Of a DNA stretch of 64,000 nt, positions 1 to 64,000 are shown piece after piece (within the stretch, counting starts at the first letter, position 1; each line of letters starts with the position of its first letter). The notes beneath the pieces are model-generated. The model was given only the letters and a program-made list of their open reading frames with translations, made no database searches and was not told where the DNA came from. The translations under genes and the position numbers were made by a program. This DNA comes from Gekko japonicus. Lineage: Eukaryota. The DNA lies in the NCBI RefSeq assembly GCF_001447785.1, contig NW_015169226.1, forward strand, positions 248,001 to 312,000, given 5' to 3'.

Positions 1-860
1 GTCACTCCAGTCCACTGGCTGCCCATTAGTCACCAAGTTCAATTCAAAGTACTGGCTGTCACATGCAAAGCCCGTCCTGGCCCTGGACCCTCTTGTTTGC
101 AGGATTACCTCTCCTCCTCTGCCCCACCACGAACAGGAACTTCTACAGGTGCCATCCTGCAAATGGGCAAGATCAACAACTGCCTGTTCGTGTACGTTCT
201 CTGTAGTGTCCCCCACACCCTATAGAACGGCTTGCTTTAGGAGGTCAAGAAGGCTTCCACACTTTTGGCTTTCTGCAAAATATGAAAAACAGAACTGTTC
301 AGGATGCTGGGATACCAACATCCAGGTGGAACCTGGAGATCCCCTGGAATTACAACTGATCTCCATGCTACAGAGATCTGCTGGGGAAAATGACTACTTT
401 GGAAGGTGAACTACATAGCATTATATCTCTCCTGAGGGCTCTCTCTTTCCCAGACTCCACCATTCCCAGGTTCCACTGCAGAACTTCAGGAATTTCCCAA
501 CCTGGAGCTGGCAATCCTATCAGGAGATCATTTTTATAAAGGAATAGGGCTGCATTATAACAGAATGATTCATGAAGACATTTTGATATACAGAATAGGA
601 CTGGTCACTGTGGACTGTAAGATATTATCTGTTGCTATCTGTTTTTCTCTTGCTTTCATTGCATGGTATTTCTGTTTACATAACACCATTTCTTGCATTG
701 TTTAATATGTCATGTTTAATACTTATGCCTTGGTCCTGATTTCTGCAATCCTAATGTTATTACATTATTTATTAGATGTCTCCTCATCCTATTTATTGTA
801 CTGATTTTCACTGTGTAATCTGCCTTGAATATCAGTGAAAAAGGCGGACTATAAATAACA
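1..860 (+). mobile_element. Degenerate L2-type LINE 3' end, interrupted by a hAT MITE (~300-520)
   Basis: The start reads like the L2 C-terminal HWLPI..VQFKVL motif; 3' terminus aaggcggactataaata. Confidence 0.6.
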
Positions 861-916
861 CAAATAATTTTAAAAATTAGGACCTAACACACTGCTTCAC
901 TTAAACACATCATCAG

Positions 917-2544
917 GGGAAGTCAACTCTGGATCACTGTATTGTGCTAAGTCACTTAGTGAATAAATACAAAAAAGGGAAAGGGTCCAAGTTGTATGCT
1001 GCCTTCCTGGATCTGAAGAGTGCTTTTGATACTGTCTCAAGGGAGCTTCTATGGAAGAAGTTAAGGCTGTTGGGAATTGAAATGAGATTGCTCCTGTTGA
1101 TTAAGAAATTATATACAGATACCACTTGCCAAGTAAGAGGCTCTAGGGATGGTGATTTAACCCCGAAAATTTCCATCAAAATAGGGGTTAAGCAGGGCTG
1201 TGTATTGGCTCCCCTCCTTTTTAATCTTTTCTTAAATGATTTGGCCACGGGGTTAGAGAGGATTGATGGTCACAGCCCAATTATGAGCTCGCGACCGGTG
1301 CCCCTGCTATTGTTTGCAGACGATGCTGTAGTTCTTTCTAGGTCTGAAGTAGGGATAAAGAGACTGTTGGCACATTTTATAGAATATTGTGAGCTGAACG
1401 GATTATCTGTGAATTTTGACAAAACTAAAATAATGGTGTTCGGAGATTCCTGGAACCCCATCAACTGGCGTGTTAAGGGTAACACCATTGAACAGGTGAA
1501 GTGTTTTAAATATTTGGGAATTAACTTTCATCATAGTGCAAGGTGGGTAGCCCACAGATCAGAAGTAATTAAATCTGCGAACAGCTGTGTGCTAGCAATA
1601 ACCCGTTTCTTTTTTACCAAGGGTAACCAGTATGTTCCTGCGGCCCTAAAAGTGTTTCAGCACAAAATTGGAGCGAAGCTTCTTTATGGGGTGCCCATTT
1701 GGATCACAGCTTTTAACAAAATGGTAGAACAACTCCAATCCAATTTTGTGAGGAAAATATTAGGGTTGCCCCTGTGTGTTTCCTACGCCGCTATTTGTTT
1801 GGAAGTCAATATGATACGCTTGGAAACAAGGGCTTGGATAATTACCTTCAGATTTTGGCTACGTTTGCACTTTAGGAACTGTCCCAATAGCCTTATTACA
1901 TATCTGTTGGAAGAGTCTCATTGCTCTGAGTGGTTTGCTGCTATAGAAAGGAAAATCGTCTCAATAGGGTTATGCGTGAATGATATGATGTCCTTATCTG
2001 AAGCACACATCTTTGCCCTGCTCAAACAGAGATTAATTGATATTGAGATGCAAGAGCTTAGAGCCTTGGCTTCTGGTAGATGCTCCCCTTTAAGATGGGC
2101 ACGTTTTCCGATCAACACCCCTGCACAATACTTATTGGATTTGACTTCTCCACAGTTGCGTAGAGCATTTATGCTGGCCCGCTTTAACGTGCTCCCCTCT
2201 GCGGTTTTAGCAGGAAGATTTAAGAAAATCCCCTACTCTGTTAGGTTTTGTGATTGTGATTCAGAGGAGATTGAAACAATCGAACACGTATTCCTCCACT
2301 GTAGTTTGTATGATGACATTCGGGCAGTCTATCTAGAAGCCATACTTAAGAAAGATGTCAAACAATCAGATGACAGAATGTTGTACCGTTTATTGGCTTC
2401 ACAAAATACAGTGGTTATTGAAGCGGTGGCTAATTTCTGTAACTGCCTTATAATGAGGAAGTTATGTGTTTAATCAATGAACTGAAGGGTGACTGTTTAT
2501 GACTCTGATCCATGCCAATAAAGGTTTTGAATTGAATTGAATTG
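917..2544 (+). mobile_element. 5'-truncated non-LTR retrotransposon (RTE-X-like), young copy
   Basis: Open frame 917-2473; AATAAA at 2517-2522; (GAATT)n tail; 10-bp TSD acatcatcag at 907-916 and 2545-2554. The clade assignment is from memory. Confidence 0.9.
944..2473 (+). CDS. LINE reverse transcriptase ORF (N-truncated) with C-terminal CCHC-type motif
   Basis: AFLDLKSAFDTV, GVKQGCVLAPLLFNLF, LLFADD, FKYLG and C-terminal CDC...ETIEHVFLHC; no stops over more than 500 codons. Confidence 0.85.
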   Translation: MLSHLVNKYKKGKGSKLYAAFLDLKSAFDTVSRELLWKKLRLLGIEMRLLLLIKKLYTDTTCQVRGSRDGDLTPKISIKIGVKQGCVLAPLLFNLFLNDLATGLERIDGHSPIMSSRPVPLLLFADDAVVLSRSEVGIKRLLAHFIEYCELNGLSVNFDKTKIMVFGDSWNPINWRVKGNTIEQVKCFKYLGINFHHSARWVAHRSEVIKSANSCVLAITRFFFTKGNQYVPAALKVFQHKIGAKLLYGVPIWITAFNKMVEQLQSNFVRKILGLPLCVSYAAICLEVNMIRLETRAWIITFRFWLRLHFRNCPNSLITYLLEESHCSEWFAAIERKIVSIGLCVNDMMSLSEAHIFALLKQRLIDIEMQELRALASGRCSPLRWARFPINTPAQYLLDLTSPQLRRAFMLARFNVLPSAVLAGRFKKIPYSVRFCDCDSEEIETIEHVFLHCSLYDDIRAVYLEAILKKDVKQSDDRMLYRLLASQNTVVIEAVANFCNCLIMRKLCV

Positions 2545-2641
2545 ACATCATCAGTGGATCGTTGTGATTTCAGAAGTGAGGTTCTTTGTGCCTCAAGTAC
2601 TGCAAGAAGGCCTAATTTTTGTTTGCGATTTTGTATTACAG

Positions 2642-2820
2642 ATGAACCCCAGGATATTCCTCCTACAGAAAGCAAAATTGATGCTGGTAGGAGGCCAGGA
2701 GACAGATCCAGCTTTCCTTCTTCTGCAGGACACCTGTTTTTTGAGTATTTAGTTGTGGTCTCACTTAAAAAGAACTCTGGGGGGAACTATGAGCCCAAGA
2801 TTACTTACCAGTTTCCCAAG
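2642..2820 (+). CDS. DENND2D: DENND2D coding exon (DEPQDIPP...GHLFFEYLVVVSLKKNSGGNYEPKITYQFPK)
   Basis: Acceptor ttttgtattacag, donor AAG|gtaaaa; start of the uDENN region. The 5' boundary is less certain because an alternative acceptor ends at 2728. Confidence 0.85.
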
Positions 2821-5800
2821 GTAAAACAACCTTGCACGACTGTTTATTGAGAGATGCCTATTAGAGGGACTTACTTCAAAACATTGAATAGTCTGACTGA
2901 ATGCTTGATTGTTTTTGCTGTAGTCTGGTTAGGGTTGCCAGACTGCCCAGTGGAGGCGGGAGTCCCCTGCTGCTAGGCCCTGTCCCTCAGCTGTAGATCA
3001 GCTGGCTGTCAGGGGACTTACCAGTAGAAAAAAGAAGGCCCAGGCCACATTGCCAAGTTGCATAGGAAGTGACGTCATCACACCAGTGACTTCTGGGTGA
3101 CACTCTGGTATTTGGGCAAAACCTCTATGGTATAAGACTGTTTTATCATAGAGTTTTTGCCCAAACACCAGAATGTTGCCTGGAAGTTGCTGTCATGATG
3201 ATGTCATTTCCTATGCAGCACCAGCACCATGGCCTGGGCCTTTCTCCTGGTTAAGTCCTCCCCGTCCCCCACTGGTTGCCAGGAGGGACCTGGCAACCTT
3301 AAGTCTGGTAGTAGGGTTGCCAACCTTCAGATGGGGCCTGGAAACCTCCTAGAATTATAATTCATCTCCAAATGATAGAGGTCAGTTCCCCTGGAGAAAA
3401 TTAGAGCTTCGGAGGGCAGACTCTATGGCATTATACTCTGCTGTGCCCCCCCCTTTTCCCAAACCTCACCCTTCCTAGCCTTCCCAGCTCTTCAGGAATT
3501 TTCTGATCCAGAACTGACAACCCTGTCTGGTAGGCCTAGCTACTCCAGAAAATGAAAGCTCCTCTGCAACACTTTCAAAACCTGAAAAGTATGCTTGCTC
3601 TGTGCCCACACCTTTTAAATCCTCTTTTTCTGCCTTCTTCTCTTGTTCCACAGAGTTTCCCTTGAATTATGATGTAATTCATGAAACTTCAGTGGAACTG
3701 ATTTCTCTTCAGGGAGGCAGAAAATCTTGCTTACAAAAGCCAATCTCAATTGCATCTTTCTCTTTGAAGTTTCCATCGTTACTTTGCTTTGTGGTGTACC
3801 TTCTCTGTACCTATTAAAGCTGTGTTAGAGAAAAGGTTTCCTTGATAGCGAAGAAAGCATGAGCAATTGTTTTGATGGGGCAAGTAGGGATGCCAGCCTC
3901 CAGGTGGGACCTGGGAAATTCCAGGAATTACAGCTTATCTCCAGGCTACAGAGATAAATTCCCTGGGAGAAAATGGATGCTTTGAAGAGTGGACTCTGTG
4001 GCATTGTATCCCACTGAGGTCCCTTTCATCCCCGGGTTCCATCCCTTAATCTCCAGGAGTTTCCCAACCTGTATCTGGCAACCCTACCCCCCCTATCCCC
4101 ACTGGTGGCCAGGAGTGACCAGGCAACCCTAGAAATAAGATGGTCTCATTGACTAAAGGCCCAGGATGCAAATTTAGCACAATCTGCCCTCTTCACTGGA
4201 AGGTACACTCCCACTCCCTGCTCTTTGATTCTTTGGTTTGGTTAATGGGTATATTTCTTGGTAAGCCTGTTATGAAACTTATATCAATTTTATAATAATA
4301 CTGCTTTTATCATTACTACCACTAAAAGTGTGTTTCCATTAAAGTCTTTTTGGGCTCATGAATCCTTCAAAAGCAAAGAAATTTGGATATTTTCATTGGA
4401 CTATACTATGCTGTAGGGTATTCAGGATCTCCATTGAGCTTTGGGTGCACAGAAGTATTCTTTTCCAGCCATTTGTAAAGCAGAATCAGCGAGGGGCTGT
4501 AGCTCAGTGGTGGAGTATCTACTTTGAATGCAGGAGATCCCAAGTTCCGTCCCGGGCACCTCCAGCTAAAAGGATCAGGTCATAGGTGATATAAAACACC
4601 TTTATCTGAGACCCAAGAGGGCCATTGCCAGGCGGTGTAGACCATTCTGACCTTGATAGACCAATGGTGTGACTCGTTATAAGACTGCTGCATGTGTTTA
4701 TGCTGGCACTACGGCTCTGTTTCTGGGACCCTTGCATTCTGTGCATGTACTTCCTTATTATCCTGCACCTCTAGACCCTTGGCCCCCCTCATGGTTGGGG
4801 AAAAAAACAAACCTCCATATAGAGTGTCAGGGAGACAACTCCTTGTCATGCTAATTTTCTGTACACTTAGGTTTTTTTAAAAATAGGGAGGAGCACTTAT
4901 TCGTGAGCTCCCATATTCAGTCTGAAATGGTACACACACCCCCAAACACATTATGTACCTCGGTGAGAGTGGGCCTGTCGACTCTCAAAAGCAGCCAAAC
5001 TGGAACTGAAAGGATACTGCTTGCACAGAGGCAAGATCACCTAGGAACAGTGGGAAAGGGCGTTCAGTGGCTGGCTGAGAGTGTCAGGAGAGCTGGTACT
5101 GGGCTTGTGGGCAAGCCATCCCTGGGTTAAAGTGTATCTGCTGGCTGAGGCAGCTTAGCTGAAGATTTTCTAATTTACATTTTTAAAACATTTCTTATTT
5201 CTTGTGCATTCACTTCATTTATTTATTTGATTTCTAAAGCCCCCTCCCCCTTAACCGGGCTCAGAGCGGTGTACAACATTCTAATACAGCTCTAAAACAT
5301 TGTAGTTAAATTGACATAATTAAACTTATAAACAGTTATAAATTAAGTCAATTAATCAAGTTAAAAATCATTAAAATAGTACAATCTGAGCTATAGATTT
5401 TTAACGTCATCTGTAGCTCAGATTGCACTATTTAAATGACAACTGTGTTCGGTCCAACAGGACGCGGATGTCACCAGGCAGAGAATTCTACCAGGCAGGC
5501 TCCAGGGCCTCCATATCTAATGCCTCAGAGTTGAGATTCAGTGGCTCATTAAGTCTAGTTGATGTTTCTTGTTTAGCAGGGAAATGCTGGGTTGGATCCA
5601 GGAGTAGATTGGCTCTAATGGAACTGGGGTTGGGGACAGGATGAACTGCACCAATTTTTCCCTTCCACTGCAGACCTCTGGCTCACCCTTTGTGTCATTA
5701 CTGGCTGTCCTCTGCTCCCAGAAGCAGGATTTCAGTCTGCAGAGGGATGGGGGAGGCAAGAAAGTGCCATTCTGCTGGTGGGAAATCCCTTCCATCAGCA

Positions 5801-8800
5801 GAAACTGCTGCTGGATCCAACCCATTTCACTGGACCCAGTGTTGCCCTGACCTACTATTGTGTTCACCAAATTAATTCTGCCTGATTCAGTGTCTGGAAT
5901 GCTGGAATTTGTGCCTCTGGGAGATGGTAGATCATTGCAAAGCAAAGTTTAAACATGGGTGCAAAAGTCTTCACTTCAGCACTGTTTTGAAAGCAAAACA
6001 ATATCCTGTGTGGGTTTGCTTTGTACAGCTTCATTTTACTCTTCAGAAAGCGTCATTCTGATACCTTTGTTTCAGTATAGCTGACCTTCTTCAGCTCCCC
6101 TAACCACTTACCACAAATCTGTACCATGAGAAAAGCTACAGAATTGCTTCACAGTACAAGAAATACTTGTATTGTAGAGACACCAGCCACCATTCAGTAC
6201 AAGATGTGACTCAATCAGATATGCCTAACATGCAGCCTGCAGTTCTAGCTCCAAGTTGCCCTCTACATAGGAAGCTCTGTGGATACCCTTAAATCCCAAA
6301 GCCAGCCTTTTGCACAAGACATTCAGTGAGATCATAAAAAGTCAGACTCCTGGTAATTGTTGCCAATGCCACTCAATGCTCATCTGGTTGGCAGATGAAA
6401 GCGGGCTGGCAAAATGTGGGTGGTTGACAGTCTTCATCACCACGTGATGACAGCACTTCCAGTGTGACTCGAAAATGCTGGCATTGCACCGGGGCGATGC
6501 TCTAGCACTCACCCAGAAATTCCATAGAGTTTTGGGGTGAGTGCTAGAGCGTCACCCCAGTATGATGCCAGTACATCTGGGCTGCACCGAAAGTAAGGTC
6601 ATTGTATAGTGATAAAGCTTGCCACTCCTCACCACAGTAAGTACCACCTCCCCTCATCTCCTGCTGGTTGCCAGACTATGCCTGGCAAGCCTGCGTGGGA
6701 GCATAGCTCAATAACCAACAATGTGCTCCTATTAATCAGTAACTGCACTTTTTAATTGGGCTAGTGCATTTTCTTTAACTTTTCATTTATTTATTTAATA
6801 TATTTCAGTCCTATTATAATAAATGTTTCCAGTGTGATTCACAAAAATAAAGCAAAAACAATTCATTTTATGTAATCCAGTTAAGAATCAATCCACCTTT
6901 TAACATGAACCCCAAGGAAACAGGATTTCCCACATGAGCCACACTTCCAGAGACCTTCCAGGACAGGCATGTTTTTGCTCACCTCAGAAAGGAGGCAAGA
7001 AATTGAAGACCTTCTGGTCATCTACTGAGAAGATCCCTGCTGCAAGTGACTGTCAGTCCCGGATAGATCCCCAACCCACATATAATAGTACCACGAGCAG
7101 GACCTATTCAACCCATCTTAAGCGGCAGTAGAGCTCATATAGGGGAAGGGCAAATTTGTTTTGGCCACCTACATCTCAGCCTGAGTCATAGGTGCTCCTT
7201 CTGTGCATGTCTTTATGGATTTTCCTTGGAGTGATGTTTATTATTAAGTATTGAGATCGAGGCAGCGTTTCAAACAAGTGGTTTCTTTATTAGCTCAGAA
7301 CACAGACAAACAACACACAGACAAACAACACACTATATACAGTTTGAACCAGGAAAACCACACCCCCTGGAACAATAACAACCAATCAAAGATGAGTGCT
7401 TGGGTCCAATGGGAATTGTTCCTTCTGAAAGTCAGAGGTCCATCCGGATTGGTCTGTAAGCAACAGTGACCAATCTGGTTGCTTTGATTAGAATGCCAGG
7501 CAGTCTATGGAGCTTGTGACCGAAGCTCACACTTTACTACAAACCAGATAACCCAATACATAACATTTATGATGCAGACAAGCCTAGTTGAAAATGGTGA
7601 TGCGTATGTATGCTTCTTTGCAAAAGTTCATGTTGGGGGGAAAGCCACCCTAAAAACCTGGAAATTGGTAGGCCACACACTAATAATAGTACTTGGCATT
7701 TATTATAACACTTCCGCTAGCTTGATAGTGTTCCTCTTTTTACAGCGTGAAAACTTGTTGAGGGGACAGCGTGAAGAGGAAGAGAGATTGCTGCAGGCCA
7801 TCCCGCTTTTCTGCTTCCCTGATGGCAATGAATGGGCACCGCTCACAGAGTATACCAGGTAAGTTTCCTGTGACCCAGGGCCAGCAAGGAGCTGGTGTTG
7901 TGAGATGGCACGCAAAAACACACATGTCAACAGAACAGATTTTGAGTTCAGTGGCACTTTAAGACCAACAAAGTTTTATTCTGGGTATAACCTTTTGTGT
8001 GACACATGGAAGCTTATACCCAGAATAAAACTTTGTTGGTCTTAAGTGTGCCATTGGACTCAAACTTTGTTCTGCTGCTTCAGACCAACACAGCTACCCA
8101 CTTGAATCTACACGTCAACACACAGGGAAGCAAAAAGTCACCCCTAACCCTAACCCATACTTTGCCCTAATTAACAGAACTCTCTGGTGCCATTTCTGGG
8201 CACAGCCTTCCAAGGAATTCTACAAAACCACCAGCTCAGGATATGAGATTATTGAGCCTTAATTGTAGTCAGTGGTGAAATCTGCAGTCCTGGCCCTGGT
8301 TTAACCTGTTTCCATTAGTGTTTAGGGAGTGTATTTGTATTGCTGTTTTACAAAGGGCTGAAGTCATTGTAGTTTCTCTGTGAAGATGGTTAATAACATT
8401 CTGTTGTTTTGCAACATCTGATACAGTTAAGGTTGCTGCATGTAACATTTAATATTCTCATATGTTACTTCCTTAGTCTCACAATGTTTCCTTAGTTTGA
8501 AGGTCTTGAGATGGCAACCCTCCTTAAAGGCCTTTGTAACAAGTTAGAATCATCATGAAACTCTGAGAAGTTTTACAGAGACCTTTATCCAGTGTATTCC
8601 ATGCAGTGGTACGGGTAAATGTAACCAATGGGAATTTTGGATGAGCAGTGAGTTCTCTTTATAAAAGGAGTTAACTCAGAACATCCACCTCATAACACAA
8701 CATCTACCTCATGAAACAGCATCCTCCTCAGCAAACATCTACCTCAACAAACATCTGCCTGTACAAGCAAGTCTCTGTTTGACTATCCCTTTCCATTGTA

Positions 8801-11800
8801 CTTGTACAATTCACAAGTGATCTTTTATCTGTACAACGTGTTCTGCTAATAGTGAATAACTAGAAATTTCACCTAAGGGTGGGTTGTGATTGGAAGATCT
8901 TTGAGTTTGAGCCTGAGGAGGCCTGGGAATGTTGTGGGCATGCCAATGTGGGTTGCCGAGGGTCTCTACCAAGCTGCCGTGGGGTTACTTTGGGGAGCCC
9001 CTGTTGAAACTCTGGGAATATCAGCCTTTCTGTCCTTCTGAACCTGCCTTTGGAGACTTGGAGGTGGCCCTACCAGCTCAAATTTCTGTTCCATTCCTTT
9101 GCTGCATAGAAGAATACAGTTAGAGGAGAGTCAGCCAGAGATCCCCTGCAAGTTTGGTGTCTCTAGCACACCAGGGAGGGGGGCATTCTACTGCATCACG
9201 AACTTCACAAACCGAACCAGTTTGTTTGTCACCTAAAAGTCCATGATGGTTCATGGCTCACAAACCTGGCACACCAGGAACTGAAATGAACCGCATTTTC
9301 CCGTTTGTGCCCATGCCTGTGCATAAATCCAGTTTGTTGTGTGACTCATGCCTCCAGTTTACTCCCACCCCCCCTTTGTCTTGCACAGGATGTGATGAAG
9401 AATAATTAGAAATTTCCTTGTTACTCGTGATGTTCAAATGCAAGCACACAAGTTAACCAGTGTTAATTTTTGTCCCACTAATCCAGAGTTTGGGGGAGGG
9501 AAGGTACCATGGTCTGGCCCAGTCTTGTCAGAACTTGGAGTCAGAGGAGGGTCGGTACTTGGGCAGGAGGCCACTAAGTAAGACTCTGCAGAGGAAGACA
9601 ATGACAAACCACTTCTGCTTCTCACTTGCCTTGAAAGCCCCTTGGCTGGAGTCATCATAAGTCAGCTGTGTCTTGACGGCATTTTACCCACAAAATCCAG
9701 AGTTTAATCCAGATTTAGAATCCCATGTGGTAGAGAGGGAACTGCTTTGCATTGACCTGCTTACCTACATTAGTTCATCAGTTGGGGGGTGAGACAGGAG
9801 GTGCAGCAGCATCCACCTTGCTTAGTGACTCAGGCCAACTACACATTGCATTTTCTGACTTTCCCTGCAATGGGACTATGCTTGTCTTCCCTCCCGCACT
9901 GTGAACCTGAGCTCAATAAGCCCCCTGCAGATTTTACAAATGTCTTTTTGCACAGCTGCTGTGCAGCTGTGGGAGAAGCAAACCCAGACTCAACTTGTCA
10001 GAAAATGATCATCCTCCACTGATCTGCTCACCTGCTGTTACAACTCTTAGGTTGAATTCACATAGCAAACAACTATAGAAAATTTAACATGCAGTTTGGC
10101 TCTCAGAGCACTGAGTCACTGTCTCAGCGTCTATAACTGTAGGGCAGAGCACTGAGTCACTGTCTCAGCGTCTGTCAACTGTAGGCAGAAGAGAAGAAGA
10201 AGAGGAGATTGGATTTATACCCCGCCCTTCACTACCCAAAGGAGTCTCAGAGCGGCTTACAAACTCCTTTCCCTTCCTCTCCCCACAACAGACACCCTGT
10301 GAGGTAGGTGGGACTGAGAGAGCTCTGGCAGAAACTGCTCTTTTTCAAGAACAGCTGTGCCAGAACTATGGCTTGCCCAAGGTCATCCAGCAGGTGCAAG
10401 TGGAGGAGTGGGGAATCAAACCCGGTTCTCCCATATTAAAGTCTGCACACTTAACCACTATACCAAACTCCATCTCTTCTACCAATACTACTGTCCTACT
10501 CAACAGCAACAAGTGGTTTAATTTTTTTTACATTATAATTGCCAAGAATATGTGTTGGCAAAAGAATAATTGTGACTACAACTTTCTTGTAAGCAGATGC
10601 TGCAACTGCATGGATGGCAAAGGCATGTTGGGATGACAGGTAGGGGTAAATTTAGGAGGGTGTCTCATGTTGCTGTGTCATGAAATGTGGGCTTCCCAAA
10701 CAGCATTTTCATTTAAGTGGCCCAAGAGTGATTCTTTCTGCTTTTCCCATGTAAAACTCAGCAGGCTGTTCAATTCCACTTCTTTTATCTTTGCAGTGAA
10801 ACATTCTCTTTTGTCCTCACCAATGTGGATGGGAGTAGAAAGATTGGCTACTGCAGGCGACTATTGGTGAATATCCTTCCCCCACCCCTTTTACTGTGCT
10901 ACTGTTAGGTTATTTGTTGGGTCCAGAGGCTAATCATTTGTTGGGTCCAAAGGGGATGGTTTTGAATGTACCAGAACAGGGGTGCCACTCACATTGGGAC
11001 CTCAGGGCTGACAGTTAGAGTTACAGAGGAAGAAAATGGCTAATACATGTTTGAATCAATGGCCAGTGTTTGGGCTGTAGCACTTCAGGTTGCAAGGGCA
11101 TGTTCACATGGCTGAATGCTTTTCCATACATGCACAAATCCCTTCTTATGGAAATCTGGCAGCCATTTATCCTTGATCTGTCTCTTGTCCAGAATCAATA
11201 TGGCACCAGCTTCTCTGTACAGACCTAAGACCTATATTCTTGCTGCCCATCTTTCTTCCTTGTTAGACCATTTTCTTGCAACTGAAATTAGTTTTCCAAA
11301 TATGTCTGTTGCATATCTTGTTTTTTCCTTACTGAGTTCAAAGCAACTGAGAGGGCACTATTTCTGATTGGATCACACAGTTTTCGGCCTGATTGCCGTG
11401 TAAACGAGGGACCATCATAACTGTGCCCCAGACTGAGCTTCTGTCAGGGTCCAAGCACAGAGTCTGACAGAATGGACACAAACCAATTGGTTACATAAGC
11501 AAGTTTCTTGCCTTCACTTTCACCAAGCTCATAGACCTTTTGTTGGCTTTGAGAACTGGCCATGGGGCCAAGAACAGTGATCATGCAAAGTGTATCATGC
11601 AGCAGAAGAGTATCTGGAGGTAGATACAAAACGGGGGGGGGGGACCCATAGGAAACCAGAACTGTTAGTGTTTCTTGGAGATCAGTCACAGTCAAAGACT
11701 GTTATTTTTAAAATAATTTTGAATCTCTGCTGACACACTATTTGTATCTGAATCCATTTCAAACTAGGTTTTAGTCTGCGTTTGGAAAGGTGGCTGCTTT

Positions 11801-14800
11801 GGTCACACTGGTAGACGACCTTCTGTAATAAGAGAGACGGTGGGAATGTGATCCTGTTGATTTTCTGGAATGTCTTTTGATACCATCAAACATGGCATCC
11901 TTTTGGTCTGTTGGTGTGGGTGGGAATCAACATCTAAAGCCAGTTCCCTATTCCAGAAATCCATGGGGCTTGGACAGAATAGCTGACAAAGTCTGCCAAC
12001 TGTTCTGCTAATAGCATCTGGAAACCATCCAGTTCCATTAGTGTTCAGGGTTGTAACTGGTCTTCCACTCTCACGGAGGTTAATTGCGCTACATATTTAG
12101 TCTTAATTAATAGTGATCCATCCAAGGCAAAGGAATAAACAGCATTTTCAGTGCACAGGTCACTCCTATTTTGCTGAGTGCAGGAAACCAGATCTAGTGT
12201 TGACAAGCCTATGAATGGTGGCTATGAAATCCTGAGCTATAAAGGAAGATTTAGGCTGGAAGTTAAAGTATCCCAAATCTGTAAGTTTGAGGAGCCCCAA
12301 TACACATCCGAGACCACCTCTGTCATCTAATTTAGGAGGCTGGTTAGCACATGAACTATATCTCCAGTTTGTCTTGATTTCCCAGCAACCATTCAACATG
12401 CACTGTATCTCAAACTAGACATCTGGTAAGGGAAAGAGAGTCTTTATGGACTATGATAACTCCCCTGCCACTGACTCTAAATTGCTCCTGTACAGAGTAT
12501 CCAGCATGAAGCAATGGGGAGCCTTATGTCTCATCTGGTCAGATATTTATCTACAAACCAACCAACCCCCTTTTATTTATCCCTGAGCCCGTCGTGAAGG
12601 GTGTTTTATTTTGGATTGCTACCCAGAGATTTAATTTAGGACCATGAAATGATGACAAATTCAAGAAGTGAAGCTCTACAGTTGTACAACATATAAAGGA
12701 TCCATTATTGACTTGTCTGCAGCATTTTTCTTTAGGCAGTTGGTACAGCAAATGGTGGAGAGTGTAGTAAAAGTGCTGAAGTTCCTAGTCTTCATCAGGT
12801 TCTAGTGCTTTTGACTGTTGACAGGGTTCTGCAGGAACTGAAAGAAAACCACCAGAATATATCATTAACATGTCCAATACCTTACTTGTGGAGCTTGCTT
12901 ATCCAAAAATAGTTCTAAAAGATCAGCTGATTTTTAGACAGTAGCAGAATTTAAAAATTCCCTTCAGTTTATAAGACAAAATGAAAATCAAGATGTAGAA
13001 GGTAGACAAAATTCAAATTAGAAAACTGATGCAAAACAGTAATGATAGTAAGGAGGACAGCAGACCATGCTGCCAAGAACTAGGCAGGTTTCACTGATAT
13101 TCTTCAAATGAGCACATTTCTGCAAAATATCTTATTATCCAAATGTTGTGTAATTAGTTTAATAAAGTACATCTTAGCGCAGGGATTTCCAGTTAATGTA
13201 CAGTGTTCAGAAAGTGCCTGACTTTCCCATCCCCCTCCATACAGACTTCCCATGTTTAAAACTTGGGGAGGCTGTTCTTTGGAGTGGGGGGAGAAGGCCC
13301 TCTGTGTGCAAGTGAACTCTGTCTCTTGTACAGAAGGGACCCCACTAGATCACAGCCCCAGTGTATACTTGGATAACATACAGTTTCTGTTTTGCTGCTC
13401 CACTAAGTTGTCTCAGTGGTGCCTTTGGCATTAAAAGTCTGTAGCTATGTAAGCATCCATGGTATGTGCATGACACATCTACAGATTTTGAACTTCTGTT
13501 TTGCAAAACTTTGATCTTCTGTTTTGCAGAGCATTCAGATAGTCCCTTGTAAAGAGAATGGGACAGAAATGAGCAAGGACACACAGCTACATTGAGGGCT
13601 TGGCTGGCTCCAAGTTTTGAGTTGGGGGGGGGGCAAGGGGGCTAGAGGATACAAGATAGAATTAGAGCGTTCTTTCTGGGTGAGTGGCTTGGATCCTGTC
13701 CAGTTCTGCAGAAGTCAAAAATGATCAGCATAGTGCTGTGTGTTACAAATGGCTCTTGGGTTATGTCCAAAACTGTTTACTGCTGGAAGGCGCTGGGTCT
13801 CCATTCTGAGGCACTCTGGGGCAGTTTCAGATAAACTAAACAAAGGCGATTTTTATTGCAATGAAAACAGGACAGTAGCTGTTGCATTACTCAGTGGTTT
13901 GTTGATTTATTACTATGTTTATTCACTCAAGGCACCAATCAAGAATACAGCAACAAGTTGATTAAACACTGAGGGAAAAGGAGCTGGAGGAATATACTGT
14001 CTGAGTGGGCGAGACAGGCATAGAGAGAAGAGTACAAGCTGGGCGGCTCATGGGACAGCCAGCTGATACTCTCCCTGGGGAGGATGTGGGGCTTGAAGGG
14101 TTTCTTTCTCAAAATGGGATTGGTTGGGATTTTTCTTTAGGAGCAGATGAAGTAAGAAGAGAGGGAGAGAAGAAGAAGAAGAGAGCGAAAAGGAGAGGAT
14201 AGAACAAGAACTGGTGAGGGCAGAAACGAAAAGAGGCTGGGGAAGCAATTGGGCAGGATTAAAAGGGCAGGATGTAAAGTATAAAAACAGATAAAGCACA
14301 TTTTATTTCTGTTTAAAGCCCTTCACCTCTAGAAGGCACCTGGCTTTCATTGTGAGGCACTCTGGGGCAGTTTCAAAGTTCGTAACAAAAACAGGACAAC
14401 AGCTGTTGAGTTACTTGTGGTTTGTTGATTTATTAATTATTGTCACACTATCACCAGTCATTAATCCTTTATTTTCTAGAAGGCCATGAATGTGTGTATG
14501 GTTCTGAAGGGAAGAGGCTGTTTGGTGTGCAGTTTGTGGCATAGCTTTTAGATGTACTTCCTGTGTTGACTAGCTGTTGAATCTAGTGCCTACCCCTGCT
14601 TTTTTCTCAGAACTGCCTCGTGTATGACAGCATATTTTCACAGTGAGCTCTGTAACGTGTGAGGCAGCCACAAGCTTTTATGTTATCATATACCCATAGT
14701 GAAATCACACTGCGGAAACCTGGGGCCAGTTGTGGCTTCCTGTAGCATATTGTAGCTGAGAACATGTAGTGCAATAACCACGTGTCTGCCTCTAACATTG

Positions 14801-17800
14801 TGGAGTTTACTGGGAAAATGCACCATAAAAATGCAGTTCAGTTGCTGTTTCAGCCTTGTTTTGTATCTTTTCTTTTCACCGACCCACCTCTTCTGCTAGG
14901 TAATTCATTCTAGCAGCTCTTCAGGCTTGCCAGCTTCCTCTTACTCCACCTTTTTGTGCCAAACCTTCTGACCCTTCTGTTAGGGTTGCCAACTCTGGAT
15001 TGGGACATACCTGGAGATTTGGGGTGTGGAGTCTGGGGAAGGCATGGTTTGGGGGGGGGGGAAGGGGCCTCAGCAGGGTATAAGGCCATAGAGTTCACCC
15101 TCCAAAGCAGCCATTTTATCCAGGGGAACTGATGTCTATTACATGGAAATCAGTTGTAATAGCAGGAGATCTCCAGCCATCACCTGGAGGTTGTATCAAT
15201 ATAAAGACACTCCGTGAATGAATTACGAACAAAAGCAGAAAGATTATATTGTGCAAAACAATTCAAACAGTTTTAAATCTTTGTTAAAGTTCAACAAACC
15301 CTTATATATTCTTAATAAGCTAGGATCAGAAGTACTTGATACAAAAGGAAAACTCAAAGTCCACAAATCCTTTGTATAAAGACAAACTTCAGGAGAGCAA
15401 AGGTTCTATGTCTTGTATGAGCAGCAGCTATACACAGCTGGCTGCACGGTCGCGTTCACGTTTTGCTTCTTCAGATAGCTGGTACTCTTTAGCTGTGAAA
15501 CTGAAAATATACTTTTATGTCACATCCACTAAATTACAACATATTTACTACATCCCCAGTTGTCAGCACATACATACTCACTGAAATAAAGTTTCAACAA
15601 TTCTCCTTCAACTAGTTCTCCACTCACTCCACTGACAAGTTCTCTTTCTGCCGATTAGGCTTCTACAATAGTGGTGGTGGTGAACTCACAACATTCACCA
15701 TTAAGTATGCACTGACAACCTGGAGTCACAATATTCTGACACAGCTTACATCAGTACACAATATCCTATTTTATATTTTTTCATTTCTAAGAATAAAATT
15801 TCTAATGAAACTGGTGGGGTGACCAAAGGAAGGAAAACTGACCTGAAAAAACCTACTTGTATACAACCAACAGAATCTTACAAGAAACAACTCAAATCAA
15901 AATCAGTGTGCAGACCATTAGGGATCAAGGTGTTTAATTTAAAGATGTTCCTGGCGAAGTAATTCCTTCATAGCCAATGGACATTTTGAGTCTGCAACAA
16001 AGAGCACATCACATCTAAACTGGTCTTCTTTGTGGTTTTGAGAGACGAAATGCTCTGTGAGTGGTGCTTCCCTTGTTTGTCGTTTATTTCTTGTGATGTG
16101 TTCCATAATTCTTAATTTCAGTGGTCTGGTGGTACTTCCAATGTATAATTTTAAACAATCACACTGGATGAAATACACAACAAAGGCACTTCCACAGGTA
16201 GAACTTACATTACTATAAACATTTAAGGTGAAATTGTCACTTTCCCACATTACCTTGCAGGCTTTACATTTTAAACAGCGTCTGTGTCCCTTGGACTGAG
16301 TCCTAACCTTACATCTGATCTAACTATGATGTCCTTAAGAGTGTCTTTATATTGATACAGTCTCCTCTCGTGAGCTCTCATTTTGGTATATCACCTGGAG
16401 GTTGGCACACCTGACAGAGCAGTCGTTCAATATTCAAGTTTGCCACTTCGTGGTGCTCCCAGATACATTTTTGTGCATCTCGCAGCAGTGACCAGGCACG
16501 CTTTTTGCTCACTCCAGTACTGAGATTTGAATACCCTGCCTATCATACACAGTGATAGATACCTGTTTAAAACAAGGCCGAGTCTGTACACCTTTCGGCA
16601 CAGGCAGTGACTGATGTTTTTTTTTTCCTCATCATGCTAAGTTTATGATCTCTAGCAGGGCTATTTTTCGGCAGGAACGCACAGGAATGGAGTTCCGGCT
16701 GGCTTCAGAGTTGGCCATGCCCACTACACCCAAAACCTTTGCATGCGTGGCTACAGAGGGAAGGCCTGGAGAGTAAACCCCACCCCCGTGACTCCAAGGT
16801 GGCGGGCCAGGGGGGGCCCCTGGAAGGATCAGGGAGGCCTTTAAATGCCTCCCCGTGCCTCCCCTGGCCTGTCCAAGGGCTCCCTGCAGCCACGGGGTGC
16901 CCAGGCAAGCCAAGTGAAGACAGTTTAAACTGCCTTCCCTTTCTTTCAAGGGGGGGGCCTTGCCCAGGCAAGTCAAGGGAAGGCATGGGGTGTGGTCTAA
17001 TATGCTAATGAGCAGCACTGTCAGGGGTGTGGCCTGTTATGCTAATGAGTTCCTGCTGGGCTTTTTCTTAAAAAAAGCCCTGATCTCTAGTAACTTGTGG
17101 AAATATACTTTGTGTACTTCCACATCTTTTGAGATGCTGAATGGGGAAATATATACTCTGCACTGCCACTTTTTGGTTTGTATTTTGCATATATTTTGAA
17201 CATTCCCAATGTCCACCTCTACTTTGAAGATTCGTACTCTGTAGATGCTTGGAGTTTTGTCTTTGTTTGTTTGTTTGCATTATTCTGAGAATAAGACAGC
17301 AGTCTTGTGAAGTGACCGGTTGCTGTCTAGCTCTGAGCTGGTTTTGTTTGTTCTTCTCAGCAGTGCACATACTGGCTAGTTGTTACTAGTGATGGTAGCC
17401 AGACTGACTGCCCAGCATCAGATAGAGCTGGGTGTCATCAGCATACTGGTGACACCCCAGCCCATAACTCCAGGCAATCTGGGTAAGGGGGCGCATGTAG
17501 ATGTTAAATAACATCGGGGAAAGCACCGCCCCTTGAGGCATTCCACATTCTAGTGGGTACCTCTGGGAGAGCTGTTCCCCTCACGCCACCCTTTGTCCCG
17601 ACCATGGTCCCAATGTCCACCTCTACGTTGAAGATTCGTACTCTGTAGATGCTTGGAGTTTTGTCTTTGTTTGTTTGTTTGCATTATTCTGAGAATAAGA
17701 CAGCAGTCTTGTGAAGTGACCGGTTGCTGTCTAGCTCTGAGCTGGTTTTGTTTGTTCTTCTCAGCAGTGCACATACTGGCTAGTCAAGCCAACTGAATAA

Positions 17801-20800
17801 CTTTTCATTTTTTGTTTCTTTGATCTGGGAACAACAACATATACAGTATTCACCATTTGCAATTGGACATTGTTGTTCCATCTCTTTCTTGTGGTGGAGG
17901 CGATGTTTATTTATTTATATTTTAATTTATATCCCACTCTACCCCACCAAAGCAGGCTCAGGGCAGCTCACGCAAAATAAAATACAGATTAAAACAATCA
18001 GATCACCAAAACCATTAAAACAACTCATTAAAACAATACAATATTAAATATCAAAGTGCTAGCGATGTTATTCCAATATCATAGTTATGGTGTTGCTGCG
18101 TGAGTGTATACCATATGATGTTTATTTCCAGCATTGATCTTACTCAGCACGCACAGGCTGTCGATAATTCACCAGGAACCAGGCTCTGCAGTTGTTACTA
18201 GTGATGGTAGCCAGACTGACTGCCCAGCATCAGATAGAGCTGGGTGTCATCAGCATACTGGTGACACCCCAGCCCATAACTCCAGGCAATCTGGGTAAGG
18301 GGGCGCATGTAGATGTTAAATAACATCGGGGAAAGCACCACCCCTTGAGGCATTCCACATTCTAGTGGGTACCTCTGGGAGAGCTGTTCCCCTCACGCCA
18401 CCCTTTGTCCCGACCATGGAGAAAGGAGACAAGCCATTGCAAGACAAGCCCCTGTACTCCTGCATCAGCGAGGTGGCAGACCAGTAACTGATGGTCGACC
18501 GTGTTGAATGCAGCCGACAGGTCTAACGACAACAGCAACACTGAACCGCCCCGATCCAGATGCCTCCAGAGATTGTCCGTGAGGGCGACCAGTGCTGTCT
18601 CCGTCCCACGGCCTGGGCAAAAACTGGACTGGAAGGGATCTAGAATGGAAGCATCATCCAAGAAGCTCTGTAGCTGAATTGCCACGGCCCTCTCTATTAT
18701 TTTGCCCAGATAGGGCAAATTGGAAACCGATCCAAAGATGGTTTCTTCAAAAGAGGACACACCACTGCTTCCTTGAGCACCCCAGGGAGCCAGCCCTCAA
18801 TGAGGGGCTTCTTGATAATTTCCCTTAGGGTGCCTCGCAGCCCATTGTGGCCAGCTTTAATTAGCCACAACGGGCACGGATCAAGGCAGCACAGTCGATG
18901 TTCTGGCAAAGGTGGCATCAAAAGCTGTTTCTTTTCTGGGCATCAAATCATAATAGCCCAGTTATTTGCTGAAGGCAATCCCTGTACATAAAGAATAGAG
19001 ACAAGATTAGGGCCATCTTATTTAATTTGTGTGGCTATCCGATTTGGCCTTGTTGGATAGTCCTACACCGGTGTATGAGGTCACACCATTGTATTCTATC
19101 TGGAGTGCATTGCTTCTGCTACCAGATAAAATGTTTTCTGTGATTAGGAGATGAATATGGGAAGCTATCACAAATCAGATTAGAATCAGTTTTTGTGTTG
19201 CCACGTGTAGGCCTCTCTCCCAAAACTGAGATGTCTCAAACACACTGAGGCAGTCACAGAGCAGCCTGAGACTGTTCCTTATCATGATGACCTGGCATCT
19301 CCCTGTTTTGTTGCTTGTGATCCAAGAACTCGTTACAGCCCAATCAGTGGAAATCTAATGCAAACTCTTTTGTCTGCAACTTTCAGTCACAGACCCTTCA
19401 TCACTACTTTGTGATAATGCACAACCAAACCTCAGCAATTATTTTTAACCAAACCTCAGCAGTTTTGGACAGGGAAAATTTTTGAACAGAGAAAAAGGGG
19501 TAGTGAGGGTATGCCTAACACATTCTTTGGCCTTAATTTCTTTCCATATACCTCCTTCCCCTCTGGAGTTAAAAAGACTTCTTTTGAGCCCTGGGTTGAG
19601 AGAACCCACCAGAATGGAGAGGGAAGGGAGAATTTGGAGCAGAGAAATTCTTGTTTCTCTGCTGAAAGTCCCATACCCTGAAGATGCCTCTTATTTTTAA
19701 TAAGGTGGTACTGGGACTCCATGAACGTGCAAGTGTGCATCATGTGTAGTTAGTCTCTCTGAATGACCTTCCTTGTGAGGCTTTCATGTAGCTTGTGGTG
19801 CCACGTCTCTCTTAAGTGTGGACCTCCTTGGAGAGTACTTCCTTAGCCTGAAGCGGAGCTCAGGGAAGGGGTGTAGTGACACTTACAGGTCACAGCCCTA
19901 GTGGACCATTGCCCATGGCAACGGTGATGATGCAAACAGGTGTAGGCTTGCCCAACCATTTTCATCATTGCCACAGCCCAAGTCCGAGCTGAGGGGACTC
20001 TGAGGCACTGCCATCACAGCAGGGGCCCTTGGTTCCACTTGCTCCAGGGTTGTGTTAACATATCAGTCCATTTGTGGAGGGAGTCATGTGACAAGTCACT
20101 GGGCTTCTCAAACTGATGCTCCTTGATTAGTAATGTGGCCTGCCAGGGAGCCATGGGAATAGTGTGGTGTTGTATGGCACACAACGATAGGATGCTCTCA
20201 AGTAGCGCGTTACAGCTCCAGTAATGCTCCAAGGCATACTTTCTTCTTATATTCATTCTCACTCAAATGCTTGTTGAAGTAGGCTTAACTTCTTTTCTTA
20301 GGGACAGAGAACATATAAGCCCCCTGTCCACCATCTGATTGTCGTGTTTGCTCCGTGTCTACTAAATTCTCACAGTTCCAAAATAGATTGTTAATGAATT
20401 GGGTCACTTGAGGCTTGCTTTGAGAGGCAAAGATGCTACTTGGAAGAGATGGGTTCTGTAATATACTAAAGATTCAACTATATTTAGAAATAAACTCTAC
20501 AGGACTTAGCTAGCTTATGAAAACAGGAGCTTTTGGGGCTCACTCTGTAGGTGTGTTGAGAATGTTTTCTCTCTGCTGTTACACCCAATTTGCACCTTCT
20601 GCCGGAGACTTCTACAAGACAGGGCTGTCCGGAATTTCCCCTACTCACATTGCTCTGTGGCTGTTGATCTGGGAAAGAGGGAGGCAAGGGGGGCCAGGGG
20701 GGCCAGGGCACTGATCTGTGGATTTGGGTTCTATTTTTGTCTTCCCTGGTAAGTTCTGGCTGACCAAATTTGTGGCTACAGAGATCCAGTTGCTATAGAG

Positions 20801-23800
20801 ATAACAAAATGTCTCCGTCATTCTAAATAGCCCTTCATTTTTGTTTGGCCACTGTAGCCAAAGTCAATTTAGGGGGCTTAACCTTCTGTCCGACTTCAGG
20901 CATCCACTCTTGCTGCATTATGGGAACATTTTGTGTATCTGAATAATAAAGCCAGATAGCCAGAAAAAAGAGAATTGGGTTGTGATGAGTCTTTTTACAT
21001 ACAAAATTATTTTTCAGCCCACTGGACGAGGAGCTCGTCTCCCAGAGGTTTACTGTATTATAAGCTGCCTGGGTTGCTTCGGCCTGTTCTCAAAGGTAGG
21101 CTTTCTGGACTCTCTGTGTTTGTGTGTCATTTCCCCCTCCTACCCAAGCTTTTGTGTCCAGCTATACAACAGTGAAATTGGCCCAGAATTGCTTATCTTG
21201 TTGTTCCATGATAAAACTCTGATATATAATTTCTTTGGGGATAGAAAAGTCAAGGCTCAGTCAGATGTTAGTCAGTCAGATGTTAGATAGTTCGCTTTGG
21301 GGATAGAAAAGTCAAGGCTCAGTACTATGTATAACTATAAATGTCAGATGTTAGATAGTTTGGTGCTCTTTGGTTTTCCCCTGTGGTGAGGGAAAATGCT
21401 CTTTGCACATGCACAGAGGCATTATTAGACTTGAGAACCATGGTTATACAGTAGCTTGGGTATTTATTTATTTATTTATTTACTTCATTTATACCCCGCC
21501 TTTCTCCCCATTGGGGGCCCAAAGTGGTGCTGGGGATTATGGGACCCTCATGGATAAAAGCCAGGTGGGGACAACAGCTGTAGTAAGGAGGGGAATTGGT
21601 CAAGACAGAGTGAAGAAATTGGTTGGATGCACCCCATTGCTAGGAACAGATTCAGAGTGGTAGCAGATAGGTTGACCGGTGTTCCTTTTCTTCCATTAGA
21701 TTTTGGACGAGGTGGAGAAAAGGCGGCAGATCTCTGCAGCGGTCATCTATCCCTTTATGCAGGGTCTGCGGGAATCGTCCTTTCCAGCACCTGGGAAAAC
21801 AGTCACCATTAAGAGCTTCATCCCTGACTCGGGGACAGAGGTTTGTGCCTGCTAAGTGATCTTGGCTGGTTCTGTCACAGCTAGTAAACAACTGTGGCAA
21901 CAATTGAGCTGCAAGCGCAGGAAGGTTAAAGCTGATGCTCTCAAAACACTCTCTATGTGGCCGGCCGGCCTTTGTCTGTCCGGGTTTCAACATCCTCTTG
22001 GTGAATGAACTGTCTGTCATGAGCACAAACCACAATTTTGCACATCAGAAAGGCATTACAGGTTGTCCTTTTGGGAAATGACGTGAAGGACCTGATGGCC
22101 ACAAGCATAGTGGTGTCAGGATAGAGAGGGGATTAGAAGGGCTGTCCTAAAAAGAGTTGGAGCCTTTTAAGTCCACTGAGGTCAGTTGGCTTAGGAGAGT
22201 GTAACTCTGCTTAGGATTGCATGATAAAGCATCTGACTATGGCCGTGCTTTGGACGGAGCAAATACTCACAGTGCTTTTGCCTATGGCCCCAGAGCTGTC
22301 AAGGCTGTGTGTACATACCCGGGGACAGATATGGATACCCACACTGCCATTTAGGAGGACCAGGTGCAAAAGTACAAGGCTTCTGGACATCTTATAGCTT
22401 TCTGCAGATTTCCTTGCCTTTGCGTGGCTGGTAGGGTGGCCAACCTCAAGGTGCAGCCTGGAGTTCTCCAGGAACCATGACTGATCGCCAGACTGTGGTG
22501 CTCAGCTCCCCTGGAGGAAATGACAGCTTTGGAGGGCAGGCTGTGTGGTATCACATCCCTCCCGTCTCCAAACTCTGCCCTGCCCCCGGTACCACATCCA
22601 AATCCCAGGGATTTCTCAAGATGGTGTTGGCAGCCCTCAAGGCAGGCAGCACATGCCACGTATTCTGCAAGGCCATTAAAGGTACTGGAGCCCCTTCCTG
22701 TTTTGCATGTGGTTGTCCTTCTGGCATTGCTTGTCTGGGCATGGCAACTAGGGTGTCGGCATTGGCATTGTGTTTTGGATCACGGTGCAAACAAGTCCTG
22801 GCAATGAGTCACATCTCTGTTACCTTTACAGAGTTGCATAGAAGAGGGAATCTGGGCAGATGCTGCTTATCTACTGTGACATGACAATCTACCTCTGTCC
22901 TAGTTCTTTCCTCTATGGAACTAAGGTACAGGGGGCCAGTCTTGCAGTACACCTGGCTACTCTAGTGGCATGCAGCAGCTGACTTTTGCCCTGGGGAGAT
23001 GCCCCCGTTTCTTAACAATATTCCGTCAGTGGTAAGCCACAGGGCAGAACGTGACTTGTTCTGCTGATCTTTCTTCTGCGCTGACTTACCAGTGAGTTTG
23101 GCTTCCTATTCATGTGTCAAAAGCGTCTCTGTTTTAGTTCCAGAGAATGTCAACTTGGTATGATTTCCTGGCTTGCTTAATGCTCTAGGCAGCTGGGGGA
23201 ATGAGATAGTGGGTGCTGAGCACATATTCCTCAACAGCATCGGAAAACTGTCTTCTCGTTACCCTTAAATGGACATAGTGCTATCTGCTTCTGCCTTCCA
23301 CCAGACCATTATTTACTTGCTAGGAAAGGAAGAGCTGAGGACAGAAAGCAGATCATTTCAGCAGCCGGGCTGCTGCACACATGCAGCGCAACCAGAGAGT
23401 CAAGCTCCAGGAAACCAGTTCTGTGTATTCAAACTAGAAGACGCCTGTGCCCATTGGCTGGAAAGCCAGCAACATCACTAATCCACTTCCCCTCTCCTCC
23501 CAGATCAGTTTTCCAGAGTTTTAAGAATTTGTTCTGTTTTCAAACATGCATAAATATAAGGGTGTGCATGTGTGAGAGAATGTGAATATGTTAATTAATG
23601 TGCATGTACTGCTTTAGAAAGAAAAAAGGCAGACAGCCTGGAGTGCTGGGGAGGAGTCAAGTACTGGGCATTTTTGTGCACACAAAACCAATGTCTTTCA
23701 GTGAACCTGAAAGTACCTAGCACCAGAAGGATGCGTTGCGCACCTCCACAACAGATAAAAAAAAGAGCTGAAGTGGAAACAGGGTTTAGGATCCAAGCCT

Positions 23801-26800
23801 GTGAATTCGAATTCCCAGGAACAGTTTGGGGGGGGGGAAGAGTAGCTCTGTCAAACAAAACGTTTTCATCCTCCTGTGTTTCCATATGTTAATATCCTGC
23901 CATGTCTTTGTTTATTCCCCACAGCTCCTAGAGCTAACCCGGCCCTTGGATTCTCGACTGGAACATGTGGAATTTCGGGCACTTCTACAGTGCCTCAGTC
24001 CTGATAAGATCCTCCAGATATTTGCTTCTACAGCTCTGGAGCGACGGATAGTCTTTCTGGCAGAAGACCTCAGGTAAAAACACTCTGGCCCTTATCTCCA
24101 TGAAATTAATCGTACCTTCGTATCTTTAGGCTGTGATGTGAGGAGGGGTCTTGTAGAAAAAGAGCTAGGGGAACTCATTAGCATAACTCATTAGCATATG
24201 CCACACCCCCTGACATCAGGGGCCCAGCGGTGGACCTGCAAGGCCGGCAGGAGTGCGAGGAAGCCCCGCCAAGGCCCTCTCTGGCCCCAGGCAGGCAGGG
24301 GTGGGGAGAGGCGGGGAGGAAGCAACTTACCCTCCCTCTTCTCCTGCCTCCTCCTGGCTGAATGAGGGCTGGAAGCGGGGCGGCCGGAAGCAGGGGGCGG
24401 GGCTTCATCGTGTGCCCCGCCCCCCGCACCTCACCCAGGGGGACTGCGATCCCCCGTGTTCCCCCCTGAAATGACCTGAGGGAACCATATGCTGGTGGTT
24501 CTGTTTCTGGTAGGGTGACCAGTACCAAATAGTGGTATAGTGGTACAGATTCTGCGCTCCATTTTGCTACAAGGTTCCGTCTTGGACCCCCCCCCCCCCA
24601 TGCTGTTTAATACCTATATGAAACTACTAAGAAGAGTGATCTGGAGATTGGAGTATGCTGATTACACGCAGCTGTTTTTCTTTTCACCAGTCAGGTGAGC
24701 TAGTGGATGTCATGAATGAGTGTCTTGAAGTGGTAATGGGATTGGATAGGGGCCAGTAAACTGAACTTAAACCCAGAAAAGACCAAGCATCCTTTGGCCA
24801 ACAGTACAGCCAGTCAGGGATTGCAGATTCTGTTCTGGGTGAAGGTGTGCTCTTCCCCCCACCCCAGCCCACCCCCCTGAGCAGTTGTGCAGCTTGAGGA
24901 TGCTATTGATTCATGCTTACAGAATGCATAGCTCCTAAACCAATTGTAATTACTATGCCAGTTACAGCCCTTTGAGAGGCATAATCTTCCCATGGTTAAC
25001 CCTGCTTTGATCACATCCAGGTTAGAGTACTGCAACACGTTTTATGTAGAGCTGTCTTTGAAGACTTTGGACACTTCAATTGGTTCAGGACAGCAGTGAG
25101 CCAGTTTTGAGATCTAAATTGGCTATCATTTTCTTTCTAGGGTTAAACTCTAAACAGGCTGGGTCCAGGATGCTGAAGGATCACCTACTCCCATACAAAC
25201 TTGCCCATCAACTAAGATTTGCTTCAGAGGCCCTGCTCTGGATTCCACCATCTGACAGGGCCTTCTCTGCAGTTGCACCTCCCTTTTATTTATTTATTTT
25301 ATACCCCGCCCTCCCCGCCAAGGCAAGGCGGCTTACAACAATCACAAATACAATTAAATACAGTTAAAAACCTATCATTAGCATAAATTACTTAAAATAA
25401 CAATCCTTTAAAAATATCACACATAACATACTTAAGCTGCAGGAACATCAGGTCTTAAAACATAATTTAGGTAACTGTTAGATGTCAGTGCTTTCACACC
25501 AGCCCCATTCTCATTTATTATGCAGTGAGGACAGGTTGGGAACCACGATGGTAAGACCCAGGTTACAGACCCAGGTTGTAGAACATGCTTAGCACAGAGA
25601 TTTGCCTAGCATCAGGTTAACTTGGTTTTGGGTGCAAAGTGAAAACATCTTTGTTCTTCCAGGCCTTTTGTAGATCTTTTGACCTTGGTTATTTTGTTTT
25701 TGCTTCCCACTTCTACTTATTACTTATCTGGTAATGGTTGATTCAAGGTTGGTAGGTTTTTACTGCTGTCTGAAGTTGGTTTGTTGCCAGCCAAGTTTAT
25801 GGTGTGTGATTTCTTTGTTGCGGATTATTGCATGGTTTTAAATGCATTGATGTTGTTTTTAATTGAAAATGCCTTAATACATCCAGTGGCAGGGATAGCC
25901 CATTAACCAGTATATCTACAAAATAAATATGATGTTGTTGCTGAGGATTGTTGACATTTTCAGCTGGATACTAAATTTGCACAGCGTGGCATTATTGTAG
26001 CCCTTTCTTAGACACCCAGGGAAATGCTGATCGCCACTTTGGGGTCAGGAAGCAATTTTTCTCCAGGCCAGTATGACTGGGGATCCTGGAGGTATTTTAT
26101 CATCTTCTGGGCATGGAACAGGGGCCACTGGGGGTGTAGGAGGGGGAGGTATGTGTGAATTTCCTGCATTGTGCAGGGGGTTGGACTAGATGACCCTGGA
26201 GGTACCTTCCAACTGTATGATTCTATCTATGGCCGCTTTATAATTATAGAGCATTTTTTCACTTTAGAGTTGCAGCTTGGAGAACTCACCTGTCTTGTGA
26301 ACAGCCTCACAGCAACAAATGAGGCTGTAACTGAGGTTTCTCAATGTTCTGTTTTTTCCTGTTACGGACTCTCCATTCCNNNNNNNNNNNNNNNNNNNNN
26401 NNNNNNNNNNNNNNNNNNNNNNNNNNNNNNNNNNNNNNNNNNNNNNNNNNNNNNNNNNNNNNNNNNNNNNNNNNNNNNNNNNNNNNNNNNNNNNNNNNNN
26501 NNNNNNNNNNNNNNNNNNNNNNNNNNNNNNNNNNNNNNNNNNNNNNNNNNNNNNNNNNNNNNNNNNNNNCCTGCTTGCTGGATCAAACAAAAAATGAAGG
26601 GGAGGGGGTGACAGGGCCCAGGGCAGATAAACAGAAGAAGCTGTGACTTCAGCTCCAGTTGAGAAATTAGACACAGGAAGGTTCTCCAGGTTGTAAACCA
26701 CAATCCTAATTTTTTGCAAGACAGATTTGAGTCTGAAACTATTTGTGATTTTCTTTTTTAATTTGAGTCTGGATTTAGGAACTAGACTAGTAAAAATGTC

Positions 26801-29800
26801 TGAGATGGGGATATAAATCAGCTTACAACAATGTTCTTGGCTCACAACAACCCTGTGAGGTAGGTTATGCTGAGAGAGTAGCTGGCTGGAAGTCACTCAA
26901 CAAGCTTCCATAGCAGCAGAGTAGAGGTCTGAAGCTGGGTCTCCAAGGTCCTCGTCTGACACTCCAAACACTACGCCATGCTGGATCTCAAGGGGAAGCT
27001 TTTTTTATTTGAAATCAGTAATGACATTCTAACCTTTTCCAGCCCTTAAGACTGAGCAGCCAATATATTTAAATAACAAGATAATAAAGATCCACTGGGT
27101 ATTCTGTGAATGCACCACATACTACTGAATATTCAGATATGCACCCTACCTTTCTGTGTCTTCCTGTTCAGTACTGTATTTTCCTTTCAGCTCCCTCTCC
27201 AAGTGTATCCATGCAGCAGCTGCTCTTCTTTATCCCTTTACATGGGCCCATACATACATCCCAGTGGTTCCGGAGCAGCTCTTGAGCACTGTCTGTTGCC
27301 CCACGCCTTTCATGGTTGGCATCCAAAAGCGCTACCTGGAAGAGGTCCTGGATCAACCCATGGAAGAGGTGCTGTCTTTATCTTGTGTGTCTTTTGAGTG
27401 GACGAGAGAGCAAAATGTTAAGGTGTCTTTGGAGGCAGCATCTAGGATTGGCATTTGTGATTCCACCCTATCCCAGTTTTTCCTAACCTTGTTGAATCTG
27501 TGAACACTTCTGCAGTTTGAGTATAGATTATGGGTGCCAAGACAAAATGGCTTCCATGTGGGACACAGCTCACCACAAAATGGCTGCCATGGGGCCAGTG
27601 ACAGAAGGTTGGGAGATTCCAAGCCAAGTGTCATCTTGTGATGGAAGTAGTTGCTAGGTGCATCAGGCAGACATGAAGATGATTCCTCTTGGGATCTTCT
27701 GAGGCATCTCCTCTTCCAAGTGAGATGGAAGAAAGCCAGGATTGGCTGTGTAATATGGAGAAGAGTTGTTTTGGAAAAAAATGCAGTGGGCAAGAGGAAA
27801 TGCATCAGCCACAGTAGTACCCATGGGCACCACATTGGGGATTAATCTCATAGGTAATCTTTCCATTTGCAGAGGAATGACCATGACCATCATCGGCTTC
27901 ATAGACAGCTTCATGCATTCCTGAAGGTTTGGCATAAACATTGGCCCTTGATTAAATCACTGTATATTGCACCAGCCAAACAACTTCAGTGGCACCACTA
28001 GATGCTCTCAGTATATTCATTGCAGCTGATGAGTAAATATTTATTTATTTAACCAGCCACTCCTTTTATATACTATCAACTTGCTTGACTCTTTAAGACA
28101 ACTTACATTGTAAAACAACCTTAAAAGGCAACATCTAATTCATTAAAAAAAACCTTAAATCTACTTCAAGTGCATATTACTGCAGAATGTGGACAAACAC
28201 TGTACCCACACTTGGGTGGAATCAATGTCTTCTAATGTGAGATGTTCCAGAGTTCTCTTCCCTCTTTGATTCCTCCCCTTCCTCACCCACTTTTGAACAT
28301 GCTGCTGCTTTCTCTGTTTTGCTAGTCCTTAGAGCAATGCTGGATGGATAAAGATGGATGTTTTTGCTCTTTTAGGTGCTACTTGTGGATCTGTGTGAAG
28401 GCAAGTTCTTGAAATTGGTAAGTATAATTCCATCTTATTGCCAGCTGCAGGACTTTGGTGGACATTTCCAGGCAATGATGCTGTACCAAAGCCTGCCCCT
28501 TCACCTCTCTATTGCTTAGAACTCTGCTTTTCTGACTAGTGCTTTATCTCTTACTTTAGTGATCAACTCAGCTTTATGCATTGCAATCTTGCTGTTCCTA
28601 TCCCTCTTTTCCATGCCTCCAACAACATGGCCACAATTAAACACAGTTGTGCCTGAAGTGCAGCGGATATATCACACAGTATGCCAGAGAATCATGGGTA
28701 TATAGACATGTAATATAATGGAACATTTCCGTGAAAATTACTAAAGAATATTAAAACCACATTTATTTATCCACCATTTAAAAATTAACTCTCAAAGTAC
28801 ATACAATATCAAATGTCTTATAGTTTCAGTATCAATATAATGCATTCCACTTGTAGCATAAACCATCCATTTACCATCCATTTCAAACAGCAATAGGGTT
28901 ACATTTCATTCTCACCGCAATGATGAATATATGTTGTAACTTAAGTTCCCAAGGTCTCTGTTTATCTCAGTTTCAGCTAGTTGCTTGAAAACATTTCAGA
29001 CAGCAGTAAAGTTGTATCTCATTCTCTGCACGATGCTGAATATCTGTTGCAATTTAAATCCCCGGAGTCCCTGTATACGAGCTTTCCAAATGAGATAGTT
29101 CAACAATTAGGCTTTGTATATTTACAAGCTCAATTCTAGCCTGACGGATTCACTAGCTCCTTTCTGTTCCATGATTGCTCTCTTTTTCAAAGGTGGCACT
29201 GCTCCTCATCTGTAAACTAATGCCAAAATACAACACACATAATCACAAGCCTTCTTGGTATTTAGTGTCTCCAGCTACTGAAGTGTTGTATAGCGGGAGA
29301 TATTAAATACTACTATGCATTATACTGATACTGAAACTATAAGACATTTTGATATTGAGAGGTAATTTGAGAGGTATGGATAAATAAGTGGATAAATAAA
29401 TATGGTTTTAATCTCAGGCTTCTCTTCCTCTGTCCAGTGAAATTGCTGCAAACCTGCCTGCTATATTCATTTGGATGTTTCTTCACCGTCTCAAATTCCA
29501 CATGCCCCAACCTGATCTTTCCTCTCAGTTTGTCAGCTGCTCTTCATAGACAACATAACTATCCACCTTGTTGCTGAGGTACACAATCTTTGGGTCTTCT
29601 GTTCCCTTTGTTCCCACATTCAGTTTTTGACCACTCATGTTGTTTTACCCTGTTCACCATCGCAAAGATCTGCCCATTCTTTCTGTTGCCGTAGCTGAAA
29701 ATCTAGTTCATGCATGGGTTGTCTCCTGCCTTGCAATCGTTTCTGCCTTCCTCTGTCACACCTCAGTCCTCCCTTCTCTATCCAAAACTCCGCTACCAAA

Positions 29801-32800
29801 ACCATTCACCACTCCCATCACTCAGATTATGGGATGCCACTCCTTCACTGGCTTCGCAGCCCCTTCTCTATCCAGGACAAACTCCCTTGTCTCTACTGCT
29901 AAAACTCTCTCCAGCCTGGCCTCGCTGTTTTTCAGCCCTTGGGTACAATTATATCCTGCCATTTGGTCCTTTAACTCTGCTGCCTTCAGTCTCTCAAAGA
30001 TGTCTTCCTTTATAAAATGGCTGTTCATTCTCCCTTGCAGCCACCTGTTCATAGAACTCCCTCCCTGGTTCCTAACTGTTTAAGAGAACCAGTGTATGTA
30101 GTGGTTAGAATTAGAATCTTGGGAGACCCAGGTTCAAATCCCAACTCTGTCATGTAAGCTCACTGGGTGACCTTGGGCCAGTCACACACTCTCAGCCTTA
30201 ACTGCACTGCAGGGTTTTTGTGAGGATCAAACAGAGGCGAGCACACAGAACTCAGCAAAAGCATGTCCTGCTGCATTCTCAGCAGTACAGGGATGATCCA
30301 CAAATACAGCATGTTGAACAACAGAAATCTGTATCACAGTCACAAAATCCATTATGGTTTCCTGTTGATGGTAGATGGGGGGGGGGAACCTCTTTCCTAA
30401 TCTGATTTTAGTCAAGACTTTCCTAACACTATAGATTTCAAGGAAGCAATAAATCGATCAATCGGTTACATTTTTTTAAAATGCCCACATAGCAAAACGT
30501 TGGTGAAGGTGCCTTTTTGAGACTCCTGAACAAAGAGGACACTTTGCTGACCCCTCTTTCTGTTAGCCCAGTCCAGTTTTCTGTGCAGACCAGAGGGAAA
30601 AGCCATGTTTGAAGTTTAGTACAGTGAGGGTGGGAGTCAGGACAGTTTAGGTGTCTTGCCTAGTGGCTGCTCCATAATCCCAGAATCTTCCTCTGGTAGT
30701 CAGCTGCTCAAATGGATTGTAGGCAGGGATTTTAATCTGCATCCACAGTTTAGCTGACCTGGTTAATAAACTGAAGCTTGCAGCCCTAGCTTTCACTATG
30801 CTACCTTTTGAAATATGTATTTGGTTAGGCCCAGTGTTCCCTCTAAGCTGAGTTAGTGTGAGCACCACAGTTTAGCTGACCTGGTGACTCACGAATTTTT
30901 GTCTTAGCTCAGTAAGGAGGGCTCCGGAGCAAACTAATTTATGCAGCAGCCAAATCACTCGCTCACAACTTTAATGCCAGCAGCCCACAAAGTAGAATTT
31001 TTGCTCACAAGACTCCACAGCTTAGAGGGAGCATTGGTTAGACCATCCTTTGCCAGGATGCAACAGCAGGATTTGACTGCAGAGTCATCTCTCAGGTTGT
31101 TGTATGCATCGCCTGTCTCTTGATCTCTCCATACGAGACCGGGTTCCCTTCCTCCTTAGAGTAACTGCCTTCTTAGTGCTCCTTGTTGTATCAGGGGATG
31201 GTTAATGGGCTTGCACAATGGCTAATGAGCTCCAGAGTGATCAGTAATCCAGATGGCAGATTTGTCTGAAAGCACTACGGAATGTGTCCTGGGAGACCTG
31301 GTTGTGAGCCATGTTTCTTCCCATTAGACCAGAAGGGGCAGTCAGAAAATGGGCCTTTAAGCACGATCCCCCTCTTATATACACTCCCATGTCCAGCACA
31401 CCTTCTTGCCCCAAAGGCTGTTTTCCCTCCACATAACCTCCCCATTAATAATTCTGTAGGTTGGTGATGAAGACGAGATCTTGCCTGGCAAGCTACAGAG
31501 TGAGATGCTGGCCTCTCTTCCAACAGTGAGCAACAACATAATGAGTAAGCACAACCTTCTGATTGCCCCCTCTCTGTGTACATGGAAAATAAGGCTCTTT
31601 TTACAAGTTATATATGCAATGAAGGTAAGGGTTCAGACTGGTGTTCCTTGGGCAGATGAGGTAAGAAGGGAGATTCTTGTTCTAAGGGTGTCGCAGATGG
31701 GGGAGATGGTGGGTCTGTGTCAGGCTTAGCCCATCGGACTACAACAACGCTGTCAATACAGGCCTTCCCTTCTGTCATGTCATTCTTGCTCAAGAGCATA
31801 TTACTCTGCACCTGCTGTAGCACATAAATGGTAAATCAGGAATACAAAATGCTGGCATGGTCTTCAATTGCCTGTAGTCAACTTGGCTGCAGCTTGTTTT
31901 AAAAACATGTCACCCACCCTGGGCTAGGTGATCTTGAATCCAGTGAGCTAATCTTATGGAATTCCTCACAGTCCATCTGTGGGTGGAACACTGGCGAAGT
32001 ATAAGGTAGTATAAAAGGCATATGAATGCCCCTTTCCCCTGATATTTTCCATTTAGGGTTAAAAAACAGTCTGCTGGGTCAGACTGAAGGCCCATCTAGT
32101 CCAGCATTTTGTTCACACAGTGGCCAAACAGCTACCTCTAGGAAGCCCATAAGAAGACTGCAGGAGCATCTTAGCCAACAGGAAGCACTATACAGTGTTG
32201 CATTTAATGATGCAGAGAATCCCCAAAGTGTAGGGGGATGGGTTTTTGGAGTCCATAACCCCCTCAGACCTTCTGGTTTCTGAGCCAATCTAGTTGGGAT
32301 CCATTTCCTGGAGGAATTGTATAGTTCTTGATGCTTGAAAAAAGCAAAGGACATTCTGCAGGATTTGTCACACCCTGAACACTCCCTGTTTAAACTGCTG
32401 CCTTCGGGTAGAAGATATAGAACAATTAAAACAAGGACGAACAGATTAAAAAACAGTTTTTATTCGAGAGCTATTATTGCTTTAAATGCTGTATGAAATT
32501 GGAATTTGGGTCCTATTTTTTTATCCTTATGATAGTTAGTGTGGATTATATTTTTATCCCACCAGGACAATACTATATCCTGTTTTGCGAGTGAATCATC
32601 CGAATTTAATTCTAATTCTTTTGTTAGTAAGTTACCATATGTTACTTTGTTCCTATCCGTTGTTAATGACGGCAAAATAAATGCCTCCAACGGAGAAAGC
32701 CATAGTGGTAGTTTTTTATAGTTATTTTTCTTTATCAGATTCCAGACTTTAATTAATGCTTTTCTAATTATGTTTGTATGGAAATTTGAATGGATTTTAT

Positions 32801-35800
32801 CCTTTCCATACCAAAGATATGCGTGCCAACCCATTGCTAGATCAGCACCTTCCAACGCTAATACTCTGGTATTTTCTAATTTAACCCAATCTTTTATCCA
32901 TTCCATTGAGGCCGCAAGATAGTATACCTGCTAATTTGGCAATGCAAAACCTCCATGTTCTTTTGGTCTTTGTAAGTTTTTCAAACTTATCCTTGGTTTA
33001 TTTCTTTGCCAAATAAATTTCCCAACTATTATATTAAGGTGTTGTTGTTGTTGTTATTTCAGCCATTTGTTATGTTCCCTTATGGAAGCCAGCAGTGATG
33101 GACCACCCACCCAGAGGACCTCATATTTGTGACATTTGGATGTTTTGTTTTTTACATCTACTACTGTAGATCCATTGCAAGCTAGCAAAGTAGGCAGCTT
33201 CTTTCTGGAGCCATATGCTTGCATATGTTATAGCCTCTTTACCATTTAATCTCAGGAAATTGGATTTTGTATCTCAAGGACACCACAGTCTGTTGAATAG
33301 CTAATACCCTACACTGCCTATATGAATATAAGCTGTAAACATGTCTTAATTAATGAATGCATAGGCAGAGTTTTTAAAGCTCTTTGATTAAAGGTGCTGT
33401 CAGACTTTTTTCACATTAGTTCCCCACAATCCCCATGAAAGATTACTGTCTGAGAACTCTGGTGTGTGTGTGTGTGGGGGGGGGATCCAGTCAAGACGAG
33501 TCAGTTATGTTTCCTTGCAAACATTTATAAATATATGAAATGGTCACCACTTAGAAAATTAATGAAATCATGCCATGTGGGCTGCTTTCCCCATGCAATG
33601 ATCCATATATGTACAAGGATTCACTGAATGGGCTGACTTTCTGCATGCAGTAACCAAGAAAATGGCTCCAGTGGTATCCAGAAAAACCACTCCATCTATC
33701 AAAATCCTTTGCCGACAAACAGTTCACTGGGTTCTATCAGGTAGGGTGATTTTAAATCAGATGCCCCCAAGCAAATGTGAGTTAGAGAATTTGCTATTAG
33801 TAAGCTGGAGAAAAGTTAGTGTGGTTAAGATACAGGAATTTGACAGTTTGGAGGGGACTAAATTTCTCCTGCAATTGAATGTTAAACTTGCCTCTTTTCT
33901 TCTTTCCAGCCTCTGAGGAATTCAATGTACGCGTTTCAGAGACTTTTGTGCAGTTCTTTGTCAAAACCATTGGCCACTACCCAGCGCACATCAAATGGAA
34001 CAGAAGTGGTCAGGGCAGCTTCCAGGAGAAGTCGTTCTGCAAAGCCCCCACCTCCAAGACCTGCCGCAGGTTTCTGAAGAGATTTGTGAAGACACAGATG
34101 TTCTCATTATTTATTCAGGAAGCAGAAAGGAGCAGAAAGTGTGTAGAAGGTAAACTCTGCCCCTGCTGTGATGACAATGTGCCATTATTCTTCCTTGTGC
34201 AGATCCAGGCCTATCAGTCGCTCACATAACAGAGGATTTCTACAGGGGTTGTGTCAGGCATTAAATTTTTATTTATTTGGAAAACACGTTTGTTTACGGA
34301 ATATATGGGTTACATCCAACCAGCTTTTTACATGGTAAAGAAGGGAGGAGAACCGCCCAAAAGGGGAGCTGTAGTAATGTGTAGGATTGGGTAAGACTGA
34401 GCAGAAAAACTGGCTGGACCCAGCCTTATGTTCAGTTGCATTACCCATGTGCTAATGGCAGATGTGTTTTCACTGTACTTCAGCAGACATGTGCTGGTGA
34501 CTGTGGCCAGCTGCAGTTTCCAAGTGTGTGCAGGTGCAGAGAGGAGCACTCGTGATTATCATCAAATGTGAAGATCCACATGCTGCTCCCATGCATCTTC
34601 CAATACGGAAGAGCTTTTTGTGTAGAAAAATCAGAATGTCTGCACTCTGCAGCAACCCGTTGTGTGGTGCAACCTTAGAAATGCTCTGCATTTTGATGGA
34701 GTAACGAGGCATTTATGTATGTTCTTTGTTGTTGTTGTTCAGTCGCACAGTTGAGTCCGACTCTTCGCGACCCCATGGACCACATCACGCCAGGCCCTCC
34801 TGTCTTCCGTCATGCTCCGGAGTTTGCTTAATTTCATGTTCGTTGCCTTAATAACACTGTCTAACCATCTCATCCTTTGCTGTCCCCGTCTTCTTTGACC
34901 TTCAATCTTTCCCAGCATCAGGGTCTTCTCCAGTGAGTGCTCCCTTCTCATTTGGTGGCCAAAGTATTTGAGCTTCAGCTTCAGTATCTGACCTTCCAGG
35001 GAACAGTCAGGGTTGATTTCTTTTAGGATTGACTGATTTGATCTTCTTGCAGTCCAGGGGACTCTCAAGAGTCTTCTCCAGCACCATAATTCAAAAGAAT
35101 CTATTCTTCGGCGCTCGGCCTTCCTTATAGTCCAACTCTCGCAGCCATACAGTACTACTGGGAATACTATTGCTTTGACCATACGGACTTTTGTTGGCAG
35201 GGTGATGTCTCTACTTTTTATTATGCTGTCAAGGTTTGCCATCACTTTCCTCCTAAGGAGCAGGCGTCTTTTAATTTCATGACTGCAGTCACCATCTGCA
35301 GTAATCTTGGATCCCAGGAACGTGAAGTCTGTCACTGCTTCCATAACTTCTCCTTCTGTATGCCAAGGAGTGATGGGGCTGGATGCCATGATCTTAGTTT
35401 GAGAAATGCTGATTTATTTTATTTAAAACATTTCTATGCTGCCTTTCCCCCAAAATAGGCATCCCCGAGGTGGTGAACATCAAACTATTTCAACATTTAA
35501 AAGGCATTTAAAAATAAAGTGTATATAAACAATTCAGTAAAAACATACAAACACACACAACACCACAGCCAGGGAGGAGGGCCAATAACATTTATTGGAG
35601 GGGTATGCTAAACAAAACAAAACATGTCTCCACCCTCAACCAAAGACAACAATAAGGGCAATAGATGAATCTCCCTAGGGAGGGCGTTCCAAAGTTTTTG
35701 GTGCTGCAACTGAGAAAGCCCTTTTTCTGAGTTGCCACCTGTTTAGCCTCAGATGGCAAAGGACAACCAAACCAGGGCCCCGGAAGATGACAGGAGTGGC

Positions 35801-37543
35801 CAGGTAGGTTCATGTGGGTGCAGGCAGTCCCTAAGGGGAAACAGGTCTACCTTGTGTGCATGGGGATTGGTTTAAGCCTGACTTCCCACATATAACCATT
35901 ACTGGGTATACCAGACATACATTGGCATGTTTGATTCTCTGCTTCTACCTAATTACAGTTTTCCACTGCCTTTTGACTTAGGGTCTAAACCACTGTGATT
36001 TAAGTTGGTAAGTTTAGCTCTGGCTCACCTGCTGAGAAAAAGAGAAGATTCTTCTTCGGTCTGGATCAAGTAGCGTTGACCTAGCTCCCTTGCACATTAC
36101 TTCTTATTCTCCTCCTAGCTGAAAGACCGTCGACTGTCATTGTTGATGCAAATGAGGCTGTTCTCTCATTGTCACTAGCTATCTTCAGGGACGAAGGTTT
36201 TACTGTGCCTGTCCATTCTCTTTGGCATTGAAATCCCCCAGGGACTGGGAGATTGTGTGTTGATCTAAGTCTTTCCAGATGATTAGAAATAAATTGGTTT
36301 TGTTTTTCTTAGTTCCTTATTCACACTAGTCAGTACTGCCAAGTAGCATAGGCTCCCTACCCTACTGGATGGCATCTGCCAGGGAATGGCCTTATCGCAT
36401 AGGGACAAATGCACTTGCTTGCTGTTTTTTACTAAAATCAGGAGAGGTGCATGCTCTGGTACATATCACTTTCAAAGAGCTGAACAAAAGGCTCTTCAAA
36501 ACAATCCCATGAAATTGTGGGACACCAGAGGAAAAACACTGTATAAATGCTAAGCACTGAAGGCACTTCATCTGTATTTATTGCAGCAGTTTTTACAAGA
36601 GCAGCATTTCCATTTGACATTTCAGGGTCTGAGGTTGAAAGGTAGTTGCTTGTCTAAAAAGCCACCTAGTTAGTTCACAGATGAGCAAAGATATGAGCCC
36701 TGCTGTTCCAGTCGCTGCACTTAACCCTTCTTCTATATTAGTGACTACACTGCTGTGGCGGAGGGGGAGGTTGCAAGGATGTGGTTTGCATGAACTCCCT
36801 TGCTTGAATGGATTGACATGAGCATGCTCAGCCTCTGAAAACAATGCGGAACGCAACAGAACAAAGGTCATATAAAAACACAGCCATGAGGAGTTGTGGT
36901 GACCTTACTGGAAATTATGATTAGCGCACGACTATTGACCACACATCACTAGCAGTCACAATTGCCAAGCTAGCTGAGGTGGTGCTGGGGGAAAGAAGTT
37001 GCATTTCCTAGTGAGAAAGTAATGCTGGCCAAATGCATATTGGGTTGGAATCAGCCAGCTTTTCGGCAGATGGAAAAGGGAAGAGAGAGTTTTTAGCCAG
37101 CCAAAAGCTTATGCTACTTGGGCAAGACTGAGCTAATTTGTTGGCTAGATCTAACCCATTGCTTGCAACATGTGAATCTCCTGCAGCACATGGCGTAAAA
37201 ACCACAGCATCCTGTAAGGCCCCAGAGCTCCCTGTCCTTTGAACTTGGCTAGCTCCCACGCCTCCGTTATGTGGTAGCGTGAGTGTACTGCACCGTTAAC
37301 TCACTGCTATTCCACCCAGAACGAACACTTCTACTTTAAAATAGCTACGGTAGCAATGCTCTCTACCAGAAAATATAAATGCAGGGTGTAGTGAACACTT
37401 CTACTTTAAAATAGCTAGCAATGCTGTCTACCAGAAAATATAAATGCAGGGTGTAGTAACAAGTTCTTTTCTCTTCCACAGGGTATTTTCAACAAAAATT
37501 AAATGAATATCAAGAACAAAAGAAGCTAAGACGGCTGTCCTGA
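2642..37543 (+). CDS. DENND2D: DENN domain-containing protein 2D (Rab GEF), multi-exon, 5'-partial; join(2642..2820,7746..7858,10797..10866,21018..21095,21700..21840,23925..24073,27191..27368,28376..28417,31460..31544,33910..34149,37482..37543)
   Basis: Eleven AG/GT-bounded exons join in one frame (1337 nt = 2 nt + 445 codons including stop). Peptides FFEYLVVVSLKK, YQFPKRENLLRGQ, AIPLFCFPDGNEW, ETFSFVLTNVDGSRKIGYCRRLL, LLYPFTWAHTYIPVVP and FVKTQMFSLFIQEAE match DENND2D as recalled. CEPT1 is adjacent tail-to-tail. Confidence 0.95.
2930..3301. mobile_element. Palindromic hAT-type MITE
   Basis: TIR tagggttgcca...tggcaacctta; 8-bp TSD agtctggt (2922-2929, 3302-3309); internal dyad symmetry. Confidence 0.85.
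3312..3525. mobile_element. hAT-type MITE (agggttgcc family)
   Basis: 8-bp TSD tctggtag (3304-3311, 3526-3533). Related copies at ~3887-4131, ~14981, ~22432-22640 and ~46721-46940. Confidence 0.8.
4493..4698 (+). mobile_element. tRNA-derived SINE
   Basis: tRNA-like head ggggctgtagctcagtggtggag with A/B-box remnants, followed by a non-tRNA body. Confidence 0.75.
6415..6692. mobile_element. Degenerate palindromic hAT-type MITE
   Basis: Dyad gctctagcactcaccc...ggggtgagtgctagagc; right end cctggcaagcct resembles the 2930-3301 family. Confidence 0.6.
7242..7565 (-). mobile_element. Probable solo LTR (Gypsy-like)
   Basis: Inverted termini tattaagtattg / caatacataaca (2 mismatches); 5-bp TSD tttat (7237-7241, 7566-7570); TATA-like and AATAAA motifs on the minus strand. 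Confidence 0.6.
7746..7858 (+). CDS. DENND2D: DENND2D coding exon (RENLLRGQREEEERLLQAIPLFCFPDGNEWAPLTEYT)
   Basis: Acceptor ctctttttacag, donor CAG|gtaagt; FCFPDG DENN motif. Confidence 0.95.
7930..8110. mobile_element. Short fold-back element, probably inverted Penelope pLTR ends
   Basis: Arms ttaagaccaacaaagttttattctgggtataa / ttatacccagaataaaactttgttggtcttaa. Relatives at 54383-54592 and ~62810-62967. Confidence 0.6.
10187..10470 (-). mobile_element. tRNA/MIR-derived squamate SINE (Squam3-like)
   Basis: Minus-strand head gagtttggtatagtggttaagtgtgcagac, gaccttggg core and (ttc)n tail. Close copy at 49785-50072; partial copies at ~26810-26985, ~30084-30235 and ~51570-51700. Confidence 0.8.
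10797..10866 (+). CDS. DENND2D: DENND2D coding exon (SETFSFVLTNVDGSRKIGYCRRLL)
   Basis: Acceptor ttatctttgcag, donor TTG|gtgaat; uDENN FSFVLT..G motif. Confidence 0.95.
15194..16389 (-). mobile_element. Penelope-like element (Neptune-type) 3' fragment with GIY-YIG endonuclease remnant
   Basis: VVYFIQCDCLKLYIGSTTRPLKLRIMEH (GIY-YIG) preceded by a CLKCKAC linker; 21-bp inverted ends; flanked by the 15-bp direct repeat atcacctggaggttg; inserted into a hAT MITE. Confidence 0.85.
16656..17082. mobile_element. GC-rich non-autonomous hAT element
   Basis: TIR cagggct...agccctg; 8-bp TSD atctctag (16648-16655, 17083-17090). Confidence 0.85.
17204..17784. repeat. 177-bp direct duplication (17204-17380 = 17608-17784) enclosing a 230-bp copy of 18190-18419
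   Basis: Direct sequence comparison; one mismatch seen per pair. Confidence 0.9.
18190..18935 (-). mobile_element. L2-type LINE reverse transcriptase fragment (frameshifted)
   Basis: SNLPYLGKIIERAVAIQL, LDPFQSSF, TETALVAL, LDLSAAFNTVDH and YADDTQLY (atagagctgggtgtcatcagcata on +). Confidence 0.85.
21018..21095 (+). CDS. DENND2D: DENND2D coding exon (PTGRGARLPEVYCIISCLGCFGLFSK)
   Basis: Acceptor tatttttcag, donor AAG|gtaggc. Confidence 0.95.
21700..21840 (+). CDS. DENND2D: DENND2D coding exon (ILDEVEKRRQISAAVIYPFMQGLRESSFPAPGKTVTIKSFIPDSGTE)
   Basis: Acceptor ttcttccattag, donor GAG|gtttgt. Confidence 0.95.
23925..24073 (+). CDS. DENND2D: DENND2D coding exon (LLELTRPLDSRLEHVEFRALLQCLSPDKILQIFASTALERRIVFLAEDL)
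   Basis: Acceptor ttattccccacag, donor CAG|gtaaaa; core DENN LERRIVF motif. Confidence 0.95.
24145..24478. mobile_element. GC-rich non-autonomous hAT element (same family as 16656 and 46320, opposite orientation)
   Basis: Shares ctcattagcataactcattagcatatgccacaccccctgacatca. Confidence 0.7.
24690..25285 (+). mobile_element. Degenerate L2 LINE fragment
   Basis: Remnants SRLEYCN, LKDHLLPY and DRAFSAVAP. Confidence 0.6.
26005..26230 (+). mobile_element. CR1 LINE 3' end
   Basis: gggggttggactagatgaccctggaggt...ccttccaact..atgattctat is the canonical CR1 terminus. Confidence 0.8.
26380..26569. other. Assembly gap (N run); others at 39715-39760 and 53257-53428
   Basis: Runs of n. Confidence 1.
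27191..27368 (+). CDS. DENND2D: DENND2D coding exon (SLSKCIHAAAALLYPFTWAHTYIPVVPEQLLSTVCCPTPFMVGIQKRYLEEVLDQPMEE)
   Basis: Acceptor ttcctttcag, weak donor GAG|gtgctg; LLYPF.W.HTYIPV and PTPF.VG DENN motifs. Confidence 0.93.
28376..28417 (+). CDS. DENND2D: DENND2D 42-nt coding exon (VLLVDLCEGKFLKL)
   Basis: Acceptor tgctcttttag, donor TTG|gtaagt. Confidence 0.92.
28745..29413. repeat. Imperfect ~95-bp inverted repeats around a ~470-bp core (possible Penelope inverted pLTR)
   Basis: aatatcaaatgtcttatagtttcagtatcaatataatgcat versus atgcattatactgatactgaaactataagacattttgatatt. Confidence 0.7.
30832..31036. mobile_element. hAT (Charlie-like) MITE; second copy at 38468-38665
   Basis: TIR cagtgttccctctaag...cttagagggagcattg; TSD gttaggcc/gttagacc. 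Confidence 0.8.
31460..31544 (+). CDS. DENND2D: DENND2D coding exon (VGDEDEILPGKLQSEMLASLPTVSNNIM)
   Basis: Acceptor attctgtag, donor ATGA|gtaagc; phase fits the next exon. Confidence 0.9.
32335..32495 (+). mobile_element. Rex1/Babar-type LINE C-terminal fragment
   Basis: Translates ILQDLSHPEHSLFKLLPSGRRYRTIKTRTNRLKNSFYSRAIIALN, the typical Rex1 C-terminus. Confidence 0.75.
32497..33040 (-). mobile_element. L1-clade ORF2 internal fragment
   Basis: FIWQRNKPRISLKNLQRPKEHGGFALPN...YYLAASMEWIKDW...GWHAYLW. Confidence 0.8.
33910..34149 (+). CDS. DENND2D: DENND2D coding exon, dDENN (TSEEFNVRVSETFVQFFVKTIGHY...FVKTQMFSLFIQEAERSRKCVE)
   Basis: Acceptor ttcttctttccag, donor AAG|gtaaac; TQMF..FI dDENN motif. 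Confidence 0.95.
34726..35400 (-). mobile_element. RTE BovB LINE, 5'-truncated 3' end
   Basis: FLGSKITADGDCSHEIKRRLLL, RDITLPTKV, YGCESWT, FELWCWRRLLRVPWTARRSNQSILKEI and VHGVAKSRT; (caa)n tail. Confidence 0.93.
37323..37457. repeat. Tandem duplication of ~66-70 bp just upstream of the last DENND2D acceptor
   Basis: gaacacttctactttaaaatagcta...aaatgcagggtgtagt present twice. Confidence 0.85.
37482..37543 (+). CDS. DENND2D: DENND2D terminal coding exon (GYFQQKLNEYQEQKKLRRLS*)
   Basis: Acceptor ttctcttccacag; TGA at 37541-37543. Confidence 0.92.
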
Positions 37544-37920
37544 ATCCGCGTTCTACATAGGAGGCACGCTGGCCAGATAGGCAGGTCTGTACCTACAGCC
37601 AGCACCTGTTCAGCCCAAGACAACAGCTGCCAAGGAACAGAAGCACCACCTTGGCTTCACCAGTTTGGTGGGATCATGGTATTGTCTCACCTTCCTCTGT
37701 AGACCATGAAAGGCCAGGGTGGCTTCAGGTGCCAGTTCCTCCATCCCCCCCCCCCTTTATGACTTGCACTACAAGCTGCTTTTATATAGTTAAAGTTTGG
37801 CTGTGATTCGTAGGCCAACTGACAGAAAGACAAAGCTGCAGCTCTTTAACAAAATGGCAGCATAAAATTAATGAGCCGAGTGATCATCCTGATCAAAATA
37901 GGACTCAAGATAGTTCTAGA

Positions 37921-37926
37921 AATAAA
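37921..37926 (+). terminator. Candidate proximal DENND2D polyadenylation signal AATAAA
   Basis: First AATAAA I noted after the stop codon; usage is not verifiable from sequence. Confidence 0.3.
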
Positions 37927-39812
37927 ATGACATGGTGGAAATGTGGGGTAGTAAACAATGATAAAGAATGTAGAGAAATTGGTAAGACTAATTATGTTTC
38001 TAGGAAACAATTTTATTGGCATTAAAATGGTTTCCATTTCAAAGGCTTCCTTATTGAATGTCTTTCTGGTAAGTCCCCATTGCTGAGGCATTGATGTTGC
38101 CCTTATTTCTGTTCTCTAAAGATGTAATTCTATATCCAACCAAGTAATAATGGCTCCACTAATTTCTCAAAAGATTTCTCTGTAGGAAATTAGTAGTCCA
38201 GACAGAGGCCAAACAATAGAGTGAGAAATGGAATGAAAAGATCAAAGTGGTTTGTGAAAAATGAAGGAAGGGGGAAGAATATCTTACCTCCATCCTATAT
38301 CTTTGCAATGAAGGTAGGCAATACAGCCTAATCGTATTGAATCACAATAGTCGAAGCATGCTGTTCTGAGGAAGGGAAAAATTTAACTAGTTCATAGAAT
38401 GAACCTCGAGACTGGCAGATGGGGTCATTGGAAGCTGCATTTCCAGTGGGAACAGGTTCATATTCCCCAGTGTTCCCTCTAAGCTGAGTTAGTGTGAGCT
38501 AGCTCACAGTTTTTTAGCCTCCAGCTCACAGATTTTTGTTTTCGCTCAGGAAGGATGGCTCCAGAGCAAACTAATTGATGCAGTAGCCAAATGGCTTGCT
38601 CACAACTTTAACGCCAGTAGCTCACAAAGTAGATTTTTTCCTCACAAGACTTAGAGGGAGCATTGGCTGTTAGTATCCTCTGACACGTATTCCTTTATGC
38701 AGCACTGCAGTCTAACAAAGAAGGCAAGGGGGTAACCACTATTGCTACAAGAGGGTGCTGTGTGATCACAAGCCAACACTCAAGTGCTTTAATGGAAGGA
38801 GGAGGAATTTTCCAACACAGGTATCATAAATTATCCATTTTAACAGAAACCTCCAAACAAAAACCTTACATATGAATTATGAGGGGATTTCAGAGGAAGT
38901 ACAGTCATTCTTAGTGAATATACGTTGCGTACAGACTAGGGATTTGGCCACTGTGAAGATCTCATCTTTTAATTACAGAAGAATTGACTACATGTGTTAC
39001 TGCAGCTACTCTTGGGCAAATTCTACAGTGTTCAGTCTTTTTTACTGTGATCAATATGAGTCCATGCACATGGTACAACTGAACTATTCACAATGGCAGT
39101 GAAAGCCACATTCTCCCAGCTGTGTAGTGTGCTCATTGCTATCAGCCATTTGAGTTGCATAAAGACCTAAATTCTCACCTCATGTGTCATAATGAAGTTT
39201 TTTTAAAAAAGGTGACAATCCCTTCTACCAAGAGGAAATGTCAGCCTGCTGGCCACTCACACATCTGTTGACGGCAGCCTCATTTGCAGCACAAAGGCAG
39301 CTAACAAACAGCTGTGCCCTTGGAAATGCTGTAATGGTAGTGGCAGTTTTTCTTCTTAGTCTCAGTCTGTATCTTGAGCTGACAAAGAGCTCTGGTGGGA
39401 GCTCTGTTGGTCCGTAATCGTCCCAAATAATCACTCAGCATGTACCTCCCTTTGCTCAAGAGCATATGCATGGGCTGAGTTACAAGAACAACTAACTTAT
39501 CCCAGAAGACAGTGTTGCTGAAGGGCCCCAAAGAGCTGCTTCTTACGTTTACTGCTGGCTCCTCCAATGTGCCCTGCTAACTCAATAAGCAAGAAACACA
39601 ACATGTACCTTGCCTTCTAAGGATTATACCAGACTTACATCAACTCCTCAGGTCTACCCTGTGCAAAACTAGACTCCCTGCCTTTATAAAATCTGCAAAA
39701 GGTATGGAGAGGTTNNNNNNNNNNNNNNNNNNNNNNNNNNNNNNNNNNNNNNNNNNNNNNTAGAATGGCTCAAAACAGCACATGAACGGTCATAGCTATG
39801 AGAATTTTCTTA

Positions 39813-39818
39813 TTTATT
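39813..39818 (-). terminator. Candidate CEPT1 polyadenylation signal AATAAA (a second one at 39926-39931)
   Basis: tttatt on + in an AT-rich block about 1 kb past the CEPT1 stop. Confidence 0.5.
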
Positions 39819-40775
39819 AAAGAGCAGAAATAACTTTTTTGCATAAATTTTATACAAAAAAAAGTAACTGTAAATTTTTGTATATGCTTTCCACTGAAGA
39901 AACTGAGAATTAAATTCTTTAAATTTTTATTCTTAAAAAAAAATCAAATAAACTGACAGATACCACACTATACTGCATGCTGACAATCACCCCACCCCCC
40001 CACCTCACAGAGCACTGGGGGTGGATTTTAAAGACAAAAGGTGCAACTCATCAAGCTCAGTGGGTGTGAGCCATTTGCCTCCAGCAGACCCACACCACTC
40101 CTATTGAAATGAACAGAGCCTGTCCAGCCACAGTGGATTGCTTCCGAAGATGGCACTTGTATACACCCAACTTCCAGAGTCAACGGGAATAACGTGCCTA
40201 AGAACTTTGAGCTTTTAAAAATCTCTCTCAGTCCTCAACAACAGGTGAATGACAAGATCACAGTCCAGACTCAAAAGTCCAAGATGTTCTAGCCCAAAGT
40301 CCTAGTGGGATATCTGTGTGTTACAAGCTCAACTCTTTAGTAAATAAATTCTGGGTGGGTACTAAATGAGTATCTTACTAAGAGATGATTAATATTAGAA
40401 AGCAAATTGTCTTAGCTTGTAATTACACTTTATTAGAAATCTCTGTTGTTGGGAATCCATTTCCCCCAAGAGTTTATTCTGTAGTTGTGGTAATTACAAA
40501 GACAAATCTTTACTCTCTGCATGCTTTCCAGGGCACACAACCAGCAGAGTGGAAAATGTGCGCATTTGATTGGAGAGTGCTTGGGATTCCCCTTTCACTG
40601 GAGGAGGCTAGCTAAGGAGTGTTGTCAGTAACCAAGAGTAGAAGTTATACAACATTATTATAAATTAGACTTGTTCCTATCTGCTCCCGTTTTCATAGTC
40701 TCCTCAGTATGCTTGAATCCTCTCCAGTAGAAAATAGTTGTCAGTTATTTCTTATTTGTGGTGATGACCAAGTAA

Positions 40776-40895
40776 CTAGTGATGATTAGAATGCGTGGAA
40801 GGGATCTTGATCCTGAAGACATGGATGTGAAGGTGTGAAGCGATCTGATTGCACACGCTGACACAGTACCGGAGCAAATCAAAAAGGGAGAAGAT
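40776..40895 (-). CDS. CEPT1: CEPT1 terminal coding exon ([39 protein letters not shown])
   Basis: Minus-strand acceptor ctcctttcag; TAG at 40778-40776. Confidence 0.95.
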
Positions 40896-43800
40896 CTGAA
40901 AGGAGAACACAGCCACATGCAAGATCTAGGTGTAAAAGCCTCAAAATCATTTGTTTCATGCCCATTCTCTAAAACACCAGGGTTTCAAGTAACAGATTTT
41001 ATTTTTTATCCTTTCTGTTTTACTGATAATATATATGACAACAACTGTTATTTATTTATTTATTGCATTTATATCCCGCGAGTGGGCTCAGGGCAGGTTC
41101 CATCATTTCAATAAATACAATAAAATTTAAAACACATTATAAACATATAAAACTAGTAAATCCAGGTTCAACACCCACTGGTCCACCAGATGATACTGGG
41201 CCAATCATGCTGTCTTAGGGGAAACATCTATGTTGCATTGAGCTCCTTAAAAGGACGGACCAGCATAAAAATGTTCAAAACTAAACCTATCTACAGCAAA
41301 GGTCTTTGTGAAGTAACCCATTAATACAGGTCTTATTTCAATAGCAAAATTCTGATCTACTTTTCTGAAGAAAGACTAAGCAGTGGTAAATCAGAATACA
41401 TTTAAGGGTATTTTACTTACTGATAATCAAATATCGACTGTGTAATTGATATGTATTGTGCCTTTCCTTCATCATGAATTCCTAAATTCCAATTGTGGTC
41501 CCCAGTATGGTACCCATTAGTGCCATGGTACCTCTGTGGGCACCTTTCCTGATGCCTAAACGTCTTTAGAAAGTGGGTGGGACCAGGGTTTTTGAAAAGT
41601 TTTTCATGTTTATGGTTTAATGCAGATACTGTATTTTACCTGTGCAAACTGCAGAATGATATTCTAAACACACAGTGGGACTTGATTCTGACTAAATATA
41701 GTTGGGTTACAGCGCTAAAATACATGATGCACCTAACAGGAACTTCTATTGAAGTCATCAAATGTGAATGTGCTTTTATAATTCAGGAGGAAGTTGACGA
41801 TAACATCACTAACATCAAATTTTGTTGACAAAGAGCATTTACGTTCTTATCAAAATCTGGCCAGAATTTCTCTCTTACTGTACACGTGTACAAGGAGCTC
41901 TCATCAGCCCTTCAGCACCAACTGTCATTGTTACAGGTAATGGTGCAGGTTAAACATGGCTGGGCTCATGCAAAGGGATAGCCAGGAGAAGCAGCATTCC
42001 CACCACCCCTTTTGCATAAGTGTGTAAGGTGCCTGCAAAATGAAGATGCATAACAGCTATATGAGGGTTTCTTAGCTAGCCTAATATGTATACTTATTTT
42101 ATGCATACACAAGAAAATATTTTAAATATGTTAATTTTAAAAGGTACTCTGTTAAACAGTTTCTACTGGAAATGCTGAAGACATACTACAAGAATGAGGC
42201 ATAATCTCACTTCCTGATGTTCTGCGGTGGGCTCTGCTTCACCTCCTATATGGTAACCAAATTGTAGTTGCACCCACCACCCTGCATCAGAATTCTAAAG
42301 GTGCTCACAGGCTGAAAAAGGTTGGGGACCCCTTCCTTAAAGACAAGAAGTGAAATTGACCAGCCTCTCCACCCCATCTGAACTTACATCATGCCTGCTC
42401 TTGTATAGTGACCTATTTAAGAACTATAAGGACATGTACTATAATATTAATACATCTTAATACATCTTAATACAGCTGTCGTAATCCAAATGACAATTCC
42501 TGTATCTTAAGAGACTGGGAGGCATTGCAGTCCCTTTAGGAGCTCTGTGCACATCTGGTGCGTGCTTTGGGATTGCATAGGAAAAGCGCTACTCAGTTCA
42601 TCCAATGATCTCTCTGCATGCATAAGGATAGGTATGCATGCCCTAGTTGTGGACCTTGCCAAACATGGGTAAGCTAGCCAAGGTTTTCTGTGCAGTTCAC
42701 TCTGGCTGACTTGAGACCTGTTGTTGCAAAACTTAAAATTGTACACATGTATGGAAAGAATGCCCAAAGGGTTTTTTTTTTCATGGCCAGAAAAATAAGG
42801 AAATACTTACCAGAGCAATCCAAAGTACAATATACTCATCAATAAAGCTGTTAAAATATTGGTCCAGAAACAAGAGCGCTGGGCCTATGAATGCTGTGTC
42901 ATGAAGATGCATTTCACTTTTAGTCATATGTGCAACCTGTAGGAAGAAATGAGGTAATCCAGATGAATATTCTGTTATAGTATTTCTAGTGAGCTATAGC
43001 TAATCTACTTAGTTTTATGGTGTGCAAGCAAATGAATTTTGATTATAATATCAGTCACATTTCTTTTCATAGACTGGGCAATGGGCAAGCTGCCAGGACA
43101 GTATTTGGGGCAGGCAAGTGAGAAGTACCATTATGTGCAACACAAACTTGGGAAAGAAAAAAGCTGCTTTAGAAATCTAACATTTGAGATGGTGTGGTTA
43201 ATCAGTGCTTACAGTGGAAGAAAAGAAGTAAATGTTTAATGGCAAAATTAAACATACAAGGATGATGAGGCACTTACCACCAGTTTGTTAGTTATCTTAG
43301 CAGATACAAAACCAAAAGTTAGTATGTAGAGACAAGGGTGCTTTTCAAAGAGCTCCACAGCAGATTTCTTGTAGATCATGGCAGCTAACGCAATGACTGA
43401 TCCAATGTGAAGAAATGGTGAAAGGACACTTGTTCCCTATGCAAAGAAGGAGCTTGGTATTACTTTATCAAGAAGGGCACATTACATAAGTACAAATGCC
43501 AACATGGTGTGCTCAGACGATGTGGATGACAATCATTTATGTTACCCTGTAATTAAAACTTGTTGAACCCACACATCTGGCACCTGAAAAGCATACAGAA
43601 GGGCATCACCTGACTGACCTTGTGTTTGAAGCCTCTGAGATAGAAGCAAACATCACAAACAATGCTGCATTTACAACCCATGTGTAATTTCAGACTTTAA
43701 GCAACTTGGAAAAAAATGGCTAGAATGGAACTACTGTTAGGATTCAGATGTTATTTTTAAAGTACAGGAAGTCCAAATTGTTCTTTTACATCACAAGATG

Positions 43801-46800
43801 TCTTTGCTTGCTTTTTTGATGAACAATAGCATGTCTTAGCTACATATAGTCCCAATTTTAAAAACAAGAAGATCTATCCCAAAAGAACTCAAGAGAAAGA
43901 CAGGCTTTACCTTTGGTCCATTTCTGGAAGATTGTTAGTAATGACACAATTCTCAAATGGACAAAAGGAGTAGAGAATCAAAGAAACAGTTGTCTTCTCT
44001 CTAAGAAATGGGGCACACACGAAACTATTCAATCAGGCAATTTTGTCCTAGTTCTATCAGTGTTTTATATGTTATGATTATTTCTTCCCTCTTTCTGTGC
44101 TCTGTTAAATCTGCCTTAAGTCTCAGTGAGAAAGGTGGGCTATAAATAAGCTAAATAAAAAAGTCAGAAAATCACAGATGTATTATTTGGCAGGTTTCAT
44201 TCAGATGAGAACTGTATTTTCTTTGGGCTCGTAAACAGTGTACAAGGCTAAACTAATAAAATGGAACTATATGTGAACATACATCAGCACTCTGGAGGCT
44301 TGCAGAAAAACCAAACCCTGAATTGCTCAAAGAAGAAGAAAACACAATAATAAATACTCACTGCTATCGTTGATCCATTTTTGCCAACACCACCTGTGAA
44401 GATCACACCAAAGTAGTTTGTACATGAGAATATAGTTCCTGCTACTGTACAAAGGGCTGGAAGTATTTTCACTGGGATGTTCAGCACTGGAATCTTAACA
44501 GGAGGGGGGGGGGAAATGAACATAGTTACCATCAACCTGAAATGTTTTTTCCAGCTGCTGTGTAAACTCAGGGCCAAAACAGACAAGAAACTGGGATATC
44601 TGTGGATAAATCTTCCCAACATGTGTCACCTCAATTTGGATCAGGGCTAAACAAGGGGAAGGAAAAACCTCGGGGGGGGGGGGGTTCCTACCAAAAAGAA
44701 GCTTTCCCTGTGCTGCTATTAGCCCAATAAGGGAATAAAGATGGGTCCTTGTACTTTGCCCTTCTTTTCCCCCTTCCTTGGTTAGTAGCATAAGGAGGGC
44801 ATTTTCAATAACTGAAAGCATGCAGAAGTGACAAAATAAGCCCCTTGTTTTGTCCCCATCCGAATTAAGCCTACATGTAGCTGCAATTTAGTTTTAGAAA
44901 AATTCCGGTAACGTGCAATCATACATCTCCAGCATTTAGCTTAACCCTCAAACATTCCACTTTTCTGGAAGTTACCTGGAGACAACAGAGGAGACAAGCT
45001 TTTCTTCACATTACCTTTCAGAAAGGTAGAGGTATGTGTCCAAGGTGACATATACAAATAATACCAGCATTTGAGTTCCTCCTGGAGAGAGTAAATAATA
45101 CTAAACGGAAGACACATGCCTTCTTATTAAAGCTCCCCCACCTTTTTAAAGTTTTTTTTCCCAGAATGTATAGTTAAAATGAAAGTCTAGACTTGATATG
45201 GTCAGAGGAAAACAAACGGAAGAATCCGAGTTAGTACAAAGAGTATGATGTTTGGTTATAGTCCACAAATTCCAAACTTAGAAATGAAGTAAAGCAAATG
45301 GAAGAATCAATAAGAACATAAGATTGCAGTATCAGATGAAAAAGTGATCCATTTCCCATGCCGGAGGCTCACAAGCAAACTTGTGTAGACTAGACATCTC
45401 TCACTGTTTGGTGTCCCCAGCATCTTGTCAATGGAGGTATACTGTTGTCTGAAACACGGCAGTTATATTATCATAAGTAACCGTTATTGTTTCAACTGTC
45501 TTCCATGAATCTATTTTTTCTTGTTTGTTTTAAAGCCACATGCTTGTGGCCATCACTATATCTTGTTGCAGTTAATTCTCCAATCAAAAAGCATTATGCG
45601 AAGTATTTCCTTTTGCCAGTCTTGAATCACCATTGACTATAAGCATAATTTGCATGTCCCTGTCAAACTCCTAAGAGTGCAAACTACCACAGGCAAACAC
45701 AGCATACTTATTCTACGGACTTCTTGTTCTAAAATTTATCCACTCAAATGTGAAAACTGATTTTGTTTTTTTAAAAAGTTAATATAAGCTTAGACATTAA
45801 GGGAAATGAAACATCATAAATTTGGATTTACTGCTTAATTTACAAAAGTTTAGAACTTTGTCAACAAGTTTTTCAACCTTAGCTACAATCATAAGAGCTA
45901 CAAACAGAAGGAAAAAATGGAAAATAGCTGCAGAAAACACTGAGGATACTCATACACTGTATAAATATTAAGACAAAAGAACAAATAGCCTTTCTAATTT
46001 ACAGAACATATGCTATCCAGCCTATCAGACCTCCATGCAACTTCACCCCCAACTACTTACCAAAAGTCTTATCTGTAGCTAGAATTCATTTTCAGTAATA
46101 ATTTATTTATTTTATTTTATTGTATTTATACCCCGCCCTCCCCACGAACGGGCTCAGGGCGGTTTTTTAAAATCATTTAATACAATGATGATTCAACTAG
46201 ATTAAAAAAAAAAATCCTTACATATGAATAATAGGAAAACACACCACACCACATAGTTAATTTTGTGGGCTCCAAAATTGTGGGCTCAGGACACTTGTTT
46301 CTTGACTATTATGCACAGTCAGGGCTCTAGTCGGGGGGGGGCTCTCAGGTACGGAGCTCCGGAAGAGAACCTCTAGGGGGCGGGGCGGTCATGTGGTGAA
46401 GCCCCGCCCCCTTCTTTACCCCGCCCTCTGCTTCGATCCTCATTCCGTTTGGGAATGAGGATGAAGCAGGAGGGTAAGTAGCCGGGCCTTCTGACACACT
46501 TCCGGTGATGTCAGGGGGTGTGGCCTTCTGTCACTTCTGGTGATGTCAGGGGGCGTGGCATATGCAAATAAGTTATGCTAATGAGTTATGCTAATGAGCT
46601 CCGGCAGCTCTTTTTCTACAACAAGACCCCTGTGCACAGTTCATTTGTTTTCCTTCAAGGCGATACCAACACAGGTCTCCCATACCCACACCACTTTTGA
46701 ACTTTTATTCTACAGTGGTTTAGGGTTTCCAGCCTGCAGGTGGGGCCTGGAGACCCCCTGGAATTACAACAGATCTCCAGACAACAGAGATCAGCTCCCT

Positions 46801-47415
46801 TGGAGAAAATGGCTGCTCTGGAGAATGGACTGGATGGCATTATGCCTTGTCGAGGCTCCTCCCCTCCCCAGACCCTGCTTTCTCCAGGCTTCACCCCCAA
46901 GACCTCCAGGAATTTTGCCACCTGAGCTGGCAACTCTACCTGAGTGGCTATAACCCCCAGCACTGTGCAACTCCAACGTGTGCGCACTCACTCACCGGTT
47001 GGTTTTTTTAAAAACAGAAGCCGCATGACTGCATCTCTTCCACCATGATCCAGCATTTTGTAAACATTTATTCATTTATTTCATCGTTCTTTGGAGATGG
47101 CGCACTTGCCATCTCCTGTGCTGAAGTGCACTTCTATCAAGCTTCACAAAAGGAATGGAAAGCAACAGCAGCTCAGCTGGCTTATGTCCCACTCCCCTGC
47201 TATCTGCTTTCTTTCCATTATGTGCAAACAAAATATTGCAAGATCATCGTTGTAAAGAGATTTACAAAATTATTATGAAAATGCTGAAGTGTGGAAATGC
47301 CTCAGAGAGTGAAAAGTGGAATGTTTGAGTAGATAGTCTCTTAAATAACATAAATCCCAGTAGTATATTTGTCTCTATACGAGATGACCCATAAGGTTCT
47401 TCCAGTCAAAAGTAA

Positions 47416-47447
<32 letters not shown>

Positions 47448-50400
47448 AAACAACCTATCACTGAATCAAGATACAGCAGTCAGGAGCGCACCACAATATA
47501 AATGGTGTAAGAATAGCACATACTGTTTAAATTTACTTGCACATTTTCTACTTCAAAAAATCTTTAACTTCCTTTAGAGCCATGGAACAGCTTTTTCTGA
47601 AGTAACACTTGCTTTTCCTACTAAAGAGAGAGTACTTTGCAAGCCCATCAATTATTTATTTTTGTAATAATTACATTGCAACAAAGATAGTGGATGTAGC
47701 CAATTAGCTTTTGCTTTTAATGGTAATTTACATACAAGACACATAGCTGTTGTGTTATAACAGAATGTTATGTTTTAGTAGACACATATACCATGCTCAA
47801 GCAACTGTGGCAGCCAAACAATTTCATAAAATTTAATACCACCATTTTAATGACATTCTGTTAAATTGCTTATGGCTCACAATAGATAACGGTATACAAC
47901 GGCCTTTCCAATCTATCTAAGCAGCTTCATTTTGCTGATTTGGGACTAAATATGTAGTACCACCAAGTTGTGAATATTTTGTTAAACTGGCACAGAAAAT
48001 AATGCCTTATCTACAAAAGGAATGGTTGGGGTTCTTCTGGATGAATGACAGCAAAAGAATGAATCTCATCATTGGGAATATGCCAGGGCTCTGGAAAACG
48101 GTGAGATTTTTCCAATAGAATGAAAGTGGTACTCTTCTATATGAATAACAAAAAGTTTTTAAATGGCAGGTTAAAAAACAATATATATATATATATATCA
48201 CGTGATATACAAGGTGAACAGATTTACCATAGTGTGCCAAAACGTTGTTCCTCCGATCACTGCCAGTAAATGCATGATTATTATGAAGATTTGCACTTCA
48301 GTCACATCAATTCTGATTAGGTACAAAAAAGCCAAAAAAGCAGAATTACACAAAGCAATTTTAATCATTTTGCAAGCTTGGCAGCTCTCCTCTATCATGC
48401 ACAAGGTAAAATGAAAAAGGAGAAAAGTCGAAAATTAGGGAGAAAATATGTATCTTGATATATCTTTGCTGTACTGTAGGTCCTACTTCACAGCAGGGAA
48501 AAACAGAGCTATGGCTAAAGGCATCAATCCTGGACAGCCACAGAACAGGCAAGAGACAAGCACAATTGTAGCTTAGAGGGGTTTCAGAAGTTTCTACTGG
48601 AATGCTAACTGTATGGGCAATCTGATTTTAAATGGACTAAAGGCTTACACAGTCCGTTCAAAAGAGTAAAAACATTCCGTACTTCTCTCCCATCCACACT
48701 ATGGCTGTCTAGAACTGTGGCCAAAAGCAATAGTTGGAACTTATTTACTTCTTTTAACTGGCTGTAAACAGCTGTAGAAACATAAACATTAACCTTGCCC
48801 ACCAACAAAACGAATTTAAGAGTTAACTCTGCAGAATCTCTCACCACAGTTTTTCTCCTCTGACTCCAACTCCATAGTGCAGTTGACATAAGGCCTGAAA
48901 GCAAATGCAGTGCTGCTAATCTCTCACATATGGCCAAGAAATCTCGAGGGGGCCACAGGCTCACACCATGTCCTTCCTCTTCTCAGGGATGAATTTCTGC
49001 CTCCTTTAACCATGGCTTATTGTCACCTTCTGTACTGGCACTAACCATAGTTCTCCTTGTAATCAGAGTTTGAAATCAAAGTATGAAGAGAATAAGCAAA
49101 CCATGATTAAGCATTAGCTATGGTTAATATCAGTGCAGATATAAACCTAAGCCACTGTTAACATAAACAAAGGGCGATTTGCAACAGAGAGAGGAAGAGG
49201 GGTAACTGACTGTGAGCCACAACGTTTTTGTAATCATTCGTAGAGTTTGGCAGCCTTATGCCACACCAAAGCTCAGCAACCGCACTGGCTATCTCTCTAC
49301 TACTGCTGTCTTTTGAGCAACAGAGAATTTTGGACTCAACTGCATTACTGAAATTTCTAGGTTTATGTCTCAAGATCACTTGGTGTGTTACATTTTTAAC
49401 AGACACAATATAATGGCTGCATGCATCATCACATGTATCATGCAGGTTCATATGCCAAGGGGCCATGAGGGGCTGTGGGGCACAGAGCTCTAGTCAAATA
49501 CAAGATCACGTTGGGGGCTGGGAGCACTGATTCCAAACCACCCTCCCCTTCTCTGTACCAAAAGTTGACCAGGACTGTCAAAACTGACAGCACCAACCAC
49601 CTATTAGTTACAGGAAAATTATTCAAAGTGCCAACCAAAACTATTAATTTGAAAGAATTCTGCTTTACATTTTTGCTTATAGGAAGGGCTTCTGCTAGAT
49701 TCCAAAAGAGAGTAAGAAAATGTTAAAAACTTTACATTTGTGTTCTGTTGGTGTGACCATTAAAACTATACTCAATATTAAGAACAGAAGAAGAAGAGGA
49801 GATTGAATTTATACCCCGCCCTTCACTACCCAAAGGTGTCTCAGAGTGGCTTACAAACTCCTTTCCCTTCCCTTCCCCTCCCCACAACAGACACCCTGTG
49901 AGGTAGGTGGGGCTGAGAGAGCTCTTGACAGAAACTGCTCTTTTTTCAAGAACAGCCATTATCAGAACTACGGCTTGCCCAAGGTCATCCAGCCAGGTGC
50001 AAGTGGAGGAGTGGGGAAACAAACCCGGTTCTCCCCAGATTAGAGTCCGCGCACTTAACCACTACACCAAACTAAGAAAAATACTATGCTCTCATAATTC
50101 AGCATCTCCTTTTTATGTGCTGTCTTTTCCATATTCATTACCAATGGGTACCAATCTATTTGTATATGTTCATATTCTCCACAACATAAATAATTCATTA
50201 TGTAGACCATAGCAGGGGTCGTTTCAAACCGGAGCGAGGGGGAGCGCTGCTCCGGCAGTGATGGAAGGCGCCCCCGCCCATCCACCTGCTCTCGTCACCC
50301 ACGGCCCTTGGGAGGCCGGCTCAGCATGCACGTGGCCGCCCGCTACCACCTGCTCGGCAGAATAGTCCTCCCTCCAACCAAGGCTGGACCAAGTGGCCTT

Positions 50401-53400
50401 GCGCCGCCTGCTGGGGGCCCAATGCATAACGGCGGCTGCAGCCAGAGCAGCAGACCCCTGCCAGCCATGCACAAACAGGCAGCTGTGGCTGAGAGGGCAG
50501 CTGCGGCCGCCACTGCCATAGGATGAACTGACAGCAACGGAAGAGTCACGCTTGGCTGCCTGTTGCTGCTCCCCTGTGCGCTGGTCTTAAACATAGTCGG
50601 TGGTGAGGCTTCTTTTGGGAACTGGGGAGGTTCAGAGTGTACGCAAGCCACCCGCGGCCTCCCTAGCCTGACTGGGGGTGTCAGGTGTTGGGAGATGTTG
50701 TGCCTCAAGAATTCCATGACAAAGTTTTGTTGTAATTCTAATGCATTTCATTTACAGTCTTGGGGTTTGAGATTTATGTGTCTGAATGAAGTTTTAGTAA
50801 CTTGTCTTCTAAGTTGCACACAAAGGGACAATGGAGGCCCCATTTAAAACAAACAAACAAAGCTGCACCCAGCTGCTTATTATCTGTGTGCCTAATGATA
50901 GGCCAAGAGGAGCTGATCTCCACCACTTTTCCCCATGCTGAACAGCACTAGCTTCAAATGGTTCATATCCCCTCCCTAACCCTCACAAATTAGGGGTTAC
51001 AGTAAACTGTAAGATGACTAAGGAACAGGGAATGTATTTACTGGGATGAGAGGCAAGGAAGAACTGGTAGAAGTTATGGAGGTTTAAGTGACAGAAGTGT
51101 GGAGAAGCCAGCAAAAGCACCGTGTACACACACACACACACACGTTTATAAGCTTTGGGGAGACCGGTTACTAAAACTTCATTCAAACACATAAATCCCA
51201 AACCCCAAGACTGTAAATGATAGGCATTAGAATTACAACAATACTTTGTCATGGAATTCCTGAAGCACAACATCTCCCAACACCTGACACTAACTTTGAC
51301 AGCTGCCTTTTTCCTGATTAGACAAGGGAAAAAAAAAAAAAGAGGAAAGAAAGGGAGGAAAAGGGATGGTAAAAAAGAGATCTGAGGAAAAAAACTACAG
51401 CCAGAAACAGGCTTGCAAGCACTGGGAGTGAGAATTGTAAAAGCTGGAGAAAGGAATTTCTTTGAGTTCTGCTGTAAGACTGAATCTCAAGGTAGATTGT
51501 TGATCTAAGAGATCAAAACGGATCTTACGGGAAGAGATAGCCTTTTAGATATGTTGAGAGCATTCCTCTTGAAGAGGAAGAAGAAGAGGAGGAGGAGGAG
51601 GAGGAGGAGATTGGATTTATACCCCTCCCTTCACTCTCAGAGTGGCTTACAATCTCCTTCCCTTCCTTTCCCCACAACAGACACCCTGTGAAGTAGGCAA
51701 GTGTTTTTGAAGCAGTTTTTCTCCAGGTAGCTTTGAGTTGGGAAATACCTGGAGATTTTTGGGGTGGAGCCTGAGCAGTGGTATTGCCTTCTGACACACT
51801 TCCAGCGATGTCAGGGGATGTGGCATATGCATATGAGTTATGCTAATGAGCTCTTGCACCTCTTTTTCTATGAAATGACCCCTGGACCATAGTATTAGGA
51901 GAAAAATATTTCAACCTCTAGTGATCCCCAGCATGGCACCTGTGGGCAAAGCGGTGCCCATTTGCTTCTTCCACACCATTTCCCCATAAAATTCCAAATA
52001 TACCCACACAAGCACAGCAAGGCTGAGGACGCCTGTTCTACATTTTTTATTTCTGTCACAATCTTACTATCTCATTAGCTTGATTTTTTGGTGAAGACCC
52101 AAGTCCCCAAAACAATTTGCAGACATTTGCCTTGATCCAAATGTCAATCACAGAGGAAACTATTTTGCACACACACCAAGTTCAGCCGTATAACTGTAAA
52201 ATAACAGTTTTTATCTTCCCCTTCTTCTTAAGAAGTAATACTGTTACAGATACGTGAAAACAACTACAAGATTTGCACCATAAAGACAAACAAGATTTCC
52301 AGGGTATAAGCCAGGGGTCCCCAATTTTTTTGAGCATGTGGGCACCCTTGAGACAGAGTGGTGGGCATGACCACAAAATGACTGTGGAGCTAATAACAAA
52401 ATGGCTGTCACGAGAGGCAGAGCCAACCAGAAAATGTCAGGGAATGAGGGCAGGCATAACTCTTAACAGTAACTCTTCAAAATTTCAGGCAGAAGCTCTT
52501 TTTAACAGGAAACCTTTAAAATGAACACATTATTTAGAAATATTTTCTTGCATACGCACAGTTTCACCGCATGGGGAGATCCTTGTGCTATGGTGGCAGC
52601 TGGTGCCAAAGCAATTTTTAACAATCTACATAGCCAGTCAGAAGCCCTGCTTGACAAAAACCCCATTTGGCCCAGCACACTTTCTAAAAACACTTTGTGG
52701 GCGCTAGGAAAGGTGTTGGCATCGTTCCCATGGACACCTCATGGGGACCCTGGTATAAGCATCTGAAATGTGAAGCTCCCTTCATCAGAAATTTGAAAAT
52801 TTGTCTGAGGTGCTAATCAATGTTTGATAAATATTTGGAACTCAACAGAACCCACTTGTGGCAGATTCCATCAGTTGCCTCCAAGTTATTCCCTACTGTA
52901 ATGTTCAATTAAATAGCATTTATGGTGGCAGAAAAATATGTACGCCCAACAGCAAAGAAAAAAATGATGAGGTGATCTTGCATAAATCACACTGTTAGTG
53001 ATACAGAAAAATTAAGGTAGTAGAAATGCTAGATAGAATACAAGAATGATAACACAGTGAGAAAAGGGCAAGGTTTGTCTGAGAATATGATGGATTATCA
53101 TCATGATGCCATATAAAGAGACACTATGATATCTGCTTTTAAAATTAAAACATTTATAATCTATGTTCAAGTTTAAAATCAGCCTCTGAGAAACACTTAA
53201 GCATTATTGGTTGCCCTGTTTATCCATACTTTAAATAGAACTTGGGGGGGTGACCTNNNNNNNNNNNNNNNNNNNNNNNNNNNNNNNNNNNNNNNNNNNN
53301 NNNNNNNNNNNNNNNNNNNNNNNNNNNNNNNNNNNNNNNNNNNNNNNNNNNNNNNNNNNNNNNNNNNNNNNNNNNNNNNNNNNNNNNNNNNNNNNNNNNN

Positions 53401-56400
53401 NNNNNNNNNNNNNNNNNNNNNNNNNNNNCGGAATCGCCCAACCCTGCAAGCAGGTTCTGGGCAATTTACAGCATTAAAACAGACAAAATACAACCAGCAT
53501 GATAAAAATTATTAAAGTGCACTAATAAAACAACCAATCCAGATTGTCATATATGACAATAGGGACATGTTCATAGCACTGCTATTGTCATGTCAATCTC
53601 ATTGTCCTAACCCACTGGTTCCCAAAGTGGGTAGTACTGCTCCCTTGGGGGTGCTGGAACGATCCAGGTGCAGATCCACAAGCTGCATCTTTTTGTCCAC
53701 CTTGTTGAAGGTAAATTTCCAGGGGGGCGCTGAGTAATTTTTTTTCTGAAAAGGGGGCGGTAGGCCAAATAAGTTTGGGAACCTCTGTAACTTTTACCTT
53801 CTAAATTATGCACTGCTGAAGAACTGCACTCTGCCTTCTCTGTTTTATTAATTTATTCTGCAATAGCCTGTCCTCTAATGATTTAAATGCCAAAATGGTG
53901 TTTGCTCTTTTGGTTAATGCTACATTAGAAACACATAACTGTCTGAAAATATGCTATCACAATTAAAAATTTACCCTCAGTATCTGCTGTATAGAAAGTA
54001 GCAGTCTGTGCTCTGTATGGTGGCAAAGCATTCATGCAGATGCTTTTATCTGCACGTGTGCACTAGACAAACGATGCATTCCTCACTACTCCATTCAGAA
54101 AGGTAGCTTATAGAGATCCGGTGGAGGGAAGTGAATACTGAGGAATGACAACTTCAGTAATTCATGCTAATAGAATCATTAAAAGGCAATTAGAAAGCAA
54201 AACAGGAACAGTGATTTAGCAGAGACAGGTAACAAAAATCAGAACTGTCCCTGGATCACAGTGAAAGTTGGACCCTGTGCCGTGTTTCACTTTACTGCAG
54301 GCATTAAAATAACCCCTCACCTCTCTCACAAAAAGAATGATTACAGAGAGATCTTCTGCTCCTGGCCTCCTACTGAAGATGATCAAGATGGGTAGCCGTG
54401 TTAGTCTTGTCTGTAGCAATAGAAAACAGCAAGATTCCAGAAGCACCTTAAAGGCTAACAAAATTTGGGGCATGCTATGTGCTTTTGTGAGTCACGGCTC
54501 AAGTTAGCTGTGATTCACAAAAGCTCATACTCTGTCACAAATTTTGTTAGCCTTTAAGGTGCTACTGGACTCTTGCTGTTTTCTACTGCTACTGAAAATG
54601 ACTCCATTGTCAATTGTCTGTGGCATACCTGAACCATGTTACTGCTGCAGAGATTGGCTCAACATTTTAAAATTAATTCTTAAGTTAAAAAGAAACAAAT
54701 ACCTGATTAAACAGGAATCGTGCTGCTTCCTGAGTCTCATACTCTTTATTCAAAACACAGCTGCATTCACCTTAACATCAGACTCGTGGTATAAGTAATT
54801 GGGTCCCTACTCCCTACTACTAACAACAACTTCTGATTAATATCTATTTCAGCATTAAGTACTACTGGATGTTTGGAATTTGAAGAGTGTTAATTCTTTA
54901 TTGTTGTTTTTTATATACCCAGAAAAAATTAAGTTATTTCATGATCAACCATGTTATTTTCTAGCTGTTTCTTTGAAGCTAACAAAAAAATTCTTATCCT
55001 ATGCTTTATCATAATAACAATTCAAGAAAAGTGCTTAAAATTTCTTTTTCCTAAAAAGTCCTCATCCTTATGACATGGTCAAGAATCTATTATCTCTAAT
55101 GGTTTGAAAGAACTGACAAGTGCTCTTCATAGCAAACAGTGTCTCCAAGTGGGCTCACAGCACCATTACAACAAAACAACCCCCCCAGCTGCCAAATAGC
55201 TTGAAAGAAATTTCTATGTGGAATCCTATGTAAATGAACTTAGCTGTAGCAGCAGAAATCCTAATCTAGTTTACTAAAATCCTATTTTAGTTTATTAAAG
55301 TTACAAATGTGTGTAAGGATTCCTAGATTTTGTTTTTTGGCAAACTGATGCATGTAACATCAATACTACTGCCAAACCCTAGCACATAAACTTAGATGAA
55401 ATATACACTAACATCCACTGTCACATCAGAACAGGCTGTGCTCATCTATTACACAGTAAATAAATATAGCAGGGATTTGCAATTGGTTTCATCTCCCCAA
55501 CACATACCAGCATACACACAGTGAAGTAAAAGGGACACATGTAGCCACTTCAAATCTCATAATGCGCAGTCTGTAACAAAGAAAACATCTGGAGCCACTG
55601 GTCTGTCACTATGCATTGGAAGTTCTATTTTATTGCCTTCTAGTTACAAGTTGGTGTCCTACCACTCATTTCTGATGATGGAAGAGCACTTCTATCATTG
55701 AGTCCGGGGTATTTTTTGCCAATTCTCCCTCCCCACTGCAGATCCCCCCTTTGCCTCATGCTGTTCCTGGGGGTCTGCTGAGCACCAGGAACAAAATGGG
55801 GGTGGTCCAGTGGGCTGCAGCAGGTGGGGGAAGCAGGAAAGTGCCAATCCATGAGCTAGTCCCACTGAATACTAATCATTACTCTGCAGTAACCCTCCCC
55901 CAAGTACAATTATACAGTGCAGTGCCAGAATTATATACATTTAGTTCATGTGCATTTCCAAGCACCTGTTTAACCCAATTTATTCCAGTCCTCATATTAC
56001 CTAGTAGCATACTATTTCAGAAACACACACACACATGAAAATGCTACCAAAATATTGATGGTAAAAAATACAGCTTCCCCATGTGCAGAATGTTAGCTAA
56101 AGAATTTGTGAAAAGATATTCAGGGTCTTGTAGGATTGTCCCATATTTTCTATTTTGTCACATGCCCTTTTCAAACCAAGAGTCTTGAGTTAAAATCTCA
56201 CCCCCACCCATTAATTCAGTAGATGGCTTTCGGCAACCTGCCATTTTTTAGTCTCAGTCCTCTCTCACCACCCTCTAAACTGTTGACTGTTGTGAGCAAA
56301 AATCATACTTCGTGAGCCAAAAAATCTATGAGCATAAAAGTTCAGAGTGAGCCTAATTTTTAATTTTTTAAAATTTCAGTTTGGAAAGGGGAAGAAAGAA

Positions 56401-59400
56401 ATGGAAAGAAAGGGAAAGGGGGAAAGAAGGAAAAGAAATGGAAAGAAAAGGAGAGAAAGAAAGGGGAAAAGAAAGATATGGAAAGAGAGGAAAAGAGAAA
56501 GAAATGGAAAGAAAGGGAAAGGGGGAAAGAAGGAAAAGAAATGGAAAGAAAAGGAGAGAAAGAAAGGGGAAAAGAAAGATATGGAAAGAGAGGAAAAGAG
56601 AAAGAAATGCAATTGCAGAAAGCTGGCTTGGAGAAGGCATGCACTTAAAAGTACTGTTGCTCTAAGTGCCTGCCTTCTCCGAGCCATACAATTGGAGAAA
56701 GCAGGCTTGGAGAAGGCAGGTCACTTAGAGGGAAAGTTCTGCCTTCTCCAAACCCACTCCTTGGCCCCCTGCACTGAGATGAAAATCTGTGTGCTGGGGG
56801 TCAGAAATTAGCACAATTTAGGGGGAACCCTGCTCACCACCCATCTGCAATACCCACCTAGCTTACAGGTATTATCGAGACTGTGTATGTGAATCACTCA
56901 GAACAGTCAACAGCACTGCATTAAGAGTTATCATTAACTCTCTGATTTAGATTTGTCAGTTATGATAGCTTGTTTTACACATTTTGCTTGGCACCCCAGT
57001 CTGTTTTCTCTCATCATCATCCTGACTCATAACTCTTAGGCTGTACTATACATGTCAGTCAGGTCTGCCATGTATATACCAGTGTCGCTCACAGCAAAGT
57101 ATGACCACTATTCACATATCCTTAAACACCCAAGAACATGAGTCCAAGAGTCATACTGCAACTCCACAACACATATATACCTTGCCTGTCTGTCTGCTGT
57201 GGGTACACTGGTGTATCTGTAACAAATGTGTAAGAAGTATTTCTTAATTCCGATGACCAGCAACTACCAAAGCCACTACTGTATACTCAAACTTGATTGG
57301 GAAATCCTCTACGTGAAATTTCCCCATCAAATGCAATATCAATAGAGATGAATTCAAAGAGAGGACAGTAGTTATGCAAGATCTTGAAAGAATCAGAAAA
57401 CCAAGCCGTTTAAGCTGTTAATAAAGTGACATTTAAAAACACCATTTGCAAGCATCTTAAGGAAATATTTATACTGGTTCTACTAAGCAACAGAATTATG
57501 AAAAAAACATATTAGCAGTTAATTTTCCTAATATTTAAATAAGGGAAGGAAAGATGAAACTTTGGCTTACTAGGAATCTACATCACTGATACACAGCATC
57601 CTAGGAAAGAGCCCTATAGGATCTTTCCTAAGCTTAAGGGCAAGGAACTCTAGGAGATCACTAAGAATATTTTTATGGGATCCCTAAGAATATTTTTCTA
57701 ACACTAACATCTCACGATAACCAGCTAGCTAAACAATTCTTTTTCCTGGTGGAAAGGTTTCTAGTTAAAGAGGAAGGAAATATTCCAAAGGTGGTTCCAA
57801 CAAAAGTAATCCAGATCTTATGTAAAGAGATGCTTCCACACTGGCATTCTTCTCTTCAAAGAAGTGAAGTCAGTTCTGCACGTTTTACAATAGCCAATAA
57901 GGGGGGGGGGGGAAACAACACCACAGAGCACAATCAGAGTGAATTTTTATATCCCACAGAGGGATTACTGATTGCCTTTTACTGAAACAAATGTGAAAGG
58001 ACTATTGTCATTTTTCTAGTTACGCTGTGCATGACAAAAGGTGCTGTCTCTACAGAATTCATGCCATTATTCACCGCGGGTAACACTGTTTTGTTTCAGT
58101 TACCGTGTCATTCCAGAACTCAGGTCCCAGAGTTCCTGTGAGAAGGTGAGTTATTACAATACAGAGTTCAGACTCTGTAACATCAAATCTATGCATGAGG
58201 AAAAGAAACATTTAAAATCATTGTACTAAGAGATCTTTAGCTTAACAGTTCCATGGAACAGATTTTCACTGACAATTAATAATACATATTTGAAATAAAA
58301 TAGACAGCTCTTTTAAAATGTTACAAATAGTTATTACAGAGGCCAATACATGGCCTGAAAAGCAGTAATGACTACAATCCACATCCAATTGAAGTCAGTG
58401 GTAAACCTCCCAATGTGTTCATTAGTCTTGGATTATACTCCTGAAAAGGAGTTTGAACATATTCCAAAAACAATAATAAAACAAACGTCATACAAATCAA
58501 AATAAAAGGTTTACATCTTCAACTCTAACTTAAATTTAAAGCAAATCCTATACATCTTCTACAGCAGCAGTTCTGAAATAGTTTACATACGCCACTAAAA
58601 ACACACATCAACACATGCAAGCCATAAATTATGCTAAATGAGTGAAACAATAATTTTAAATTCTATGTAAAGTATGTTATATACTTTATATATATATCAT
58701 TATAATTGGCTGTAATGAACTAGCAGCATAGAAAGGTCTGAGCCATGCAATTACATCAAACCAATGTCCAGGATATCCTTCAGGCTCTGCAGTGTTCTCT
58801 GACCTTGAACTTTATGGGTTGGCTTCTATGATCCAGAAACAGAATAAGTTTGTGGAACAGATCTCTCCCTCTTCCCTCTGTAACCCCCACCTGCTCCCAA
58901 AGCAGTCCGAGGGGGGCAGAGGACTCTTGGGAACAGAGTAGGATGTGGCATGGAGGCTGCAGCAAAAAGGACTCACCACTCCACAAACAGAAGAGTTAAT
59001 GCAAGAAGAGGTGTTTCTGATTTCCGCTGACTTCCTGTCTAGCTGCAGCCCTACATGCTATGTTATACTCTAAGCCCCAGGATCCCTGATCCACAGGAAC
59101 TTCTTTTCAGGAGGAAGGAAACAAGGGGAGAGACCTTTTCCATTAACTCATTCTGTTCATGGTTCACAGGCTCCAATCCAATATTTTTGACTGCAATATT
59201 TTAATTGCGTTATTTTAGTACTTCATCATCAGCCAAGACCACAAATATGCAACTATATGGCTTGAACATGTGCATAACTTTGCTTAAGAATCATCCCTGA
59301 TGAGAGAAACTATGGGAAGGAAGTTTTATCAACAAGATTAAGAATTTATTGTGCTCTGTTTTACCTATTTGTAGGACAAACCGTAAATTGACCCGATGAA

Positions 59401-62400
59401 GCTCTCGTTATCTACATTCAGATCAGGTTTAATACAAACAATACTGGGCCATAGTCATTCTCCAGACTTTTGGTGCTTCCACTCTCTAGCAGCTCTCCTA
59501 ATGCAGTGTGTGAGCATCTTTCATTCTTCTTTTTGAACTCATTTATAACCCAGACTATTTTCTGCTTTACAATTTCCATATGCTATTTAAGTCAGTCGTA
59601 CTTTGTTTTGAACCATGTTGACATTCAGTCTAAATTTCAAAAACAGCTATTTTCAACTTCACAATTAATGGTTTGTCCTTTTGAAAAAATCACTCCTCAC
59701 AGCAGCCAACTAGCATTACTACTTTGGAAAGTTGTAAGCATCAGAAGGCTGTGAGCTCTCATCATATTACATTAGCTCAGGTTTCAGGACAGGCACTAAC
59801 TAATCAAGTGTTCACCCTATCCCTGGCCCAGAGCTCAGTAAGCACACTAAGGTCCATGCGTGAGGGCCAAAGACCACTGCACAGCACAAGGACATTTATC
59901 TTGAGCCAAATTAGATAAACTCTAGGAAGTAGAAAGCTCGGAGACAGAAGACGAATCAGGCCTGTGTGCACTTACCTGGAAGCAAGCCCAACTGAATTAA
60001 TCTACGTAGCTAATTCTGAACCTGGCCCCAGAGTGTAGATCAAAAATCTACACAATGAGGCCAATTGTAGAAACGGGAGATACTTCTACAAATCTGGAGG
60101 TAGCCCCAGGTTTGTAGAAAAACCTTAAGTTGACAAAAGAGGAGGCGATAGAACTGTGAATGCATACTCACATACTTGACTCTTAGCTGGTTTACTTACA
60201 TTCCAAAGCGCAACGTTCCAGAGACATATGTCTGCCAATGTGCACAGTAAAACATAAACGTCCCAGCAAAACAGCAAAAGAACATCCAGTCAGGATTTGT
60301 CCCCAGCTGCACAGCAATACACGTTCCCAAGACCACAAAAACTGCAGAGAAAATCAGTTACAATGAGCAAAGACTACAGGTTTTAGAACAAAAGCCTTGA
60401 GAAATAAATGTTGACATTAGTTCATCAATATGCTACTCAATATCCAGTGATATTAAATGGATTCTCTTACTTACTGCATGGTAAGTTTTTTTAAGCATAG
60501 CATTGGTATGTCAAAATTCCAAGATCAATGAATGTTCTAAGAAATAAATAAAATGTACAAGCTGGAAACAAACATCGCATACAAACCAAATTAACCAGGA
60601 GGGCAGGTGTGTTCTCAGTTCCATCAGAGTATATTTTTAAAAAACAAATGAATATTACTAGTAATACCACAATAGTATTACTAATAGTAATAATATTACG
60701 AATGAGCAACCTGATCATTTCCCTCAACATAAGTTCGCAACAGGCTATCAACAGGTGATTATTTATACAGAGCAACAAATGTGACCATCTCCTTAGGACT
60801 AATCCTGAACAAACTCCAGTGACTTGTTGATTCTGCAAGTATACCAAGGGAATGGGGAAACAAAGCTGCAAGGGGGAAAACTTACTTTCTATAGAAATCA
60901 ACAGACTTTAGAAAACAGTTTCTATAGCTGAGTTTAACAGAAATTAATGTAAGTCCAAAATGTGGAAATATTATTTGTATTATTATGCTATAGATTTCAA
61001 TATTCCTTGTTTGAAAATAAAATTTAAAATGAATCAATAGAGTGCTGAAATTGAATACAAATAGCTTCTCATCTAAACAGTTTTATTAAAAGAAAGTATT
61101 TTGAATACACACACCCTTCATGGATTTTAAGAAAGCAATCCTGAAACAGCAGGACACTGCTCATTGGGAGTGCACTTAGCCATGCATCCTTTTAAAGGCT
61201 GCAGGAATGTTCATGTCAATAAACTTTCTGTTCTATTATTCAAAGCCTACCCAGGCACGGAGTAGCCTAATCACAACATACTCTAATAGGGTTGGTTGGT
61301 TCAAGCACAGAGAATCTGAGTTACAGTTCTTTATTGTAAATGCAATGTGCTGTCTGTGCAACTGGAAGCTTGTTTCAGTTCTTTCAAAGTATTACTGAAG
61401 TGAAACAAAACTTACAAAGCTAGCACAGCCAGATATAAAAAGTATATTAAAAGGATTCTGTCTAAGCTTTAGCCAGTTGCCCTGCAGAAAAAAATCAGGG
61501 ATTGCACAACTCTTTTGTTTCCAATATTTGGGAACTTCCCTGAGCCATAGTACATAAGCTAACAACCACACAAGAATGGAAATACAGCAAATACAGTTGT
61601 GTGAACAAATAACCAGAATAATCTGTCACGCTGTACAAATCACATGCAAGACTTCCATCTTCTTTTACAGTCCTACTTACAAACGATACACATAAAGATG
61701 CATAAATGACACCTACACCAGTTGAATAGTGACCTTATAGTCCTTGAAAGTACAAGTCTCTCTTTAGAATGATGCAGTCACTGGCTCATGATGCAGAGAA
61801 GACTTTCAAACAGAATAGCCATAGCGCAAACCGAAGGAGTGGCAACGGCATGCCTAGGTTGCTTCACCATTTCTTAGGGCTTCATCAGGCGTCTTTTCTT
61901 AGAAATGGAGCCCACCCAGCTCTGATAAGATTCAAAATGACACAAAGTCTACAAGTATATTCCAGATAGCTCTGGAATTTGGAATATACTTGTAGACTTT
62001 GTGTCATTTTGGATCTTACCAGAGCTGGGTGGGCTCCATCCCTAAGAAAAGCAGCCTGATGAAGCCCTAAGAAACAGTGAAGCAACCAAGGCATGCCGTT
62101 GCCACTCCTTTAGTTTGCGCTACGGCTACTCTTGAGCCCATGCTGTCCACATGCTGTCTTCTCTGCATCATGAACCGGTGACTGCATCATTCTAAAGAGA
62201 GACTTGTACTTTCAAAGACTTTCAGGTGTAGATGTCATTTATGCACGGTGGCAAAACCATTTGTTATGTGTATCACTTATGGTTGTAAGTAGAACTGTAT
62301 AATAAGAAGACAGTAGTCTCAAGTGTGATTTGTATAGCATAACAGATTATTCTGGTTATTTGTTAGCACAATAGTATATAAGATAGCTCAGGATGTACAC

Positions 62401-63243
62401 AGTTCGTTAAAACTTTACAACCAGCATTTGGGAGCCTTTACTCATTTAATTCTGATCTCTAGGATTTGCATAAGAAACAGGAAAAGGTTCAAAAAGGCAG
62501 TTATGAGATACTTTTCAATGATGAAAGTGAAAACTAAAAAAACCTGTTTCAGTTCAGCTCTACTGGGGAGCGTTGCCTATTTAAACAGCAAAATAGATAT
62601 ATTTTAAATATTTTAAGTGATGACATGATTTAACAATGAAAACCTTTGCAGAGTTACTCATGTCTAAGACCACTTATTTTGATGGGTTTACACAGTGTTT
62701 TAAGATTGCACTGCACATTACTGCACATTAAGTTAGCTAACCCAATTTAGATATGTGTTAAGCACACAACCCATATCTCTAAAATGTGGCAACAATATAA
62801 TCTCTATTCCAGATGGGAAGCCAAGTTAATCTGCAGCAGCAAAATAAAACAGAAGTGCACTCATACCTTAAGGACTAACAAAACTTATTTCAGCATAAGC
62901 TTTGGTGAATCACGAAAACTTATGATATAATACATTTGGTTAGCCTTTAAGGTGGCATGGGACTCCAATATAATCACAGCACATTATTCGCTTTGCAACA
63001 GGATCCAATAATTTTTCGGTTTTCTAGTTTTGTATTCTACATACCCTCCAGAGTGTAAATAATTTAATAGACAAATGTCTTTTAGCAGTAAATACCTGTG
63101 GACAGTGAGTCACAGCCATGGTCAAAAAGTTCTCCCAAAGGGCTACTAGTATTTGTTCTTCTTGCTTGCTTTCCATCTATGGCATCCAAAGACTGGTATA
63201 TGAAAAGACCACAAGCACATGCAATATATGCCCAAGCAGGTGC
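40776..63243 (-). CDS. CEPT1: Choline/ethanolamine phosphotransferase 1, multi-exon, 5'-partial; complement(join(40776..40895,42811..42936,43278..43436,44362..44493,48228..48312,60200..60341,63096..63243))
   Basis: Seven exons total 912 nt (303 aa plus stop) in frame. They include the CDP-alcohol phosphotransferase motif [26 protein letters not shown] and a C-terminus ...[19 protein letters not shown] typical of CEPT1. Confidence 0.96.
42811..42936 (-). CDS. CEPT1: CEPT1 coding exon ([42 protein letters not shown])
   Basis: Acceptor ttcctacag, donor gtaagt. Confidence 0.96.
43278..43436 (-). CDS. CEPT1: CEPT1 coding exon ([53 protein letters not shown])
   Basis: Acceptor ttctttgcatag, donor gtaagt. 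Confidence 0.96.
44362..44493 (-). CDS. CEPT1: CEPT1 coding exon ([44 protein letters not shown])
   Basis: Acceptor cctcctgttaag, donor gtgagt; [11 protein letters not shown] motif. Confidence 0.95.
46320..46632. mobile_element. GC-rich non-autonomous hAT element
   Basis: Ends caggg...cccctg; 8-bp TSD tgcacagt (46312-46319, 46633-46640). Confidence 0.85.
47414..47450. repeat. (TAAA)n microsatellite
   Basis: Direct reading. Confidence 0.9.
48228..48312 (-). CDS. CEPT1: CEPT1 coding exon ([28 protein letters not shown])
   Basis: Acceptor cctaatcag, donor gtaaat. Confidence 0.95.
49785..50072 (-). mobile_element. tRNA/MIR-derived SINE (Squam3-like)
   Basis: Highly similar to 10187-10470. Confidence 0.8.
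50213..51884. mobile_element. 1.67-kb composite non-autonomous hAT element
   Basis: TIR caggggtcgtttca / tgaaatgacccctg; 8-bp TSD gaccatag (50205-50212, 51885-51892). Confidence 0.8.
52312..52752. mobile_element. hAT (Charlie-like) non-autonomous element
   Basis: caggggtcccca...tggggaccctg; 8-bp TSD gtataagc (52304-52311, 52753-52760). Confidence 0.85.
54383..54592. mobile_element. Fold-back element, probably Penelope pLTR-derived
   Basis: Arms agcaccttaaaggctaacaaaattt / aaattttgttagcctttaaggtgct. Confidence 0.6.
56385..56608. repeat. Polypurine tract with a 103-bp unit duplicated
   Basis: The same atggaaagaaagggaaagggggaaag... unit starts at 56401 and 56504. Confidence 0.85.
60200..60341 (-). 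CDS. CEPT1: CEPT1 coding exon ([47 protein letters not shown])
   Basis: Acceptor tttctctgcag, donor gtaagt; [14 protein letters not shown] motif. Confidence 0.96.
61597..62371. repeat. ~775-bp palindrome (arms ~370-390 bp, 15-nt loop) in a CEPT1 intron
   Basis: Left arm 61597-61964 is the reverse complement of 61980-62371, with scattered substitutions and indels. Confidence 0.93.
63096..63243 (-). CDS. CEPT1: CEPT1 catalytic-motif exon ([49 protein letters not shown])
   Basis: Acceptor atttctctcag, donor gtattt; DGxxARx8GxxxDxxxD motif. Confidence 0.97.
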
Positions 63244-64000
63244 CTGAGAGAAATACATATGTGAACAGCAGTGAAATGTAGATTAGCTATATTTCTTACA
63301 CGCTGCAAAACCATCCTTAATTGTTTGTAGAAGGGTACAAATACTGACACTTGCATGATATACAGTGGTGTATTGCATGAATAAAGGAAATTATATCAAA
63401 ACATATTAATGATTAAAAAGGTGGCAACAGCCCGTCAATTTAGTGAATTGCTTGATAAACAAAGACTGCACCATAATGCTGCATATGGAAAATGAGTCTA
63501 AATATTGTTCTGCTTTCTAAAGCTTAATTTTAATAACCTGGGTATGTCAGAAACAATCAGCTGATCTTTCCTCACTCTCCATCTGCTAACAACGCAGAAA
63601 ATTTTGCAGCTTTCAGAATACACATGGAAAAACTAGTAATAATTTTTACAAGGTCTGTTTTGTGGGGCCTCAGTGAAGCGTTAAAGCACTCACTTGAACA
63701 GCTGAACAGTTGCTTTCTGCTTGTGGGTCACCATAATCTGGATAGGAACTATTCACATCCACTGATGTTAATATATGGAGTAATTTGTTGTCCAGCTTTA
63801 ACAGGTTACTTATATGAACCTTCCAAATCCCCAAGATCATTATTTTTTTTAATCATAGCTAAATGATAAGGTCCCCAATGAGCACTTGCTCTCCCAGCTG
63901 TCTGGGCAAACGTTTGATGGGTTCTGCCACGGGGTATCTGTATTTTGAGATGTTGCAATCTTATGAGCACTAGAAATATGGATTTTCAACAAAGGCCTTT

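What the first reader, a model, noticed from the sequence alone, without database searches (positions are those of the whole stretch)
61597..62371. Large intronic palindrome whose arms each carry a hammerhead-ribozyme-like core
Seen: two ~370-390 bp arms fold back around a 15-nt loop (61965-61979). The right arm reads CTGATGA(62056-62062)-agccctaagaaacagt-GAAG-caac-caaggcatgcc-gttg-CC. The left arm has the same layout on the minus strand (the CEPT1 sense strand): CTGATGA-a-gcc-ctaagaaat-ggt-GAAG-caac-ctaggcatgcc-gttg-CC. This resembles CUGANGA / stem II / GAAA / stem III / NUH, with a palindrome (GGCATGCC) in loop III. Both arms have GAAG...GCC in place of GAAA...GUC, a paired A-U to G-C swap at a normally invariant position. 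Known: Penelope-like elements carry minimal hammerheads in their pLTRs and often leave inverted pLTRs. Inference: this is a non-coding, head-to-head pLTR element. It would form long dsRNA in CEPT1 pre-mRNA and may represent a variant or dead ribozyme family. I could not identify a convincing stem I.
Basis: partly seen in the sequence, partly recalled or inferred. Interest (0 to 1): 0.7.

Follow-up and report, generated by a model that had tools for sequence, protein, structure and literature searches.

The report
Head-to-head Penelope stub, helix-II-less hammerhead
The palindrome is two back-to-back, intron-free copies of the front end of a Penelope-type jumping gene sitting in a host intron; the self-cutting-RNA motif in each arm was misread at first and is predicted to be dead here, but the family version keeps a normal core in an unusual build with no second stem.

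Summary
The palindrome is real (61562-62370, 15-nt target duplication, both junctions present in an independent DNA run). It is one insertion of a dispersed Penelope-like (Neptune-type) retrotransposon: 23 of 77 sampled loci are head-to-head, none tail-to-tail. Both arms are spliced: a 76-nt GT-AG intron kept by copies attached to the RT/GIY-YIG frame is missing. The true core uses the GAAA nine bases upstream (73 of 76 copies), with a 6-bp helix I, 5-bp helix III and a GUC site; a sister family covaries in that register only. Both window copies are damaged and locked in an 810-nt hairpin, so are predicted inactive. What remains unusual is the family ribozyme: no helix II, a stable helix III, and a loop-III self-complementary hexamer that covaries across sister families. 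None of 56 published animal Penelope hammerheads has this build, and Rfam does not detect it. Cleavage is untested; copy ends do not cluster at the cleavage site. The scan found this insertion type before in other genomes, and a long helix III elsewhere in this genome.

The parts
61547..61561 (+). left copy of target-site duplication (15 nt, 13 of 15 identical to the right copy)
   Evidence: sequence; TSD search gave a 14-nt match with 2 mismatches
61562..61971 (-). left arm: spliced pseudo-LTR copy, family positions 15-477, with tail
   Evidence: 89% identical to the family majority
61562..61600 (-). about 40-nt optional tail, present on the left arm only
   Evidence: 3' ends cluster at family positions 432-447 and 473-477
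61838..61894 (-). left-arm hammerhead (sense to the host gene): C3 at 61888, GAAA 61873-61870, site GUU after 61844; helix I broken
61910..61911 (-). exon-exon junction of the removed 76-nt intron, left arm
61972..61976 (.). head-to-head junction, 5 nt between the 5' ends of the two arms
   Evidence: gap 5
61977..62370 (+). right arm: spliced pseudo-LTR copy, family positions 19 to about 440, tail-less
   Evidence: 91% identical to the family majority
62033..62034 (+). exon-exon junction of the removed 76-nt intron, right arm
62050..62106 (+). right-arm hammerhead: helix I 62050-62055/62101-62106, CTGATGA 62056-62062, unpaired linker 62063-62070, GAAA 62071-62074, helix III 62075-62079/62094-62098, site GUU after 62100; helices I and III and the loop palindrome damaged
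62371..62385 (+). right copy of target-site duplication
60342..63095 (-). host intron (CEPT1-like gene) that contains the insertion
   Evidence: flanking exon translations and splice dinucleotides; gene name recalled

Best explanation
This is an old insertion of a Penelope-like (likely Neptune-clade) retrotransposon made of two spliced copies of the element's front end joined head to head, likely built at one staggered DNA cut, and its two hammerhead motifs are predicted to be inactive. Shown: family membership, loss of the intron, attachment of unspliced copies to an RT/zinc-linker/GIY-YIG frame, target duplication, one tailed and one tail-less end. Inferred (about 0.6): the element's protein cuts both strands about 14 nt apart and starts reverse transcription internally at two sites about 40 nt apart on uncleaved, spliced RNA from one source element; both cDNAs run to the RNA 5' end and are joined there. 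Predicted: the family ribozyme is a type I hammerhead with canonical core, 6-bp helix I, 5-bp helix III, a palindromic loop III and no helix II, likely a slow cutter that needs a partner RNA or the element's protein.
For: 602 candidate copies, 40 scored. 23 of 77 non-redundant loci head-to-head, 0 tail-to-tail; 8 of 8 such loci with both outer ends intact have one tail. Intron GT-AG in 15 of 17 parsed copies, 76 nt in 11; 9 of 26 not parsed. 15 of 21 unspliced but 1 of 48 spliced loci carry sequence upstream of the start; 33 of 48 spliced copies begin within the first 8 nt. Upstream frames encode RT thumb, Cys-rich linker and GIY-YIG-like end; an intact 753-aa relative, 46% identical over the 100-aa end, hits RVT_1 (E 4.5e-8) and GIY-YIG weakly (E 0.13). 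GAAA in 73 of 76 copies (47 of 50 outside the motif-selected set), N17 = C in 48 and T in 26 of 76. Sister family changes two helix III pairs and keeps pairing. Arms of one locus share rare variants (5 each in L032 and L039). Two adjacent internal start sites and uncleaved template shown in vitro for a lizard Penelope (PMC11167929).
Against: No full-length copy of this exact family was found; the longest reaches the RT core only, and its three short frames gave no Pfam hit. No tree with reference Neptune sequences was built. The two-site model rests on 8 loci and an experiment on a different clade. Shared variants between arms could come from later gene conversion. The first 30 loci were picked for full-length likeness, which inflates complete 5' ends. 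In an intact copy the hammerhead fold is not the lowest-energy fold (-13.1 against -19.4 kcal/mol; helix III probability about 0.15).
Confidence: 0.9

Rival explanations
1. One reading: a hammerhead family with a compensated G15.1-C16.1 swap (GAAG...GCC).
For: Both window arms can be drawn that way, and the letters after CUGAUGA resemble the bulged-A plus G-C opening of known Penelope hammerheads.
Against: AAAG in 64 of 76 copies, GAAG in 7; fold energy -2.9 against -13.1 kcal/mol and stem II probability 0.0 in an intact copy; helix I only 3 bp; no equivalent in the sister family.
Confidence: 0.03
2. A non-autonomous DNA transposon (MITE or fold-back element) with long terminal inverted repeats.
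For: Long inverted arms and a target duplication.
Against: Arms lack a spliceosomal intron that other copies keep; most loci are single-armed, partner arms are variably 5'-truncated; unspliced copies join an RT/GIY-YIG frame.
Confidence: 0.01
3. Same element, but the inverted arm arises by self-priming fold-back or template switching of one cDNA, or from an antisense template, instead of priming from both cut strands.
For: Arms share subfamily and rare variants; self-priming on an antisense template was proposed in PMC3846280.
Against: Both arms are spliced in the sense direction, which an antisense template would not give; partner arms often begin hundreds of bases inside the element.
Confidence: 0.25
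4. The family motif is a catalytically dead hammerhead relic kept only as a structural signal (RNA dimerisation or protein binding), or not kept at all.
For: No helix II; U4 or C3 changed in 5 of 16 representatives; only 1 alignment start falls in family positions 140-149 and no partner arm starts at the site; no read-end pile-up at the site of a young relative, at depth about 11.
Against: Core, site and both helices are intact in the family majority and covary between families; the lizard PAc ribozyme also leaves no such ends yet cleaves with protein (PMC11167929); engineered helix-II-less minizymes cleave (PMC544870).
Confidence: 0.4
5. The hairpin has been co-opted by the host gene (splicing control, editing substrate, small RNA source).
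For: About 810-nt hairpin 725 nt from a splice donor.
Against: Arms have drifted with several 12-30 nt deletions and 5-7% non-CpG change, the same as other copies (median 7.3%). RNA reads laid here were few and mostly from other copies, so editing was not testable.
Confidence: 0.05

Closest known systems
EN+ Penelope-like insertions with inverted pLTR, one tail and TSD (Pen2a_Av, PMC3846280; scheme in PMC8557442)
   Same: Inverted 5'-truncated copy, 30-40 nt tail at one end only, target duplication, intron of about 75 nt in the pLTR.
   Different: Here both halves are ORF-less and spliced; TSD about 14 nt rather than 8-10; insertions prefer sites in one host repeat.
PAc / Poseidon of Anolis carolinensis (PMC11167929)
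   Same: Two adjacent 3' ends matching two internal start sites; no copy ends at the ribozyme site.
   Different: PAc is Poseidon clade with a helix-II hammerhead overlapping the start codon and AT-rich targets; this family has a Cys-rich linker and a longer leader.
Minimal hammerheads of animal PLEs (PMC4209133, Fig. S3 list of 56)
   Same: Type I, in the pLTR just 3' of the intron, extra A after A9, palindrome in the helix III region.
   Different: All 56 listed have helix II of 3 bp or more and almost no helix III; here helix III is 4-6 bp with a 13-17 nt loop and helix II is 0-4 bp, absent in this family.
Fungal and protist PLE hammerheads with large helix III (PMC4209133)
   Same: Long stable helix III, no evident loop I-II contact.
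   Different: Those keep helix II and cleave as monomers; they belong to endonuclease-less telomeric elements.
Engineered minizymes and miniribozymes (PMC544870); natural 1-2 bp stem II and GAAA-insertion variants (PMC3088659)
   Same: Helix II replaced by a linker or one G-C pair, as in this family and its sisters.
   Different: Minizymes are artificial; the natural short-stem cases read were prokaryotic or phage and keep at least one pair.

Membership tests
EN+ Penelope-like element | RT plus C-terminal GIY-YIG frame upstream of the pLTR | tested here: met
   Broken frames in L065-L070, L103; intact relative hits RVT_1, weak GIY-YIG; homologues carry PF00078, PF26215, some PF01541
EN+ Penelope-like element | inverted 5'-truncated copy with tail at one end | tested here: met
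   23 of 77 loci; 8 of 8 with one tail
EN+ Penelope-like element | spliceosomal intron in the pLTR, retained in ORF-linked copies | tested here: met
   intron of a young relative spliced in RNA reads
EN+ Penelope-like element | target-site duplication | tested here: met
   14-16 nt in 6 of 8 intact head-to-head loci; clear in 5 of 17 single copies
Neptune clade | CX2-5CxxC zinc-finger linker between RT and endonuclease | tested here: met
   seen in translations; feature shared with Nematis per PMC8557442
Neptune clade | RT phylogeny with reference Neptune elements | not tested
   no reference set at hand
Hammerhead ribozyme type I | core CUGANGA, GAAA, A15.1-U16.1, NUH | tested here: met
   window copies keep all core letters with a GUU site
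Hammerhead ribozyme type I | helices I and III | tested here: met
   family majority and sister-family covariation; broken in both window copies
Hammerhead ribozyme type I | helix II closed by G10.1-C11.1 | tested here: not met
   8-nt unpaired linker in this family; 1-4 bp in several sister families
Hammerhead ribozyme type I | self-cleavage | not testable with these tools
   indirect read and copy-end evidence uninformative or negative
Rfam hammerhead families | covariance-model match | tested here: not met
   no hammerhead hit at E<=10 in the window stretch or E<=5 in 9 loci with better-kept motifs
Animal PLE min-HHR (Cervera and de la Pena 2014) | long helix II with 0-2 bp palindromic helix III | tested here: not met
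   compared with the 56 listed motifs
TIR DNA transposon | fixed two-ended unit without RNA step | tested here: not met
   intron loss and variable truncation

The most novel reading that the evidence does not exclude
Neptune-type retrotransposons of this lizard-like genome carry a natural minizyme lineage: hammerheads that have shrunk helix II from 4 bp to nothing while keeping the catalytic core, a stable helix III and a covarying self-complementary loop-III hexamer, which acts as a kissing-loop dimerisation signal, so that cleavage happens only in an RNA dimer or on the element's own protein.
Probability: 0.3. Interest if true: 0.6.

Novelty: new variant of a known kind. Interest (0 to 1): 0.33.

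Why it matters
The locus itself is ordinary transposon debris. The family adds three things. (1) A hammerhead build that helix-II-based descriptors and Rfam miss, so ribozymes of vertebrate Neptune-type elements may be undercounted; the function of Penelope hammerheads is an open question and these families offer a graded series (4, 2, 1, 0 bp of helix II) to test, including a young intact family. (2) A clean split between spliced copies starting at the transcription start and unspliced copies attached to the ORF, with one tail per inverted insertion, which gives genomic support for internal two-site priming and a simple reason why full-length copies keep their intron. (3) A target preference for sites in one host repeat.

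Tried and rejected
Rfam scans gave only miRNA-type hairpin and chance hits. Pfam found nothing in three short frames of L070. Search for a full-length copy of this family found only 5'-truncated ones. Sequencing runs: no RNA holder listed. RNA reads on the window: 60, 2 and 8 reads, mostly other copies; A-to-I editing could not be judged. RNA reads on a young relative showed splicing but no ends at the cleavage site; libraries look unstranded, mostly older copies and low depth, so no verdict. A universal pairing between the linker and loop III was considered: it forms the lowest-energy fold in this family but is not consistent across sister families. Complementarity of loop III to the DNA target was considered and dropped as unsupported. 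One search misparsed helix III in two representatives; redone. No motif was found in about 20 of 36 pLTR clusters. Lunse et al. 2017 (PMC5785218) is not held; I saw it only as cited in reviews, and it and Repbase entries could already hold this build. Paper searches for a prior description found none.

Full report
Observation. The inverted repeat is real: inner arms 61812-61967 and 61977-62132 are 91% complementary, with outer blocks of 81-95%, 79% overall with indels. The host-strand RNA folds into one hairpin of -552.3 kcal/mol, z -51.6 against 20 shuffles. It lies in an intron of about 2.75 kb between two minus-strand exons whose translations carry motifs I recall from CEPT1 (the gene name comes from no database call). 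Contigs of an independent DNA run cross the left and right junctions with no differences, so it is no assembly fold-back.

The family. One arm finds 602 candidates in the 2.49-Gb genome G000, 40 scored, about 80% identical. With two more searches I held 84 loci and dropped 7 that duplicate others. Of 77 loci, 23 have two copies head to head and none tail to tail. 3' ends fall in two clusters, family positions 432-447 and 473-477. All 8 head-to-head loci with both outer ends intact have one end of each kind, the window included (left arm tailed, right arm not); chance would give this in 1 of 256 if each end chose freely. Six of those 8 show a 14-16 nt target duplication; the window's is 61547-61561 and 62371-62385. 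The first 30 loci were chosen for full-length likeness and 28 by a ribozyme motif, so proportions are not genome-wide estimates.

Link to a Penelope-like element. Some copies hold an extra GT-AG segment 22 nt upstream of the ribozyme core. A search with it gave 26 places; 17 could be parsed, 15 GT-AG, 11 of 76 nt. These copies run upstream, in a ladder of 5' truncations, into a frame with RT thumb, Cys-rich linker and GIY-YIG-like end. The split is sharp: 15 of 21 unspliced loci but 1 of 48 spliced loci carry sequence upstream of the common start, and 33 of 48 spliced copies begin within its first 8 nt. Both window arms are spliced. The endonuclease end finds 150 scored relatives in G000, among them a young family with identical 753-aa frames in partial tandems, which hits RVT_1 (E 4.5e-8) and GIY-YIG weakly; its closest named relatives are from lizards, then amphibians and fish, and its first pLTR intron is spliced in RNA reads of three runs and in DNA contigs. 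The Cys linker marks Neptune or Nematis (PMC8557442, passages); I built no tree. Inverted pLTR, single tail and TSD are the described insertion form (PMC3846280, passages; PMC8557442).

The ribozyme register. In this register helix I has 6 and helix III 5 Watson-Crick pairs around a canonical core. In the window, CpG decay breaks helix I in both arms and helix III and the loop palindrome in the right arm (pair probabilities 0.07 or less), and the full transcript would bury both in the long hairpin. They are predicted dead.

What is unusual. Between A9 and G12 this family has 8 unpaired bases and no helix II. I fetched pLTRs behind 90 endonuclease hits (36 clusters) plus 8 longer regions and parsed 16 representatives; about 20 clusters gave none. 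Helix III pairs 15.2-15.5 hold in 15, 16, 16 and 16 of 16 with four or five pair types per position, and helix I in 13-16 of 16; the descriptor required pairing, so these counts are partly by construction, though the pair exchanges are not. Helix II ranges from 3-4 bp through 1-2 bp to none. A self-complementary hexamer sits near the 3' side of loop III in 10 of 16 against 3.35 expected from shuffled loops; one of the 10 passes through a non-homologous hexamer, and the families are related, so the nominal P of 2e-4 overstates it. The hexamer takes six forms (CCUAGG, CCUGGG, CCCGGG, UCUGGA, UCCGGA, CUCGAG), changing at all three pair positions. Of the 6 misses, one is a mutated copy of a family whose majority has it (17 of 23) and one has it further from the stem. 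C3 or U4 is altered in 5 of 16. The 56 animal PLE hammerheads listed in the supplement of PMC4209133 (main text parts 1-2 and supplement parts 1-2 of 3 read) all have helix II of 3 bp or more and little helix III; large helix III is described there for fungal and protist elements. Natural stems II of 1-2 bp are known (PMC3088659, passages), engineered minizymes without helix II cleave, in general less well (PMC544870, passages), and PMC8557442 mentions Naiad cores that fit no stem descriptor. Rfam detects no hammerhead here. Lunse et al. 2017 was not available and may bear on novelty, as may supplements of PMC8557442 that I did not open. Other papers: PMC6765202, PMC10085705, PMC6466107 and bioRxiv 10.64898/2026.07.22.740005 were seen as passages only.

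Mechanism. Shown: splicing state, ends, duplication, ORF link. Inferred: transcription starts in the pLTR, the intron is removed, and the protein primes inside the RNA at two sites about 40 nt apart, from the two strands of a 14-nt staggered cut; the cDNAs are joined at the RNA 5' end. In vitro, a lizard Poseidon protein cuts and extends both strands, starts at two internal sites that match the tail, uses uncleaved RNA, and its hammerhead cleaves only with protein (PMC11167929, parts 1-2 of 4 read). In agreement, only one alignment start lies in family positions 140-149 and no partner arm starts at the site. Arms of one locus share rare variants and exceed the median identity to other copies in 9 of 10 pairs, which fits one source element but also later conversion. 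Whether the family ribozyme cuts is open (about 0.5); the conserved palindrome suggests RNA dimerisation, as known for PLE hammerheads with short helix III.

Earlier notes of this scan describe the same insertion type in other genomes, the spliced fold-back idea, and a long helix III elsewhere in this genome; I had reached my reading before the first look-up. A look-up by sequence found nothing.

Verdict. An ordinary, decayed Penelope-type inverted stub; the proposed core swap is not real; the family ribozyme is a new variant of a known kind with untested activity. Interest 0.33.

Noticed in passing
3' flanks of family copies, e.g. L003, L010, L019, L020, L039, L055: 45 of 80 3' ends abut one abundant host repeat at a few fixed sites, in both orientations; among the other 35, 21 have an [AG]GC[ACT] motif 15-19 nt from the end against 13% background, as does the window on both sides of its TSD (patterns chosen after viewing). 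Suggests a two-half-site target for a dimeric endonuclease.
   Followed up: partly
family positions 268-302; L010, L015, L017, L018, L020, L041, L050, L056: The 5' ends of inverted partner arms cluster here in about 9 of 23 head-to-head loci; cause unknown (pause site, microhomology or a second RNA end).
   Followed up: no
L169 2030-5700, L170 (G000:C2384, C16303, also C10631, C11799, C14069): Young, apparently intact Neptune-type family in partial tandems 3655 bp apart: 753-aa RT/GIY-YIG frame, an upstream short ORF, two pLTR introns, and a hammerhead with a single G-C pair for helix II and GUAAA in place of GAAA.
   Followed up: partly
L115, L118 versus L117, L120: The sister family has two linker lengths that differ by a 5-nt duplication of the GAAA box.
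   Followed up: no
L100 5425-5861 (minus strand as oriented): An RT fragment is joined directly to the 3' part of the pLTR, an internal deletion or template jump.
   Followed up: no
window 58368-58442 and 62851-62967: Two further imperfect hairpins picked up as sub-threshold miRNA-model hits.
   Followed up: no
window about 58184 and 48308, minus strand: Two similar exon-like stretches with the same DVTE motif in the host gene, possibly a duplicated or alternative exon.
   Followed up: no
L060 and L061: Identical loci with identical flanks on two contigs, likely an assembly or segmental duplicate.
   Followed up: no
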